DNA of 64,000 bases. Source: an uncultured delta proteobacterium (GTDB taxonomy: Bacteria; Desulfobacterota; Binatia; Binatales; Binataceae). The stretch is taken from the NCBI GenBank assembly GCA_963842085.1, contig CAWJET010000001.1, forward strand, positions 1,600,001 to 1,664,000, read 5' to 3'. Made by a program: the position numbers and the translations under genes. Positions 1-64,000 of this stretch are shown one piece after another; within the stretch, counting starts at the first letter, position 1, and each line of letters starts with the position of its first letter. The notes below the pieces were generated by a model that saw only the letters and a list, made by a program, of their open reading frames with translations, made no database searches and was not told the DNA's origin.

Positions 1-1257
1 CCAACACCTTATGCATGCCAGGGGGTGATGCTGCTCGGAGCGATCCTGACGGCATGGGCACTTGCTCGAATCGCCGCGTACCTTGAACTGCCCCTTTATA
101 AGCTGGCCTTTCTGGCTGTTACGCTGCCCTTCGGTGTGCACCTTGCCTACCCGAGCTTGGGACATTCGATCGAGGCCGCGCTCGTCTCGAACGCGATAGC
201 CGAACAACTGGCTGGCCGGAAGGCAATGGCTTTAGCACTGTGCGCGGCCGCGGTCTTTGCAATACCTAAGCTCGCCTACTTTTACGGTCTGATCTTGATA
301 GCGCTAATCGTGGTGGAGTTCAAAAGGTCACCAAGGAACATCCTCACACAATTTGTGCCGGCTGCGGTAACGGCAATCGCGCTTGCGCTAGTGCTTGGCT
401 GGGTGTACAGCCCAAGCGCGCTAGTTCGAACCATCCTGCCCCTACACGGGATAACCAACTATCACGCTCAGCGTAATGGCTTCTTCACTGGCACAAGCCG
501 AAGCTTTTACTACTTTCCCGGCGTACGTATCGGCTTCTACCTTGGAGGACCTACTGGATTCTGGCTGGTGTGCACCTTCTGGCTGCTCGTCAACGGTGCA
601 ATCTCTCTCCGTCGGCGTTTGCGCGGCCAGTTAAATCCACGCGACGAGATTGTTTTTACTTGTACTGCTCTGCAGGTCGCCTTCGTTACCGTGATGTATG
701 GTCCGCCGGGTACGTGGATCTACTATAGCTATATCCTGGTGATTGGGGTTGCCGCGATCCGTGAAGAGCCTTTGCGGCTGTCGCATGCTGTGATCGGCGC
801 AATGATCGTACTCTCGCTGGTAAGCAACAAGAGCGATCTGCTGGAATTAAGGCATCGATATGCGAGTATGCGAGCCACTCAGCAGTCCTTTGGCCTCTGG
901 GCGTCCGCCGATGAAATCCGAGAATGGCAATATGTAATCGGCTTGGTACGAGGAGATCGCGTCGCCATTCTTACCGAAGCCGGAGCGGCTGCACTCTATG
1001 CTCCGGAGGCCGAGAAGCCAGTGGCATTAAACATGTTCCCAGGCTATCCCGTTGATGAGGAATTGAGTCGCGAAGTAGTAATGCTGCAAAGCGCAAAGTT
1101 CGTCCTTGCACCGATATCTTCAGTTGAAGAACTAGAAGGGCCCTCCTATGGCGGCGCTCTTAGATACTATCCCGAACTGGCGCGAGCGTTGGCAGGTGAT
1201 GATAAATTTTATAGAGGGAAGTACTTCGTCGTCTATAGGCTATCAGCGGCGCGTTAG
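1..1257 (+). CDS. Polytopic membrane protein, 5' end outside the window; possibly a GT-C-like glycosyltransferase
   Basis: Frame is open from base 1; many hydrophobic segments followed by a soluble C-terminal domain; located in a glycan locus. Confidence 0.6.
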   Translation, partial: PTPYACQGVMLLGAILTAWALARIAAYLELPLYKLAFLAVTLPFGVHLAYPSLGHSIEAALVSNAIAEQLAGRKAMALALCAAAVFAIPKLAYFYGLILIALIVVEFKRSPRNILTQFVPAAVTAIALALVLGWVYSPSALVRTILPLHGITNYHAQRNGFFTGTSRSFYYFPGVRIGFYLGGPTGFWLVCTFWLLVNGAISLRRRLRGQLNPRDEIVFTCTALQVAFVTVMYGPPGTWIYYSYILVIGVAAIREEPLRLSHAVIGAMIVLSLVSNKSDLLELRHRYASMRATQQSFGLWASADEIREWQYVIGLVRGDRVAILTEAGAAALYAPEAEKPVALNMFPGYPVDEELSREVVMLQSAKFVLAPISSVEELEGPSYGGALRYYPELARALAGDDKFYRGKYFVVYRLSAAR

Positions 1258-1260
1258 GGT

Positions 1261-1350
1261 CTGGAAGGAGAAGTCGTTGGTGAAGCTCCCGACGCCAACC
1301 GGAGAGGAGAAGAAGGCGCTGCCAGCCTCGTAGGTGCCGCCGTCGGTCAG
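1261..1350 (-). pseudogene. Out-of-frame remnant of an L-type (legume) lectin-like domain
   Basis: Translates LTDGGTYEAGSAFFSSPVGVGSFTNDFSFQ, resembling the start of bacterial L-lectin domains. Confidence 0.6.
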
Positions 1351-4300
1351 GGTGGAGTGTTCACAGGCTGCAGCAGTATCTGAAGCGCCATCCAGGGCTG
1401 GCTCGAGCCGCTGGTGAAGGTGAGATCCCCGGTCGGGTTCAGAGACGTGAGCGGGCCTGCGTACCACCCCTCGTTGGAGATCCCGTCTCCCACGTCGACC
1501 TCCTGCCAGTCTTGCGTAAGTCCTTGCGGAGCTGCGTAACCAATCCCCGCGTTCATATCGAGCACCGCCGCAACCAATAGGTCTCCAACCACCGTCGGCG
1601 TCACCGACTGCGCCATTGGGTTGTTGGAATTTCCAGTGTTGTAACTGGGTGCACCGTCGAGCTGGCATTGCCAATTGCTGAAGCACTGAAGCCCGCCCGC
1701 TGACTTGGGACCGCCGCTGCCAAAACTCCATGTGTAGCTGGTCGGACTGGTGGCACACCACCCGGTCGCCGACGCTCCCGTGCCGCTGGTCGAAGTAAAT
1801 CCGAACACCTTGCTCCATCCCGCAGGCGCGACGACTGAATCGAGCCCGTCGTGCAGGATCACCGCGAGGCAGGAATTGCCCGACGCTGCTGGCGACGACG
1901 GTAGGGTCAAGGTCTGGCCGTTGTATTGAGAATTGGTCTCGGGCGGACCCGCAGCCGTTATCGCTTGCCCGGTCATCGCCACCGTCGGAGTAGCCGTCGG
2001 CGTCACCGTCGCGGTCGGTGCCGCGGTCGGCGTCGCGGTCGGCGTCGTGGTCGGTGCCGCAGTGGAGGGCGTGAGAGTGGGAGTTGCGCTGACCGACGCG
2101 GTCGGCGTGGGCGCGGTGTTCACAGGCTGCAGCAGTATCTGAAGCGCCATCCAGGGCTGGCTCGAGCCGCTGGTGAAGGTGAGATCCCCGGTCGGGTTCA
2201 GAGACGTGAGCGGGCCTGCGTACCACCCCTCGTTGGAGATCCCGTCTCCCACGTCGACCTCCTGCCAGTCTTGCGTAAGTCCTTGCGGAGCTGCGTAACC
2301 AATCCCCGCGTTCATATCGAGCACCGCCGCAACCAATAGGTCTCCAACCACCGTCGGCGTCACCGACTGCGCCATTGGGTTGTTGGAATTTCCAGTGTTG
2401 TAACTGGGTGCACCGTCGAGCTGGCATTGCCAATTGCTGAAGCACTGAAGCCCGCCCGCTGACTTGGGACCGCCGCTGCCAAAACTCCATGTGTAGCTGG
2501 TCGGACTGGTGGCACACCACCCGGTCGCCGACGCTCCCGTGCCGCTGGTCGAAGTAAATCCGAACACCTTGCTCCATCCCGCAGGCGCGACGACTGAATC
2601 GAGCCCGTCGTGCAGGATCACCGCGAGGCAGGAATTGCCCGACGCTGCTGGCGACGACGGTAGGGTCAAGCTCTGGCCGTTGTATTCGGAATTGGTCTCG
2701 GGCGGACCCGCAGCCGTTATCGCTTGCCCGGTCATCGCCACCGTCGGAGTAGCCGTCGGCGTCACCGTCGCGGTCGGTGCCGCGGTCGGCGTCGCGGTCG
2801 GCGTCGCGGTCGGCGTCGTGGTCGGTGCCGCAGTGGAGGGCGTGAGAGTGGGAGTTGCGCTGACCGACGCGGTCGGCGTGGGCGCGGTGTTCACAGGCTG
2901 CAGCAGTATCTGAAGCGCCATCCAGGGCTGGCTCGAGCCGCTGGTGAAGGTGAGATCCCCGGTCGGGTTCAGAGACGTGAGCGGGCCTGCGTACCACCCC
3001 TCGTTGGAGATCCCGTCTCCCACGTCGACCTCCTGCCAGTCTTGCGTAAGTCCTTGCGGAGCTGCGTAACCAATCCCCGCGCTCATATCGAGCACCGCCG
3101 CAACCAATAGGTCTCCAACCACCGTCGGCGTCACCGACTGCGCCATTGGGTTGTTGGAATTTCCAGTGTTGTAACTGGGTGCACCGTCGAGCTGGCATTG
3201 CCAATTGCTGAAGCACTGAAGCCCGCCCGCTGACTTGGGACCGCCGCTGCCAAAACTCCATGTGTAGCTGGTCGGACTGGTGGCACACCACCCGGTCGCC
3301 GACGCTCCCGTGCCGCTGGTCGAAGTAAATCCGAACACCTTGCTCCATCCCGCAGGCGCGACGACTGAATCGAGCCCGTCGTGCAGGATCACCGCGAGGC
3401 AGGAATTGCCCGACGCTGCTGGCGACGACGGTAGGGTCAAGGTCTGGCCGTTGTATTCGGAATTGGTCTCGGGCGGACCCGCCGCCGCTATCGCTTGCCC
3501 GGTCACCACCACCGTCGGAGTAGCCGTCGGCGTAAGCAGACCATAGACTGACAATTGGGTCTGCGTGCCAACATAGACCTTACCGTTGGCTATAGTCGGG
3601 ACTGTGAATTTGACCGGCGGGCCGAGGCTGTCGCGAACGAAGTTCTGCCCGGTGTCATACAGCTCGTTGGACAGGTTCGTAGCGTCGTAAGCGTAAAGAG
3701 TGCCCGGATTGGTTGAAGCATAGGCTGACGTATCAATAGTCCACAGTATGCCGTTTTGCGATCCATTTGCGGAAATCGAAGGTGTCGTGCCTGGCCACGC
3801 GAAAGAATGTGACGTCGACATCGTGGGTGTCGAAGACAATAGGCCATTGGAAAGGGAAAACGCCTGCACGCCCTTGCCCGCGGACCCAAAGTAGACGTTG
3901 CCTTGCCAGTAGGCTGGATTGCTGAATAGCCCGCCAATCGTCCCATCGATCTCCTGCACGACGTTATCAGTCGTGGAGCTGAACCCGCCCATACTGTCCC
4001 GATTGACCAAGTAGATGTTCCCCTGTTTTCCCGCGCTGACTAGCAAATGAGTAGGCCCGGTGGTCTGATCAGGCAGCAGCAGGACGCCGCCAGAGCCCAG
4101 GTCGGTATCGTTGGCGGCGAGGGTTGCCTGGTCGAGCGGGGTAAAAGAAGTAGCGACGGTAAAGGTGCTGGCACCCGGCGCCAGATTCAGGAATGAATCG
4201 CCGTAGTCTAGTCCCCCGGTATTGGCGTCGAAGGTGCCGTTGCCGGTGCTGACGAAGACGTTGCCATTTTGATCGGCGCCCGGACCTCCCCCGGTTTGCC

Positions 4301-5237
4301 AGATTCCTCCCTCGATGCCGTTGGGGGAGTCGTTGTAGACGTAGAGCTGCTCGAGAGTTGCCGCGTCATAACCGAGGACCCACCCGTGATAAGGCTGGTT
4401 ATCGCCATGTGAGGCCCAGGCGATGAACACGACTTTGCGCGAAACGGCGGGTTCGTCGACCAACAGCAGGGCCGAGCGTTGATTTTCGCGCAACGCATTG
4501 AAGACCACGTTCCCATTGCCGTCGGTCGGCTGGGAGCTGCCGGGAAAGGACGCCGTGATGCTGACCGGAGTAACAACGTCAATGCCGGCGGTAAGGTTGA
4601 GCGCGTGCAACTGCTGGTAGTAGGTTGGGCCGGGTTCCTTTATTTTTGCTACGACGTAAAGCGTGTTCGTGGCCGGGTCGATTACCGGAGTGCCCGTGAT
4701 TCCGATCTCGGGGACGATATCGCTGGTACCAACATCGCCATTGGGGACTGTGGAGATCTGCAGCGCAGGATTGAGAAAACTGGTTTGCCACAAGGGCGGA
4801 CCCGGCACATCGGCATCGAACGCGTACACGCTGTCATGTTCGGTCGCGACGACGATCAGGTTGTGGGTCGTGTTGTTGCTTAGCGTTACATTCGGCACGT
4901 AAAGAGGCTGGGCATAAACGAAGCCGTCCACCGGCAGTGAAAAGAGTTGACCGAACGAGGTGGTGTTGACATTGGCTGGAGTCAGGACTGTTTCGCTTAA
5001 ATCTTGTCCGCTGCGGAAGTTGTCATTGTGATGAGTCAGCACGCCCTGAAACTGAGTGGATGCCGGCTCTGTGCCGGTTGGGGAAGGGCCGTTTTGGGCG
5101 ATGACGACCGGACCCTCGCGCATAACGTCTGAGTGAAATGGTGCCCAATGCAGAAACCCGACACCGCCAGCCAAACCGACGGTAAGTAAGCTAAACGCTA
5201 AAACCCTGAACAACAAATGACGCGCCCTCCCTCGCAT
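1347..5237 (-). CDS. Large secreted protein: PQQ-like beta-propeller plus three tandem beta-rich domains joined by Pro/Thr linkers
   Basis: N-terminal hydrophobic segment after MRGRARH (ATG 5237; ORF is open to 5357); propeller-family motifs VLTHHNDNFRSG, GITGTPVID, KFTVPTIANGKVYVGT; TPTATPT linkers. Confidence 0.85.
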   Translation of the reverse strand: MRGRARHLLFRVLAFSLLTVGLAGGVGFLHWAPFHSDVMREGPVVIAQNGPSPTGTEPASTQFQGVLTHHNDNFRSGQDLSETVLTPANVNTTSFGQLFSLPVDGFVYAQPLYVPNVTLSNNTTHNLIVVATEHDSVYAFDADVPGPPLWQTSFLNPALQISTVPNGDVGTSDIVPEIGITGTPVIDPATNTLYVVAKIKEPGPTYYQQLHALNLTAGIDVVTPVSITASFPGSSQPTDGNGNVVFNALRENQRSALLLVDEPAVSRKVVFIAWASHGDNQPYHGWVLGYDAATLEQLYVYNDSPNGIEGGIWQTGGGPGADQNGNVFVSTGNGTFDANTGGLDYGDSFLNLAPGASTFTVATSFTPLDQATLAANDTDLGSGGVLLLPDQTTGPTHLLVSAGKQGNIYLVNRDSMGGFSSTTDNVVQEIDGTIGGLFSNPAYWQGNVYFGSAGKGVQAFSLSNGLLSSTPTMSTSHSFAWPGTTPSISANGSQNGILWTIDTSAYASTNPGTLYAYDATNLSNELYDTGQNFVRDSLGPPVKFTVPTIANGKVYVGTQTQLSVYGLLTPTATPTVVVTGQAIAAAGPPETNSEYNGQTLTLPSSPAASGNSCLAVILHDGLDSVVAPAGWSKVFGFTSTSGTGASATGWCATSPTSYTWSFGSGGPKSAGGLQCFSNWQCQLDGAPSYNTGNSNNPMAQSVTPTVVGDLLVAAVLDMSAGIGYAAPQGLTQDWQEVDVGDGISNEGWYAGPLTSLNPTGDLTFTSGSSQPWMALQILLQPVNTAPTPTASVSATPTLTPSTAAPTTTPTATPTATPTAAPTATVTPTATPTVAMTGQAITAAGPPETNSEYNGQSLTLPSSPAASGNSCLAVILHDGLDSVVAPAGWSKVFGFTSTSGTGASATGWCATSPTSYTWSFGSGGPKSAGGLQCFSNWQCQLDGAPSYNTGNSNNPMAQSVTPTVVGDLLVAAVLDMNAGIGYAAPQGLTQDWQEVDVGDGISNEGWYAGPLTSLNPTGDLTFTSGSSQPWMALQILLQPVNTAPTPTASVSATPTLTPSTAAPTTTPTATPTAAPTATVTPTATPTVAMTGQAITAAGPPETNSQYNGQTLTLPSSPAASGNSCLAVILHDGLDSVVAPAGWSKVFGFTSTSGTGASATGWCATSPTSYTWSFGSGGPKSAGGLQCFSNWQCQLDGAPSYNTGNSNNPMAQSVTPTVVGDLLVAAVLDMNAGIGYAAPQGLTQDWQEVDVGDGISNEGWYAGPLTSLNPTGDLTFTSGSSQPWMALQILLQPVNTPP
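1357..3533. repeat. Three near-identical intragenic tandem repeats (periods 759 and 771 bp)
   Basis: gtgttcacaggctgcagcagtatc recurs at 1357, 2116 and 2887; few amino-acid differences (SEY/SQY, GQT/GQS, MSA/MNA). Confidence 0.97.
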
Positions 5238-5419
5238 AAGGCCAACGTCTTCGAAGCGTTGAAGGAGCAGCGCGTCGCGAGTGTACGCGCAGCCCCCTCT
5301 TTGACGGCCGGTTCCATCACTGTGTCGCCGATACTTTCCAACACTGCCCCCTACCATAAGTAGACGATAGGGTACATATCTGTAACGTCAAACGCTAGGG
5401 AAAGGTGGATCTTTGTTTG

Positions 5420-5634
5420 CAAACCGCTCGCTGCGCAGCGGCGCAAGATAGCTGCGACTCGATTGGCGGGCGGACTTCTAGAGCTGAGCAGGCGCGCGCC
5501 CGCCGGAGACATTATTGTTGGGGGCCAGCGCGGTCCAGGAGGCGAAATGGTGCTCGGTAGGCCGGCGGCTCACGTCGGTGCCGATCTCAGCGACCAGTTG
5601 CAGTGCGGCCTGCGGCCCGATGGAATGGATTTGG
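5420..5634 (-). mobile_element. IS110-family transposase fragment
   Basis: Minus-strand translation QIHSIGPQAALQLVAEIGTDVSRRPTEHHFASWTALAPNNNVSGGR, then a frameshift to LLSSRSPPAANRVAAILR. Confidence 0.8.
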
Positions 5635-5938
5635 CCATCGCATGACTCTGCTAATCCACCACATTTCGCTGTTCATGAAACCAGAACGGAAATACGTTCC
5701 GTACTGTCAGTAATCAGTGACCGTCTGTTACGACGATGCGTTGGGATGTTTGCGATGCGTCGTCCGTCATCAACATCTGGTTCTCGATCCGCTTCTTTGA
5801 GTGATTCGCTCGCACGTCGGTCTGAGTCCCAAACCCTCATCGATCGTATTCGTCGGAGATTCCTTTCGCATGACAAGAGAGCTCGCTGCATGTATCGATG
5901 TAATCAACACTGACCGGAGAAGTAGTTTATGCGGAATT

Positions 5939-7246
5939 CTACGGGAAGCGACCGCCTTTCTCCTGTGAGCTCGCTTGACGCATGCTCGCGTACACCTCAG
6001 CGGTTTTGCGCGCGTTCTCGCTCCAGCTGAATACGGCCGCGCGCTGCCGGCCGCTCAGCTGCCTAGCCGCCCAGTGCTCGGGCTGATTGTGGCGTTCAAG
6101 GAGCAGTGCGGCGACCTGACGGACCCACTGCTGGACGTTGCCAGGCGGGCAGTAAACTACCGCTTCGCCGCCCACCTCCTTGAACGCCGGCAGCTCGCTT
6201 GCCACGACTGGCGTGCCGCACGCCAACGACTCGACTACGGGCAGACCGAATCCCTCGCGGTCAGAAGGCAACAAAACCAGGGCAGCGCGCCGGTACACGG
6301 CCGACAAGATTGACCGTTTGATAGGCGGCAACACCTTAATCCGCTCGCCGACGCCGAGCCGCCTCGCTAGCTCTGCCTGGATGTCAGTAAGAGCACCACC
6401 CACTTGGATCAACCGCGCCTCCGGAAATTCTCCAAGCAACGCCGCGAACACTGAAATCAGCACGTCGACGCGCTTGCGCTCAGTAGTGCTGCCGACGTGC
6501 AGCAATTCCAGACCAGCGTCCCCAGTTTTGGGGCCGAGCAAAGCCGCCAGCTCGCGGTCCGCTGGTGCATCGGGTTCGGCGCTAAAGATCGGATCAACCC
6601 CGTTGTGGATGACAACCAGTCGCTCGGCCGGGACCAAGCGGTGTTCGACCAGCTCGGCTTTGGTCGCTTCGCTCACGCAGACAACGCGCGCGGCTTTGCG
6701 CAGCCCGGACAGAATGTGCTGACTCATCTTCCGGAAAATCGGGGAGCGTTTTTCGGCTGCAGGTTCGAACAGGCAACGAAAAGGATCGACGTCGTGACAA
6801 GTGATGACTATCGAATTGGCAGGCAACCGATGCGCAAGGTGGGCGTAGCTGTGATCGACAATATGGAACAAGTCGAAATTGCGGCTCGAGTTGGCGATCA
6901 CCCTTGGGTAGTACCAGAACCGATTCAGCATTCGATCAGCCTTGCGGGCGAGCCTGAGTTGGCCGATCCCCGGCAGCGCAGCGAACCTGGCGCCAAAATC
7001 CGGTCGCAGCGCGGTCACGGCAATTTCCTCGCTTGCGTTGCGCTCAAGGTTTGCGAGCAGCATCTCGGCGACCAGGTCCATGCTCGGCCACTGCTCTTCG
7101 AGCAGGTCGCAGACGATCGCGACCCGCGCAGCGCCGTCGCGGGGGTTTTGCGCTGCGGGTTGTGCGAGCCCGAGATCGAGGCTGGGCGCAAGACCTTCGG
7201 ATAGCCCCGAGCGATCGCCAGTCTCGACGACAGCACTGTTTATCAT
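5939..7246 (-). CDS. Glycosyltransferase family 4
   Basis: EGFGLPVVESLACGTPVVAS motif; ATG 7246 with GGAG upstream (ORF open to 7378). Confidence 0.9.
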   Translation of the reverse strand: MINSAVVETGDRSGLSEGLAPSLDLGLAQPAAQNPRDGAARVAIVCDLLEEQWPSMDLVAEMLLANLERNASEEIAVTALRPDFGARFAALPGIGQLRLARKADRMLNRFWYYPRVIANSSRNFDLFHIVDHSYAHLAHRLPANSIVITCHDVDPFRCLFEPAAEKRSPIFRKMSQHILSGLRKAARVVCVSEATKAELVEHRLVPAERLVVIHNGVDPIFSAEPDAPADRELAALLGPKTGDAGLELLHVGSTTERKRVDVLISVFAALLGEFPEARLIQVGGALTDIQAELARRLGVGERIKVLPPIKRSILSAVYRRAALVLLPSDREGFGLPVVESLACGTPVVASELPAFKEVGGEAVVYCPPGNVQQWVRQVAALLLERHNQPEHWAARQLSGRQRAAVFSWSENARKTAEVYASMRQASSQEKGGRFP

Positions 7247-7599
7247 CCGATCTCCGGCTTGTGTGGCGAATTCCAGCCGCGACCGGTCGTTCGGGACTAA
7301 AGAGGCGGAAGTCGGGCGGTGATTGTCCAACTGTCCGTTCGCGCTTGGTGCGCGTGTCTTGGTTCCCCAGCGATTCATCTCGGGTTGCGCTTTATCCCTC
7401 GCCTCTGCTCGTCGCAGTATACCTTATACCAGATACCAGTTGGCCAGATCTGGTAGACGCTCACGGGCTGGACGACAGCAAACGTGTAGATGAAGCCGCG
7501 CCGTCTTCGATCGAGGTCGGTGGTTGCACAACTCTCATATACTTGACGTTCGGTCTGCGATTTTAGCTCGCGTGCGCAAAGGGAGCGCGCCTTCGCTCG

Positions 7600-7886
7600 T
7601 GTCGACGCCATAGACTATTGACTTCGTATTGAACCAGGATTTGGCGCTCTGGCTCGCCTTCGGCAAGCGCGGCATTGAGTTCGCGCAGGGCTAGCCAAAC
7701 CAAAGCCTCAGGGCATCTTCTGAACCCGGATCGCTCCACTGTTCGCACGCTATGCACAAGCTTTTGGAGCGCAAACTTCGACTTGATCGCCGACTTGCGC
7801 CCAGTCCGTTCGCGACCAGCTCGGTGTAGTCCGATAAGCCGCCCGGTTGCGGCGGGTATTCGCCTGTGATTATGAACCAATTCACG
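7600..7886 (-). pseudogene. Degraded GT4-like glycosyltransferase 5' fragment
   Basis: WFIITGEYPPQPGGLSDYTELVANGL in one frame and ALRELNAAL...QILVQY in another. Confidence 0.7.
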
Positions 7887-7932
7887 GTCGACGGCGCTCC
7901 TGTTGTTTCAAGCGCAGCACTTCGGGAACTCG

Positions 7933-9459
7933 CTACACCACGGCGCCGGTCAAGGTGAGGCGAATACGCGCAACCCACTCGGCCCGCTGTGATTTTGTCA
8001 ACAAAATCAAAGCCGCCACTAACCAATAGCCGCCCGCCGCGGCCGACATTTGCCACCCCATGGTAAACCATTCCGCCGCACCAAAGCGCGCAGCGAAGAC
8101 GTAGACAGATATTCCGTAGGGCACTCCGAGCAGTACCGGTTGAATGAAGGCGAGAATCAACTCCCAAGGCTTGGTATTAAACAGTTGCGCCAGCAATAGA
8201 GGAAGCCACCAGATACTGACGGCACAAAACGCGACTAGCGAGCCCAACACTGGGCCGATTATTCCGAATTTATAGGTAAATGCGATGCTCGCGGAAAGAT
8301 TCAGGATAGTTTGTGATGAAGTAATGGGTAAGATGGAACGCACCTGTCCGGTGCTGTTCACCACCCAGGTCCACAGCGAGAAAGTCGCAAGTAACAAAGC
8401 GTTGACCGCTGCAATTATAGTAAGCGCGTTGCCCCCGTAGCGCGAAGATCCAACCCAGCGCTCGACGAAAAAGTGATTATAGGCCACGACTGGTACAAGA
8501 CCGCCAACTGCTAAGATTGCGACCAGGTGGGTCAACTCGATTAGTCGAGCGTTGAACTGCTGATTCTTTCCCTGGTTGTGCAGTTCGGTCAGGGCGGCCC
8601 AACTCGCTCCGCCGACGGCCTGCAATTCCCGCGTCGCAATGCTGGTAAGTCTTTGCGTGATGAAGAACGGCACCACCACGGCCGGTGACAATACGTAGGC
8701 GATGATGATGTTGTCGGTGAGGTAGCTGAATCGGCCGCAGAGATTGAACACCAACCCCGGCCAGCGCAGTTCCGAGATCGCGGCTTGCGTCGTCTTGTCA
8801 GAGGCCGCCCGGATAGCGCCTTTGAGCAGGCCGGGCAGTCGCGCCTTTTCGGCGATCGCAAGGGCCAGATTGAAGACTACCGTACCGAGCAGCATCGCGA
8901 TCGCTTGACCCGTGATGCCCCAGCCAAGCCACGCCAGGACAATTGAGAGACCGGTCACGAGCGCCCACTGCACCACCAGCAGAGTGTTTATCCAATAGCC
9001 GCGCTGCTCGACCTGAGCGAGAATGCGAAGCGCCGAAAACGGCAGTAGTGAGGTGCCAAGCACCCCGATCAGCCATGCAACCCTAAGGTCCTTCACGTAG
9101 TGGGTGCCAACCGGTATCAGATGGGCGATCACTGCCGTGGCCGCGCCGCCTACCGCGATCATCAGTAGTGCCACGCGCCAGTAGAGGCGCAGCGCTGCGA
9201 ACAGGACCTGGCGCACTGCGCCCTCATCGCCGTTGCTGCAGGCACGTGCGAGCAGGGCCTGAATTGCCTCACCAATTCCGAACTCCAAAAGCGCCAGGTA
9301 TCCGGCCCACTCGGCAACGGTCTCAAACGCTCCGAATCGCTCGTCGCCGAGCCAGTGCAAAATCAGCGGCGTCGCGACCATCGCCACCAGCAACGTGACA
9401 ATGGTCAGAAATTCCTGACTCAGGAACGTCCAGATCGATCTTTGAGTTCTCCGGCTCAT
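7933..9459 (-). CDS. wzx: Wzx-like oligosaccharide flippase (MOP superfamily)
   Basis: Many TM segments; ATPLILHWLGDERFG and TDNIIIAYVL motifs; EPS context. Confidence 0.85.
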   Translation of the reverse strand: MSRRTQRSIWTFLSQEFLTIVTLLVAMVATPLILHWLGDERFGAFETVAEWAGYLALLEFGIGEAIQALLARACSNGDEGAVRQVLFAALRLYWRVALLMIAVGGAATAVIAHLIPVGTHYVKDLRVAWLIGVLGTSLLPFSALRILAQVEQRGYWINTLLVVQWALVTGLSIVLAWLGWGITGQAIAMLLGTVVFNLALAIAEKARLPGLLKGAIRAASDKTTQAAISELRWPGLVFNLCGRFSYLTDNIIIAYVLSPAVVVPFFITQRLTSIATRELQAVGGASWAALTELHNQGKNQQFNARLIELTHLVAILAVGGLVPVVAYNHFFVERWVGSSRYGGNALTIIAAVNALLLATFSLWTWVVNSTGQVRSILPITSSQTILNLSASIAFTYKFGIIGPVLGSLVAFCAVSIWWLPLLLAQLFNTKPWELILAFIQPVLLGVPYGISVYVFAARFGAAEWFTMGWQMSAAAGGYWLVAALILLTKSQRAEWVARIRLTLTGAVV

Positions 9460-10427
9460 TGGCTATGTTCCCGCGCATCCGTCGCGCGAGACACGCACAG
9501 CGCCTTCAGAAAGCCAGTCCTGATCAGGTGCGCCATTCCCTCCTCGTAAAGCAGCGGCCGGAAAAAACCCGGGTAGTGCTTACAGACAAGGTCATCCTTC
9601 AACCCCGGCCGTGTGCTCACCAGATAGGAGTCGGGTAGCAGTCCGACGCCGTAAGCGCTGGAGCATAGCGCGTGCAGGGTTTGTTCGCTGACCCAGGCAT
9701 CAGCGAAGAGTTTCGGGTTTTTCAACCAACGCTCGATAGACTCGAAGTCGATCGACTCGCGCCGGACTAAGAACAGCCCGGAGTTGACGTAAGGCTGCGG
9801 CACGACCCCGAGCTCGGATTCGCACTCCTGAGGGGTGAGCGAATACCAATAGTTCTCGTCCCGGTTGTAATAATTCTTCCGCAGCTGGTCGGCAGGCACA
9901 CATAGTTCAGTGGGTCTGCGGAAGAAAACGATGTCGGAATCGACCGAGATGATGCAGTCAGCGTCGGACAGCAAGAAATAATCCAGTAGTTTACGAGTTG
10001 CGACGTTGCGCAGACGATAGCTCTGGCAGCGTTCGAGCCCGCGCGCACTGAGCAGCTCCGAGACCCGGGCGTTCGACTCCTGCTCGAGGACTAGATGACA
10101 ATCGGGAAAGTGTTGCTGCAACGCGTCAAGGTTTGCCGGCCTTAGGCCACCGTCATGAATATACAGCGGATAGTCGACTCCCGCGAAGTGATAAAAGCTC
10201 TTAAGAGCCCATACAATGTTGACCCAGTCGCGCCACCAGGTGAGCACTCGCACCTCGACCGGGCCGCGGCGGGCCGTACGCACGGGAGGCGTTTTGAGAA
10301 TCTGACGTTGAATCCGGACGCGTCGCCAGGCCGGTCTTAGACCTTCGCGCCAGGTCCACCTTGCATCGAGATAAAGCGGTTGGCGGCCGACCCAGGTCCG
10401 TAATGCTGACAAGGCTGGCATGCGCAT
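9456..10427 (-). CDS. Putative GT-A fold glycosyltransferase
   Basis: HDGG, DxD motif (SVDSDIVF), NSGLF, EQT; stop overlaps the wzx start. Confidence 0.7.
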   Translation of the reverse strand: MRMPALSALRTWVGRQPLYLDARWTWREGLRPAWRRVRIQRQILKTPPVRTARRGPVEVRVLTWWRDWVNIVWALKSFYHFAGVDYPLYIHDGGLRPANLDALQQHFPDCHLVLEQESNARVSELLSARGLERCQSYRLRNVATRKLLDYFLLSDADCIISVDSDIVFFRRPTELCVPADQLRKNYYNRDENYWYSLTPQECESELGVVPQPYVNSGLFLVRRESIDFESIERWLKNPKLFADAWVSEQTLHALCSSAYGVGLLPDSYLVSTRPGLKDDLVCKHYPGFFRPLLYEEGMAHLIRTGFLKALCVSRATDAREHSQ

Positions 10428-10553
10428 TATCCCTGGTCGGCAGTGCTGGGGTGAAGGCGCGGACCGGGGGCGGGCGTGCTGACCAATCTCGCGCTGCCGT
10501 GGCAGCTGACCGCGCACCCGCTATCGATTGACAGCCTACGAGCTCGGGCGGAT

Positions 10554-11762
10554 TTAGACATAAGTCTCCTTAGCTGGGCGACTGAATTCGGCCGAACCTT
10601 TCATGATCCGGGCGTAGATTTCTTCCAGTTGCTGTGCTGCCGGCGTGGGATTGAAGGCGGCTTCGAGCAACCCGCGTGCGGCGCGCCGACGACTGTTTTG
10701 CTCCTCCGGATTCAGCAGCAGTTCGACGGTTCGATCGATCAGGCCCTGGTCGTCATCGGCCAAAGCGGCGTGAATCCCGTCGGCAGCGGGGATCCCTTCG
10801 ACCCCCTCGGTGGTGGTCACTACCGGAATTCCGTAAGCCATAGCCTCGAGCACTTTGACCTTCACTCCGCTGCCTCGCTCGGGGGCATAGAGGAGTACGC
10901 TCGCGCGGTCAAAATAGGGCTTCACGTCGGGGACGTTTTCGAAGACGTCGACATTGGGCAGGTCGAGATAGTTTTTAAGGACAGCGCGCGCCGACCAACC
11001 CACGATCTGAAAACGTGCATTCGGAACACGCCGGCGAATCTCTGGATAGAGCCTGGTTAGTAAGCGCTCGGCGCCGGATCGTGAAGGATACCAGCCCATC
11101 GAACCAATGAGGCTCACCGTAGGCTCCTTGGAGCGGCGATCGTCGGCGAGGAAAGGATAAAGTGTCAGGTCCAGTCCAATCGGCACAGTCGTCACATCCG
11201 CCGCCGGGTTGATCTTCACGATCGCTTTGGTCAGTCGCCCAGACAACGACCGGAAATACTTGAATGCGCGCAACAGACGATACTCGGTACGCCGAAGCAA
11301 GGCATACTCAATTCGGTCCTTGAGGTTTTGGCGACGCGTGCTCAGATCGATTTGAGACAGATAGTGAACGCTGATGAGAGTTTGATCGACATGATCGAGT
11401 GCCAACCAGCCAGCCAGCAGTTGCTCGAGATGAAGAATGTCGCAACCGGATTCGAGGTGGCGCTCGATATCCTCGCGCACACCGTCCCCTAGCATGTACG
11501 AGAAGGGCTGCCCAAGTCCATTCAGCTTGTTACGGATACCCGCCCGTGAAGGGTGCAGGTAGCAGCGCAGATCGCACGGCGACTTCCGAAACAGCTCGGC
11601 TGCCTGGGCGACTTCCTCGGGCCGGCTACAGGTGGCGAAGGCCTTGACCACATGACCCCGTTCGATGAGGCCTTGGATGAGCGAATAATAGATTCGCGCC
11701 GCCGCGCTACCGAATGGTAGCGGTGGTTCAAGCATGACGAGGCCGATCTGCAATGGACGCAC
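10554..11762 (-). CDS. Glycosyltransferase family 4
   Basis: GSGVKVKVLEAMAYGIPVVTT motif. Confidence 0.9.
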   Translation of the reverse strand: MRPLQIGLVMLEPPLPFGSAAARIYYSLIQGLIERGHVVKAFATCSRPEEVAQAAELFRKSPCDLRCYLHPSRAGIRNKLNGLGQPFSYMLGDGVREDIERHLESGCDILHLEQLLAGWLALDHVDQTLISVHYLSQIDLSTRRQNLKDRIEYALLRRTEYRLLRAFKYFRSLSGRLTKAIVKINPAADVTTVPIGLDLTLYPFLADDRRSKEPTVSLIGSMGWYPSRSGAERLLTRLYPEIRRRVPNARFQIVGWSARAVLKNYLDLPNVDVFENVPDVKPYFDRASVLLYAPERGSGVKVKVLEAMAYGIPVVTTTEGVEGIPAADGIHAALADDDQGLIDRTVELLLNPEEQNSRRRAARGLLEAAFNPTPAAQQLEEIYARIMKGSAEFSRPAKETYV

Positions 11763-11767
11763 TTGCT

Positions 11768-12901
11768 TCAGTTGGTCAAACAGCCCACGAAATCGGCGGC
11801 CATATCCCGCCAGGTATATCGACGCAGTTGGTCCCCCAGCTGCCGGATCTGGGAGCGGTAGTAGTCGGAATCTGAGCGCCAGAGTCTGATCCGATTGGCG
11901 AGCTCGGCGTCGTCGTCAGGATCATCCAACAGCAGCGGCTGCAGACTCGGCGGGTAGCGCTCGGCTACGCCAGCGGTCTTGGTGACAAACGCCGGCAGAC
12001 CGGAACACAGCGCTTCGTGGACTGCCAGCCCATAGGCTTCGTATCTACTGGGCGCCACCAGCGCATCAGCGGCGGACAGAAGTTGCGCCACGTCACCGCG
12101 ACGGCCCAGAAAGTGAATGATTGAGTCGATCCCGGCGCTTTCGGCACGCTTTTTCCATAGCGGAATTTCGGCGCCGACCCCGACTACCATCAACTCGCTA
12201 TTTGCACCCGGTCCTTGGCCCAGTCTGGTCCATGCTCGGAACAGGGTGTCGAAACCCTTGCGCTCATCGCCCAACCCTCCGATGAAAAGCACTATCGTTC
12301 GATCACCGGACCAGTTGAGTTCACGACGGATCTTACCTCGCTCCTCGGCTCCAACCGGCCGGAAGAGGTTTGGATCGACGCCGTAGTAGATGGGCCGGAT
12401 CCGCTTTTCATCGATGTTGAGGTTTTCGACCAAGTCCGCCTTGGTGCGCTGCGAGTTGGCGACGATCGTCCGCGCCGAGCGGATCACTCTGCGCTCTTTT
12501 TGCTTTGAGAGTTGCCGGTACAGCTTGTTCTTTTGACGCAACAGCATCGTTGCGCCCCCGCCGTCAGCGTATGCCGCGTGGAGGTAGTGCACCCAGTTTA
12601 CATCTCCCCATTGGCAATTGCTGCCGTTGACGACGACCCTGACTCCGCGGTCGCGCAGCCGGTTTGCCCACCAGCGTCCAGCTCGGTCGAGCAGCGGTTC
12701 GCCGGCCATGTAAGAGTCGAACGGTTTTGGTACCCGGTGAAAGACTAAATTGTCCATTTCTAGGAGCTCGGAGTCGACCCGGTGAGCAACGATGTGGGTC
12801 TCGACCTTGGAGTTCGCGAGATAAGTCGCCAGTGCGTGGTTTGCGCGATCCATCCCGCCGGTTTTCACAAAGTCGCCGCTGATGAGAAGAAAGGGCCTCA
12901 T
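11768..12901 (-). CDS. Glycosyltransferase family 4
   Basis: PSRYEAYGLAVHEALCSGLP; ATG 12901 overlaps the upstream TGA (ATGA). Confidence 0.9.
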   Translation of the reverse strand: MRPFLLISGDFVKTGGMDRANHALATYLANSKVETHIVAHRVDSELLEMDNLVFHRVPKPFDSYMAGEPLLDRAGRWWANRLRDRGVRVVVNGSNCQWGDVNWVHYLHAAYADGGGATMLLRQKNKLYRQLSKQKERRVIRSARTIVANSQRTKADLVENLNIDEKRIRPIYYGVDPNLFRPVGAEERGKIRRELNWSGDRTIVLFIGGLGDERKGFDTLFRAWTRLGQGPGANSELMVVGVGAEIPLWKKRAESAGIDSIIHFLGRRGDVAQLLSAADALVAPSRYEAYGLAVHEALCSGLPAFVTKTAGVAERYPPSLQPLLLDDPDDDAELANRIRLWRSDSDYYRSQIRQLGDQLRRYTWRDMAADFVGCLTN

Positions 12902-14325
12902 CCAGAATTTCCCCCAGCTCTTCGCCGAGCCTCGCTGCGCGCGGCCGCAAACAAAATGGCGTTCAGCAACCAGAATTCGAGTCCGCGTTGTGAGATGAAG
13001 AAGGCGTAGTCGAAGGTGTCGGCTAGCGCGCTGATATCGTATGCGACCATCAGCGCGCCGAACACGCTCAACTGCGCATTGCCAGGATCGAACGTGATCT
13101 TGAGCGCGACCTTGAGCGCTATGCAGAGTGCCACCAGGTAAGTGAGAACGAGCGGTATGCCACCGTCTAACAACCACCCGGTCCACTGGATCTCGACCCA
13201 TTCAGGGGGGCTCGCGAGGTTCAGATGGTCGCCAAAGTACTGATATGTCATTCCCCAACGACCCAAACCCGCGCCGAGGGGATACTTTGGAAGGTAGATG
13301 TCTAGGGTATAGGTCAGAAAGTGGCCGCGGTTCGCGTAGTAGACATCGCTGGTACTCTGGCCCTCGAATAGGGTCGCGAATCGGTCGCTCACGCTCTTGC
13401 GCGCGATCGACAACGCCAGCACCGATCCGATCACGATTACGGCCGCTACCACCGCTGTTAGAAAGGCCAGCTTGATCTGGCGCCGATGCCTTGCGAAGCG
13501 TCGCGGTCGTTGCGCTAGCTTCATTTTGAGCCAGAACAACAGACCCAGAAAGATTGTGGAACTAAGCGCGGCCATAACCAGCACCGACCGCACCTCGGAC
13601 AAGCCAATCGCTGCGAGGCCAGCCGCCATGGTGACGGCAAACAGCAAACGGTGCTTGGGGCGAGACTCCGTCACCAACAAAGCCATGCTGAGCAGCAGAG
13701 CGTAAAAGCCTCCGACCGCGGCGCCGCCCGGTATGTCGGTAAGCCCCATCGGGCGAAATACGCTTTCGCCGCTGTTGGTCCGAATCATGAGGCTCTTCAG
13801 GTAGTCATAGCCGCCGCCCGCGAACTGGGGCGCGAGCGCCGGCTGGAAGTGCCCGGGAAAGAGTACCTGCAGCACGCCGAACACAGAGCTCAACGCGTAA
13901 AATCCCCACAGAATGAGGAGAACTCGATTCATCGCGTCGGTATCGACCGACAGTGCCGGCACCCAGAAAAGTGGTCCCAGGATTGCGGCGTAGAGAGCAA
14001 TCTGTGCGATACCGGCTTCCCAGCTGTTGGTCGTCGGGTTGAACAAGGAGATAGTCAATAGGAAGAGAATTACCAGGGCCACGACGGCGCACGGGTGACG
14101 CTGCTTGGCCCGGGCGGGGTGGACGATCAGCATGTAGATGCTGGCGCCGAAGGCGGCGATTCGGAACATAAAGCGCAGCGCGCCGAGTTGCGGAACCAGC
14201 AAAGCCAATTGACAAAGGATCTGAAAGCCTGTGAACCATTCGACGCTTTGGACGGCACGAACTCGACTCCGCGCGCGCGGCGCATGGGTGGTGAATTCGG
14301 GTTCTATTTGAATGCTAAATCCCAT
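12898..14325 (-). CDS. Wzy polymerase / O-antigen ligase-like membrane protein
   Basis: Polytopic; large periplasmic loop with PLGAGLG; lies among GT genes. Confidence 0.7.
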   Translation of the reverse strand: MGFSIQIEPEFTTHAPRARSRVRAVQSVEWFTGFQILCQLALLVPQLGALRFMFRIAAFGASIYMLIVHPARAKQRHPCAVVALVILFLLTISLFNPTTNSWEAGIAQIALYAAILGPLFWVPALSVDTDAMNRVLLILWGFYALSSVFGVLQVLFPGHFQPALAPQFAGGGYDYLKSLMIRTNSGESVFRPMGLTDIPGGAAVGGFYALLLSMALLVTESRPKHRLLFAVTMAAGLAAIGLSEVRSVLVMAALSSTIFLGLLFWLKMKLAQRPRRFARHRRQIKLAFLTAVVAAVIVIGSVLALSIARKSVSDRFATLFEGQSTSDVYYANRGHFLTYTLDIYLPKYPLGAGLGRWGMTYQYFGDHLNLASPPEWVEIQWTGWLLDGGIPLVLTYLVALCIALKVALKITFDPGNAQLSVFGALMVAYDISALADTFDYAFFISQRGLEFWLLNAILFAAARSEARRRAGGNSG

Positions 14326-14370
14326 CGCTGGTCATCAGATCGCCGCGTCGACTGGCCACGGCTTAGGCGG

Positions 14371-15543
14371 TCAACGTCGGTCAAGACTGAGATCTAGTCC
14401 TCCCGCAGATCGCGGCCGGGTCGCGGATTTGCTTTGTTCGACCACTTCGCCGAGTAACTCGGCCAACCGCGCAATCTGGTTTTGAGGGTCGCACACCGCC
14501 CCTGCGCGTTGTGGTGCGGCCCCTCCTAATCGGGTTCTCAACTCGCAGTCGTCGAACAGTTGCCTAAGGGCCGTGGTCAGGCCTTCCACATCGTCCTTCG
14601 CAAAAAGAATCCCGCATGAGGAGTCGACGATTTCCAGCGCTCCGCCGATCGCGGTCGTGACCACCGGCAAGCCCGCCAACAACGCCTCGGCGAAGACCAC
14701 GCCGAAGGGCTCGGGCCCAGTATTCGGTTGACAAAATATGTCGGCTGCGGCCAGCAACCGTGGAACGTCGGTGCGAAAGCCCGCAAAGCGGACACGATCC
14801 GCAATTCCTTTTTTTGCGGCGAACTGCCTCAGCCGTTCGAAATACACTTCTTCGAACGGTCGCTGCGGTCCGCCGACCATCCAACAGATCCAGTTCGGAA
14901 GGTGGGCAAGATTCTGCAAAGCCTCCAGGTGGAGCAGGTGTCCCTTCCAACTTTCCATGCGGCCGACCTGAATGACTACCGTGGCGTCTAAAGGGGTTTC
15001 GAGCTCCCGGCGCACGAGAGCGGTGGTTTCAGAACTCGCGAGCGAGAGCGGGGCTTCGACCGGACAGTAAACTATCTCAGATCGGGTGTTCGGAAATAGG
15101 CGTCGGCTGCGGTCACGAGTATACCGACTGTTATGGATGATCAAGCTGGGTACACTCCTTCGGGCCCACCTATCGATCCAATGTCGCCCGGTTGTGGCAT
15201 CGTGCATCCAGCACACGAGGCTGACATCGGATGAGGATTGGACGACCGGTCCGAAGACGGCTAGCGGCCAGGTGGCATGGCACAGCACTACATCGATATG
15301 GCGTTCGCGAAGTAGTTGTCTCAGCTTGCGTCTGGCATGAATGATTGTAATCGGCCGGCTGGCGCGCACGCCACCTAATATGTGAACGCTGGCGCCAAGC
15401 GCGCGTAGCTCGCTCGCCAACAGACCTTCGAAACAAACCCCAAACTCGGCTTGCAAGCGAACTTGCCGGTGGCGCGCAAACGTCGTCAACAAGCGTTCCA
15501 CGCCACCATAGAGATTACCTGCGGCAAGATGGAGGACCTTCAT
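14371..15543 (-). CDS. Glycosyltransferase family 4
   Basis: PEPFGVVFAEALLAGLPVV. Confidence 0.92.
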   Translation of the reverse strand: MKVLHLAAGNLYGGVERLLTTFARHRQVRLQAEFGVCFEGLLASELRALGASVHILGGVRASRPITIIHARRKLRQLLRERHIDVVLCHATWPLAVFGPVVQSSSDVSLVCWMHDATTGRHWIDRWARRSVPSLIIHNSRYTRDRSRRLFPNTRSEIVYCPVEAPLSLASSETTALVRRELETPLDATVVIQVGRMESWKGHLLHLEALQNLAHLPNWICWMVGGPQRPFEEVYFERLRQFAAKKGIADRVRFAGFRTDVPRLLAAADIFCQPNTGPEPFGVVFAEALLAGLPVVTTAIGGALEIVDSSCGILFAKDDVEGLTTALRQLFDDCELRTRLGGAAPQRAGAVCDPQNQIARLAELLGEVVEQSKSATRPRSAGGLDLSLDRR

Positions 15544-16769
15544 CTGATAGCGACAGCACCAAGATCCGCGTACGCAGACGTAACTTCGGCACCAAGTCTC
15601 ATTCGATCGAAGCGTCGCTCGGCGGTTGCCCTGGCGGCGCTGCCCAGCTTGGCGCGCAACTCAGGATGCGCTGCCAGTTGGACAATTTGACTCGCCAGGA
15701 TCTCGGCTTGACCAGGCGGATGGCTTAGCGCGTCAAGGCCATCGTTGATCACTTCGCTGACCCCGCCCGCGTAAGCGACTACGACCGGCTTGGCAAGCGC
15801 CATCGCTTCGGCGATTACGAGACCAAACGGTTCCGGTTGCGTACTGGCGTGGACGACAACGTCGAGCGCACGCATGGCCGCGGCCGAATCCGCGATGAAG
15901 CCGGTGAATGCCACCCTGTCGGTGACCCCAAGCCTAAGCGCCAAGTCACGCAATTCGTCGATCGCGTATTGGCTGCCGTCGGTTTGATAGAGTCGACCGC
16001 CTATGATGTAAGCGCGAATTGGAAGCTCGTGCGGAATTTTGGAGATCGCGCGCAAGAAGACGTCGTGACCCTTCCAGCGTGCCATCGCCGCAACCAAACC
16101 GATCTTGATAGTACCGAGTGGAGCCGGTGCAAGGCCTGCAGCCTGGTCCAGATCCGCAATTGGTCCGAGCGGCGAAAAGCTCTCGAGGTTGACAGCGTTG
16201 TAGATCGTTTTGACGCGGAGCCCGTCGCCGCACACCTCCCTAAGATCGTCCGCAACGCTGTTGGAATTCGCAATCGCGCCGGCGCAGCTTCGCGCGTGAA
16301 GGCGGAGCAGCCGCGCCATGACCGGCCGCGAACTGGTGTAGTCATGAATATGCCAGACCACGGGCAACTGAGTCGGTTTGGCCCACACTCCCAGGATATC
16401 CATCTTGAAGCCGTTAGCATGGATCAAATCAGGGGCGACCTTGGCGATCGTGCTGCGCAATTCGCCTAGGTAAGAACGAATGCTAAACAGCGCCCTGACC
16501 GTTCTGGCGAGCAACTCCGCGGTGCCGACCTGACGGCCTGAGTTGCCGCCAGCTCCGGAGTCGCCGAGACGACCCAACGCTGCGGGCAACTTTACGATCG
16601 AGGTCGAGACCTTCAGGGTTTCGGCTTCGGCGACCAACGGTCCGGCATTTGGGACAACCAGATGGAGCGACCATTCGGGTTGGTTGAGCCGCAAGCTTGC
16701 GAGAAAGTCCAGCAAGCTACGCTCCGCCCCGCCCAACTGAGAGGACTGACTTAGGTATAAGATTCGCAT
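15540..16769 (-). CDS. Glycosyltransferase family 4
   Basis: GGAERSL; PEPFGLVIAEAMALAKPVV. Confidence 0.92.
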   Translation of the reverse strand: MRILYLSQSSQLGGAERSLLDFLASLRLNQPEWSLHLVVPNAGPLVAEAETLKVSTSIVKLPAALGRLGDSGAGGNSGRQVGTAELLARTVRALFSIRSYLGELRSTIAKVAPDLIHANGFKMDILGVWAKPTQLPVVWHIHDYTSSRPVMARLLRLHARSCAGAIANSNSVADDLREVCGDGLRVKTIYNAVNLESFSPLGPIADLDQAAGLAPAPLGTIKIGLVAAMARWKGHDVFLRAISKIPHELPIRAYIIGGRLYQTDGSQYAIDELRDLALRLGVTDRVAFTGFIADSAAAMRALDVVVHASTQPEPFGLVIAEAMALAKPVVVAYAGGVSEVINDGLDALSHPPGQAEILASQIVQLAAHPELRAKLGSAARATAERRFDRMRLGAEVTSAYADLGAVAIR

Positions 16770-16840
16770 TGACTGTTCAGGCCTCTGCTCAGCTTTCGTC
16801 CGCGCTGCTTCGAAATCAAAGTTGCAAAGCTAGTCGGGTA

Positions 16841-19243
16841 CTAAGCTTCGGCCGCGTGATAGTCCGAGTAGTAGTAGTGATAGTGGTAGCTCTTGGGGTG
16901 CATTCGATTGAGGACGAAACCGAACATTTTCGCGTGCGCGTACTCCAAACGCGTGCGCGCTGCCTTGATCAGTTTTTTCGGCGTTCGCGAACTATCGACG
17001 ACCAGAATTACGCCGTCAACCATAGTCGACAATATCATCGCATCACTGACCGGAATCAGCGGGGGCGAGTCCAGAACGAGAAAATCAAACTGGCTCGAGA
17101 GCTGACGCAGCAATTCTCCCATGCGCGGTGAACCAATCAGCTCGGTCGAATTCGGCGGCACGTGAACGCCTTTGGGCAGTACCGACAAACCTTTGACCCG
17201 CGACGGTCGAGCGAGGCCGTCGACGCGAAGCTGCTCAGAGTCGAGCAGTGCCTCGGTCAGGCCAGGAGAGGGTTTCGTATCGAGCATTCGATGGCATTGG
17301 CCGCGGCGGAGGTCGGCGTCGATCAGCAGAACGTCCGCCCCCTGGTAGGCCAGCATTATTGAGATGTTTATCGCGGTAACGGTCTTGCCTTCTCCGCGAA
17401 TCGAGCTTGTGACGAGGGTGACCTTCGGCTGGCTCACGGCCTTCGAGAGCATCAGACCCGTCCGCAAGGAGCGATAAGCATCGGCCGCGATCGATTCCGG
17501 TCCGGTACCGTTTCTGATCTCATCTCGCCCGCGACTACTGCGGGCGCTCGCAATTCGCAATTCCGCGCGCTCTTCGGTTTCGAGCTCCTTGTAGTCGCCT
17601 GCAAACTCTGGGACAACCGCGAGATTGGGGAGACGCAGGAAACGCTCGATTTCATCAGGGTCGTTCAAGGTATTGCTGAGGTACTCACAAGCCAGCGCCA
17701 ACCCAATTCCGAGCAGCAGCCCGAGCAAGCCGCCGGTCAAGAGATTTCTCATCTTCTTGGGGGTCGATGGAACGTTGGGAGCCTCGGCGCGATCGACGAT
17801 CGAGACATTGGACGCTTCCGACTCTGCTTCCAGACCAACATCCTTCATTCTTTGCAGCACGCTGCTCGTCAGTTCGCGGTTGGTATCGACCTCTCGCTGC
17901 AACATGGCGTATTTGACGGCGGCGTCGTTGAGGCCGAGCGCCTCCTGTTTTTGATGATCGAGTCCGCTACGAAGCGCGCTCTCCTTACCGACGGCGATAT
18001 CATAGCTTTCGCGCACGCTCTCGGTAGTCTCCTCAATCTCGCGCTTGAGGTTTTCCTTGGTCTGGTTTGCTTTTGCCTCGAGCTGAATCAGAGGCTGATA
18101 GGTGGAGCGGAACTGACTCGACAAGCTGGCGATTTCTACATACTCACTGTCAAGCGTGCTACGCAGGGCCTGAATGGAAGGGTTGTTCGCAACCGAAGGG
18201 AGCGCATCGTACTTCCCCTTGTTTATCAGCTGCATCTGAGATTCGAGAGTAATGCGCTCCATCTCGGCGTCGGTCATCTCCTTGCTCAGGTCTCGCAACC
18301 GGTCGAGAACCACCGCCTCTTTGCCGTCGAGAGACATCAGGCCAGGAATGATATCGTGCTCACGGCGGTAGTCGTTTAGCTGGGTTTCGGATTTCTCGAG
18401 CTGAAGCTTGAGGTCTTGTAGTTTGGTCTGCAGAAACCGCACCACTTCCTGATTGGCTTGGTCATGCAGGTCGATACTGAGCTGGGCGTAGCCTTCGGCG
18501 TGCGCATTGGCCAGCTTTTTGGACAGCTCAGGATCTGGGGTCGTGAATTGCATCTGCATCAGAGTGGTGCCATCTTCCACAGACACCGACAACATCGACA
18601 GGTAGCGGTTTATCAGACCGGGGCTTACTCCAGTGTCAGCCCGAGATTCGCCTTCTTGTCGGGGCGTGGATGGACTGGAAATCGCCGACCTAGAGAGCGA
18701 GGCCATACTACCTAGCCTTTCGATCTCGTAAATCAAAGCGCTGATTCCCGTATAACGCTCTAACCCGTCGACCGCGCGTGACAAGGGAGGGGCCGTTTCG
18801 GCGGCGCCGGTAAACGCCGGGTCATTAGCTAAGTTCAAGTTCTCGATTACGCGGGCCGCGAGGCTTCTACTCGTAACGATGCGTGCCTGGGTTCGATAGT
18901 AGTTTTCGGAGTAACCTTCGTCCTGCGCTACTCCTCCTGCTAGCGCTTGCTGTCCTAGGATCTCGGGAATCTTGGGTTTTACGAGGACCAGGCTCTGCGC
19001 GGTGTACAGAGGTACGGTGGTGAAAGTGATGTAGAACGCGGCGACGACTGCGCAGACAAAGACAGTCGCGATCAACCGCAGGTGCTTTCGGACCAGGAAC
19101 CAGTACTTCCAAACGTCGAAGCCAGCGTGTTCGTCCTCAACCAACCAGGTGCTGCTCAGCTGATGCGCATAGTTCGGATCGAGATGCTGAACGTGGTGGG
19201 GATCGAGAGCCTGTGTCGAGCGCGGCTGTAGCATTTGGTTCAT
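16841..19243 (-). CDS. wzc: Wzc polysaccharide co-polymerase / BY-kinase
   Basis: Two TMs flanking a coiled coil; Walker A GEGKT, IDADLR, LDSPP; C-terminal Tyr cluster YHYHYYYSDY. Confidence 0.95.
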   Translation of the reverse strand: MNQMLQPRSTQALDPHHVQHLDPNYAHQLSSTWLVEDEHAGFDVWKYWFLVRKHLRLIATVFVCAVVAAFYITFTTVPLYTAQSLVLVKPKIPEILGQQALAGGVAQDEGYSENYYRTQARIVTSRSLAARVIENLNLANDPAFTGAAETAPPLSRAVDGLERYTGISALIYEIERLGSMASLSRSAISSPSTPRQEGESRADTGVSPGLINRYLSMLSVSVEDGTTLMQMQFTTPDPELSKKLANAHAEGYAQLSIDLHDQANQEVVRFLQTKLQDLKLQLEKSETQLNDYRREHDIIPGLMSLDGKEAVVLDRLRDLSKEMTDAEMERITLESQMQLINKGKYDALPSVANNPSIQALRSTLDSEYVEIASLSSQFRSTYQPLIQLEAKANQTKENLKREIEETTESVRESYDIAVGKESALRSGLDHQKQEALGLNDAAVKYAMLQREVDTNRELTSSVLQRMKDVGLEAESEASNVSIVDRAEAPNVPSTPKKMRNLLTGGLLGLLLGIGLALACEYLSNTLNDPDEIERFLRLPNLAVVPEFAGDYKELETEERAELRIASARSSRGRDEIRNGTGPESIAADAYRSLRTGLMLSKAVSQPKVTLVTSSIRGEGKTVTAINISIMLAYQGADVLLIDADLRRGQCHRMLDTKPSPGLTEALLDSEQLRVDGLARPSRVKGLSVLPKGVHVPPNSTELIGSPRMGELLRQLSSQFDFLVLDSPPLIPVSDAMILSTMVDGVILVVDSSRTPKKLIKAARTRLEYAHAKMFGFVLNRMHPKSYHYHYYYSDYHAAEA

Positions 19244-19285
19244 TTGTGTATTGCGACCTTAAACTTTGATTGCGATATGCGACCT

Positions 19286-20617
19286 TTAGAATGCTGGTAT
19301 CGCAAACCCGGCCCCAGCAAACTTCGAATTCATCAGGCTGTAGAAGATATAGGGCACGATTTTCGAGTCCGAGTAGGTAACCTCAATCACATCGTTCCCC
19401 TGCACGGGAATATTCGGCTGTTCGCCCTTACGTACCTTTTCGAGATCGAAAAGGATCGATTCGGTTTGTCCATCGGTGGCGGTGCGCCGTAGCCGAATGT
19501 CATGTTCATCAGCGGCGAAAACCGGTCCACCCGCTGCGCCGATTGCGGCCAGCACGTTCAGACCGGCGGTGACTTGGAATGCACCGGGATTGTAGACCCA
19601 GCCGACAACGGAAACTTGACCGCCGGCTGGGACGTACACCACATCACCTGGGCGCAGCGGCATGTTCAGAAATCGACTTGCGTCACTCGCTGAGTTCCGG
19701 CGCAGCGGAATCATCAACGGCGAACCATTGGACCCGGTGAATGAAACCGGCAGGACGCCCTGCGCAACGGCTGGTTCGATCGGCGGCATGACCTCCAGTC
19801 GGTTATCTAGGCCCTGCGCCCGGATCGGCTGCATCTCGCGTCGCTCGTCATACGCTGTCTCGGTGGAGCTCGCCATAAGGCCGCGGCGATTTTCGAATTG
19901 CTGAGTTGCGAGCAGCGCTTGAGGCGAAGCGGGGATGAGAACGACCCGGTCTGCCGCGTTCTCGGCAGGTCCGCCGGCGAGGCTGATTCCATCCAAGACG
20001 GTTTCGGTCGGACCCGTAAGGGTGAATACCCCCGGACGCTTAACCGCCCCGAGCACCGAAATCTGACGGCTTTGGTATTCTTTGACAAACACTTGGAACT
20101 GAGGCTGGTACATGATCTCGAGCAAGCGTGATTTTATTGCCTGAGTGAGCTCCGCCTCGGTCAATCCGGTCGCGTGAATCTGACCAATAATCGGTAGATT
20201 GATGTCGCCGGAGGCCGAAACCCTGACCGTCGAGTCGCTCAGCTCCGCGATGGCGGGGACCAACACCACAATTTCGTCTCCGGGTCCAATCGGAAAGTCC
20301 GAAAAGGCCTTTGCGTGCACGCGCGTGTTCCAGAGCTCGGTGAGTTGCGTGCGATCATCTGAAGTGCCGAAGTTGCTAAAACCGGTGGCTTTAGGAGCAC
20401 CCGCGACGCTGGCCGGTTCGGGGGTCCGATCGGGTACGCTGCTAGAGGTTGCACAGCCAAAGAGCGCAACCGCGAGGAGGGCGCACGACAGTTGAAGTGA
20501 GAGTCGTGGCGCGCCGGAGTCGCCGCCCGGCCGGCCAATTCGCGGCGCGGGCTCAGGTGTCAGGCCGCGACTCGATGGCGCGCCAAGTCGAAGCACCCCT
20601 GAAAACTCGGAGATCAT
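19286..20617 (-). CDS. wza: Wza/OPX polysaccharide export lipoprotein with SLBB domains
   Basis: Lipobox LFGC; IGPGDEI...GDINLPIIG; repeated V.V.G.V..PG; ATG 20617 with GAGG upstream. Confidence 0.92.
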   Translation of the reverse strand: MISEFSGVLRLGAPSSRGLTPEPAPRIGRPGGDSGAPRLSLQLSCALLAVALFGCATSSSVPDRTPEPASVAGAPKATGFSNFGTSDDRTQLTELWNTRVHAKAFSDFPIGPGDEIVVLVPAIAELSDSTVRVSASGDINLPIIGQIHATGLTEAELTQAIKSRLLEIMYQPQFQVFVKEYQSRQISVLGAVKRPGVFTLTGPTETVLDGISLAGGPAENAADRVVLIPASPQALLATQQFENRRGLMASSTETAYDERREMQPIRAQGLDNRLEVMPPIEPAVAQGVLPVSFTGSNGSPLMIPLRRNSASDASRFLNMPLRPGDVVYVPAGGQVSVVGWVYNPGAFQVTAGLNVLAAIGAAGGPVFAADEHDIRLRRTATDGQTESILFDLEKVRKGEQPNIPVQGNDVIEVTYSDSKIVPYIFYSLMNSKFAGAGFAIPAF

Positions 20618-20959
20618 TGCCGTCCTCTCGTCTTGAGCTAGACATCGCAACTTCGATCAATTTCAAGCATTGCCGCGCGATATAGTGGCACGATAACACC
20701 TGAGCTTACTTAAGGCAACTCTTCTATTATCACATTTACCCCCTACTCTTTTTCTATCTGAGTGCGTTGGACGAGCCACGTCTTCGGGGGTGAGAGGCGT
20801 CGCCCCTAGCTTCCCCGCAGGTACCCGGCTGCATTTGCAAATCTGAGGAATGTCTAAAGTCTCTGCGACGCGAGTAGACCGCAACTCGACGGACTTGGCC
20901 GCGGTCGATTGCGGGGTGCGCCGTTATGTTGGAGAGAAGATTTGACCTGGGGGGCATGG

Positions 20960-22006
20960 TTGATGATGCGACTTCCTTTAGTCGCTCGATTGGTCGGAGC
21001 GCTGAGCCTGGCGCAGATCGTTCTCCCAGTGGAGGGGTGGAGGTGCGGAGCGCCTCGCGAGTGCTCAACGTCGAACCAGCGCCGACTCACGCTAAGTAAT
21101 TGACGGGCGTACCGATGACTACCGGGCTCTGGGCCGCGGGCGCCAATCAGCAAGCGCTCTTTGTCGAGCCAGGAGCGGCGAGCACCAGGTCTGTCAGCAG
21201 AGCAAACTTGGTTACCCATTCCAGCGCCTACCTGTTCGGCCTGGTCGCTACCCCCCGCGTTCGAGTCTGGGGCCGCCCAACTTCGCCGGTCCCCCAATCT
21301 TCCGATCGGGAGCGCGGGCATAAGGGCATTACGACTGGTCCGCCGCTGGTGGATGCGGGTGCGACTTACAAAACAGACGCGAATAATGCAGTGACGATAA
21401 ACCTGCGGCAAACCAACACCGCCGAACTCAACGGGCAGGAAATTTACCGCCGTAGGCGCCTTCATGCTCGCGTTCGAGCGCGACCATCGTCGCTTCCGAC
21501 AGACGAGTCGGCGACCAATGGCGCCGCGTTACCAGGCAGAAAATGGCGCTGTCAACCAACGGCGGACGTTTGACCGGGCGGTTCCGGATCGAGGGTGTCG
21601 TCCATGAACTCCGCTACGGCGCCGGTCTGCAAATCTCAAGCACTAAGCTCGTTGACGTACGACGGAAGCAACATTGCGCTCTACTACGATGGCAACCGCC
21701 TCGCCTCGCAGGCCGGCGCGGGCACCACCACGCAGGACATCAGCGACGACGTTACCAATCTGCGTGATGAACCAGATCGAACCGGAACGCATGTTGGTGA
21801 TCGGATCTGACGCGGGTACGTTGCTCGATTCGATCCGGCTATCGGACAGCGTTCGATATCGGGGTAATGCGATGCGGGTGCCTGTTCGCGAATTCGCCAG
21901 CCATTCTCACATGATTGCGCTGGTCGATTTTGATGACAACACACCCGCGGGATTCGTCGTGGTGGAACAGGAAGTGAACACCAGACCGCCGCCAAAGCCT
22001 GGCTGA
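20960..22006 (+). pseudogene. Fragmented secreted protein with LamG-like jelly-roll pieces
   Basis: Signal-like start at 20963; LTYDGSNIALYYDG and LDSIRLSDSVRY...IALVDFDD in different frames. Confidence 0.5.
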
Positions 22007-22633
22007 GTGATCTGCTCATCACCATCACAGTTATAGCAAAAACGGCATTTTTACCGTTCGGAGCTGGCACCAAGCACGTCTTTATTTCGATGAGGAGGAG
22101 CCTGCCCCAAGGCTTCGTGGGGTCAGTAGTTGAGGCGTCGAACGGTCACCCGCGGCCTTGTGCGGTCTGGAAATCTCTTTCGCGGCTGTCAGCGACGCCC
22201 CATCTTTGACGGGCACAATCGTTGACGTCCGCGGTTCGCGCAGCGGCCGTCCGTTGCGCGCTTGGCAGAAACAGTCAAATTCACCATACATTACGGATTG
22301 TGATTCCTTCGCTCGACACTCTATTTGAAATATCTTAACACTATTCTTCTTGACTTAACTTTACAGCAGATGTACTTCTCTCACTAAATATCTCTCTTTT
22401 AACGAGAAGTCTTGGTTAATTATGAGCAGAATGACGCTGTCGCATGTCTGGACCGGCCTCCCTGTTCCCGAGCGATTTAGTGCTGTCGTCCAGACGCGAG
22501 GACAACTCGTGCCCGCTGCGGGTGGCGATCATCGCACGATGGCCGTCTCGGACTTGGCGCCAACCTGCTGGTCGAGTCCAGCCCGCGACGGCGCGGCAAG
22601 CTTGTGCGGCCACGACCGACTGGGAGCGGCGCT

Positions 22634-23866
22634 ATGATGAATTCCCGCGCCCCTCGCGTTCTGCAGATCGGCAAATACTATCCGCCGCATCGCGGCGGCA
22701 TGGAGACTCACCTCGAACAGTTGGCTGGTGAGCTCAACAAGTCGGTCGACCTTGAAGTGCTGGTGTCGAATGAAAGCCGTAAGACCGCGGTGGAATGGGT
22801 CGATGGTGTCAAGGTCTCGAGGATTGGCAAGGCTTGGGAGCTCGCCTCAACGCCGATCTGTCCGCAGATGACTAAGGCGATACACCGTGCCCGGGCGGAC
22901 TTGGTTCACGTTCATCTTCCCAATCCGGCCGCGGTTGTGGCGCTGCTGGCAAGCGGCTATCGCGGGCCGACGGTTGTGACTTGGCACAGCGACGTCGTGC
23001 GCCAGCGCGTTCTGGCGGGACTGTTTCAGCCGCTCCTTAATGCTTTCATCCGGCGTTGCTCCGCTATCATCGTGTCTTCACCGAACTACCTTTTGAGCTC
23101 GCCCGTGTTGCGCGCCAACCGAAGAAAGTGTCGGGTGATTCCATTTGGCATCCCGCCCGAGCTGTTCCAGAGGGAGTGTACGTCCGCGGTTGCTGCAATT
23201 CGCAAGCGCTTCGGGTCTCGAATCATTCTGACGGTGGGACGCTGCGTATACTACAAAGGGCTCGAGTACTTGATCCGCTCGATGCTCAAGATCCCCGACG
23301 CGCAATTGCTGATAATCGGCGACGGACCCAGACGGCTTGCGCTCGAAGCTGAGACCCGCGCGTTCGGATTGTCTGATCGGGTCGCGTTCTTGGGCTCGGT
23401 CGCAGACCCGGTGCCATACTATCAGGCTTGCGATATTTTCGCGCTTGCCTCGATCGCCCGCAGCGAGGCTTTCGGGATTGTGCAACTTGAAGCGCTCGCG
23501 GCTGGAAAGCCCGTAGTCAACACGCTCTTGCCGTCCGGCGTACCGTTCGTCTCAGTGGATGGTGTGACCGGATTTTCAGTGACTCCCGGCGACTCCGACG
23601 CTCTCGCAAAAGCGCTGAGCCAACTACTTAATCAACCCGCCCTGCGCTCGAAGTTCGGTCAGGAGGGAATTCGGCGCGTCAACCGCCATTTCACACTGCA
23701 GAGAATGGTCGATCGAACTCTGCGGCTGTACGCCGAATTGGTCGATGGCGAAGCCGAAGCGCCGGTCGAGCAGCGCTGGTTTTTGCCCCCGGTTACGGTT
23801 GGCCGCAGTGGCATGGGAGCGACTGCAGCTCAATCACTACTTCGCATGAATGTTCGCGAACAATGA
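22634..23866 (+). CDS. Glycosyltransferase family 4
   Basis: GKYYPPHRGGME; SEAFGIVQLEALAAGKPVV. Confidence 0.92.
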   Translation: MMNSRAPRVLQIGKYYPPHRGGMETHLEQLAGELNKSVDLEVLVSNESRKTAVEWVDGVKVSRIGKAWELASTPICPQMTKAIHRARADLVHVHLPNPAAVVALLASGYRGPTVVTWHSDVVRQRVLAGLFQPLLNAFIRRCSAIIVSSPNYLLSSPVLRANRRKCRVIPFGIPPELFQRECTSAVAAIRKRFGSRIILTVGRCVYYKGLEYLIRSMLKIPDAQLLIIGDGPRRLALEAETRAFGLSDRVAFLGSVADPVPYYQACDIFALASIARSEAFGIVQLEALAAGKPVVNTLLPSGVPFVSVDGVTGFSVTPGDSDALAKALSQLLNQPALRSKFGQEGIRRVNRHFTLQRMVDRTLRLYAELVDGEAEAPVEQRWFLPPVTVGRSGMGATAAQSLLRMNVREQ

Positions 23867-23950
23867 CATTTTCCAAGAAGAAGCGCTGATTAGAGGACTC
23901 TCATGGAGAGTCGCTGAGATTCATGCCGAGAAGAATGTGAGCTGCAAAAG

Positions 23951-25867
23951 ATGAACTCTACCATCGGCATACTACTGACTTACCTCCTGTCCGTTGCAGC
24001 ATGTCTGGTCATAACGCCGCTCGTGCGCCGATTCGCGCGCCGGTTCGGAGCGTTGGACATGCCAGACGGGCGGCGCATTCACGTAGTGCCCACGCCACGT
24101 TGGGGCGGTCTGGCAATCTATTTAGTCCTATTAATCGTGCTGGTTTGCGCGGGGCTTTGCCCGGGACTGGGCTGGAGCACGAGAGTAGCAGACCCGCGAA
24201 TCGTCGCGGTCGCCATCGGCGCGACCGTCTTGTTGATAGTGGGTCTCTTCGACGATGCTGTATCGCTGCGGCCGGCCGTCAAGTTGGGCGCCGAAGTCGT
24301 AGCCGCATGTTTGGTGGCGCTGAGTGGCTGGCAGATAAAAGCGATCCTAGGTTTCGATCTCGGTTCCTTGGCGCCCGTTGCGACCGTGATCTGGATCGTT
24401 GCTTTCGTCAACGGTTTTAATATGGTCGATGGCCTCGACGGTCTGGCCACCGGCTTGGCCACAATGATGTGCGCCACGCTGATCGTGCTTTCGCTACGCG
24501 CACACGATGTAGCGTCGGTGTTGATTTTGGTATGTCTTGCCGGCGCCCTGACCGGGTTCTTGCGCTACAACTTCAATCCCGCGAGCATATTTCTCGGCGA
24601 CTCGGGGAGCCTCTTTGTGGGTTTCCTCGTGTCCACTTTCTCGGTTAACTACAACGCCAAGGGCTCGGCCGCTATTACGATCTTGGTCCCGACTCTGGCG
24701 CTGGGCCTTCCCCTGGTAGAACTCTCGCTAACCATTTTCCGCAGACTCATGCGGTTGATTCGGGTCGTCAAGCGGGCAGCGGATCGGGACGAATACGCTT
24801 TTGAATTCGGCGGCAAGGCTGCGCTATTCACTGGCGACCGCGACCACATCCACCACCGACTGCTTGCGCTTGGTCTGGGCCAACGCAACGTGGCGCTTCT
24901 AATGTACGCGGTCTGCTTGCTGGTAAACGCGAGCGCAATAGCGATCATTTCGGAGCGTCATTTATCGGGCGCGCTGGTCCTCATCGCGGTTTGCGTACTC
25001 GGGATCCTTTGTGTTCGAACGCTCGGCTACGAGGAGTTGCAACCGCTGCGCAAGGGGCTATTCTTGCCGCTCTTCCCGTCACGTCTTCTCACTCGGCCGC
25101 GGTTGCAGTTCGCCTTCGAGTGGTGCCTGGCGGTACTCAGCCTCGTTGCGGCGAACTTGATCCACGGCTTTGGGGTGTCCTCCGTTTCACTCGAGCTGCT
25201 TAAGTTCTCCGCGCTGACTGCGCTGGCGGCCGCGGTCCAGGTGGGCGCGCTTGCCGGGGGGGGTCTCTACCAAAGTTCCTATGCTCTGGCGAGCGCCGAG
25301 GACGCGTTCGTCGCAGTGCGCTCGCTCGCTTGCGCAGCGCTCACTACCTGGTTGATTGCGCTGTCGTTCGGAGAGTCACTGTTCCCCACCCTGGAAGTAG
25401 TAATTTTGGACCTCTACGCTCTGGCGACGCTCGTGCTAGGCTGCCGGGTTTCCTTCCATTTGATGAAGTACGCGTTTTTGCGGGGCGCAGAAAAGAGTCG
25501 GCGTGTACTAATCTTTGGAACCGGAAGCGCCAGCGTCGCCGCCATGCGCGCAATTCAGGGATACGAGACTCTCCAAATGACCGTGATCGGGTTCGTTGAT
25601 GATGCTGGTTCGCGGCGCAGTCTGTACGGCTTGCCTGTACTTGGCACGGACGCGCTGTGCCGGGTGCCGCGAACTTTCGATGAGGTCATTTTGCCCGAGA
25701 CCAACATCGCCGACAAGTTGCTAAAGACTTTGGTCGCACGTTGCAAGCTCGCTCAGGTATCGCTCAAACGTCTCTCGATCAATTGCGTTCAAGTAGATGT
25801 TTCCGCTTACCAAGGCGACACGCATCGACCTGCTGGCGGGGCGAAGGCGCTTAGAGGCGCATTGTGA
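23951..25867 (+). CDS. wecA: WecA/MraY-family undecaprenyl-phosphate HexNAc-1-P transferase with an extra C-terminal TM + Rossmann-like domain
   Basis: PTPRWGG, GLFDD, NMVDGLDGL, FLGDSGS, DHIHHRL; tail RRVLIFGTG...IGFVDD...GLPVLG. Confidence 0.85.
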   Translation: MNSTIGILLTYLLSVAACLVITPLVRRFARRFGALDMPDGRRIHVVPTPRWGGLAIYLVLLIVLVCAGLCPGLGWSTRVADPRIVAVAIGATVLLIVGLFDDAVSLRPAVKLGAEVVAACLVALSGWQIKAILGFDLGSLAPVATVIWIVAFVNGFNMVDGLDGLATGLATMMCATLIVLSLRAHDVASVLILVCLAGALTGFLRYNFNPASIFLGDSGSLFVGFLVSTFSVNYNAKGSAAITILVPTLALGLPLVELSLTIFRRLMRLIRVVKRAADRDEYAFEFGGKAALFTGDRDHIHHRLLALGLGQRNVALLMYAVCLLVNASAIAIISERHLSGALVLIAVCVLGILCVRTLGYEELQPLRKGLFLPLFPSRLLTRPRLQFAFEWCLAVLSLVAANLIHGFGVSSVSLELLKFSALTALAAAVQVGALAGGGLYQSSYALASAEDAFVAVRSLACAALTTWLIALSFGESLFPTLEVVILDLYALATLVLGCRVSFHLMKYAFLRGAEKSRRVLIFGTGSASVAAMRAIQGYETLQMTVIGFVDDAGSRRSLYGLPVLGTDALCRVPRTFDEVILPETNIADKLLKTLVARCKLAQVSLKRLSINCVQVDVSAYQGDTHRPAGGAKALRGAL

Positions 25868-26423
25868 CTTTGGGTCCGGATTACGAGCTAAGTGGAATTT
25901 GACCACGCTCGGCTGAGCTCTGTAGACGAAAGAGTTGCCAAAGGAAAGAAAGCAAAATAAGAGCTATGAAGTGCGATCAAAGCAAATCGGGTTTGACCGG
26001 CGGGCTCACAGCAGGCGGGACGTCAAAAATGAATGCCTGTCCGATAACAGCGGCCTGGTGGGTGATCTGACGTTCGTGGATCGGTCTTGCGCCATGGCAC
26101 ACCAGTCGCAGTCCGAAGCGCGAGCGGTTCGGCACAAATCGCGAGCCAAAGCCCCAATGCTAGAAAAACTGATGCTCGTCGCTCTGGCAATCGCGCTGGC
26201 GGTGGTGACGACGATCGTTGACTGGAGACAGCGTCGGAGGAGAAGCTGACGGCTGGTCAGGGACTTTTGCTGAACGAACAACAGCGTCGCGAACTTAGCG
26301 AACGGGGTCGTGAAGCTGCGGTCAGCCGATACTCGTGTCGTGCCGTCGCGCACGAACATCTCGATTTCTCTGAGCAGATCCTACAGCGACGGTCCGCAAA
26401 CAGCCATCGGGTGTAGGTGAGCG

Positions 26424-27203
26424 ATGCAATCTACTAATCCAATGGATCCGCGAGCGTTGAGTTCCAAGGGCCGCGCGGAATTGAGTGAGGGCAGAAGCGA
26501 CGAATCACTTTACGAATTGGTCGGGGATCTTCTGAAGCCCAGCGTATCGCCACACGCGGTTGTCGTTGACGTCGGCTGCGGGCGGGGAATGCTCTGGCCC
26601 CGAGTGGCCGCAATCCAACCGCGCTATATTGGTATGGATGTCGTTGCCTACCAAGATTTTCCCGCCGAGTGTGAATTTGTTGAAGCCGACCTCAACGCTC
26701 AGTGGCCGCTTAACTCCAACTACGCCGACGCCATGGTCTCGATTGAAACAATCGAGCATATGGAAAACCCGCGCGCTTTTGTGCGGGAAATTGCACGCGT
26801 TGCGAAACCGGGCGGGCTCGTCGTGATCTCGACGCCCAACCAGTTGAGCCTTCTGAGCAAATTGTGCCTGGTCCTAAAGAATGAGTTTGTTCAGTTCCAG
26901 GAACGCCCGGGACTTTATCCGGCGCATATCACGGCGCTGCTCGAAACTGATCTTCGCCGCATCGCCTTGGAGTGCGGATTGAGAGAGCCCCTTGCGAACT
27001 ACAGCGGGCACGGCAGGATTCCATTCACGGAAAGGTCTTACCCACGTTTTGTCAGCCGAATGTTTCCGCGGGCCTTTTCGGACAACATATTCTTGGTCGC
27101 TCGTAAACCTCCAGCGGATTATGGGATAGCATGCACGTTTACCAAGTCCTCCTCCGCGGCAGTTCGACCCCTAGCTGAGACGCTGAGCGACCCTGGCCGC
27201 TAG
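26424..27203 (+). CDS. Class I SAM-dependent methyltransferase
   Basis: VVDVGCGRG, ETIEHMENP, KPGG, ISTPN. Confidence 0.92.
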   Translation: MQSTNPMDPRALSSKGRAELSEGRSDESLYELVGDLLKPSVSPHAVVVDVGCGRGMLWPRVAAIQPRYIGMDVVAYQDFPAECEFVEADLNAQWPLNSNYADAMVSIETIEHMENPRAFVREIARVAKPGGLVVISTPNQLSLLSKLCLVLKNEFVQFQERPGLYPAHITALLETDLRRIALECGLREPLANYSGHGRIPFTERSYPRFVSRMFPRAFSDNIFLVARKPPADYGIACTFTKSSSAAVRPLAETLSDPGR

Positions 27204-27223
27204 AATCTGTTGCTGCAACTCTC

Positions 27224-28663
27224 ATGACGGGAAGTTCGCGCACGCACGGGAGAGTCGCGGTAAGCACTTGGACCGTGCTAGTTCTGGTAGCCGCGTTGCT
27301 TATTGGGCTCAAGGTTGTAAACGCGAGCGATCTGAAGTTGCTTGGCGTTGGCAGCGCACTGATCCTGTTTTCCCTGCTAGCGTTGGCCGTGTCGCAACAG
27401 CTGAGTTACGCGATTAGAAGCAGGGATAGGTTTCTCACCGGCGCAATTTGGATAGTGACGGTGGTGTTGGCCGTCAAGACCGCTTGTCTGTTGCTGATAA
27501 GGGGCTTTGACTTCGACGTATTTCACTTTCTGTCGTGGGCGATTCGCATTGCTGACGTCGGACCGGGACATTACTATCAGCCCGGACACCTTCTGGCGTA
27601 CACACCTGGTTATCTGTATGTCCTGTGGATCCCCGGCGCTTTGAGTCGAGCACTGGGAGAGGGCGGACGGATTCTTATCCGTATGCCCCCCGTGTTTGCG
27701 GACGCGGTACTCGCGCTGGTGGTGCTCACATTCGTACAGCGAAGCAGGCAACGCGCGTCTGCGCTCGCGGCAATGCTGATGGTTGCACTGAACCCGGCAC
27801 TTGTGTTCGACACCGTAGTCTGGGGCCAGAACGACTCGGTCTTCGCGCTCGCAGCGTGGTTGAGCGCGGTGACGATCTTGGCGCGCAAAAACGAGTTAGC
27901 CTGGGCGCTTGCGGCCATATCCATACTCATCGATCCCTTGGGCTTGATTCTGTTGCCAGTCCTAGCTCTATGGATGCTGGCGGTGGGAGACGGCGCGCTT
28001 TTGTGGCGTTCGCTTGGAGTTGCGCTAGCCGTTTTTCTTATTGGACTAGTTCCGTTTCAGTTCGGGCATCAATGGAATGGGATTCTGGATAGCTCCCTGT
28101 CGTCGATGGCGGCTTACCGCCGGGAGACCGTTGTGTACGCGTTCAATTTCGCCACACTGTTTGGCGGTCTGAAGCCGACCGGCGCGGGGATTCTGGCTGG
28201 GGTCTCCTACTTCTCGGTCGAAGTGATTTCGCTGACGTCAACCTTTGGATTCGCGGGATTCTACGTCTATCACCTGCGCAGCGCCTCCGCATTTTTTTAT
28301 TCAGTCTTTCTGATGACTTTTGGATACTTCCTTTTTGCACAATGGATGTACCCACATTGTCTTTTTGTATCGATTGTCGCAGCCGTTCCTCTCGCGTTGG
28401 AAAGTGCCGAGATGATGCTGGTGTTCTCGATTGTGACTCTGACCTGTCTGTTCAACCTCGCCTACGTTTTTCACACCCTCGCTGGCGGTCAGCAGCTTGG
28501 AGTGCGGGACGAGCTTTCGATGATTTGTGCTATGCTCAATGTGCTGGCATTCATTGCAGCAGTCCACTTTGGCGTCAAATCAGCGCGAATTGGCAGCGTC
28601 CGGAGAGACCGCGTGATCACCAATGGCCTGATGGGATTGAAGCTCCCTCGCTCCTCGTTGTGA
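27224..28663 (+). CDS. GT-C-like membrane glycosyltransferase (polyprenyl-P-sugar dependent)
   Basis: YTPGYLY, LNPALVFDTVVWGQNDS; many TM segments. Confidence 0.7.
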   Translation: MTGSSRTHGRVAVSTWTVLVLVAALLIGLKVVNASDLKLLGVGSALILFSLLALAVSQQLSYAIRSRDRFLTGAIWIVTVVLAVKTACLLLIRGFDFDVFHFLSWAIRIADVGPGHYYQPGHLLAYTPGYLYVLWIPGALSRALGEGGRILIRMPPVFADAVLALVVLTFVQRSRQRASALAAMLMVALNPALVFDTVVWGQNDSVFALAAWLSAVTILARKNELAWALAAISILIDPLGLILLPVLALWMLAVGDGALLWRSLGVALAVFLIGLVPFQFGHQWNGILDSSLSSMAAYRRETVVYAFNFATLFGGLKPTGAGILAGVSYFSVEVISLTSTFGFAGFYVYHLRSASAFFYSVFLMTFGYFLFAQWMYPHCLFVSIVAAVPLALESAEMMLVFSIVTLTCLFNLAYVFHTLAGGQQLGVRDELSMICAMLNVLAFIAAVHFGVKSARIGSVRRDRVITNGLMGLKLPRSSL

Positions 28664-28760
28664 TGGCTTTTGCCATCCCGGCCCATTCAGAGGCCGTTTT
28701 GGAAAGCGAGGGCTGGGTCCATCCCATCAGGCCACCAAAGACCCACTCGACCCCAACTCC

Positions 28761-28858
28761 TGGTGGGTTACCAGAATCAGCAGCGTCGTGATTGGTTCGG
28801 CATGGAATTACGCAGTGTCTTCGGTCTTCACCTGGAGCCGGTGCTGAAGCACGCTGCT
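28761..28858 (+). repeat. Decayed copy of the 3' end of the GT2-GtrA gene (38446-38544)
   Basis: About 98 bp align with roughly a dozen differences, including the stop codon. Confidence 0.92.
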
Positions 28859-29205
28859 CCGGTATCTTCTTTCGTGCACGATTTCGTCAGATCGAACACC
28901 CTCCTGACCGAGGTCTGCGCTACCGCGATCGCGGCATGTGCGGTGCCAGCGGAATTCTTGCTGGGATCGGCGTTTGGGGTTAGATGGCATGCACCACATG
29001 TCGGCGCTGCGCCTCGGCCGCTTTCCCCGTCAGCAAAAGTTGGACAGGTAGTGGGACTGCAGCTCGCTGAAGACCCGAGTCCTTCAATTTGAGGAGCGAC
29101 CAGGTAAAGTAACTATCACCATTTCCTCACTGCGATTCTAACGGAGTTCTGATCGGGCACGACAGAGGCTTCCGCTTATTAAATGGCTAGCGCATGTTTT
29201 CGGAA

Positions 29206-30360
29206 CTAGCCGACTATGCTTCGGTCCGCGTCCAGGATTCTCTCAAAAAATTCGATATATTGTCGCGCGACTCGAGGGCAAGAATAGTGGCTAATCGCAC
29301 GGGCACGCGCCGCGACGCTAAGATCGCGGCGCTGACGCTCATCGCCGAGCAACCTCTCCAACGCATCCGTCCAAGCGTGTCTATCACTCTCCCCCACTAC
29401 GATTCCCGCATCACCGATGACGTAAGGTATTTCGCCGCTGTCGCTGCCAATCACGGGCACCCCTGACGAGAATGCTTCGGCGATCACCCTTCCAAACTGC
29501 TCACGCCAGTTCTGGGTAGTTTGGCTCGGCACGCAAAGTACATCGATCGCGTTCATGTAGGCAGGCACTTGATGATGAGAGACGCCAGTTAGCACGCGCA
29601 CCTTGTCTCCGTAGCGCTTCGCCCACAGGTCGATCGCTGACTTCATAGGCCCCCCGCCGACGAACAACGCGCGCCAGGGAGCTTCGACCTCATCCAGCGC
29701 GGACATCAGCAGATTCAAGCCTTTCTCGGTAACGAACCGGCCCACATACCCTACGATCGGAGTGCGACGTTCGTCCCAGCCTAGACTCTGCTTTATTGAC
29801 GCACCCGCTTCCCTATCTGGCCGAAAGCTGTCCGTGTCTACAAACAGAGGTATTACACCGCTGGGCTTACCAACGAACCCTCGCTTGGTTTGTACCTCCA
29901 TCGTGGTCAATCCCATAGCTAACCAACCGCGAGCTCTCCGAAAGCAGAATCTTTCGATCTGAGCGAATGGCAATACATAGTTCTTCGCTATGTTCTGGGC
30001 CGTCCAGTACACGAGCGGTACCTTCTTGGGCGTCAATGCCGCGATCTGACCTCCAGCGATAATGTAGGGCTCTTCCCACATGTGCACAATGTTCCAACTG
30101 CCGTTAAGAAGCTCTCGCAGTTTCAAGCTATAGAAAAAAAAATGAATGTGGCGCGCTAAATTAACCCGCAGCTGATGAACAACGAATGCCTCGGAAGGGT
30201 CGACTACTGTCCTGATCGGCGCAAGATCTCCGGGAAATGCAACTGGAGCTACGGCGACGACCTCCCATTTCGGGCTCCCTATCTTGGCGATCCAGTGCGG
30301 GAGTCTGCGATTCAGTCCGACAGTGTACGAGTGCGCAATGGACAACAATCTGAGCTTCAT
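29206..30360 (-). CDS. Glycosyltransferase family 4
   Basis: WREQFGRVIAEAFSSGVPVIGS. Confidence 0.92.
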   Translation of the reverse strand: MKLRLLSIAHSYTVGLNRRLPHWIAKIGSPKWEVVAVAPVAFPGDLAPIRTVVDPSEAFVVHQLRVNLARHIHFFFYSLKLRELLNGSWNIVHMWEEPYIIAGGQIAALTPKKVPLVYWTAQNIAKNYVLPFAQIERFCFRRARGWLAMGLTTMEVQTKRGFVGKPSGVIPLFVDTDSFRPDREAGASIKQSLGWDERRTPIVGYVGRFVTEKGLNLLMSALDEVEAPWRALFVGGGPMKSAIDLWAKRYGDKVRVLTGVSHHQVPAYMNAIDVLCVPSQTTQNWREQFGRVIAEAFSSGVPVIGSDSGEIPYVIGDAGIVVGESDRHAWTDALERLLGDERQRRDLSVAARARAISHYSCPRVARQYIEFFERILDADRSIVG

Positions 30361-31092
30361 CGAGATGAAGTCACGGGAAGTGGGTACACACGTCTATTAA
30401 AAGTGTAAAGTAAAGTCAAGAGGGATTTTTCAATAGAGAAACTCAAATGGTGTTAAGACGTGCGTTCCAAATCAGTGATCTTGCTATCCCTACTTACAAT
30501 GGCGCTGTCCGTAATGCCAAGACGGCCTCGGATTCTGGTTCGATGCTCAGCTTTTTGCTCCTCGCGACTAGGAAATAGGGGCCCATCCGGGTGCGGTCAT
30601 GGCGCGCCGAGCGCCCATAGTCAGCACCCGACCGACAAGATACGGGTGGTTCCAGCCGGTGAAGCCGTCGCAAATACGCTAGAGCAAGTGTTCGTAACCG
30701 TGGAACACGGGAGTGGACAAAGGCCGGCGCGGAGCGAGAAATGGCCCTATCGCGTCGCCGCTACTAATCACTATCGGCGCCGCCGAACAACAATTCGCCT
30801 CAATCAGGGAGAGGCCACCCCGCCGAAGAACTCGAAGCTAACGTTGTGCCTTCGCAGAAGGCTTCGCTGCTCTCCGCAGGATAGGCGCACCAGGCTATCT
30901 CGCGCTCTTCGCGCAGCTTCGTTCGCGCTTTGATCAGGTTTCGAGGGGCTACAGGAGCGTTTGCGTCAGAAACGTGGATAGAATAAAATAAATTTGTGTC
31001 AAAGAGTGATTAAGTCAGTTAAATGGGATTGAAGGGAGGGGGGCTGACTTATCGTTGGCTGGGTCGTTGTATCGGCGAACCGGAAGCATATT

Positions 31093-32133
31093 ATGTCGAA
31101 GATCAGAACAAGCGTCCTGGTCGCTAGTTTTCGCAGACCACAAAAGCTGACCGTTTGTCTGCGCAGCTTAGCCGAGCAGACCATGCAGCCCGACGAAGTT
31201 GTCGTCGCCTGGCAGGGGAACGACACAGGGACCGCGGCTGCCGCTTTACAGATGCGCGCGCGGTTACCCTTCCATCTGCGACTAGTGCACAGTTCGATTA
31301 CGGGTATCGTTCCGGCGGAGAACGCCGCCCTGGACGCGGCCTCAGGTGATATAGTTCTGTTGATCGATGACGATGCGATAGGCCCTCCGCAATGGGTTGC
31401 TTCACACGTATTTCACTATAGCGACCCCAAAGTCGGGGCCGTCGGAGGACCCTACGACAATTACCGAACGGACGGCACTGCCTTTCCCAAGCGGGCCCGG
31501 GAACCGATCGGCAGAATTACATGGTACGGAAGGCTGCTCGGCAACATGTACGATCACCCGCCGGAATGGCAGCAACGCTCTCCACGAGAAGTCGACTATC
31601 TAGTCGGAAACAATATGAGTCTGCGGCGCGCTGCATTCGACCGGTTTGAGGCGGGCCTTGCGCCGTACTGGCAGAGTTTCGAAATCGACGCTTGCTTGCA
31701 AGTCAAAGCGAAGGGTTACAAGGTAATTTTTGACTTCGCGAATAAGCAGCAACATTACCCTACTGGCTATGCCTACTCGTCTGAGAGATCAGGTGATTTA
31801 GCGGCTAAAATATATAATGCAGCTCACAATCAGGCGTTCGTGCTGGCCAAGCACAGCCCTTGGTTCTTGCGAACGTTTCGGCTTGCATATCTTTTGCTAG
31901 TCGGATCGATCGGCACGCCGGGCCTGGCTTCCCTACCACTGGCGGTGATGCGGTACGGTGATCTACCGCGGGAAATTGCGATCCTGAAGAAAACTTTGGC
32001 AAGTCACGTAGGCGGTTGGATCGCGGGTACAGACCGCGGGCGCCAAAAGCAACAAGCGCAGAGTTGTGATCTATGGCACCAGCAAGTCTGGGTGGACGGG
32101 TCTGCTTCCGATCGGAGCCGACCCGGCTCTTGA
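31093..32133 (+). CDS. Glycosyltransferase family 2
   Basis: GDIVLLIDDDA, GAVGG, GNNMSLRR. Confidence 0.9.
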   Translation: MSKIRTSVLVASFRRPQKLTVCLRSLAEQTMQPDEVVVAWQGNDTGTAAAALQMRARLPFHLRLVHSSITGIVPAENAALDAASGDIVLLIDDDAIGPPQWVASHVFHYSDPKVGAVGGPYDNYRTDGTAFPKRAREPIGRITWYGRLLGNMYDHPPEWQQRSPREVDYLVGNNMSLRRAAFDRFEAGLAPYWQSFEIDACLQVKAKGYKVIFDFANKQQHYPTGYAYSSERSGDLAAKIYNAAHNQAFVLAKHSPWFLRTFRLAYLLLVGSIGTPGLASLPLAVMRYGDLPREIAILKKTLASHVGGWIAGTDRGRQKQQAQSCDLWHQQVWVDGSASDRSRPGS

Positions 32134-32426
32134 CGTCACAGTAGTTGGCTTTCTCGATAATGAACCATCGACCGACAGCTTCGATAGGCTTCCTGTCATG
32201 AATTGTGATGCGCATCCTCAATCCCGCAGTTTCGAAGGAGTCCTATCGGCCCTAACCAAACGGCCTGAGTCCACCTTGCGGGCGCCGAAGGCCTGCTGCA
32301 GACATGCTAAGGTTCCGCTCAAGCGCTTCTAGTTCGATTTGGCAGGAAATGGCACTTCCGCGCCTTAGCCGGCGACGGCCGTGATTTCAGGATTGAGAAA
32401 CTTTAAGTACCGGGGACGGTGCGAAG

Positions 32427-33398
32427 ATGAGTGATATGTCGCAAAGTACAGGTCACATCCCTGCGAGCATTCAGCGCGGATTGAAAGCAGCTGCAAGTGC
32501 GTACGATACGGCAGTCGACGCGAAGGGTTCGGGCGCAGTCGCAATAAGTCGCAGGTCCGATCTCTCATACGATGAGTTTGTTCGAGAGTATCGCGATCCT
32601 CGTGTTCCAGTCATTCTGACTGACGCTATCAGTGAGTGGCCGGCCCTCTCCAAATGGTCACCCGAGTTCTTCAAGAGATACTATTCCTCGACCCAAGTGA
32701 CTATAGACGGTCGCTACGGCAATACTGAGCAGGGCCGCCATAGCCTGGGCGATATGATCGATGCGATCTTAAGGTCGACAATGTCATCGCCGGCTCCTTA
32801 CCTGAAGAATCAAAATCTAATCGACGTTCATCCCGAGTTGCGCGCGGATATGTCGCCTCTCCCGATCTATGCGTTTCCAAATTGGCTGGATGGGCCGTTC
32901 TCGGGGAAGTTGTACGACCGCTTCCACCGAGGGGAACCCGAACTGCATATAGGCGGACCCGGTGCAGTCTTCCCTTCGATGCACCACGATTACGGTCTCA
33001 TTCATACCTTTATCTCACAGATTTATGGGCAAAAGAAAGTCAAGGCGTTATCACCGGCCCAGTCTCAATTTGTTTATCCGAAGCTCGGAGAGAATCATCA
33101 CGGCTCGCGTATACCGGATATCGATCATGTGGATCTTGAACAGTTTCCTTTGTTCGCAAAAGCGGTTTTGATGACCGCCGATCTGCAACCGGGTGACACT
33201 TTGTTCGTACCAGCTGGTTGGTGGCATACGACTCGTATGGCTTCGGTGTCGATAACCGCCTCTTTCAACTTTGCTAACGCCTCCAACTGGTCAGATCTCT
33301 CACGTGAATGCGGCTACCTGGTTCCGATCTTTCCGAAGCTCAGGTTTCAGACCTATTTGCTTTTCTTGAGGCTTTTCCGGTCTGTGCTCGGCCATTGA
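32427..33398 (+). CDS. JmjC/Cupin_8 Fe(II)/2-oxoglutarate oxygenase
   Basis: PVILTDAISEWPALSKW, HxD (MHHD), LQPGDTLFVPAGWWH. Confidence 0.92.
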   Translation: MSDMSQSTGHIPASIQRGLKAAASAYDTAVDAKGSGAVAISRRSDLSYDEFVREYRDPRVPVILTDAISEWPALSKWSPEFFKRYYSSTQVTIDGRYGNTEQGRHSLGDMIDAILRSTMSSPAPYLKNQNLIDVHPELRADMSPLPIYAFPNWLDGPFSGKLYDRFHRGEPELHIGGPGAVFPSMHHDYGLIHTFISQIYGQKKVKALSPAQSQFVYPKLGENHHGSRIPDIDHVDLEQFPLFAKAVLMTADLQPGDTLFVPAGWWHTTRMASVSITASFNFANASNWSDLSRECGYLVPIFPKLRFQTYLLFLRLFRSVLGH

Positions 33399-33627
33399 GA
33401 TGAGTCGTTATCGGGGGCTAACGCTAGATGTGGTGAGTCCGCGCAAACGTCATGGGTGAGGTCTGTGCTCGATCCTTCTGAGCCTTGTCGCGGTCCTCTG
33501 TTTAATTGATAGATGAACCGGAAGTGTGAAAGATGAAAGGGGCACAGATTATGTCGAGGTAAGTTCAAACTGGTAAAATATTTCAAAAAGTGTATCTTTA
33601 ACGTAGGCTCACAGTTGGCTATGTCCT

Positions 33628-34419
33628 ATGGCCGAAGGTTTGTGCATGAACACTGTAACCACAACGCGCGCGGATCGGGGGTATGAAAAGGCTGCGCGGA
33701 TAGACCCGTACTATGCAGTCATTCCATTTCCGCAGTTCCGGCGTTCGCAACTGTCCGAAGAGCATCTTCAGGAGTTCTTCGCCATCGGCGAGCAACACAT
33801 CGAGAATGTGATCTCGACAATCCGCAAACATTTCGCACCCGACTTCACGCCGCATCGGGTCCTCGATTATGGATGCGGAACGGGGCGGCTTGTAATACCG
33901 CTGAGCAGACGTGCGGAGCGTGTGGTCGGAGTTGACATCTCCCCGAGTATGCTTTCGGAGACACGCGTGAACTGCGACCGGTTCGGCGTCGACAACGTAG
34001 AACTCGTGCTAGCGGATGACAATCTTACGCGAGTAACGGGTAAGTTCGATCTGATCCATTCAACCATCGTGTTTCAGCACGTTCCCGCGAAGCGGGTGGA
34101 AAAGATCGTCAGAGGGCTGATCCCACACTTGGAACCCGGAGGATTTGGGTCGCTACATTTTCTTTTTTGGTCTCCGGCCAAGATGAGAATCGCCAGGTTC
34201 GTGAAACGGACAATTCCTTTCGGTAACGCTATCGCGAACCGGCTCAAGGGTCGTCCACGAGATTTCGGCTATATCGACTTACACCCGCTGTCTATGGACC
34301 GCATCGCGACTGTTCTCTGCGAAGGCGGCGCACGGGAAATATGGGCGGAGTTTCACGATTGGAAAGCCAAGTCCGACGATCGAACTGTCCATGTGACCTT
34401 CCGCTGTCCCGGCGGTTGA
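33628..34419 (+). CDS. Class I SAM-dependent methyltransferase
   Basis: VLDYGCGTGR, GVDISPSML, IVFQHVP. Confidence 0.92.
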   Translation: MAEGLCMNTVTTTRADRGYEKAARIDPYYAVIPFPQFRRSQLSEEHLQEFFAIGEQHIENVISTIRKHFAPDFTPHRVLDYGCGTGRLVIPLSRRAERVVGVDISPSMLSETRVNCDRFGVDNVELVLADDNLTRVTGKFDLIHSTIVFQHVPAKRVEKIVRGLIPHLEPGGFGSLHFLFWSPAKMRIARFVKRTIPFGNAIANRLKGRPRDFGYIDLHPLSMDRIATVLCEGGAREIWAEFHDWKAKSDDRTVHVTFRCPGG

Positions 34420-34612
34420 CCCAGAGTCAAGAGTCATCTGCAAGGCAATCGTTTCTACTCGACGGCCTCCACCGCGGTTTGAACCCTCATGGCAGGCACC
34501 CTCGGCCTTACCCCTTTAGGATCACCCTCGCAAATTAGTGGTGTCGGGGTTTTGATTCACTCTGTCTGCTCCGTATGCGCATCGTTATTCGTCAGGACTC
34601 CTGGTGTTGACG

Positions 34613-34745
34613 TGTCAGAGCGAGTCAAGGATTTAGATCTGGAGTGCGCAATGTGACTGTCCCAAAATGGCGTTGTTCGGCGTCCGCGATCTGATCGTCG
34701 TCCAAGGGCGATCGCGTTGCCGCGAACCACATTTCCGCCGGCGTT
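34613..34745. repeat. Scrambled copy of the manC 3' end and its downstream sequence (38899-39175)
   Basis: 22-bp exact direct match to 38899-38920, followed by an inverted match to manC codons MVLFGVRDLIVV. Confidence 0.88.
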
Positions 34746-34759
34746 GCCGACCGCGGCTC

Positions 34760-35180
34760 CTGTCCTCACCGGCTGCATCCTCCGACTGCTCCGGCGGTGG
34801 CCGCGCAGGCGCTCGAGTTGCGCCGCCAGCGCATGCTGATGAAGCAGATCGCCGCGCAGCTCGCGCTCAGCATCGCCACTGTGAGCCGAGTGCTCAAGCG
34901 CAGCGGGCTGTCCCGGCTAAGCGCCCTGTCAGCGCCGCCGCCCATCCAACGTTACGAGTATCCCGCCGCCGGCGACTTGCTCCATCTCGACACCAAGAAG
35001 CTCGGCCGCTTCCACCGGGTCGGCTCAGGCATCACCGGCACTCACTAAAAGCGCAGCCTCGGGGCTGGGTTCGAAGTCGCCCACGTCTGCGTCGACGACC
35101 ATTCGCGCCTGGCCTACGCCGAAGTCCTGCCCAACGAGCGCAAGGAGACCACCACCGCGTTCCTCCCCGCACCCTTGATC
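34760..35180 (+). mobile_element. IS481-family transposase fragment (internal stop)
   Basis: ATVSRVLKRSGLSRL...RYE...GDLLHLDTKKLGRF...HVCVDDHSRLAYAEVLPNE. Confidence 0.9.
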
Positions 35181-35224
35181 ACTTCCCCGCCAACCGCCGC
35201 CGCGCGGAGGCCTCGCGGCAGGCC

Positions 35225-35356
35225 TGAGGCGTTGCCTTGCCGTTCGCGAGATTGCCACTTCCAGCCCTGCCCCAACACCGGCACGATCTTCTCTGCCGTG
35301 TACCTTCGCTTCGCCATCCTCGGGTCCTCCTGGTCCAGCGATTTGCTAACTCTACA
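35225..35356 (-). mobile_element. IS3-family left end / orfA fragment
   Basis: TGTAGAG... end, GGAGG RBS, MAKRRYTAEKIV. Confidence 0.6.
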
Positions 35357-35384
35357 GCCGGTACAAAATCCCCTGGGCAGTCCA

Positions 35385-35570
35385 GTGTGCTCGAGGCCGA
35401 GCACGGCTTCCGCCAGCTCGCCGGCTATCGTGCTATTCCGACCCTGGTGCCGCCCTGCGTGCGCACGATGCGCAACTCGATCGGGCTGAAGAAAAACTTG
35501 CCACCGCACAGAATGCCGCTTAACTGACTATGCAGCCGCTACTCAATTCCAACAGCGCAATGGACATTAC
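35385..35570 (+). mobile_element. IS256-like 3' fragment
   Basis: VLEAEHGFRQLAGYRAIPTLV, followed by an end-like sequence aattccaacagcgcaatggaca. Confidence 0.6.
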
Positions 35571-36092
35571 CTGCGCAGCATCGAACATCTGTGGATAAGG
35601 AGCAAGCGCGTCGCGGACGCACGCATGTCGCCTCCGCGACGACGACCTGATAGCGGTGTCGCCAATGGGTTCATGTACTTCCTCTTGCTCTACTAGATTG
35701 CATCGAAACGGTTCGCCTATGTCAATTTTCACGTCACGTTAAACTTCTGACCTTCACAGTACAGTCACCCGAGGCCCTCCGACGTCCACTCAACCGGGTA
35801 AATCCACGGAGCGAATCTGCTTGAAAGTGCGAGGCGAGGATCCAGGCGCCTGCGTGACGCCGCGATGGCAGCGAAGGCCGGAGGCCGCCTGCTTTTGCCC
35901 AACGCCGTCGCTTGCACCCCGGTGAGTTCGATCGGCGCGAGGTAGCCTCTTAAAAACGCTATGCCTATTGTCAGAGCCTGCGACTTCTAGTAAAGTTAGG
36001 TAGACAGTTTGTAGTTCAAGGGGAAGTGAAGTAAAAAAACATATGCAGAATCGACCTGCACTGCAGACAGTTGTGGATAAAACGAGCCTGCC

Positions 36093-36118
36093 AGAAGAAG
36101 GAACCCCTTTTCTTTTTT
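36093..36118 (+). terminator. Possible intrinsic terminator
   Basis: agaagaagg-aacc-ccttttct imperfect hairpin followed by a T run. Confidence 0.3.
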
Positions 36119-36266
36119 GCCGAAATCTGCTTTGTTTGCATTTGTATGGCAGAAGTAGGCGTTGGGCAACTTAGGTGGAAAAAGGTGAAGATAGCGCGGG
36201 AGAATAACGTAAGTTATAATTTAAGTATAATCGTGGTTGGGGCGGTCTAACCAGAAGAGGTGGAGA

Positions 36267-36536
36267 TTGAAAGAACAAGGAATTGACAGCTCGGTTGAGG
36301 GCGCAAACAAATTCTATACGGTCAGTCAGTTGGCTGAGCTCCTTCAACTCACCGAAATGACCATATATCGGATGGCGGCGCGGGGGGATCTTCCGCACTA
36401 TTCGATTGGGCGAATGAAACGTTTCCGGTCAGACGATTTGGAGCGCTATCTCGCTAATCGCAGGGTACCGGGGTCGGAAGAGGCGAAATCCTCAGGACTT
36501 AGGCGCCGGCCCGCCAAAAGAATGGTCACCCGCTAG
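36267..36536 (+). CDS. Excisionase-like HTH_17 DNA-binding protein
   Basis: YTVSQLAELLQLTEMTIYRMAARGDLPHYSIGRMKRF; TTG start with GGAG. Confidence 0.85.
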   Translation: MKEQGIDSSVEGANKFYTVSQLAELLQLTEMTIYRMAARGDLPHYSIGRMKRFRSDDLERYLANRRVPGSEEAKSSGLRRRPAKRMVTR

Positions 36537-36749
36537 ATTCAGCGTCGTTCGCTAGACTACGTCGGCGCGCATTCCGGGCGCTCAGAGTAGCTCGTGGTTT
36601 GGCGGTCAGTGACGGCTGGTCTCCTCGTATGTTGCCGAAGGGGGGAAACGGCAAGCAGAATTGGTGGCGGTGCGGCAAGTCGAAGCTTCCTTGTGCAAAA
36701 CAGCCCGCGAGATGCCGCAAACCATGCTCGCGGCCGAACAGTCGCGGGG

Positions 36750-36830
36750 CCGCAGCCGCGGCTTTCGATAGTTTCTCGCGCTCTTCTTGCAGCACCCGGT
36801 GCTCACGCCGCAGCCGCCGGACGGCCCGCA
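36750..36830 (-). mobile_element. IS3 orfA C-terminal fragment
   Basis: VRRLRREHRVLQEEREKLSKAAA. Confidence 0.5.
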
Positions 36831-37347
36831 TAGCGCTCCACGCGCGCCACTAGCTCGCAAATCAACTGAGCAGTCGATTTGACCTCCGTCGAGAGAGATC
36901 CTACGCCCTGCTCGCCCCGACTCGAGCGTTCGGCGCCAGTATTCTGGCATGTACTGTGCGTTCGGCATCGTGGTTCTCGTTTCCCTTCCCACTCCGCTAC
37001 TCTCCGCGAAACCAGGTCAGCTCCAGACTGCGCTTCGGAGCCTCTGCCCATTTGAGTGTCTGGGCTGCCGGACCGCGCTCGCACATCTCTGGAAATCCCG
37101 CGCACTAATCATTTCTGCTGTGATAAAGAAATATGCTTAAGGAAAGAAAAATGCTATAAAATCGCCCCGAGGCGAGCTGGTGGGGATAGCAAGCGCTCGG
37201 GTCGAGGCCGATTGTCGATTCGCACGCAGAGTCGATCGAGGCAAAGCTGGTCTAGGCATCGGCTAGCGCGCGCCTTGCGGCGCTCTGAGTTGCTCCGCGG
37301 CTAGCTTCACGAAGAAGTGGAAGGACTTTTGCGATGTCATCGAACCC

Positions 37348-38532
37348 GTGAGGCATTTGGCTGGTACAGCGGTCGGTCAACGAACAAAAGATGGCGCGCC
37401 CGCAGTCGCTAGCGAGCACGAGGGTGCTGCGGCGCCATCGGCGAGTCGCGTCCCCGAGCTCACCGTCATCGTGCCCACGCTGAACGAGCGCAACAACATA
37501 GTTCCCCTACTTGATTTGATCGACACGGCGCTTGAGGGTGTCGCTTGGGAGGTAATCTTCGTCGACGACGATTCGCGCGACGGCACGGCAGATGCGGTGC
37601 GCGAAATCGCTCGGCGTGATGCGCGCGTGCGCTGTCTGCAGCGGCTCGGACGGCGGGGACTCTCCAGCGCTTGCATCGAGGGCGTGCTCGCTTGTGCCTC
37701 ACCTTATGTGGCGGTGATGGATGCCGACTTGCAGCATGACGAACGGCTGCTCCCGCAAATGCTGCACGTGCTCAAGAACGAGCCTTACGATCTCGTTGTT
37801 GGAAGCCGCTACGTCGACGGCGGCGGGCTCGGCGGTTGGGACGAGAGGCGAGCCACCATCAGCAGCTTGGCCACGCGACTCTCTCGGGTCATTTGCAAGG
37901 CAGAAATTGCCGATCCAATGAGTGGGTTTTTCATGGCTCGTCGCGAGGTGTTCGAAGCTGCCTTGCGCAAACTCTCGGGCGAAGGCTTCAAGATCCTGCT
38001 CGACCTACTAGCCTCATCGCCTAAGCCAGTTCGCCAAAAGGAGTTGCCCTTTCAATTTCGTCAACGCCAGCACGGCGACAGCAAGCTCGACACTCTCGTC
38101 GCGTGGGAATTTGGCATGCTGCTGGCCGACAAGTTGATCGGACACATCGTACCGGTGCGTTTTGCGCTCTTTGCCTTTATCGGCGCGCTAGGTCTTGTTT
38201 TGCATCTGGGTGTGCTGTGGTCGAGCTTGACTCTACTCGGTACGAGCTTTGTCACAGCACAGGCAATGGCCACTGCTTTAGCGATGACCTTCAACTTCTT
38301 TCTCAACAACCTCTTTACCTATCGTGATCAGCGGCTTAGGGGAGCCCGTCTCATTCGTGGGCTCGCGTCGTTTTATCTGATCTGTGGCGTTGGCGCGTTT
38401 GCGAACGTCGGAGTCGCTTCTTACGTCTTCGCGGCCCACAACGCTTGGTGGGTTGCTGGAATCAGCGGCGTCGTGATTGGTTCGGTTTGGAATTACGCAG
38501 TGTCTTCGGTGTTCACCTGGAACCGGCGCTGA
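37348..38532 (+). CDS. Polyprenol-phosphate mannose synthase-like GT2 fused to a GtrA domain
   Basis: VPTLNERNNI, VDDDSRDGT, VMDADLQHD, DPMSGFF; 4-TM C-terminus. Confidence 0.92.
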   Translation: MRHLAGTAVGQRTKDGAPAVASEHEGAAAPSASRVPELTVIVPTLNERNNIVPLLDLIDTALEGVAWEVIFVDDDSRDGTADAVREIARRDARVRCLQRLGRRGLSSACIEGVLACASPYVAVMDADLQHDERLLPQMLHVLKNEPYDLVVGSRYVDGGGLGGWDERRATISSLATRLSRVICKAEIADPMSGFFMARREVFEAALRKLSGEGFKILLDLLASSPKPVRQKELPFQFRQRQHGDSKLDTLVAWEFGMLLADKLIGHIVPVRFALFAFIGALGLVLHLGVLWSSLTLLGTSFVTAQAMATALAMTFNFFLNNLFTYRDQRLRGARLIRGLASFYLICGVGAFANVGVASYVFAAHNAWWVAGISGVVIGSVWNYAVSSVFTWNRR

Positions 38533-38610
38533 GGCCGCGCTGCTTCGCTGTCGCGCTCGCTTTTCGTCCAGCGACACAAATCTCGAGAAGCAGATCGACC
38601 TGCTGCGCCC

Positions 38611-38874
38611 TCATTGTTTTTCGTGGAGCCTTGGATCATCAGTCGATATACATCGACTAGCCTCGAAATATTCGGCGGCATCCGGTTCAGAATCTCGAAG
38701 CGAGTCGATAATCTCACGTCTGCGTGCTTCACAATCAGCCGCAGAGTCGTAGCTGTGATGATTAGTCCATTGGGATAACGGGGCAGTCGCAACGATCTTA
38801 AGGTCTGCACCGCTCGGGGGTGACAATAAGCACCAAGCTCCCAAGGCTAGCGTTGCGGCGTGTCGAGACTTCAT
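38611..38874 (-). CDS. Small secreted Cys-pair protein
   Basis: Signal-like MKSRHAATLALGAWCLLSPP; SAADCE...RCISTDDPRL. Confidence 0.7.
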   Translation of the reverse strand: MKSRHAATLALGAWCLLSPPSGADLKIVATAPLSQWTNHHSYDSAADCEARRREIIDSLRDSEPDAAEYFEASRCISTDDPRLHEKQ

Positions 38875-39037
38875 TCGTTTAGACTCTTGCCGTTAACCTG
38901 TCAGAGCGAGTCAAGGATTTGCATCCATCGCTGGAGTGTGCGCCCGTCCCAAATGTAAACGCCTCGGGATAAGCCACTTGAACCTAATTTAATCTGAATA
39001 GCAGAACTTCGCTTTTTAGTCGAGCCTGTGTACTCGC

Positions 39038-40105
39038 TCATAAGTAGCGTTGCAAGCCGCGGCGCTCGAGTTCTTCCGTGACGCGGCGGAGGTGTGGTGA
39101 CATCTCGCGGTGCGCCACTAGGATCGCGTCTCCCGCGTCGACGACGATCAGATCGCGCACGCCGAACAACACCATCAGGCGCGAATCCGAATGCGCCAGC
39201 ACGCGCTCGGAATCGAGCGCGATCGCTTTGCCGCGAAGCACGTTGCCGCCGGTTTTGCCAACCGCGCCCCACAGCCCATCCCACGATCCCACGTCATGCC
39301 ATGAGAATCGCGCGCGCACGCCTAGCACGTTGGTGCTTTTCTCCATTATCACGCGATCGAACGAATCGAAGCGCAGCCGCCGATAGGCGCGCGCGAGTTT
39401 CGTCCGCGGAGTCAGCGCAAGGCGTTCGGCGGCTATCCCGAGCGCCGGACAATGCTCGGCCAATTCCCGCGCTAGCATCCGCGTCGACACCACGAACATC
39501 GAGGCATTCCACAAGTAGCGCCCGCTGCGCACCATCCGGCGCGCCAGCGCGAGCGCCGGTTTCTCCACGAACTTTTCGATTCGGAATCCGGCACCGACCT
39601 TGGGACCAATCTTCTGGTAGCCGTAGCCGGATTCGGGCCGGGTCGGAGTAATCCCGATCGCGACGATAGATTCGTGCGTCGCGGCGAGACGGATCGCTTC
39701 GGCAAGCGTGCGGCGATATTTGGCGGGTGTCGCGATGTAATGATCGGCGGCCACCGCGGCGATGACTCCGTTGCCCAGTCTGCGCTTGATAATCGCGGCG
39801 CCGTAAGCGATTGCGACCGCGGTGCCTCGGGCGGCAGGTTCAACGATCAAGTTATGCGCCGGAATCAGGCCACGCAGCGCCGGCCGAAACGGCGCCTGGT
39901 GCACCGCGGCGGCCAGTACAAAAATTCGCTCGCGCGGGATGAGCGGCACATGACGCTCGATCGTATCCGCAAGCAGGCTGGTCTTACCGTCAATCGAAAA
40001 GAGCGGCTTGGGCCGCGACTCGCGACTCGCAGGCCAAAAGCGCGTGCCACGGCCGCCTGCGATAATCAGCACCGAGGCGCGCCCGGCCGCGGAAGTTCGA
40101 GCCAT
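39038..40105 (-). CDS. manC: Mannose-1-phosphate guanylyltransferase
   Basis: IIAGGRGTRFWPASR, ADHYI, GYGYQ, FVEKP, WHDVGSW. Confidence 0.93.
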   Translation of the reverse strand: MARTSAAGRASVLIIAGGRGTRFWPASRESRPKPLFSIDGKTSLLADTIERHVPLIPRERIFVLAAAVHQAPFRPALRGLIPAHNLIVEPAARGTAVAIAYGAAIIKRRLGNGVIAAVAADHYIATPAKYRRTLAEAIRLAATHESIVAIGITPTRPESGYGYQKIGPKVGAGFRIEKFVEKPALALARRMVRSGRYLWNASMFVVSTRMLARELAEHCPALGIAAERLALTPRTKLARAYRRLRFDSFDRVIMEKSTNVLGVRARFSWHDVGSWDGLWGAVGKTGGNVLRGKAIALDSERVLAHSDSRLMVLFGVRDLIVVDAGDAILVAHREMSPHLRRVTEELERRGLQRYL

Positions 40106-40109
40106 CGGA

Positions 40110-40290
40110 TCAGGTAGCACCTTCGCGGAGTTTGCCGCCGAACAGCGCTCGAGTTTCGGCCAATGCCTGTTCGCCGGTCGCTTCGAAGCGCGTAAGCAGC
40201 GCGGGCTGGGTATCTGACGCGCTCACGAAGCCCCATCCGTCGGCAAAATTCACATGCACGCCGTCACTGTCGATAACTTCAAAGTGCTTT
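40110..40290 (-). pseudogene. manB: Phosphomannomutase C-terminal (domain IV) remnant
   Basis: VIDSDGVHVNFADGWGFVSASDTQPALLTRFEA directly upstream of manC; rest of the gene absent. Confidence 0.85.
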
Positions 40291-40515
40291 CTGAAAAAAC
40301 CGATGGGCCAAGCGTGATCGTTTTTTCCCTGCCCGATGCAACGAGGTGCAATAGTCTGGCTCAAGATCGGCCACGAAGTCGGTTGTCGAAATCACTTGCG
40401 ACTGTGCCACAGACGTCGTAATCGCGAAAGACTTGCGAATTCAGCGCATCTGTCTCAACCCGCTTGAATCATAACTTAGATTAAGCGAATAAAACAGCCT
40501 ACGTATAACACTAGC

Positions 40516-40614
40516 ATGGGAGGAAACCGATAGAATTTCAAATCAGCAGGTCTCGTTTCAGCCGGGTCCGGCAGTATCAACGGCTTCTGAGCAGGTCAGG
40601 CCACTGCAGGAGCA
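40516..40614 (+). pseudogene. Inverted, broken 5' copy of the gene at 60735-61211
   Basis: Aligns to the reverse complement of 61117-61211 (QVSFQPG.AVST..EQVRPLQE). Confidence 0.9.
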
Positions 40615-40628
40615 TCACCGGCGATGTC

Positions 40629-40826
40629 CTGAAACCCCGGAAAAGAGTGTCAGTTGCTGTCAGTACTCAACGGTTGCGAATCACCATTGCCGATTCGTGG
40701 AATCTTTCCGGTCTTTTCCATGGGAAAATTCGGCCAAAGTGCGCCAGAAGGTCGGCTTTCACAGGTGTTGTGCTGTAGGCTAGTGACGATCACTGACAGC
40801 AACTGACGGTCTTTTCCGGGGTTCAG
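40629..40826. repeat. ~35-bp inverted repeat (arms 40629-40664 and 40792-40826); candidate origin or element end
   Basis: ctgaaaccccggaaaagagtgtcagttgctgtcagt vs reverse complement ctgaaccccggaaaagaccgtcagttgctgtcagt. Confidence 0.88.
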
Positions 40827-42489
40827 AAGCAGAGACCAGGGAGACTAGGCGTCTGCCGCGGATATCGGCGCGGCTGAACTGAATGTCGATTCCGACTGCG
40901 CGCAGGTTGCTTGCCATGCGCCGCAGCGCGCTGCCGAGCGCACTCGGCGCCTTGGGCCAGCGCACCGAGCGGCGCACGCCTTCGCTCTTCATGCGGTTGA
41001 GCCGGTCATACAGTTCTGCGACTGTCCCGCTAAAGCCCTCGTTGGCCAGTTCGGCCACCGGTTCGTACAGCAGCGACGACTCAAGTGCCAGGTTGTGTGT
41101 CTCGGTGCGGTTGGACTGGTAGGCAGTCATGGCCTCGCCTGGTTTCATTCCGAGGCTCTCTTCGCACGCCTTTACCCAGAGCGCGAAGTCGGCCATCCGC
41201 GGCGGCTGCTCGAGCGTGACGTTGGGCAGATTCCCAAGTCCGGCCACAACGGCATCGAGCAGGGCGCCGAGGATCCGCGGCCTTACCTCTTCGAATTCGC
41301 GCCAGAACTGCGCCTCGTCGCGGCGCATCTCGGGCTTCATGTCGAGGAACTCCACGATCACCGCGCGATCCAGAAAATCGGGCCGCGCGGCACCCAGGTC
41401 GGGAATCGCATTGAACACAATGGGACGGGTAGCGTCGAAGGTCGCTTCGTCATGATCGCTATAGAGTTCCCGGCCACCGAAACCGCCGCCGGTGGCTAGT
41501 CGGCAAGCTGCGTCGGCGAGTTCCTCTGGCAGGTGGCTCAAGTTATCGAAGCATACGATCCACGAATTCCTTGCCGCCGCGGTCAGATCGCGAACTTCAC
41601 GGGGTACGCCCCGCAGTGCCCCGGTGCGCGGGTCGATCAGCGCGCTCATTATTCTGCACGCGGTCGTCTTGCCAGCTCCCTGCTCACCCTTGGCGACCAG
41701 GATAGGGCAGGGCACGCCCGGACGTAGCGCCGCGACCAGAAAGGCCTTGATCAGCGTCCAGCCCTGGTGGTCGACGTTCAGGAAGCGGCGCAGTTCGTCG
41801 AGACCGCCGCCCCGCTCGGGTGGGGGCAGCGGGCGCGAACCACGTGTCCGATGAAATCTCGGCGGCGGTCGGTCCACTATCCGCCAACCGTCGGCGTCGA
41901 TTTCGATCGCCCGCCAAGCGCGATCGCACAGGTCGAGATAGAGTTTCTGCCGATGATTCGCGACCCGGATATTGATGGGAGACTCCTCGCCGTCAAAAAG
42001 GGCCTTGGCCTCGAACAGGTCCAGCGCGGCGCGGATGGCTTGTGCGCCCGGGCTGTTGCCGGTCTCCCGGTAATAGGTTCGCAACAGGAAGAGTTGGAAC
42101 GGGCGGGAGCGGATCGGGTGATTCTCGAAGTGCCCATCGACCCGAACCGAAGCCCAGCCGTGCTGGTCGGGGTCGTGAAAGAACTCGATTCCAGAATCGA
42201 GCACAAGTCCAATCAGTCTGTCCGCAGCGGACCCGCCGTCGCCGCGCTCCAAGGGCAGCGGAGCGCCGAGCATATGCTCGATCAGGTCGGCTTTTTCGTA
42301 CTTCTCCAGAATCCTGCGCCAGTGTTGCCACGTGAGCGGATCCCCGCGCCTGACCGCTGCGAAGGAGAGTACCGCCTCGGTCGAGACCAGCCGCTCGGGC
42401 TCTTCTGCGACTAGCGGCTCAAGTTCGCGCAGGAACAACAGAGCCAGCTCGACCGCGATGGTGCGGGATGATTCGCCTGCCGCACTCAT
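40780..42489 (-). CDS. P-loop ATPase of mobile-element primase-helicase type, with no recognisable primase domain
   Basis: Walker A GEQGAGKTT, Walker B-like IVCFDNLS, RLATGGGF..RELY, PDFLDR; ATG 42489 directly after the HNH stop. Confidence 0.8.
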   Translation of the reverse strand: MSAAGESSRTIAVELALLFLRELEPLVAEEPERLVSTEAVLSFAAVRRGDPLTWQHWRRILEKYEKADLIEHMLGAPLPLERGDGGSAADRLIGLVLDSGIEFFHDPDQHGWASVRVDGHFENHPIRSRPFQLFLLRTYYRETGNSPGAQAIRAALDLFEAKALFDGEESPINIRVANHRQKLYLDLCDRAWRAIEIDADGWRIVDRPPPRFHRTRGSRPLPPPERGGGLDELRRFLNVDHQGWTLIKAFLVAALRPGVPCPILVAKGEQGAGKTTACRIMSALIDPRTGALRGVPREVRDLTAAARNSWIVCFDNLSHLPEELADAACRLATGGGFGGRELYSDHDEATFDATRPIVFNAIPDLGAARPDFLDRAVIVEFLDMKPEMRRDEAQFWREFEEVRPRILGALLDAVVAGLGNLPNVTLEQPPRMADFALWVKACEESLGMKPGEAMTAYQSNRTETHNLALESSLLYEPVAELANEGFSGTVAELYDRLNRMKSEGVRRSVRWPKAPSALGSALRRMASNLRAVGIDIQFSRADIRGRRLVSLVSASEPRKRPSVAVSDRH

Positions 42490-42491
42490 CT

Positions 42492-42989
42492 CTAGAATCT
42501 GGGAACCAGCTTTCTGGACTTGGCCCGGTTGCAGCGTCGGCACAGGGTTTGAAGATTCGATTCTTCGGTCTTGCCGCCCTTGCTGACCGGGACAATGTGA
42601 TCCATTTCCAGCAGGATCGCCCTCCGGCACTTTCGACATCGCCCGCCGTCGCGCACCAGCACTGTCGCCCGCATGCTGTCCGGTACGCGACGGTTCGCCA
42701 CGCGGTCCTGCCAGCTCGGCCTTTCCACCGCATCGAAGTCGACGAAGTCTGCGAACGCGCTCAAATCTAAAGGCTCGGTGGCGCCGATCAGACACTCCAA
42801 CTTTACGGGATTGTTGGGCAGGAGATTGTTCATGCGCGCCGAGAGCAGCAGCAGACAGATCAGGTGAGCCTTGCGGGCGTCGGGAAGCTGACGGAAACGG
42901 ACGTCGTTCAACAGATCGTAGGGCAGCCTGATCTCTCTGCGGGTGCGCTCGAACTGGCGGAAATTGTGAAAGCCGAAGAATTCCTGCAT
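42492..42989 (-). CDS. HNH endonuclease with an N-terminal phage replication-protein-like domain
   Basis: RDGGRCRKC...EMDHIVPVSKGG...NLQTLCRRCNRAK. Confidence 0.9.
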   Translation of the reverse strand: MQEFFGFHNFRQFERTRREIRLPYDLLNDVRFRQLPDARKAHLICLLLLSARMNNLLPNNPVKLECLIGATEPLDLSAFADFVDFDAVERPSWQDRVANRRVPDSMRATVLVRDGGRCRKCRRAILLEMDHIVPVSKGGKTEESNLQTLCRRCNRAKSRKLVPRF

Positions 42990-42996
42990 GACTGGT

Positions 42997-43875
42997 CTAT
43001 TGCTGGTTGGCCTCGATGAAGTTGATCTTTACGACCGCGACCGGCGGTTTTCGGTAGGGTTCGAGGTTGACGCCGCGGAGCTCCGGCACAGCAGCGTAAT
43101 CGACCGCGCCCTTGCGCGAGCTCTTCAGGACTTCGACGCCACAGCCATAAGTCCGCCGCGCCGTCGCCATGCACCGGAGCATTGCGCGCAGTCTTTGCTC
43201 CTCGGCTGCTGCGTTCTCCAGCCGGAGCCTGACTTCACGGTAACGCAGCGCGGCGTGACGCCATTTTGGCTCCGCGCTCAGATCCAGTTCCTCGTTGGCC
43301 AATTCGGGCCAGCGGTTTTCCTGCACCAGCTGCCAGAACGCGGCCTCTGCCTCTACCAGACGCTTCGCGTATTCCCGGTCGGGGCGTATTTCGACCAAGA
43401 CTCCGTCGGTCCCGTGGAAGGACCAGTAATGCGCCTGCTCTGCTCCGGAGACCTTCAGTTGATGCTGTAGTTGCGCATAGTACTGGGAGGGGATGCGACC
43501 TTGCTGTGCTGATAAACGATCTCCGAATCTGAGCGGGCACTTAATCTCCAGCAGTATGGAACCGTCGAAGCTGAGACCATCCAACGACGCCCGCATCCAC
43601 TCGAACTCCCCGTGGACCAGACACAGTGGCTCCATCTGGATTCCTGTTTGTCGCTCGTACGCCTTACGCGCGAAGCGCTCCATTTCGCGACCGCGTCGCG
43701 CTGCTGGACCCGCCGCAGCTTCCTGCATCAGCCCGGTTTTTATCGACCACAGCATTCTCGGGGTCTTGAACGCAGTCTCGCCCATGATCACCGGAGCGTC
43801 GCTGGCTCCAATCCCCTGCGTGCGCCAACGATGCCACTCGGGGGTGTTCTGATGCAGCGGCTCAATCCGGGGCAT
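42997..43875 (-). CDS. YqaJ / lambda-exonuclease family 5'-3' exonuclease
   Basis: WHRWRTQGIGASD, ASLDG, LEIKCP, YYAQLQHQL. Confidence 0.95.
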   Translation of the reverse strand: MPRIEPLHQNTPEWHRWRTQGIGASDAPVIMGETAFKTPRMLWSIKTGLMQEAAAGPAARRGREMERFARKAYERQTGIQMEPLCLVHGEFEWMRASLDGLSFDGSILLEIKCPLRFGDRLSAQQGRIPSQYYAQLQHQLKVSGAEQAHYWSFHGTDGVLVEIRPDREYAKRLVEAEAAFWQLVQENRWPELANEELDLSAEPKWRHAALRYREVRLRLENAAAEEQRLRAMLRCMATARRTYGCGVEVLKSSRKGAVDYAAVPELRGVNLEPYRKPPVAVVKINFIEANQQ

Positions 43876-44971
43876 GAACCGTCTCCTGATTGCCGCGTTT
43901 GGCCAGTTTGCGATTGAGCACTTCGACCGCGCGCCGGTAGGTCGTTTCGGTCATTTCGCCCAGTGAAGCGACCTTGTAGTAGGCCAGCACCCGTTCGAGA
44001 TCAGTATTGGTGTCGTTGATCAGTTGCTCGAGTTCGCGAACCTCTTCGGCATTGATCGGGCGAGGGGAATTGGGCGTGGCGCAGCGACCATCCGCCCGTT
44101 CGTCTTCCGGGTCGTCGCCGGTGGCCAACAGAAACGATTGCAGCAGCGCGTACTTCAACGCCCCAGTCATCGCCTTGTAGGGCGCCTTGTCGCCCGGATC
44201 GAGTCCCTGGCCCGCGACCTTGGCGATCACTTCTTCGCCGCTGTCGACGTCGGCGAAGGTGTAGGCCATCACGACCCGCGCCATACGCGTGGTCTCGCCG
44301 CGACCCGTCGCCGACTCGTATTCGATATTCTCGAGGCACGGGATCACGACCACGCCCAGCTCGGAGAGGAGGTCGCCGACCGAGCCGGCGATGTCGGCGG
44401 CGGTAACGTAACTGTAGTTGAAACGCTCGTTGTGACCGCGCTTCTGGACGTAGCCGATGCGGCGGCGAACTTCGGCGAGCTTCTGCCGGAGGTTCAGCCG
44501 CACCGGATCTTCGGGAGCGGCGCCGTTGAAAGTCGAGGCGCTCGTCTCGACGGCAGCGGGTGCTTCCGCCGGGCGCGCGTCGGGCTTTGCAGTCACGACC
44601 TGCAACGCTTGCTGCTTACTCCTGCTGCTTCGATTCTTTTTCAAGAGCCGCTTGGCGCCGCTTCTTTTTCCGTTCGCCTGCCCTTCCTTCAGCGAAGCCT
44701 CGAGCAGCACCTCGAGCTCGGTCTTCTCCCGCTCCGCCAGATGCTCGACCGCGATCGGCTTCGTCTCGCCCTTGTCCGCTAGCTGATAGACCTTTCCTTC
44801 TTCGTCCACGTAAATTCCCTCCTGTTGATTGATGCTCGTTACCGGTCGGCCGAGCAGTATATGGACTTCTTCGTGGTTTGCTGTACTGACCGGAAACCAC
44901 TTTTTTGGTTCGGTTCCGCTTTCGAGGAGCACACAAAGAAATCGGTCGCGATAGTCCAAGCTAGCCTTCAT
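43862..44971 (-). CDS. ERF-family single-strand annealing protein with an N-terminal ~100-aa unknown domain
   Basis: VQKRGHN..FNYSY, DPGDKAPYKAMTGALKYALLQSF...DDPE. Confidence 0.9.
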   Translation of the reverse strand: MKASLDYRDRFLCVLLESGTEPKKWFPVSTANHEEVHILLGRPVTSINQQEGIYVDEEGKVYQLADKGETKPIAVEHLAEREKTELEVLLEASLKEGQANGKRSGAKRLLKKNRSSRSKQQALQVVTAKPDARPAEAPAAVETSASTFNGAAPEDPVRLNLRQKLAEVRRRIGYVQKRGHNERFNYSYVTAADIAGSVGDLLSELGVVVIPCLENIEYESATGRGETTRMARVVMAYTFADVDSGEEVIAKVAGQGLDPGDKAPYKAMTGALKYALLQSFLLATGDDPEDERADGRCATPNSPRPINAEEVRELEQLINDTNTDLERVLAYYKVASLGEMTETTYRRAVEVLNRKLAKRGNQETVHAPD

Positions 44972-45076
44972 TTCGCCTCCGGCGTGATGCGCCTTCTTCC
45001 TCGACGATTGGCGTCGTTTCCGAATCCTGTTCTTACGCTCTGCTATATTACTAGAAGGTACACTACGAAGGAATAC

Positions 45077-45670
45077 CTAAAAGGAATATGGTGCAACGAA
45101 GATCGGCGGAGGGGAGAACGTGGCCAAGGTCAGGCTGTGGGGTTTCCGTTGCGAGCGGTGCGGGCACAAATGGTTGCCGCGAGAAACCGGCAAAGAACCG
45201 CGAGTTTGTCCCCGCTGTAAATCTCCGTACTGGAACCGGCCCAGGAGGAATCCGAAACCGGCCGGCAGATGATACTCTGTTGGATGAACAACGGTCACTG
45301 CGCTTCGGCCGTTGTTTCGCATCTCCCGATGCGCCCCCCTCGAATCTGCGTTTGGTTCGTGCTCCTTCCCGCCTTTCAACGAAGCCTCCAGTAGCACCTC
45401 GAGTTCGGTTTTCTCCCTCCCCGGAAGATGCTCGACCGCTATTGGCTTCGTCTCGCCCTTGTCCGCCAGCTGAAAACCGTTCCCTTCTTCGTCCACGTAA
45501 ATTCCCTCCTGCAGATTGACGCTCGTGACCGGTCGGCCGTGGAGCGTTTGGGCTTCGGCGTAGTCCGCCTTGCGGACCGGAAGCCACTTCGGCGGCGCCC
45601 CGGTCGTACCGTCCTTTTCTTCGACGACATAGAGAAAATCGTCCCTGTACTCGAGGGTTGTCTTCATCAT
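45077..45670 (-). CDS. Stand-alone paralog of the ERF N-terminal domain (3' part doubtful)
   Basis: GGAGG RBS; shares GRPVTS.N.QEGIYVDEEG..QLADKGETKPIAVEHL..REKTELEVLLEASLK with the ERF gene. Confidence 0.75.
   Translation of the reverse strand: MMKTTLEYRDDFLYVVEEKDGTTGAPPKWLPVRKADYAEAQTLHGRPVTSVNLQEGIYVDEEGNGFQLADKGETKPIAVEHLPGREKTELEVLLEASLKGGKEHEPNADSRGAHREMRNNGRSAVTVVHPTEYHLPAGFGFLLGRFQYGDLQRGQTRGSLPVSRGNHLCPHRSQRKPHSLTLATFSPPPIFVAPYSF
45120..45272 (+). CDS. 50-aa zinc-ribbon protein (absent from the ORF track)
   Basis: GGAGGGGAG RBS and GTG start; MAKVRLWGFRCERCGHKWLPRETGKEPRVCPRCKSPYWNRPRRNPKPAGR. Confidence 0.85.
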   Translation: MAKVRLWGFRCERCGHKWLPRETGKEPRVCPRCKSPYWNRPRRNPKPAGR

Positions 45671-45979
45671 GCTGCCTCCATTGCGAATTTATTGAACGCT
45701 GGCTGTTCTCGGCGGCGCCAACTCTAATTACTCAAAGTTCAGCTGAGTTTCTCGTGGCTCTTCTTTAGTCTTGTCTGAACCATCGCACCGATTTGCGCCG
45801 GGTAATGTTAAATATATAGGACATTCGGCTTTGAATCAAGTGGCGATTTACGGTAGATTTCATGAATGAATTTGGGTATGAGCAACTGTGGCGCACGCCA
45901 CGGCGATATTAATTGTCCTATGTATGCTACTATTTCAGTTTCTGGAAGTTCAAAGCAGCATTTGAGTATCATCGAAGTG

Positions 45980-46264
45980 ATGCCTAAACTGCCCTCCATG
46001 GGTCGGAAGAAAATCTCTGCTCGACCTACAGGTAAACGGGCGGAGAAGCCCAATATGGTGGCTGCCGCTGTCGAGCTCGCTGGCGGCGCGGCCGCAGTGG
46101 GTAAGCTATGCGGAGTTCGCCGGCAGTCCGTCTATTGGTGGATTAAAGAATGGAAGGTGGAGAGGCTGGTCGATGCCCTGAAGCTATCGCGTGCTTCAGG
46201 AATCCCAGTTGAAAAGTTTGCTGGCGAGATCGTCGACGCGGAACAGCTCAAGGAAATAAAATGA
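45980..46264 (+). CDS. Cro-like HTH protein
   Basis: AVELAGGAAAVGKLCGVRRQSVYWW...ALKLSRASGIPVE; divergent from the ERF operon; start uncertain. Confidence 0.75.
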   Translation: MPKLPSMGRKKISARPTGKRAEKPNMVAAAVELAGGAAAVGKLCGVRRQSVYWWIKEWKVERLVDALKLSRASGIPVEKFAGEIVDAEQLKEIK

Positions 46265-46394
46265 CCATTGCCCGCCGATTCCTCGCCAGGTCACTTTGCT
46301 GACAAGCGTTCCAGGACCTTCGGTCGCAACTGTTACGTATATCCGTGTAGTAACACGTCGTGGTCGCGTGCGGTTGTGGATCTAGAGGCCTTAG

Positions 46395-47571
46395 GGAACC
46401 TCTGCACAGGTCGTCATACAGCGGCAGTTCGATATAGTAATGAGAGCTAAGAGCAGGAACGGCAGCAGCGCGTTGGGGTTGATCGTTGCTGGGAAGCGAT
46501 TAGGAGCATTGGGGAGCTGCTCGATCTTCTTCACAACCCGCAACTGGTCCCGACCGGGATCAACCGATACCGGACCCGGTAGAGATTGGCCAGCGCGAAC
46601 ATGGTCTGCGCCCGAGCCAGATTCTTGGCCAGCCCGCGATATCTCACCTTGCTGAAGCCCCACAACTGCTTGAGCACGCGGAAGGCATGCTCGCCGCAAG
46701 CGCGGGTGCGCGAACGCACCCGGTTGATCATCCGCCAGCGCTCGCTCAACGGGTGCCGGGGGGTAGGACGGCGATTGATCCGATAATGTATTCCCCGCGA
46801 CTCAAGGAACCTGCGGTCGTCTTCTTTCCAATACGCCTGGTCGCCGAACACCTCGCTTTCGTACCCGTGCAGCAGCTCCGGCAGCTGGGTGACATCGGCG
46901 ACCGCGGCGTCGGTCGCTCTTACGCTGTGGACGATGCCGCGCTTGTCTGCACCGATGTGCAGTTTCATCCCGAAGTGCCAGTTCCTGCCCTTGCGAGTCT
47001 GCTTCATCTCAGGGTCGCGCGTCCCACTGGCGTTCTTGGTGGGAACTGGGCGCTGCGATGATGGTCGCGTCCACAATCGTTCCCGAGCGCAGCAACAGGC
47101 CGCGGGCCTCGAGCAGGCCGCCGATCGCGTCGAAGATCGCTTTGGTAAGGTCGTGCCTTTCCAGCAGATGGCGAAAGCGCAGAATGGTGGTCTCATCCGG
47201 CACCACGTCGTCGCCCAGCTCCACCCGCGCAAACCGGCGCATCGACTCGCTGTCGTAGATCGCGTCCTCGGCCTGCGGGTCGGAGAGATTGAACCACTGC
47301 TGCAGGAAGTAGATGCGCAGCATCTTCTCCAGCCCCAGCGGCTGGCGGCCGTTGCCCGCTGTGGGATAGTGCGGCTCGATCAGCCGCAGCAGCCGCGCCC
47401 AAGGGATCACCGCGTCCATCTCGGCCAGAAACCGCTCGCGCCGGGTCACCTTGCCCTTCGCACTCCACGCCACCGAAGCAAACGTCTGCTGGCTACCCAT
47501 CACCGCACCTCCGCATCCGTCGATCGTCTGGTTCCTTTGTACACCAATCGATCAACTTGTGCAGAGGTTCC
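46395..47571 (-). mobile_element. IS5-family insertion sequence, 1177 bp
   Basis: Terminal IRs GGAACCTCTGCACA / TGTGCAGAGGTTCC; TTAG duplicated at 46391-46394 and 47572-47575. Confidence 0.96.
46531..47503 (-). pseudogene. IS5 transposase with a +1 frameshift near 47042
   Basis: PDETTILRFR, VDATIIAAPSS / TKNASG.RDPEM, HFGMKLHIG split between two frames. Confidence 0.9.
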
Positions 47572-47773
47572 TTAGCGGCGAGTCCTTTCCATGTAAGGGT
47601 TCGGGCAAAAGCGATTGCCAGGCGCACGGCGGTGGTCCATCGCCGCTCGTGCGGAACGTTAAGAGCGCCCTCGAGGAGCATCCGATCTTCCCTTGCGCTC
47701 GAAAATGACTTCCAGATAGTCGCCTTCGGCGTCGCATCAGACCTTTACGTCTTTGCGCTAGATACCAGCCTCT

Positions 47774-48079
47774 TCAGGATTTCGCTCGTAGCCGGCGCTT
47801 CCAATAATCCGGCCGGCGGCGCAGGTGCATGACGGCGATCACAGACAGTTCCTCCGGACCGGACTGATACAAAATCGCAAACGGGAAGCGCTGGACGAGC
47901 CGGCGCCGGATCGTTCCCGTAAACAAGCTCCCGGCTTCGGGATTGGCGACGATCTGCGCCAACGTGTGCTCCACTTGCCGGATGAAATCCCCACCCAGGC
48001 CGCTGGCGCGCGCTTCGTAAAATTTGGTTGATTCGATGAGTTCACGTTCGCACAAGGGGTGAAAAACGACCCTGGTCAC
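47774..48079 (-). CDS. RelE/ParE-family toxin
   Basis: VVFHP...RFPFAILY...VIAVMHLRRRPDYW; GTG overlaps the antitoxin stop. Confidence 0.9.
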   Translation of the reverse strand: MTRVVFHPLCERELIESTKFYEARASGLGGDFIRQVEHTLAQIVANPEAGSLFTGTIRRRLVQRFPFAILYQSGPEELSVIAVMHLRRRPDYWKRRLRAKS

Positions 48080-48309
48080 CGAAGCGCCGCACGCGCCTTC
48101 CTGAGCGCTTTCTCGGCAGGAATTCCCTTGAGCCTGCCGCTGGCGATCTCTTCCGCGCGCCGCTCTGCCTCGGCAGCCCATAATCTTTCGGCATCCGGCT
48201 CGGCAGGTTCCTCCTCCAGGCTTGCGAGCAATCGTTCGGCCAGCCGCGCGCGCGAACGAGCGGGAAGCCTCATGGCCTGATCTTCAAGCTTCTTGAGTAC
48301 AGCGGGCAT
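48076..48309 (-). CDS. Addiction-module antitoxin
   Basis: LPARSRARLAERLLASL...WAAEAERRAEEI; GGAGG RBS. Confidence 0.9.
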   Translation of the reverse strand: MPAVLKKLEDQAMRLPARSRARLAERLLASLEEEPAEPDAERLWAAEAERRAEEIASGRLKGIPAEKALRKARAALR

Positions 48310-48686
48310 GGTTCACCTCCTCGTTAATTGTTCGGGTTGATCATACCAGGCTTCGATGCGGCTGCCGCACATCGAACCCCATCTTGCAACTGCTTGCCGG
48401 ACCGCCTTACCGGCGGTTCGCTCGCCATATTCATGCTGACGTTTTTCGCAACCTTCTTGGAGAGGTCGCGCGTCCGCATGATCTCCGCGCGAATCTCGCC
48501 GGCCGAGACCCCCCCATGCCGCTGGCGGGCCGCGCCGAGCCATGTCGGCGCGGTGCAGGTCGCCGCCATAACGTGGATCAACCGGCCGACTCCGAACAGC
48601 CCTCAGCAAACCTCGCGCGCGGCCGCATGCCGAGAATTGATTTGTTGGAGAATGGCGCACGATCACAACTTGATTTCAGCAGCCAA

Positions 48687-49361
48687 CTATATTCTTCCCC
48701 CTCGCCAAATCACCTTACCCACCAAGATTCGATCAACCTCCGTCGCCTCCAGTTCCTCCGAAATTCCCGAACCGGTAACCACGAAACCCCGCTTGAGCCC
48801 AACTTGAACGCGTCTTATGGCCAGCCCCGTCGGTGCGGAAAATACATACAACCCCTCACCACGCGGCAATCTCTTGCCCGCGGACCGGTCCACCAATAAC
48901 AAATCCTGCGTTCTGATTTCGGTTGGAAGATCTCGGTCGGCCTCCAAAAGGAAGAGCTGCTCGGGTTCGCGGATACCGAGCGCCCGTTCGAGCCACGAGC
49001 GGCTGAACGGAAGAAGTGCGCGAATCTGCTCCATGTGCAGCGCCGCATGGATGTCGCGCAGTTCGACCATGGCCACATCGGCGAACGTCGCGCCCGGCGG
49101 CTGTCCGGCGGCTCTCATTTCACCCTGGCCCGTTGCCAGCCAGTCGACCGACACGTTGGCGGCGCGCGCGAGCTTAATCAGAATGTCGCTCCGCGGAGGA
49201 AGTTCTTGACGCGCATATTGCTGCAGGGTTGACTCCGGAACCCCCGAGGCCTTGGCTAGCCGGTACCGGCTGCCGAACTCCTTGACGAGCAGCGCGAAAC
49301 GAGCGGCAAACGAGCCGCGCTTTTGTTTGCCCCGACTACGACGTCGGCCGTTGTTTGACAT
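48687..49361 (-). CDS. cI/XRE-like repressor with a degenerate S24 domain
   Basis: LAKASGVPESTLQQY...VSVDWLATGQG; DLLLVD, GLYVF, LVGKVIW. Confidence 0.85.
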   Translation of the reverse strand: MSNNGRRRSRGKQKRGSFAARFALLVKEFGSRYRLAKASGVPESTLQQYARQELPPRSDILIKLARAANVSVDWLATGQGEMRAAGQPPGATFADVAMVELRDIHAALHMEQIRALLPFSRSWLERALGIREPEQLFLLEADRDLPTEIRTQDLLLVDRSAGKRLPRGEGLYVFSAPTGLAIRRVQVGLKRGFVVTGSGISEELEATEVDRILVGKVIWRGGRI

Positions 49362-49393
49362 AGCTACGATATCCGTGGTACTTTGAGTAAAGA

Positions 49394-49612
49394 ATGGCCC
49401 GACTCTTCAAATCGCTGCAAAAGACTTCAAGGGAGGCAACGCAAGTGGCAACGCTACGACAAATTGGAAAGACCCGCAATCCGGCGAATTTCGAAAAGGT
49501 CGCAGAGAAGCTTCAGGCTGCCGTCATCGACGCGGTTGCCATTTTGCGCGCGGCCCTGTTCGACGGTTTGCCGTTGACACCGATCCACGCCGCCGTGACC
49601 GTCCGTCTTTAG
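49394..49612 (+). CDS. Small hypothetical protein divergent from the repressor
   Basis: ATG ORF with helical character; supported by position only. Confidence 0.4.
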   Translation: MARLFKSLQKTSREATQVATLRQIGKTRNPANFEKVAEKLQAAVIDAVAILRAALFDGLPLTPIHAAVTVRL

Positions 49613-49716
49613 AGTCTCGTTGCGGCACTGGACCTGAAGCCATCAGGCGGAAAGTCGGCTGCCGACGAAAGGCCCGATTCTGTCATCGATGAACACCGCA
49701 GAGAAGGTACCGACCC

Positions 49717-50700
49717 ATGGTCGTAGGTGAACCGCCAACAGGGGAAAGTCAATCTCCGCTAACCAAGGACGCCGATACTTCGCCAGCACCGCGGCGCACC
49801 TCCGTCAAGCAAATCGAGGCCAACCGGAGAAACGCGCTTCACTCAACCGGACCGACCACGCCTGAGGGTAAGCGGGCCTCGCGACTCAACGCCCTGACGC
49901 ACGGCTTGCGGGCGAAGAAGGTGATAATTCCCGGGGAGGAAAATCCCGCAGAGCTGGAAGCGTTATTAAGAGAACTCTTTGAGGATTGGAAGCCTGAGGG
50001 TCACACGGAGCGCCACCTGGTCGAGCAAATTGGACTGGCGGAATGGCGGCTGCGGCGGGTGCACCGCGCCGAACTCGGCGAAACTCGAACGCAAATGTCG
50101 AGCACAATGGTGAGCAATGCCAAAGCCGAGATCGATCACGCGTTTAGGCATTTCCCCGAGCGCGTGCCGCAAATCTTGAGAAAAAGCAGCGCAGGGATCC
50201 CTTATCTGCGGGACGCAATCGACGAGGCCGTCTACGAACTCGAAAAGGAGGGTACAGTTTCCGAGGATAGCTGCGACCGGCTCGAGGAAGTATTTGGAGA
50301 CGAACTACAAAGTCCCGCCTCGGCGCTCAGGTTTTGGTTTCTTGGGGAAATCCCGGAGGTGTTAAAGGAGGCTTTGGATAGTGTCGGCGAGCCAACGGCT
50401 ACGGCCGACAAGGGCGATTCCGACACGAAGGAAATTGCACGCAATTACTTGGGGACGATGCTCAAGGATCTGGATCGCCAGGAACGAAAGCTGCGTAAAC
50501 AGGAAAGAATCGCTCTTGAGATCGCCCGACAACGGCTGAGCATTCCCCAAGGCCTCGAACTCGAACGCATCCAGCGCTACGAGACCGCAATTAAGCGCGA
50601 AATGCGCCGTGACATCGATCAACTCGAGCGTCTGCAGCGCCGGCGGATAGGTGAGCCGCTGCCGCCGACCGTGAACGTGAACGTGTCGAAAGACGAATGA
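49717..50700 (+). CDS. Conserved-type hypothetical helical protein
   Basis: TSVKQIEANRRNALHSTGPTTPEGKRASRLNALTHGL and IQRYETAI motifs of a common uncharacterised family. Confidence 0.8.
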   Translation: MVVGEPPTGESQSPLTKDADTSPAPRRTSVKQIEANRRNALHSTGPTTPEGKRASRLNALTHGLRAKKVIIPGEENPAELEALLRELFEDWKPEGHTERHLVEQIGLAEWRLRRVHRAELGETRTQMSSTMVSNAKAEIDHAFRHFPERVPQILRKSSAGIPYLRDAIDEAVYELEKEGTVSEDSCDRLEEVFGDELQSPASALRFWFLGEIPEVLKEALDSVGEPTATADKGDSDTKEIARNYLGTMLKDLDRQERKLRKQERIALEIARQRLSIPQGLELERIQRYETAIKREMRRDIDQLERLQRRRIGEPLPPTVNVNVSKDE

Positions 50701-51077
50701 GTCTGCGCTCGCACAACCTGCTGGCACACGAGAAATCGAAACCTCCGTCGCATAGGCCGACTGATGGGCGTGCCGAAGAAGGGTTCGGTTGCGCCGAAGA
50801 TAACAGAACGTTGTTTGATTTAGATGCCGACGACGAGCGCAAAGGGCCGGCGAAGAATTCTCTGCTTTTTGCCGAACGAACCCATTTCCAATGCAAATGA
50901 GCGAGCCCTAGCCAAAGTGGCGCAGGATATTGTCGCTATACGAGAAGACAGCCAGCTTGTTTGTGCGCCAACGCGCAGCGGCAAGGGACCGTTGGCAGGC
51001 CGTCCTCCGTTTGAGCGGCCCGAACCTGGCTTGAAACTTTTCTGGCAACCTGCAATCATCTTACTGGCAATCTTACC

Positions 51078-51332
51078 ATGACTCAGACGACGAAATTGTC
51101 TACCAAGGGCCAGGTCGTTCTTCCCAAATCGCTCAGGACGTCCCGTCGATGGAAGCCCGGCACTGAATTCATCATCCAGGACCGGGAGGAGGGCATTTTG
51201 CTCAAGCCGAAAACCGGGGGCGCGTCGCGGACTTGGGAGTCGATCATCGGCTGCCTCTCTTATGCTGGTTCGCGCAAGAGCGTAAGGGAAATGGATGAGG
51301 CGGTGGCGGCTGAGGCACGGTCGCGCAAATGA
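51078..51332 (+). CDS. AbrB/MazE-fold antitoxin
   Basis: TKLSTKGQVVLPKSLR...WKPG. Confidence 0.92.
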   Translation: MTQTTKLSTKGQVVLPKSLRTSRRWKPGTEFIIQDREEGILLKPKTGGASRTWESIIGCLSYAGSRKSVREMDEAVAAEARSRK

Positions 51333-51724
51333 TGACGGCGCTCGATACGAATGTGCTTGTCCGCATCATAACCAACGACGATAGAGCTCAGGCGACTCGG
51401 GCCGCGCGGTTTCTGCGTGAGCAGGAGAGAGTTTTTGTCTCAAAGACAGTTCTACTCGAACTGGAGTGGGTTCTACGGAGCGCCTATAAGGTCGGGCCAA
51501 ATGCTATTATTTCCGCATTCCGCGGCGTCCTGAGTGTGTTCAATGTCGAAGTTGAAGACGAAGCGGTAGCGAGGCAAGCCATCGAATGGTACGAGAAGGG
51601 CATGGACTTTGCGGACGCCCTGCACGTCGCTTCCGCCGGTCGCAAGCGAAAGTTCGCTACATTTGACAATCGGTTGCGTCAGAAAGTTCGGCGTCTCGGG
51701 CTGGGTGAATTAGCAGAAATCTGA
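51329..51724 (+). CDS. vapC: VapC PIN-domain toxin
   Basis: LDTNVLVR, ELEWVL, DFADALH, TFD. Confidence 0.93.
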   Translation: MMTALDTNVLVRIITNDDRAQATRAARFLREQERVFVSKTVLLELEWVLRSAYKVGPNAIISAFRGVLSVFNVEVEDEAVARQAIEWYEKGMDFADALHVASAGRKRKFATFDNRLRQKVRRLGLGELAEI

Positions 51725-52156
51725 GTAAAAACAAGCTGCGGAATCGGTCAGCCAGAAATAAGGAGGAAGGCAATCAGCCGGCCGACCGAAATTCACAAAA
51801 CAAAGCCATTTGGGGTGCAGACCGCAGCCCCTCCCGAGCTCGCCAGCCTATGTGCAGCACGTCTCGCTCGATCGCACCATGGGCCCTACTGTTCCGGCAG
51901 CGGATCCGGATGGTCTTGCCGGGGGCTCAAGGGTTGCTTGGCGACCAATCAGTTGCAAGGCCAAGGCCACTGGTCTCACTCCTTTGATAGGACGTCATTG
52001 ATCGCGTACCGCCTTCTCCGCCTCTTCCGACTGCGCATCGATTCTCGATCCCATCTCACCGCTCCTTCCGCAGTTAAAGATGAGCCAAAAACACTCTCTT
52101 CCTCAATCGCCTCGAACTGTCCAACTTGTGCTGACGGGGAACAACTCGCCCCTTGC

Positions 52157-52414
52157 TCAGCTCTTCTGTGGCCGACCTTTGCTGTCGGATTGGTGTGCCA
52201 GTGTCGTTCGCAGGGTTTTCTCGTTGACCCTCCAAGTAATTCCAATCTTGAAGCCCGGAATGTCTCCGCGCCTGATGAGCCGGTAGACCGTATTGCGATG
52301 CAGACGCAAGATTTGGGCGACCTCGCTGATCGTGAGGAACGTCTCGAAACCGTGCGTGTGCACTCTTGCCTTGTCCGGGATCCGAGTCCGAACTTCACGG
52401 ATTTGCTTGTTCAT
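52157..52414 (-). CDS. HTH_17 DNA-binding protein
   Basis: LTISEVAQILRLHRNTVYRLIRRGDIPGFKIGITWRV. Confidence 0.85.
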   Translation of the reverse strand: MNKQIREVRTRIPDKARVHTHGFETFLTISEVAQILRLHRNTVYRLIRRGDIPGFKIGITWRVNEKTLRTTLAHQSDSKGRPQKS

Positions 52415-52940
52415 TCGGGCACGCGTACAGCCGTTACCCTTTTACTCTTCCATCTTGGCAGCGATGTGCGCTCTGACTCGGCGTGACTTGGTGAATTTGA
52501 CCGGCAATGCTCGCTCAGATACTGCAAAATATCGTGGGTGGCTGGCATACCGCACCGAAAATTAAGAGCCTGCGGCTACCAAAAGAGCTTCGAACGTGCC
52601 TGAACGGAGATAGATTTCGGATAACTAGGCCTAGGACCATCAATTGAGAAACACCTCGGAGCGCAGTGACGGTGCCCGCCAGAGCGTCGGATGGGCCGAT
52701 CCACGGCGCCGTGCCCCAGCGAGGTCTGCCCGGTGTCCGCAGATTCAACAGACGGGGGACTCGACAAATCATTTGACAAGAGTAGGATATGTGCTTGGCG
52801 CTTGAGGGGTTGTGGAGGCGGGTGATGCGGTGGAAGCGCCATCTCACCGCTAACCGCAAAATTTGGCTCGGTCTCGGCGAGAGGGCATCGCTAATAACTA
52901 GCGTAGTCTTCCGGCCGCTTGACCGCTTGGAGGGAAAGCG

Positions 52941-53399
52941 ATGAAAAGCGATCTGCAAGAGAATGAAGGTACGATTGATTGCAAGTCCGAACTCACTCGG
53001 CCACCGGCAGCCGCCGGGTCCTCATCGGTCCGGACTGGCTCTTGTCTCGGCAAGGGGTCCGAAATCATAGGGACGGTAGTCTTCGAAGGCCCGGTTGTCA
53101 TTGACGGCAAAGTGGAAGGAGAGATCGAGGGACCGGACAACATCACCGTGGGTAAGAACGGGTCCGTAATTACTACCAGGCTCACCGCCGACTCGATCGT
53201 CATCGGAGGGTCGGTGAAGGTCAAATCGATAGCGAGTAGACGCATCGAAATTCTTCCGACCGGAAAAGTTTGGGGCGACCTAGCCTCACCTTCGTTGCTC
53301 ATCCATGAAGGCGCCGAATTCGTAGGGAAAGCCTTTGCGCGAGAAGCGCAGCGAGAGCCAAACGGCTCGGGGAGACGGACCAGGGAGTCGCGCGGATAA
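52941..53399 (+). CDS. Bactofilin
   Basis: LGKGSEIIG...IDGKVEGEI...IHEGAEFVG; GGAGG RBS. Confidence 0.9.
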   Translation: MKSDLQENEGTIDCKSELTRPPAAAGSSSVRTGSCLGKGSEIIGTVVFEGPVVIDGKVEGEIEGPDNITVGKNGSVITTRLTADSIVIGGSVKVKSIASRRIEILPTGKVWGDLASPSLLIHEGAEFVGKAFAREAQREPNGSGRRTRESRG

Positions 53400-53672
53400 A
53401 AGGGGCGGCGCGCTGCGACCGCGGCGCCGCGCCGCCGGGCAGCGATCAAGGTCGTTTCAAGAAGCCATGCGCTCTGCGACGATCTCATCGCGCGTCGCAG
53501 TAGGGAGTGTGTCGGAAATTTTGTGTTCGAGCCATACGGCCGCCTCCGATTTAAGGTCAGATTCACTCCAATTTCAGCATTACAGGTGAGGACGCACGTA
53601 GGTGCATTAGAAATCTGAAACAAACGCACTGGCCGCTCGGGGGGGTGCGCATCACGATATCGGAGGTTCCCG

Positions 53673-53915
53673 ATGAATCTGATTCACGACGGAGATGGTG
53701 AGCTGGTGAAACGGACCGCGACAAGCCAAACCGAACTCAGCAGTCTTCTTACCATCCAAGAGGTCGCCGAAGTGTTGCGCACGCACCCTACGACAATCTA
53801 TCGCTTGATCAGGCGCGGCGAGCTTCCGGGGTTCAAGATCGGCGGCAACTGGAGGATTAACCGAGCGTCCCTTGATTCATGGCTGTCGGCACCACGCCAC
53901 ACCCGCAACATCTGA
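53673..53915 (+). CDS. HTH_17 DNA-binding protein
   Basis: LTIQEVAEVLRTHPTTIYRLIRRGELPGFKIGGNWRI; GGAGG RBS. Confidence 0.9.
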   Translation: MNLIHDGDGELVKRTATSQTELSSLLTIQEVAEVLRTHPTTIYRLIRRGELPGFKIGGNWRINRASLDSWLSAPRHTRNI

Positions 53916-54008
53916 CCTCAAAAGCTTGAGTCGCAAGAGCGATTCTTCGAACCAGAACTTCCCGCTTGACCGCAACGACCCTCCCGTGAAACCACGGAGC
54001 TCAATTCT

Positions 54009-54773
54009 CTATTTTGGCCAGCTGGCCTCAGCTGGCCAGTTCCGTCGCGCCACATTCCAATCGTGACCAGCCGCCGCGACGGCCGCGGCGTAGCGCGAAT
54101 CAATGTTGAGGTTCTCGATCTTCCAGTTCGACCTGTCTGAGGAGTTCTCGGTTCCAACCAGAGTCGCCGTTTCGCCCTGAATCAACGACACATCAAACGA
54201 ATCCAGCGAGATTGAAAGTCCCATTCCTCGCGCCTTGATATACGCCTCTTTACGTGCCCAGCAGCCAAAGAATCCTGCGAGTCTCAGCGGTTGCGGCATG
54301 GCTTCCAGTGCCGCGATCTCGTTAACCGAGAAGAACCTTTTCGCCACCTCCTCGGAAGGCACGGAGTTGTCGATCAACTCGACATCCACCCCAACGTCAC
54401 GATCGATTGCGACTGCAATCAGTATTACTTCGTTGGAATGAGACAGGTTGAAACTCAAGTTACGAACTTCCCTTGAATCCGCCAGACGCGGTTTGCCGAA
54501 TTTGTTGTAGAGAAACCGCAGAGCAGAGGGCCTTGTCTCGAGATAGCTGGCCAGGACAGCGCGCAGAATTCCGCGTCGGCCGACAAAATTCTTCCGATCG
54601 CGTTCAAAATGAAATCTCCCCGCGCGCGCGATCTCATCCGCGGAGAGCGTGCGCTCCAGTTCGCCTAGTCGTTGCGATCCAATCTCCGTGCTGGCTAGCC
54701 AGACGTGGAGCTCGTCGCGATTTAATTTGACTTTCGTACCCATCTGGCCCAAACGGTTTTCAACCGCGCGCAT
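54009..54773 (-). CDS. Sfp-type 4'-phosphopantetheinyl transferase
   Basis: GKPRL, FNLSHS, VGVDVE, WARKEAYIKARG. Confidence 0.95.
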   Translation of the reverse strand: MRAVENRLGQMGTKVKLNRDELHVWLASTEIGSQRLGELERTLSADEIARAGRFHFERDRKNFVGRRGILRAVLASYLETRPSALRFLYNKFGKPRLADSREVRNLSFNLSHSNEVILIAVAIDRDVGVDVELIDNSVPSEEVAKRFFSVNEIAALEAMPQPLRLAGFFGCWARKEAYIKARGMGLSISLDSFDVSLIQGETATLVGTENSSDRSNWKIENLNIDSRYAAAVAAAGHDWNVARRNWPAEASWPK

Positions 54774-55147
54774 TTGGCGTTGACGCGGCTTAGTAGAGCA
54801 AGTTCAGCGGCACCAATGCCAGCCGGCCGCCACCACTGTTGCAACAAACACTCATTGGTCCGGTGGCTTCACACGCTGATCGCGACGTCGCTCGCTGGCG
54901 CGCTCTTCATTTTCGCGATAGCCGGCGACAACGACGCTACCTGGCGCTTTGCGAGGGCACCGCTCGCGTCAGCGTGGCACTGGGGCGAGTGACTGGGCTG
55001 CGGCCGCGCAAACCACAGCGCCCATGCCCGAAGCACGGCACTCACGTCGATCATCTGCTCGAGCGCGATGATTGCCGGAGCGTCCTCGGGGCCGAGGTCC
55101 CGCTGAAGCTCGGTTGATCGCTTGATTTCGACGACGAGATGTGGCGG

Positions 55148-55543
55148 CTAGTCGGCGACGTTGCGAAACAGCGACCGATTCCAAGTCGACCCCGGCAACG
55201 GCACGACGTAGTTGCCCGGATTCGCCTGAATCTCTTCACGCGCCGACGGATATCTGTCGAGAAACTGTTGTAGCGCCGGATGCTTCTCGACATACGCCGG
55301 CCGGGCCACCAGCCCGGGAGAGATCGCGATTTGATCGGCGATTGCAGGATCGGCGTGTTGCGCTGCGTCGAACGCACTCAGCTCATCGAGGTTCAGGTTT
55401 GCAGTGCCCGGCTCAAACTCGATCGTGATTTCGGGCTTGCCGCCGCTGGCGGGAATGACGATCGTGCCTTGCGCCGCGAGGGCTGCGGAAGCGAGCGTGA
55501 CGCCGATCGCGGCAGTAACGAGCGCGCAGGCAATTGCCTTCAT
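55148..55543 (-). CDS. Small secreted protein
   Basis: GGAGG RBS; signal peptide MKAIACALVTAAIGVTLASAALA. Confidence 0.8.
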   Translation of the reverse strand: MKAIACALVTAAIGVTLASAALAAQGTIVIPASGGKPEITIEFEPGTANLNLDELSAFDAAQHADPAIADQIAISPGLVARPAYVEKHPALQQFLDRYPSAREEIQANPGNYVVPLPGSTWNRSLFRNVAD

Positions 55544-56521
55544 TACGGACCCTCCATAACAGTTGAACGGACACGCGCGAGTCGACCCGCGGTATACAGG
55601 AATGCCGTTAACCCAGGACGCGGATTTCGACTCGCAGCGCCGGATGGACGATACCGGCACCGGAGGTGAAGCGCCAGCGGCGGCCTCTTAAAACTTGCTC
55701 CGCGCGTATCGCCCGGAGGTTACCCATCCTCCGCGCGCACTAGGCCTGCGGAAACAGCAACCTCGATTCACGCCTCACGATGGCCGACGCCGTATGCCAG
55801 GCACTCCTGCCGTGGGCAAACGAAGAGCCTAGACGCTCAACCATGCTCTGCGCGTTCCAGCGCGGTTTCACGGACTTCCGCTTTCCTCTTTGATAATTCG
55901 GCTGCGTCTGGGCTGTGGATTCATTCAAGCCATGTGATTCCCCAAGCAAGCGTGCGCGCAGGAAGGCTTCGAACGTACCGGCGCCACGGATCTGCGCGTT
56001 AAACAGGTAAGCATGCGCGTGGGTCTCGATAACCTCCTCATGCAGACCGAGAAGGGGATCGTCGCTGTTCCACAGCCTCTCGCGATGGTTGGTCGGGGTC
56101 TGTTTTGCTCTGGCGTGTTGGCTTCGCTGCTTGCTCTTCGCTTTTCTCTCCGGGACGATTTGATCGTCGCCCAGGACGAACGGTTGGCTCGCTTCACAAT
56201 TCTGCATCAAGGAACCCTCCCATCTGCTACCTGCCGGGCGGTAGCCACCCTCAGCGTGCAGCAAGACGCGTACCATTTTTCGTCGTCGGTTTCGGCATTC
56301 GCGGATTGAACCAAATACACAATGAAAAGCGGGAGTTTCCGGCCAGTCAGCGCTTCCTCAAACCATTTCCGGCGCAAGCAACGCTGATTCGACATTTGTC
56401 CGATCAGCCGCCTACATGATGCGGCTCCGCAACGTTTTGATGAACGTCTGCATCACGAACGAGCTCACCTGTGTGTAAATGAGATCCGGCCGCACGGACA
56501 GAAATCAAAGGAGCTCAGCGG

Positions 56522-56760
56522 TCACTGGCAAAACGCATGACCCATTTGTGCAGCGTCTTCTCGCACACGTCCAAGGCCGCGGCCACTGCCACCGCCGTTT
56601 CGCCCGCTGAAACTCGCCTGGCCAGCTCTGCTCGACCATGCGGGCGTGGCGCGCGCATTCTTATGAATGTCCATGCGGGGTGACCTCCTGCGTAGGTGTT
56701 GAGTTCGCACCCTTCACCTTCCAGTGTCGTACCGGAAGGACAGCCTATTGAGACATCACA
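56522..56760 (-). mobile_element. IS481-family left-end remnant
   Basis: TGTGATGTCTCAATAGG end; GGAGG then MDIHKNARATP. Confidence 0.8.
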
Positions 56761-56897
56761 CCCAAAGAGGTAAGGCCAACTCCTCGCCCGAATTAAGACA
56801 GCACCAGTTACATTTGCACGGGTTAATGGCCAAGCCTAAGCTCAAACCTTGGAGCGGCGCGGATCATTGGCCAATTGCGCCCAGAGGAGTTTTTGCG

Positions 56898-57368
56898 ATG
56901 GCGCTGTTCACGAAAGAGCCTGAAAAGAATCCGAAAATCCAACCCACCACGACGCCGCAAGGGCCGCCCGAGGGAAGGGCGTATCTCGATCGAGGATCGA
57001 GAATCACCGGCAAAATCTGCTTCGAGGGTCCCGCGAGAATCGACGGTGAGGTCGACGGCGAGATCAATGCCAAGGACAGCCTCACGATTGGCGAGTCCGC
57101 CGTGGTTACCGCCCAGATTCGCGGCGCTTCCGTGTCCGTCGCGGGTAAGGTCAGCGGTGATATCGTTGCGAGCCAGCGAATCGAAATCCGTCCTTCGGCG
57201 AAGTTGAACGGAAATATCACAGCTCCCTTGCTTTCGGTTCACGAAGGCGCGCTGTTCGAGGGACATTGCTCAATACATCCCGAGGGCATCCGCGAAGACC
57301 GCAAAGTAACCATATTGCCCAAGGAGGAGCGCGCGGCGCAGGCCGCCGGAGGACAGAAGCAGGCCTGA
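56898..57368 (+). CDS. Bactofilin
   Basis: YLDRGSRITG...IDGEVDGEI...VHEGALFEGHC; AGGAG RBS. Confidence 0.93.
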   Translation: MALFTKEPEKNPKIQPTTTPQGPPEGRAYLDRGSRITGKICFEGPARIDGEVDGEINAKDSLTIGESAVVTAQIRGASVSVAGKVSGDIVASQRIEIRPSAKLNGNITAPLLSVHEGALFEGHCSIHPEGIREDRKVTILPKEERAAQAAGGQKQA

Positions 57369-57384
57369 ATTGCTCCGCCCCGGT

Positions 57385-57780
57385 TCAGAGAGGCCCTCGC
57401 CGCCCGGCACTTTGGTAGTTGAGGGGCAGGCTATGGCGATCCGGGTCGTACCGCTCGCCCGAGAGCCACACGACGATTGGGCCGTCGCGCTCCTCGAGCT
57501 CGGCATCGCGCCAGACAAAACCGCTGCGGAACACGTTCAGCGCGGCAGCCAGCAGATCGTGCATCATCTCGACGTCGGTGTCGTCGACGATTTCGATCTC
57601 CTGCCGGTCCGCGGCCTTGACGTTGTCCGGCTGGACCATGATTCGCGACAGTGCGGTGGTGGCGCGGGCTAACAGCGCGTTGCGGTTGTCCGCTTCGATC
57701 TCGATCGCGAGTACTTTGCCGCGTTCGACCTTGTACAGTCCTCCTTCATCGGCCATCTTCATCTCCTCTGATCTTTTCAT
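57385..57780 (-). CDS. Archease-like protein (apparently truncated or divergent)
   Basis: LAIEIEA..RNALLARA..AL, LSGERYDPDRH; the usual terminal DHTAD and KAVTYH motifs are not visible. Confidence 0.6.
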   Translation of the reverse strand: MKRSEEMKMADEGGLYKVERGKVLAIEIEADNRNALLARATTALSRIMVQPDNVKAADRQEIEIVDDTDVEMMHDLLAAALNVFRSGFVWRDAELEERDGPIVVWLSGERYDPDRHSLPLNYQSAGRRGPL

Positions 57781-58368
57781 ATGTGCCCGGGCTCGCGCTC
57801 GCGCCGGCTATCGCGTTCGAGCTGCACGGTCATTTGACGGATGTTGAACTTGCGCACGTGCGAGATGTTCGCCAGCACGCGATCGTGATCGGCGTCTATC
57901 CTTTATCACCGGTGCGCCGCGAGCGCGAATTGCTGCGAGGAGAGGTCACCACACGCGCAAGTCGTGGACCTCTTCGGTGCCTTCCACCGCGAGCAGGTCG
58001 CTGCGCCACTGCTCGAGGTCGATGCGGCGGGAACCGACTCCATCATGACCTCGGCACCCTCGCACATCAGACCCACGTAACCCGGACAATCACCTCTGTC
58101 GTCGCACTCGCAGTCGAAGCTGCCGATATCCGACTTGAAGTCGCACCGATGCTAGGCGTTATGCAAAAGTAGAGTTCGATCCAGATCAAAGAGATGTCGA
58201 GCATATCGATGACGACAAAGCTCCAAGACCCTGATAGACTTGTCTTGAGTCGCTGTTTGGCCGCGCGGGTTTCGAGTGAAATGAACTGGCGCGAAACCGC
58301 GGCGAATCTTTAGCGTATCTAGGACTAGCGCTCATCATCATTACTGCTCGACAAGGAGCAAGAAGTAC

Positions 58369-58737
58369 GTGCCCGAAGAATCAACCAGTACCATGGGTCA
58401 GAGTGACGACGCGCTGGCGCGGCTCGAGCGACGCATCGAAAGCCTCGAGTTCGCGACGCAGCGGGAAAATCGATGGTGGCGAGGTGGCTTGATTGCGGCG
58501 CTCGTGCTGGTGGCGCTATCGATTTTGATAGCCGGCCATCACCGACATCATTACCCGCCGTGGATGATGGGAACGCGAGGCGGAGGAGGGGCGCGCATGA
58601 TGCCCTATGGCCCACCTCCGCCGCCTTACTGGGGTTATGGTCCCGGCAGCGGCTACTACGGACCCTCTGAGGGTTGGCGCTATCGCCAATGGAATGGCCC
58701 AGGCCCCGCGACTCAGCCGCCTCCGCCCAAGGGCTGA
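58369..58737 (+). CDS. Small single-TM protein with a Pro/Gly/Tyr-rich tail
   Basis: Coiled coil, one TM, then a low-complexity tail; AAGGAG RBS. Confidence 0.7.
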   Translation: MPEESTSTMGQSDDALARLERRIESLEFATQRENRWWRGGLIAALVLVALSILIAGHHRHHYPPWMMGTRGGGGARMMPYGPPPPPYWGYGPGSGYYGPSEGWRYRQWNGPGPATQPPPPKG

Positions 58738-59146
58738 TTTACAAGGACCCCGGCCTCTCGACGCCCCGGTTCTTGCGCGCTTCGGCTTGACCTTTGATGC
58801 GCCGTCGGGCGGCCGCGGCGCCTGGCCGCTCATGGAAAGCGCGGTTCCAGCCGCCGCGACGTTCCTAGTCCACCGCATGAAGCTCCGGCATCACCGCTTT
58901 CACCGTCGCGGGCGACTCAAGACGTAACAAACATTAGATCATGATCGTGCTGCACTTCGTTAGCGGTATACGTGACACGGCGGCTTCATAGGAATACGAC
59001 CCCTTGATGGAGCGGCGCCGGAAAACTCGCACGTTCTTCGAAGAATCTTCCGGCGGTTGCGGACATCGTTGTCGCTGCTTTCCTCTTACGCGGAGAAGAG
59101 CGGGCGGCGCCAGCACCTCCTTGAGCGACTTGAAGGCGTCGAGCAA

Positions 59147-59656
59147 CTACCGGGGTAAACCTTGTGGCCTTCGCTCGAAGCTCTGCGCCAGCGCCGAGAA
59201 TTCCTGGCGAAGGGTCTTGGCCGGTTCAAATTGGACGGCGAGACGCACAAGTTTATCCTGAAGCGTAGCCGCGGGCTCGAGCGCTGCGACAAGTTGGCTC
59301 AAACTCTCGCAGAATGCCGCGCAAAAGTGATCGAGCTCCTGCTCTAACGCCTGCAGGGGCGTGAATTGCTTCAGGACCTGTTGAAGCCGGTCCCGGAAAT
59401 TATGCATCGGCTCGAGCACTTTGGCCAGCTTCTCGATCCGCATCTCGAACTCACGGAGAGGCTCAAACACTTTTGCCAGCTCGGCCAGCTGGTGCATAGG
59501 TCCCGCAACATATGCGATCTGAGCGAGCCGTTCTTGCAGTGGCCTGACCTGCTCAAAAACCGTCGACACCGCGAGATGGGGTTGAAACGGCTCGGAACGC
59601 CCCCCCGTCGGTGAGTCTGCGCCGCGGAGAATTGCATCCAAGTCAAACAGTATCAT
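59147..59656 (-). CDS. Proline-punctuated amphipathic helical-repeat protein, copy 1
   Basis: Paralog of 60735-61211; AGGAG RBS. Confidence 0.8.
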   Translation of the reverse strand: MILFDLDAILRGADSPTGGRSEPFQPHLAVSTVFEQVRPLQERLAQIAYVAGPMHQLAELAKVFEPLREFEMRIEKLAKVLEPMHNFRDRLQQVLKQFTPLQALEQELDHFCAAFCESLSQLVAALEPAATLQDKLVRLAVQFEPAKTLRQEFSALAQSFERRPQGLPR

Positions 59657-59751
59657 CGTGTTCTCCTAGGTCAGAACGTGATGGCTGTCGATACTATTCC
59701 CGGACTAGGAGATTCGAGCGCAGGGTTGGTCGGGCGAGCAGCAACTGCCGA

Positions 59752-60732
59752 TCAGATGCTACCGCTGCTTCGCGTCAGGGACTTGCTCCGCCTGAGAAAT
59801 ATTGCGAGAGCAGCGCTTGCTACCAACAGAATCTCGCCGCCCAGAAGGGTCTTGGAGTCGCCCGTCTTGCCCAACCTCGCAGCTCGTTCAATGAACGATG
59901 AACCAGGTAGGGCCAGCTTGGACGACAGATGATGCCACCAATTCAACATCAACTTGACGCAGCTCCACATCATCGCTGCCAGCAAAACGAGTGCGGAGGA
60001 AAAGACCCCGAACTGGCGAAGCGGGCTGCGAGCATTGCTACCCGTCCATGAATCTGATTCAAGCAGTTTCGCCAGGGCGTCGCGGCGAATACGCTCGGCC
60101 ATCTCGCTAAAGTCCGGTATCGGCGGTTCGACTTTCTTGCCCGGGACTTGGAGCGGCTCGGGTAGATCGGTTACTTGCAAGTTCGCTCGTTTCCTAGCTT
60201 CGCGAATTTGACCCAATATGAACAGCAGGTCTTGCTTGCAAGTCAAAGATCCCAGCAGAGATGCGCTGGACAGCGCGTCGAGCTCCTGAGGAGTCACCCG
60301 GAGGCGCTCGATGACTTGATGGTCGTTGCGAAATTCTTCGATGATGTCGTGCTGGCTTGATTGAGCTTCGATTTGACGGTCCGGGGTCTCTGAACTCTCA
60401 TCGCCCTCGAACGCAGCGATCTGTTCTGGTTCTCCCTCGATATCTGAAACCATCCCCGTCAGAACCTCGACAGGCGTGGTCGCGACGAGGCATGGGTCCG
60501 CTGACGTGATTGATGGAGTGCCACCGACAAGCTCAGAGGGCTTCGAACGACCTTCCTGCGACTTAGGAGGTTGTTGTTGCTCGCTTTCGCTTGGCGAGGA
60601 GCAAGTGAGTGGCCTCGACATCGTTTTGAGCGAATCGAAGGCGCCGAGCAACTCGCGGACCAATCTCTCGGTGTCGACAGGTGCGGTGTCCAATTTTTGA
60701 TCTCCCGGTTCTGGATTTTCTGCTGGTTTCAC
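59752..60732 (-). CDS. Hypothetical protein with an acidic disordered N-terminus and two C-terminal TM segments
   Basis: 326-aa ORF starting 2 bp after the upstream stop. Confidence 0.65.
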   Translation of the reverse strand: MKPAENPEPGDQKLDTAPVDTERLVRELLGAFDSLKTMSRPLTCSSPSESEQQQPPKSQEGRSKPSELVGGTPSITSADPCLVATTPVEVLTGMVSDIEGEPEQIAAFEGDESSETPDRQIEAQSSQHDIIEEFRNDHQVIERLRVTPQELDALSSASLLGSLTCKQDLLFILGQIREARKRANLQVTDLPEPLQVPGKKVEPPIPDFSEMAERIRRDALAKLLESDSWTGSNARSPLRQFGVFSSALVLLAAMMWSCVKLMLNWWHHLSSKLALPGSSFIERAARLGKTGDSKTLLGGEILLVASAALAIFLRRSKSLTRSSGSI

Positions 60733-60734
60733 GC

Positions 60735-61211
60735 TTACTGGGGTAAACCTTCTGGCTTTCGCTCGAAACTCTGCGCGAGCGTCGAGAATTCTTCGCGAAG
60801 GGTCTTGGCCGGCTCAAATGCAGTAGCAAGATGCGCGAGTCGATCCTGAAGCGCAGCCGCCGGCTCGAGCGCGGCGACAAGTTGGCTCAAACTTTCGCCG
60901 AACGCCGCGGAAAGCTGGTCAAGCTCGCGATCCAGATCCTGCAGGGGCGCGAACTGCTTCAGGACCTGTCGAAGCTGGTCCTGGAAATTGTGCATCGGCT
61001 CGAGCACCTTGGCCAGCTCTTTGATCTTCACCTCGAACTCGCGGAGAGGCTCAAACACATTTGCCAGCACGGAAAGCTGGTGCATCGGTTCCAGAATGAC
61101 CGCGATCTGAGCGAGCTGTTCTTGCAGTGGCCTGACCTGCTCGAAAACCGTCGATACCGCCAGACCCGGCTGAAACGAAACCTGCTCATTTGACATTCCA
61201 ATTCCTCCCAT
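60735..61211 (-). CDS. Proline-punctuated amphipathic helical-repeat protein, copy 2
   Basis: Recurrent L/F-E-P units; paralog of 59147-59656. Confidence 0.8.
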   Translation of the reverse strand: MGGIGMSNEQVSFQPGLAVSTVFEQVRPLQEQLAQIAVILEPMHQLSVLANVFEPLREFEVKIKELAKVLEPMHNFQDQLRQVLKQFAPLQDLDRELDQLSAAFGESLSQLVAALEPAAALQDRLAHLATAFEPAKTLREEFSTLAQSFERKPEGLPQ

Positions 61212-62050
61212 TTTTTAGCTATGAAAAATTGTTTAGCCTTTTGGCTAGAGTCCGATTTGGTGCCCGCAAGCTATCGAATTCCACGCCCGAATGGTCGCTG
61301 AAGATTGATGAGCATTGACGAACGTGCCTTCGCTTCGCAACCAGCCATTCTGGCGTATTGTTCTAGCTAACTGACGGCTCACCTTTGCTACTCCTCGACA
61401 GACGGATTTTCGGTCATAGTTCGGCATGAGTCAAGCCCCCATATCTTGTGTTTTAGTCAGCTTATGCAAATCGTAGTATCCCCACATAAAATGAAGCGCG
61501 GAATCCATGTTGCGTCTTCTCCAAAATTAGTTCGCGGGGATTTGGTGGTTTTGCTCATGGCCGCGGAAGGTCCGGCGTTTGACCGCAAGAGTAACGAACT
61601 TCGCTCCGTCCCGCCGCCATATGAAGAGGCGGACTTTTTGGGGAACTGGCTCGCGAGACACACCTTCCAACTTTTCCATGTTTTCGGTTGCTTGCGCTGA
61701 CCCCCGCTTCTATGCCGACTCCCAAGCGGCGCAATTTTAGCCGTTGATGCAAAACATGACTCGTAGTTGGCTTGTGCTAACTGAGCGCGCGATCTACGGT
61801 GAGAGCTAACACCGGAGACGTTTCACCAGATTGCGGTCCACCTCGGGATCGTCGCCTGCGAGAGTGCGGGCGCCTCATGGGGTCGGAGTCTTTCCCCGGA
61901 CTCGATGTTGAACTGCAACCAAATGCTGCGCGAATGCAACAACCTTAGATCCGCAATTTTAGATCCAGAAAACAGCAGAAGAAGCTGCCGCACAAGGCGC
62001 GCGGCTCACGCCACGTTCCTGTGAATCACAAAAGGGACGAAATAGCGTCA

Positions 62051-62163
62051 GCAACAGATTGTTGCATACCTTCTACAAATTGTAGCTATAAGCTTACTGT
62101 TGGCGGGAGTGCGCCTTATCTTCGGGGCGTTATCGAGCAATCGCCTGTGGCACATTGATTGCT
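62051..62163 (+). promoter_or_regulatory. Sigma54-type promoter with upstream palindromes
   Basis: TGGCAC-ATTGA-TTGCT at 62148-62163; GCAACA-gat-TGTTGC at 62051-62065; CTACA-aat-TGTAG at 62073-62085. Confidence 0.7.
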
Positions 62164-62439
62164 GTTAGCGAAGAGGGGGGTCTGTTGGGTGGGATGATTG
62201 GGTGGGATGAAAAGATGCCACACGCTGGGAGGGTGCGAGGATGCTGCCAGCGAGTTCAACTGGAATCCGCTATATACAACTTGAGCTAAGCCAGGCAAGA
62301 TCCTTGCACACTGTAAAACTGAACCGTCTCCTTCTTAAATTTCGCGAACTCTGGAAGGGAGAGGTCGGTCTCCAGAGGCCGCGTAGGTCGATCGACCGCG
62401 AGCTGCAAGAGAGCGAGTCAATGGATTTGCCGTAGCTGG

Positions 62440-62668
62440 CGCGCCTCCCTTCTTGGGCTCCGCAAGCGCAGCGATCGGTACTTGCGCACTTTGCTCGTTG
62501 ACGGAACCGCTCAGTTTTGTGCAGGGTCGAATAAAGACGCGACCCGCGCAGCATCTGGGGGGGAACACCCGGTTCAAAATCGCGCGCAGATCCAATGTGG
62601 CGGCGGTGGCGAGCAAGGACGCGCCTAGCCTGAACCGTTCCCGCGCGGCGATGACTATCGGCCGGTAG
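62440..62668 (+). mobile_element. IS110-family transposase C-terminal remnant
   Basis: LLGLRKRSDRYLRTLLVDG ... RRSNVAAVA ... RGDDYRP across frames. Confidence 0.7.
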
Positions 62669-62849
62669 TCCCTGCCGACCCACAACCAGGCGTGGCATTT
62701 CGGCGGCTGTCTGGCCCTCTTCGACCTCGCAAATGGATTTTGCAGGCGCGCCAGGCGACATGTTGCTGGTACCGATCGAGCCTACTTTGGTCGTGCCTCA
62801 CGCTGACAATGCAGCAGCACTTCGCCGCCCAAATTGGCTCGTGCCGCGC

Positions 62850-63090
62850 TTAGGGAGCGGTCTCCATCGTGCCCGATGGAAACCTTTTCTGTACCCGGTA
62901 CAGAGAATCGCCGAATCTCATGTCCAGAAACGACGTGACGTTGGGTTGTCCCAGGAACCCCTGCACCTTCTTTTGCACCGATTCTACTGCGGGCGAACTG
63001 GCCGAGCAGGCCGCGCAAGCGAGTGCGCCCGTCATGCCCACCAGCATCGCGCGGACAACTGCATGGGCGCGCGGCGACGGCATCGGTCAC
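62850..63090 (-). pseudogene. Truncated or frameshifted lipoprotein-like gene downstream of the antiterminator
   Basis: Start overlaps the upstream stop; LACAACS lipobox-like segment; early stop. Confidence 0.4.
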
Positions 63091-63611
63091 GAATCTTTGG
63101 CAACCGCCGAGGCCGACAGCACGACGCGCAGCCCGCCCGATTCAACGGCGCTCAGCAGGATCGCCACTCGCTCGGCGCCGGAAAGATAGCGCTGGAAGAT
63201 CGCTTCGAATCCACGGAAGGGGCCTTCGACTACAATCACGCGCTCGCCCGTGCCGAACGGTTTGTCGGGTATTTCGATCACGTCGTTCACGCCGCGGCGG
63301 CGAATCTCCGACACTATCGCCGCCGGCACCGCAAGCGGATCGATTCCCGCCGACACGATAGCGCGCACCCCAGCCATATACTTTACGTCGAAGTACTGCC
63401 GCTGGAGATCGAAGCGCGCGAACACGTAACATGGAAAAAGCGGCGCTATCGACACCGCCATCCGTCCCCATCGCGGCGCCTTCGCCTTGAGCATCGGCAG
63501 AAACACCTCCGGCACCACGTTGGCGAGCTGGTCGCGGACCCATCGCTCCTTACCGATCTTGGTGCGTACGAGGTACCAGTCTGTTTGTGGATTGTCGTTC
63601 ATCGCGGGCAT
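63087..63611 (-). CDS. NusG-paralog transcription antiterminator (RfaH/UpxY-like)
   Basis: WYLVRTK, PLFPCYVFARF, KOW motif GERVIVVEGPFRGFEAIF. Confidence 0.92.
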   Translation of the reverse strand: MPAMNDNPQTDWYLVRTKIGKERWVRDQLANVVPEVFLPMLKAKAPRWGRMAVSIAPLFPCYVFARFDLQRQYFDVKYMAGVRAIVSAGIDPLAVPAAIVSEIRRRGVNDVIEIPDKPFGTGERVIVVEGPFRGFEAIFQRYLSGAERVAILLSAVESGGLRVVLSASAVAKDS

Positions 63612-63748
63612 GGCAGCCGGTGTAAAGAATGGAGGCGAAAAAACTCCTCCCCTACCCTTCCGTTCGAGCCGGCAATGCCCTCATCGTGCCGGAAAAACAA
63701 AGGCGGCTGTAGCATACGCCACAGCCGCCCGATCAGTCCAATCGACTT

Positions 63749-64000
63749 CTAGATTTCGTACGTGAAAGTGAACTCGAGCTCGTTGAAACGCTGCTGGCGG
63801 CTTAGCAGGTACGGATCGGTGTAGCGCCCGCTGCGTCCGATGAACCACTGGGAGTTCAGTCCGAACAGCACGTTTCGTGAATAGCGGTAAACGTTGGTCG
63901 TCGTGAGATCGCCGACGTCGTCGTCGATATCCCACGTGAAAACGTTGGTAGTGGTCAACTGGCCGTTCATCAGCCAGTTCGTTGCCGCAAAGAAAAACAG
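63749..64000 (-). CDS. C-terminus of a probable outer-membrane beta-barrel protein (runs off the window)
   Basis: Alternating beta pattern ending ELEFTFTYEI. Confidence 0.65.
   Translation of the reverse strand: MFFFAATNWLMNGQLTTTNVFTWDIDDDVGDLTTTNVYRYSRNVLFGLNSQWFIGRSGRYTDPYLLSRQQRFNELEFTFTYEI

What the first reader, a model, noticed from the sequence alone, without database searches (positions are those of the whole stretch)
40629..46264. Compact cut-resect-anneal-replicate module (X-ERF, YqaJ, Rep-HNH, helicase-like ATPase, terminal IR) with no integrase or virion genes
Seen: four tightly coupled minus-strand genes (overlapping or gaps of 2-7 bp): ERF annealase, YqaJ exonuclease, HNH fusion and P-loop ATPase. 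The last ends inside a ~35-bp inverted repeat. A Cro-like gene is divergent. No integrase, terminase, capsid or T4SS gene lies within about 18 kb to the right or 40 kb to the left. Known: exonuclease plus SSAP pairs are the lambda Red/RecET logic, and HNH enzymes nick or cleave DNA. Inference: this may be a self-contained element or domesticated module that moves or repairs by recombination-dependent replication rather than by an integrase. It is also a candidate recombineering pair for a high-GC lineage. A decayed prophage early region remains the simpler alternative.
Basis: partly seen in the sequence, partly recalled or inferred. Interest (0 to 1): 0.8.

Follow-up and report, generated by a model that had tools for sequence, protein, structure and literature searches.

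The report
Multi-copy replication–recombination cassette without integrase
A 4.7-kb block of phage-type genes (DNA annealing protein, exonuclease, HNH nuclease, replication helicase and its own replication origin) recurs in several diverged copies per genome in soil Binataceae bacteria, with no integrase or virus-particle genes found near any copy examined, so it looks like the core of a small satellite-like island rather than one decayed prophage.

Summary
Four coupled minus-strand genes lie at 40780-44971: X-ERF, YqaJ, HNH and a P-loop ATPase. A 32-nt inverted repeat straddles the end of the ATPase gene.

- The ATPase is a D5-like SF3 replicative helicase. Its fold matches ASFV PrimPol, the SaPI5 primase-helicase and NrS-1. 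Relatives are fused to Prim-Pol, RepB primase or PolA and sit on small plasmids.
- The "terminal IR" is an iteron origin. Each arm holds a run of GTCAGT repeats, the arms face each other, and they covary between copies. A second iteron type goes with a different helicase C-terminus.
- "Rep" for the HNH N-terminus is not supported.

Distribution: the genome holds 4 copies (85-89% nt identity). At least 15 of 46 other genomes of the genus hold it, often in several copies. dN/dS is 0.13-0.23.

No recombinase gene lay in the flanks of 38 loci, apart from one weak fragment. No TerL or capsid hit lay within 50 kb in 23 genomes.

Best reading (about 0.5): a SaPI-like replicon joined to a Red/RecET-like recombination pair, forming the core of integrase-less, phage-derived islands. 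How it moves is unknown.

The parts
40633..40664 (.). Distal arm of the origin-like inverted iteron array (repeated GTCAGT motifs); homology between copies ends 1-17 bp beyond it
   Evidence: 32-nt arm. Homology of 16 other copies stops at window 40616-40632. 26-32 of 32 positions are complementary in each of 16 copies, and 9 of 32 pairs show compensatory changes.
40665..40791 (.). 127-nt spacer between the arms. It holds a conserved TTTTCC..GGAAAA palindrome and the ATPase stop codon (40780-40782).
   Evidence: alignment of 16 copies.
40792..40823 (.). Proximal arm of the iteron array, inside the last codons of the helicase gene
40780..42489 (-). Rep-type D5-like SF3 helicase, 569 aa, Walker A GEQGAGKT, C-terminal winged-helix-like domain; no primase domain
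   Evidence: No Pfam, PHROG or NCBIfam family. Model pLDDT 84.2. Foldseek: ASFV PrimPol 3.4e-9, SaPI5 primase-helicase 7ola 6e-8, MPXV E5, NrS-1 CTR, D5. Homologues are fused to Prim-Pol+PriCT_1, RepB_primase, NrS-1 HBD or PolA. Homologues sit on 29 plasmids. One phage hit is annotated DNA helicase or primase.
42492..42989 (-). HNH nuclease, 165 aa: N-terminal domain of about 100 aa with no assigned family (possibly winged helix), then a CxxC..DH..N..CxxC HNH domain
   Evidence: C118, C121, D130, H131, N145, C150, C153, N154 invariant in 18 sequences. Z 7.0 to GVE2 phage HNH for aa 100-165; the N-terminus reaches only Z 3.5-3.8 against winged helices; 467 homologues of the N-terminus, the 120 listed all 80% or more identical.
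42997..43875 (-). YqaJ/lambda-exonuclease-family nuclease, 292 aa, with a C-terminal extension of about 110 aa
   Evidence: complex model with ERF.
43862..44971 (-). X-ERF: N-terminal domain of about 100 aa with no known family, a low-complexity linker, the ERF annealase core (aa 162-300) and a C-terminal helix predicted to dock on YqaJ
   Evidence: (phage ERFs match aa 159-356 only).
45120..45272 (+). 50-aa zinc-ribbon protein gene (CxxC-17-CxxC), divergent from the ERF operon. Homology between copies A and D ends at its stop codon.
   Evidence: conserved in 8 loci; substitutions at one codon position: 33 against 10 and 7, and 23 against 7 and 7; Zn_ribbon_8, below cut-off.
45350..45670 (-). 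Remnant of the 5' third of a second, different ERF allele (X' domain) with its own upstream region; the ORF 45077..45670 reads on into the opposite strand of the zinc-ribbon gene
   Evidence: D1, 232 nt, 81%; 82-85% to the ERF 5' ends of L039, L042, L051, L065 and copy C.
45866..46264 (+). Cro-like HTH gene (probable start about 45983)
46392..47574 (-). IS5-family insertion sequence (DUF772 + DDE_Tnp_1 in two frames, 20-nt terminal inverted repeats), inserted between the HTH gene and the repressor operon
   Evidence: I4. Copy C has the HTH and CI genes adjacent with no IS.
47774..48666 (-). Two ORFs of unknown function (47774..48181 and 48313..48666) downstream of the repressor gene
   Evidence: no family.
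48687..49361 (-). CI/LexA-like repressor, 224 aa
   Evidence: Phage_CI_repr, HTH_3; phrog_4, aa 18-220, 1.2e-18; 78% identical to the one beside copy C.
49717..50700 (+). Conserved accessory gene of unknown function, divergent from CI. Relatives lie beside 13 of 38 loci. Homology to other loci ends near 50720-50800.
   Evidence: no family.

Best explanation
The block from about 40404/40618 to 45272 is a self-contained replication-plus-recombination cassette. With a variable regulatory arm (zinc-ribbon gene, Cro-like HTH, CI-like repressor, accessory genes, reaching to about 50.8 kb here), it forms a small phage-derived chromosomal island of Candidatus Binataceae that carries no integrase and no virion genes.

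Shown:
- The ATPase is a D5-like SF3 helicase of the family that serves as the helicase part of primase-helicases of plasmids, satellites and viruses.
- The inverted repeat at its 3' end is made of short direct repeats in two facing arrays.
- The arms covary between copies, and a second repeat type goes with a different helicase C-terminal domain.
- The four genes are under purifying selection, and the cassette is multi-copy and patchily distributed.

Inferred:
- The helicase is a self-loading initiator that binds the iterons through its C-terminal winged helix, as SaPI Rep proteins do, and fires this origin when the CI-type repressor is relieved.
- YqaJ resects DNA ends and ERF anneals the 3' tails, as in Red/RecET. 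The HNH enzyme supplies nicks or breaks. Together these would allow recombination-dependent replication, or recombination with related resident copies.
- Spread between cells most likely needs a helper (phage packaging or another vehicle).
- Spread within a lineage is rare, because co-resident copies are old (dS 0.23-0.70).
For: Function of the parts:
- fold of the ATPase.
- 20,773 cluster representatives at E<=1e-3. Of 9 long homologues scanned, 4 carry Prim-Pol+PriCT_1, RepB_primase, NrS-1 HBD or PolA.
- homologues on small plasmids.
- passages of PMC9371898. SaPI Reps recognise 5-6-nt iterons through a C-terminal winged helix. The iterons lie immediately downstream of rep, at least two on each side, pointing in opposite directions.

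Origin:
- 16 type-I copies; 26-32 of 32 positions complementary; 9 of 32 pairs compensatory. A G-to-T change is present in both iterons of both arms in L039, L060 and L064; L046 shows it too, but with further changes in its proximal arm.
- a second iteron type, CGTCAGC, in 10 loci, again as facing arrays.
- all 13 columns that discriminate the two types lie at aa 474-566; none lies in aa 1-473.

Recombination pair:
- family assignments.
- ipSAE 0.68, best of 3 controls 0.00. That mark was reached by 58 of 80 solved complexes and 2 of 110 mismatched pairs. The runs share at least 23% of their contacts; partner pLDDT is at least 59. The interface joins the YqaJ N-terminal domain to ERF aa 330-351.

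A discrete unit:
- the four copies in G000 share only about 4.2-4.7 kb.
- homology ends at 40616-40632 in 16 loci.
- the other end of the alpha-type unit lies at 45253-45288.

Distribution:
- 10 of 61 family genomes, G000 included, have a match.
- 15 of 46 other genus genomes, with up to 5 cassette-length matches (>1 kb) in one genome.
- same-genome copies pair up, at 88/79 up to 99/99 support.

Selection and integrity:
- dN/dS.
- intact in 24, 29, 23 and 22 of 38 loci for ATPase, HNH, YqaJ and ERF.

No integrase or virion genes.
Against: - No end-to-end definition. The regulatory arm is mosaic, and its outer boundary differs between loci.
- No empty site was found. Same-genus genomes are not syntenic around copies A and C. 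Copy D sits in a 12.7-kb variable stretch that is 1.95 kb in G100.
- No flanking direct repeats.
- No near-identical copy pair, so no sign of recent movement.
- No circular or excised form in four metagenome runs, though these were contigs only.
- Many copies are broken: 9 to 16 of 38 per gene. Copy D's helicase carries a 160-bp IS remnant. Some frameshifts may be long-read assembly errors.
- The close family was not found in IMG/VR by the peptide-pattern scan, so a link to a helper phage is unsupported.
- A TerS gene lies near only 6 of 38 loci.
- The spacer of the origin is not markedly AT-rich (read).
- The recombinase seed search is less sensitive than an HMM search, and only four genomes were searched with PF00589 and PF00239.
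Confidence: 0.5

Rival explanations
1. Each copy is the surviving early region of a decayed temperate prophage (as recET survives in the Rac prophage; recalled). The cassette is simply the most conserved mosaic module of a Binataceae phage group whose other genes have been lost each time.
For: - Phage-type genes and a CI/Cro-like switch.
- Frameshifted, truncated and IS-hit copies.
- Mosaic regulatory arm.
- Fragments of TerS, ArdC-N and N6_Mtase near copy B.
- Remnants of older cassettes beside intact ones.
- More distant helicase relatives (33-41% identity) do sit next to an integrase, and one also next to a TerL, in G012:C16 and C22.
Against: - Independent decay should leave different remnants. 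Here 27 of 34 loci keep the same four genes in order, and 16 loci end at the same few bases after the origin.
- No locus of 38 keeps a recombinase gene, apart from one weak fragment.
- None of 18 PF03354, 16 PF03237 and 2 PF05065 hits in 23 genomes is closer than 51 kb.
- G000 has no PF05065 capsid at all.
- dN/dS of 0.13-0.23 across old paralogues.
- No close relative in 2.9 million IMG/VR contigs by pattern scan or in 50,697 phage records, where one distant hit appears as two records of the same phage.
Confidence: 0.25
2. An integrated, plasmid-like replicon that enters and leaves the chromosome by homologous or single-strand-annealing recombination, using its own HNH/YqaJ/ERF set, chiefly into related resident copies. 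This is an integrase-independent way of life.
For: - The helicase family serves small plasmids.
- Intact cassettes lie next to partial older ones:
  - an ERF 5' remnant upstream in the window;
  - helicase 3' remnants, some with a second distal arm, downstream in L037, L045, L047, L029 and L030.
- Three copies within 50 kb in G027:C2.
- Copy D and L045 lie beside the same conserved gene but in opposite orientation.
- Same-genome copies are each other's nearest relatives.
Against: - No circular contig or junction was seen (contigs only).
- No recent copies.
- The flanks of the four own copies are unrelated, so the first entry into a naive site is unexplained.
- Tandem remnants could also come from local duplication and deletion.
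Confidence: 0.15
3. A domesticated host module (repair, or defence against phages) kept for the cell's benefit and no longer mobile.
For: Purifying selection; no mobility genes; old, stable copies.
Against: - Patchy: 15 of 46 other genus genomes and 10 of 61 family genomes.
- Several redundant copies per genome, many broken.
- Sits in variable regions.
- Own origin and repressor switch.
- No PADLOC family apart from generic HNH matches.
Confidence: 0.08

Closest known systems
SaPI/PICI replicon (Rep or Pri-Rep self-loading SF3 helicase with an iteron origin just 3' of rep)
   Same: - SF3 helicase fold: the SaPI5 primase-helicase 7ola is among the top Foldseek hits.
- Short hexamer iterons in two facing sets, starting at the 3' end of the helicase gene, as described for SaPIs in PMC9371898 (passages read).
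- The C-terminal domain varies with the iteron type.
- A repressor and a divergent regulator stand upstream.
   Different: - No integrase or att sites.
- No primase gene or domain.
- No packaging-interference genes; TerS near only 6 of 38 loci.
- The proximal iterons lie inside the coding sequence.
- The spacer is not clearly AT-rich.
- An ERF/YqaJ/HNH set stands where SaPIs have xis/pri.
- The host is the phylum Binatota; no helper phage is known.
Lambda Red / RecET (Rac prophage) / ERF-type exonuclease-annealase pairs
   Same: - Adjacent, translationally coupled YqaJ-family exonuclease and SSAP.
- The predicted contact, between the exonuclease and the C-terminal part of the annealase, resembles the Exo-Red-beta arrangement (recalled). 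The pass may therefore partly reflect likeness to solved complexes.
   Different: - The ERF carries an extra N-terminal domain of about 100 aa with no match to phage ERFs.
- YqaJ has a C-terminal extension of about 110 aa.
- The pair is locked in one operon with an HNH nuclease and a replicative helicase, and it recurs as a unit.
Primase-helicase (D5-like/Prim-Pol) replicons of small plasmids and integrative elements
   Same: The helicase is 31-51% identical to homologues on plasmids of 12-20 kb and to 600-1000-aa fused proteins. More distant relatives in Binataceae lie next to integrases.
   Different: The primase part is missing here. The protein has only a low-confidence N-terminus of about 85 aa before the D5_N-like domain.
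Early recombination-replication operons of temperate siphophages (SPP1- or lambdoid-type; recalled)
   Same: Gene logic: exonuclease, annealase, origin-binding/helicase functions and an HNH, under a CI/Cro switch.
   Different: No late genes, lysis genes or integrase anywhere near; multi-copy with conserved truncated extent.

Membership tests
PICI/SaPI-type phage satellite | Integrase and att sites at the island ends | tested here: not met
   PF00589 and PF00239 hits lie at least 135 kb from all four copies in G000, and at least 163 kb away in G012, G026 and G027 where they share a contig. Seed phmmer found one weak fragment among 2619 ORFs of 38 loci. No flanking direct repeats.
PICI/SaPI-type phage satellite | Rep helicase-initiator with an iteron origin immediately 3' of rep | tested here: met
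   Fold; facing iteron arrays at the gene's 3' end that covary; C-terminal domain tracks iteron type. Binding itself was not tested.
PICI/SaPI-type phage satellite | Master repressor with a divergent regulator | tested here: met
   CI-like repressor and HTH or zinc-ribbon genes in the window and at copy C. Copy D has neither CI nor the HTH gene.
PICI/SaPI-type phage satellite | Packaging or capsid-redirection genes (terS, ppi, cpm) | tested here: not met
   No PF03592 hit in the window. A TerS cluster lies near 6 of 38 loci, including copy B at 7 kb.
PICI/SaPI-type phage satellite | Helper-phage-induced excision, replication and packaging | not testable with these tools
   Only contig-level metagenome data were available.
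Two-component exonuclease/SSAP recombination system (Red/RecET type) | SSAP of a known family next to a YqaJ/lambda-Exo nuclease in one operon | tested here: met
   PF04404 55.6 bits, PF09588 102.7 bits, 14-bp overlap; conserved in 27 of 34 loci.
Two-component exonuclease/SSAP recombination system (Red/RecET type) | Physical pairing of the two proteins | tested here: met
   Model only: ipSAE 0.68, best of 3 controls 0.00. That mark was reached by 58 of 80 solved and 2 of 110 mismatched pairs. The runs share at least 23% of contacts; partner pLDDT is at least 59. This supports binding but does not show it.
D5-like SF3 helicase | SF3 P-loop core with a D5_N-like domain and a C-terminal winged helix | tested here: met
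   Walker A read from the sequence; model pLDDT 84.2; Foldseek E 3.4e-9 to 1e-6 to ASFV PrimPol, SaPI5 PriRep, MPXV E5, NrS-1 CTR and D5.
D5-like SF3 helicase | Fused or adjacent primase | tested here: not met
   No primase family in the 569-aa protein or in its neighbours; homologues elsewhere carry one.
Complete or defective prophage | Integrase, terminase, portal/capsid, tail and lysis genes nearby | tested here: not met
   Portal, tail and lysis families were not searched.
HNH homing endonuclease element | HNH catalytic motif | tested here: met
   Invariant CxxC, DH, N and CxxC-N residues in 18 sequences; Z 7.0 to the GVE2 HNH.
HNH homing endonuclease element | Insertion in a conserved target, with cassette-free alleles sharing both flanks | tested here: inconclusive
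   No empty allele was found for copies A, C or D. Remnants of related cassettes next to intact ones would fit invasion of resident copies, but they do not show it.
   No Pfam hit at E<=0.05. Only Z 3.5-3.8 to winged helices. Atlas feature scores of 0.82-0.86 to clusters with Lin1244_N or DUF1376 are leads only.

The most novel reading that the evidence does not exclude
The cassette is a new kind of integrase-less mobile replicon. It would be a satellite- or plasmid-like element that carries its own cut-resect-anneal machinery (winged-helix-HNH, YqaJ, X-ERF) together with a self-loading Rep helicase and origin. It would install or replace itself by break-induced, annealing-dependent recombination into related resident copies or hotspots, rather than by site-specific recombination or transposition.
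Probability: 0.15. Interest if true: 0.85.

Novelty: new variant of a known kind. Interest (0 to 1): 0.52.

Why it matters
- It places a SaPI-like Rep/iteron replicon in an uncultured soil phylum (Binatota), far from the Firmicutes and Proteobacteria where such satellites were defined.
- It shows this replicon welded to a complete exonuclease-annealase-HNH set and kept under purifying selection in several copies per genome, without any integrase.
- If the element is active, it raises a testable question: how does a replicating island spread or persist without site-specific recombination?
- It offers a compact set of parts (Rep plus a 190-bp origin; an ERF/YqaJ pair) for genetic tools in high-GC, hard-to-handle lineages.
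- If it is inactive, it is an unusually uniform class of phage-derived relics.

Tried and rejected
- Rfam on 40300-46400, both strands, E<=1: no match.
- I first took the conserved 200 nt upstream of ERF for a structured RNA and ran RNAalifold on it. I dropped this when substitutions proved to follow codon periodicity and a zinc-ribbon ORF appeared.
- IMG/VR pattern scan with the helicase: one pattern match, no relative. The scan finds close relatives only.
- Phage collection: only Microbacterium phage Zeta1847, 31.5% identity.
- PDB sequence search with the helicase: nothing at E<=1.
- PADLOC: only generic HNH/REase matches.
- Pfam and PHROGs found no family for the accessory genes: u49717, u47774, u48313, clusters c12, c16, c17 and c20, and the 176-aa ORF beside copy D.
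- HNH N-terminus: Foldseek and VIA-align gave no clear fold.
- ESM Atlas on the ERF X domain: no usable hit.
- tRNA scan: 0 in the window. Across 36 loci scanned there was 1 tRNA, and it was not at an element end.
- Empty-site searches:
  - Same-genus genomes G029 and G048 match only scattered genes of the window.
  - Genus-wide DNA searches with the surroundings of copies C and D gave no clean cassette-free allele.
  - The surroundings of copy B (L076) were fetched but not searched against the genus.
- Sequencing runs: no RNA holder listed.
- Four runs laid as Logan contigs showed no joint across the cassette and no circular junction. The higher summed depth over the cassette is uninformative, because related copies add up.
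- Sliding-window identity among the four copies: no near-identical tract, so no sign of recent gene conversion.
- The consensus promoter scan did not call the promoter I had guessed upstream of ERF. I make no promoter claim.
- Literature:
  - Searches for 'Binatia'+'prophage' (3 papers, listing only, none relevant), for phage satellites lacking integrase, and for ERF/YqaJ/HNH/helicase elements found no description of this cassette in the listings. These searches cover only the held library.
  - PMC9371898 was read as passages through 'find'.
  - Supplementary files were not opened.
- Portal, tail and lysis families, and relaxases, were not searched.

Full report
**What is in the window**

Four minus-strand genes are tightly coupled:

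| Gene | Coordinates | Size |
|---|---|---|
| X-ERF | 43862..44971 | 369 aa |
| YqaJ | 42997..43875 | 292 aa |
| HNH | 42492..42989 | 165 aa |
| P-loop ATPase | 40780..42489 | 569 aa |

- The ATPase most likely starts at the ATG two bases after the HNH stop.
- Family assignments for ERF, YqaJ and HNH all clear the curated cut-offs.
- The ATPase matches no Pfam, PHROG, NCBIfam or PADLOC family.
- A 32-nt inverted repeat (40633-40664 and 40792-40823, 94% complementary, 127 nt apart) brackets the ATPase stop codon. A 30-nt arm pattern matched 2 places in the window and 0 in 100 shuffles.
- To the right lie, in order:
  - a 50-aa zinc-ribbon gene, 45120..45272 (+), found through codon-periodic substitutions;
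  - a remnant of the 5' third of another ERF allele, 45350-45670;
  - an HTH gene, 45866..46264;
  - an IS5-family element, 46392-47574;
  - two unknown ORFs;
  - a full-length CI-like repressor, 48687..49361 (phrog_4);
  - a divergent accessory gene, 49717..50700;
  - a MazE/PIN pair, 51078..51724.
- HMM searches of the whole genome put no tyrosine or serine recombinase, rve transposase, TerS, TerL, HK97-type capsid, VirB4 or coupling protein inside the window.

**The ATPase is a replicative helicase of the D5-like SF3 kind**

- An exhaustive HMMER search found 20,773 cluster representatives at E<=1e-3. Most are 600-1000 aa, with the match in their C-terminal two thirds.
- Of 9 long homologues scanned, 4 carry a polymerase or primase part at the other end: Prim-Pol+PriCT_1, RepB_primase, the NrS-1 polymerase HBD, or PolA with its exonuclease. 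The other 5 have no Pfam family.
- The AlphaFold model (pLDDT 84.2) matches:
  - ASFV PrimPol (E 3.4e-9);
  - the SaPI5 primase-helicase 7ola (6e-8, TM 0.57 on the target);
  - MPXV E5, the NrS-1 C-terminal region and vaccinia D5.
- Homologues lie on 29 plasmids, among them replicons of 12, 18 and 20 kb.
- The only phage hit is annotated DNA helicase or primase.
- The protein here has no primase part.

**The inverted repeat is best read as an iteron origin**

- In an alignment of 16 copies, each arm is a run of hexamers about 10 bp apart (GATCGTCAGT GATCGTCAGT GACCGTCAGT in most copies), and the two arms face each other.
- Each copy keeps 26-32 of 32 positions complementary, and 9 of 32 pairs show compensatory changes.
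- In L039, L060 and L064 a G-to-T change is present in both iterons of both arms; L046 shows the same change with extra differences in its proximal arm. A site recognised by a protein would change in this concerted way. A hairpin would only need to keep its pairing.
- Ten further loci carry a different repeat (CGTCAGC, 9-bp period, 2-3 copies per arm), again as facing arrays about 90 nt apart.
- By a regex, 23 of 38 loci have the type-I distal arm.
- All 13 alignment columns that discriminate type-I from type-II helicases fall at aa 474-566, the predicted C-terminal winged-helix region. None falls in the first 473 residues.
- This is the arrangement described for SaPI Rep proteins and their origins. 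There, a C-terminal winged helix reads 5-6-nt iterons that lie immediately downstream of rep, with at least two on each side pointing in opposite directions (PMC9371898, passages read).
- Differences from SaPIs: the proximal iterons lie inside the coding sequence, and the spacer is not clearly AT-rich.

**The recombination genes**

- The ERF core (aa 159-356) is 28-41% identical to phage ERFs. The N-terminal X domain matches nothing in the phage collection or the Atlas.
- The HNH domain has invariant zinc-binding and catalytic residues in 18 sequences and resembles the GVE2 phage HNH (Z 7.0).
- The HNH N-terminal 100 aa is confined to this cassette family: 467 homologues, and the 120 listed are all at least 80% identical. 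Its only other signals are weak winged-helix and Lin1244_N/DUF1376 leads.
- A complex model of YqaJ with X-ERF passed:
  - ipSAE 0.68, with the best of 3 controls at 0.00;
  - that mark was reached by 58 of 80 solved and 2 of 110 mismatched pairs;
  - the runs share at least 23% of contacts, and partner pLDDT is at least 59.
- The predicted contact is between the YqaJ N-terminal domain and ERF aa 330-351. This supports a working pair but does not show one, and it may partly reflect likeness to solved exonuclease-annealase complexes (recalled).

**The cassette is a repeated, discrete unit**

- G000 holds four copies:
  - C1:1640620-1645272 (the window, copy A);
  - C1:2522527-2526717 (copy B);
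  - C2:1314997-1319121 (copy C);
  - C2:1438679-1443513 (copy D).
- The copies are 85-89% identical and share only about 4.2-4.7 kb. An HTH gene adds to this in three copies, and a CI gene in two.
- A fifth, solo distal arm lies at C1:1569338-1569606. It carries the same 230-bp flank as the window copy.
- In 16 loci homology stops at window 40616-40632, just past the distal arm.
- In the 'alpha' type, the other end lies at 45253-45288, at or just past the stop of the zinc-ribbon gene.
- The window copy is a hybrid. A 'beta'-type HTH gene, intergenic region and ERF 5' end (like L048, L039, L065 and copy C) are followed by a complete alpha-type cassette (like copy D, L040, L044 and L052).
- Intact cassettes in L037, L045, L047, L029 and L030 are followed by 3' remnants of another helicase gene. 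In L037 and L045 the remnant carries a second distal arm.

**Distribution**

- Names on homologues and record titles place the cassette in Candidatus Binataceae.
- In a sample of 61 family genomes, 10 have a helicase match. About half of these are close cassette-type matches; the rest are distant relatives at 32-45% identity.
- In the genus, 15 of 46 other genomes hold cassette DNA, with up to 5 cassette-length matches (>1 kb) in one genome. The listings were truncated, so this is a lower bound.
- Several of these handles are probably the same assemblies as loci L037-L070, so the two counts are not independent.
- Of the 34 loci fetched from genome contigs, 27 show all four genes in the same order. 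The other 7 are as follows:
  - 2 are cut inside the HNH gene;
  - 2 are cut by contig ends;
  - 2 are helicase fragments only;
  - 1 lacks YqaJ.
- In a helicase tree of 24 intact copies, same-genome copies pair up (support 88/79 to 99/99). The type-II origin copies form one clade (100/99).

**Selection and decay**

- Single-frame intact genes, out of 38 loci: helicase 24, HNH 29, YqaJ 23, ERF 22. Some frameshifts may be assembly errors.
- Median pairwise dN/dS: 0.19, 0.13, 0.17 and 0.23. Among the own copies, dS is 0.23-0.70.
- The copies are therefore old and were kept functional.
- No long near-identical tract links any two own copies.

**No integrase or virion genes**

- In G000 the nearest tyrosine recombinase is 135 kb from any copy and the nearest serine recombinase 171 kb. 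Distances are similar in G012, G026 and G027.
- Phmmer with 23 recombinase seeds against 2619 flank ORFs of 38 loci gave one weak 104-aa fragment in L045.
- In 23 genomes:
  - none of 18 PF03354 hits lies on a cassette contig within 250 kb;
  - the nearest of 16 PF03237 hits are 51, 67, 126 and 139 kb away;
  - the 2 PF05065 hits are on other contigs.
- A TerS gene lies 7 kb from copy B and near 6 of 38 loci in all. In G027:C2, two TerS genes abut a degenerate helicase copy.
- More distant helicase relatives (33-41% identity, one in an 841-aa frame) do sit beside an integrase, and one also beside a TerL. The integrase-less state is thus a trait of this cassette clade, not of the helicase family as a whole.

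**What remains open**

- I could not find an empty site, a target duplication, a circular form or a recent copy.
- Copy D lies in a 12.7-kb variable stretch between a conserved gene and a Tad locus; that stretch is 1.95 kb in G100. L045 has a cassette beside the same conserved gene in the opposite orientation. This points to a hotspot, or to an old insertion followed by rearrangement.

**Verdict**

- The functions of the parts are well supported: a Rep helicase with its origin, and an exonuclease-annealase pair.
- That the block is a discrete, selected, multi-copy unit without integrase or virion genes is also well supported.
- How it moves, whether it still does, and whether it needs a helper are not known.
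- I rate the satellite-like island reading at about 0.5 and independent prophage decay at 0.25. A homology-driven plasmid-like way of life gets 0.15 and domestication 0.08.

Noticed in passing
window 46392-47574: IS5-family element (DUF772 and DDE_Tnp_1 in two overlapping frames, 20-nt terminal inverted repeats). It sits between the HTH gene and the repressor operon. A 98% identical 127-nt end fragment lies at G000:C2:1431833-1431958.
   Followed up: partly
L075 about 8165-8322 (G000:C2:1439165-1439322): The helicase gene of copy D is interrupted by an insert of about 160 bp. The insert consists of the two ends of a 1.4-kb rve-type IS that has full copies at C2:812342-813807, C2:1246543-1248006 and C1:1303272-1304743. 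It is a miniature deletion derivative.
   Followed up: partly
G000:C1:1569338-1569606 (outside the window): Solo distal origin arm with the same 230-bp downstream flank as the window copy (window 40404-40654, 87%). No cassette genes lie within 8 kb. A contig in run X1 also breaks at window 40404.
   Followed up: partly
window 40516-40614 and 61117-61211: A repeat of about 100 nt, also present twice on C2 (1257915-1258012 and 1261383-1261480) at 79-83% identity. Beside it, contigs of three metagenome runs skip 66 bp (40448-40513).
   Followed up: no
window 51078-51724: MazE-type antitoxin and PIN-domain toxin pair just beyond the accessory gene.
   Followed up: no
G000:C2:1271700-1272503: A CI-like gene (52%) and a u49717-like gene (43%) stand as a divergent pair without any cassette. 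This regulatory pair is therefore a module of its own.
   Followed up: no
G012:C16:115191-123831 and G012:C22:32610-35709: Distant relatives of the helicase (33-41% identity, one in an 841-aa frame) lie within a few kb of a tyrosine integrase, and on C16 also of a Terminase_6N gene. These are ordinary integrase-bearing elements of the same helicase family.
   Followed up: partly
G027:C2:38787-91093 (L031-L033): Three cassette copies or remnants lie within about 50 kb. Several HTH genes and two TerS genes (86727-87767) abut a degenerate helicase copy that has two TGA stops.
   Followed up: partly
L075 1-835 and 13537-15594; L045 4927-5744: Copy D and locus L045 lie next to the same conserved gene in two species, but in opposite orientation. 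G100, G102 and G091 have 2-6 kb of other DNA between that gene and the Tad pilus genes. This is a variable hotspot.
   Followed up: partly
loci L037-L070, flanks: Sugar-nucleotide and polysaccharide genes recur beside cassettes: a GalE-like epimerase cluster in 7 loci and an RmlD-like cluster in 5. In the window, mannose-1-phosphate guanylyltransferase and glycosyltransferases lie to the left. The cluster functions were read from the sequences, not scanned.
   Followed up: no
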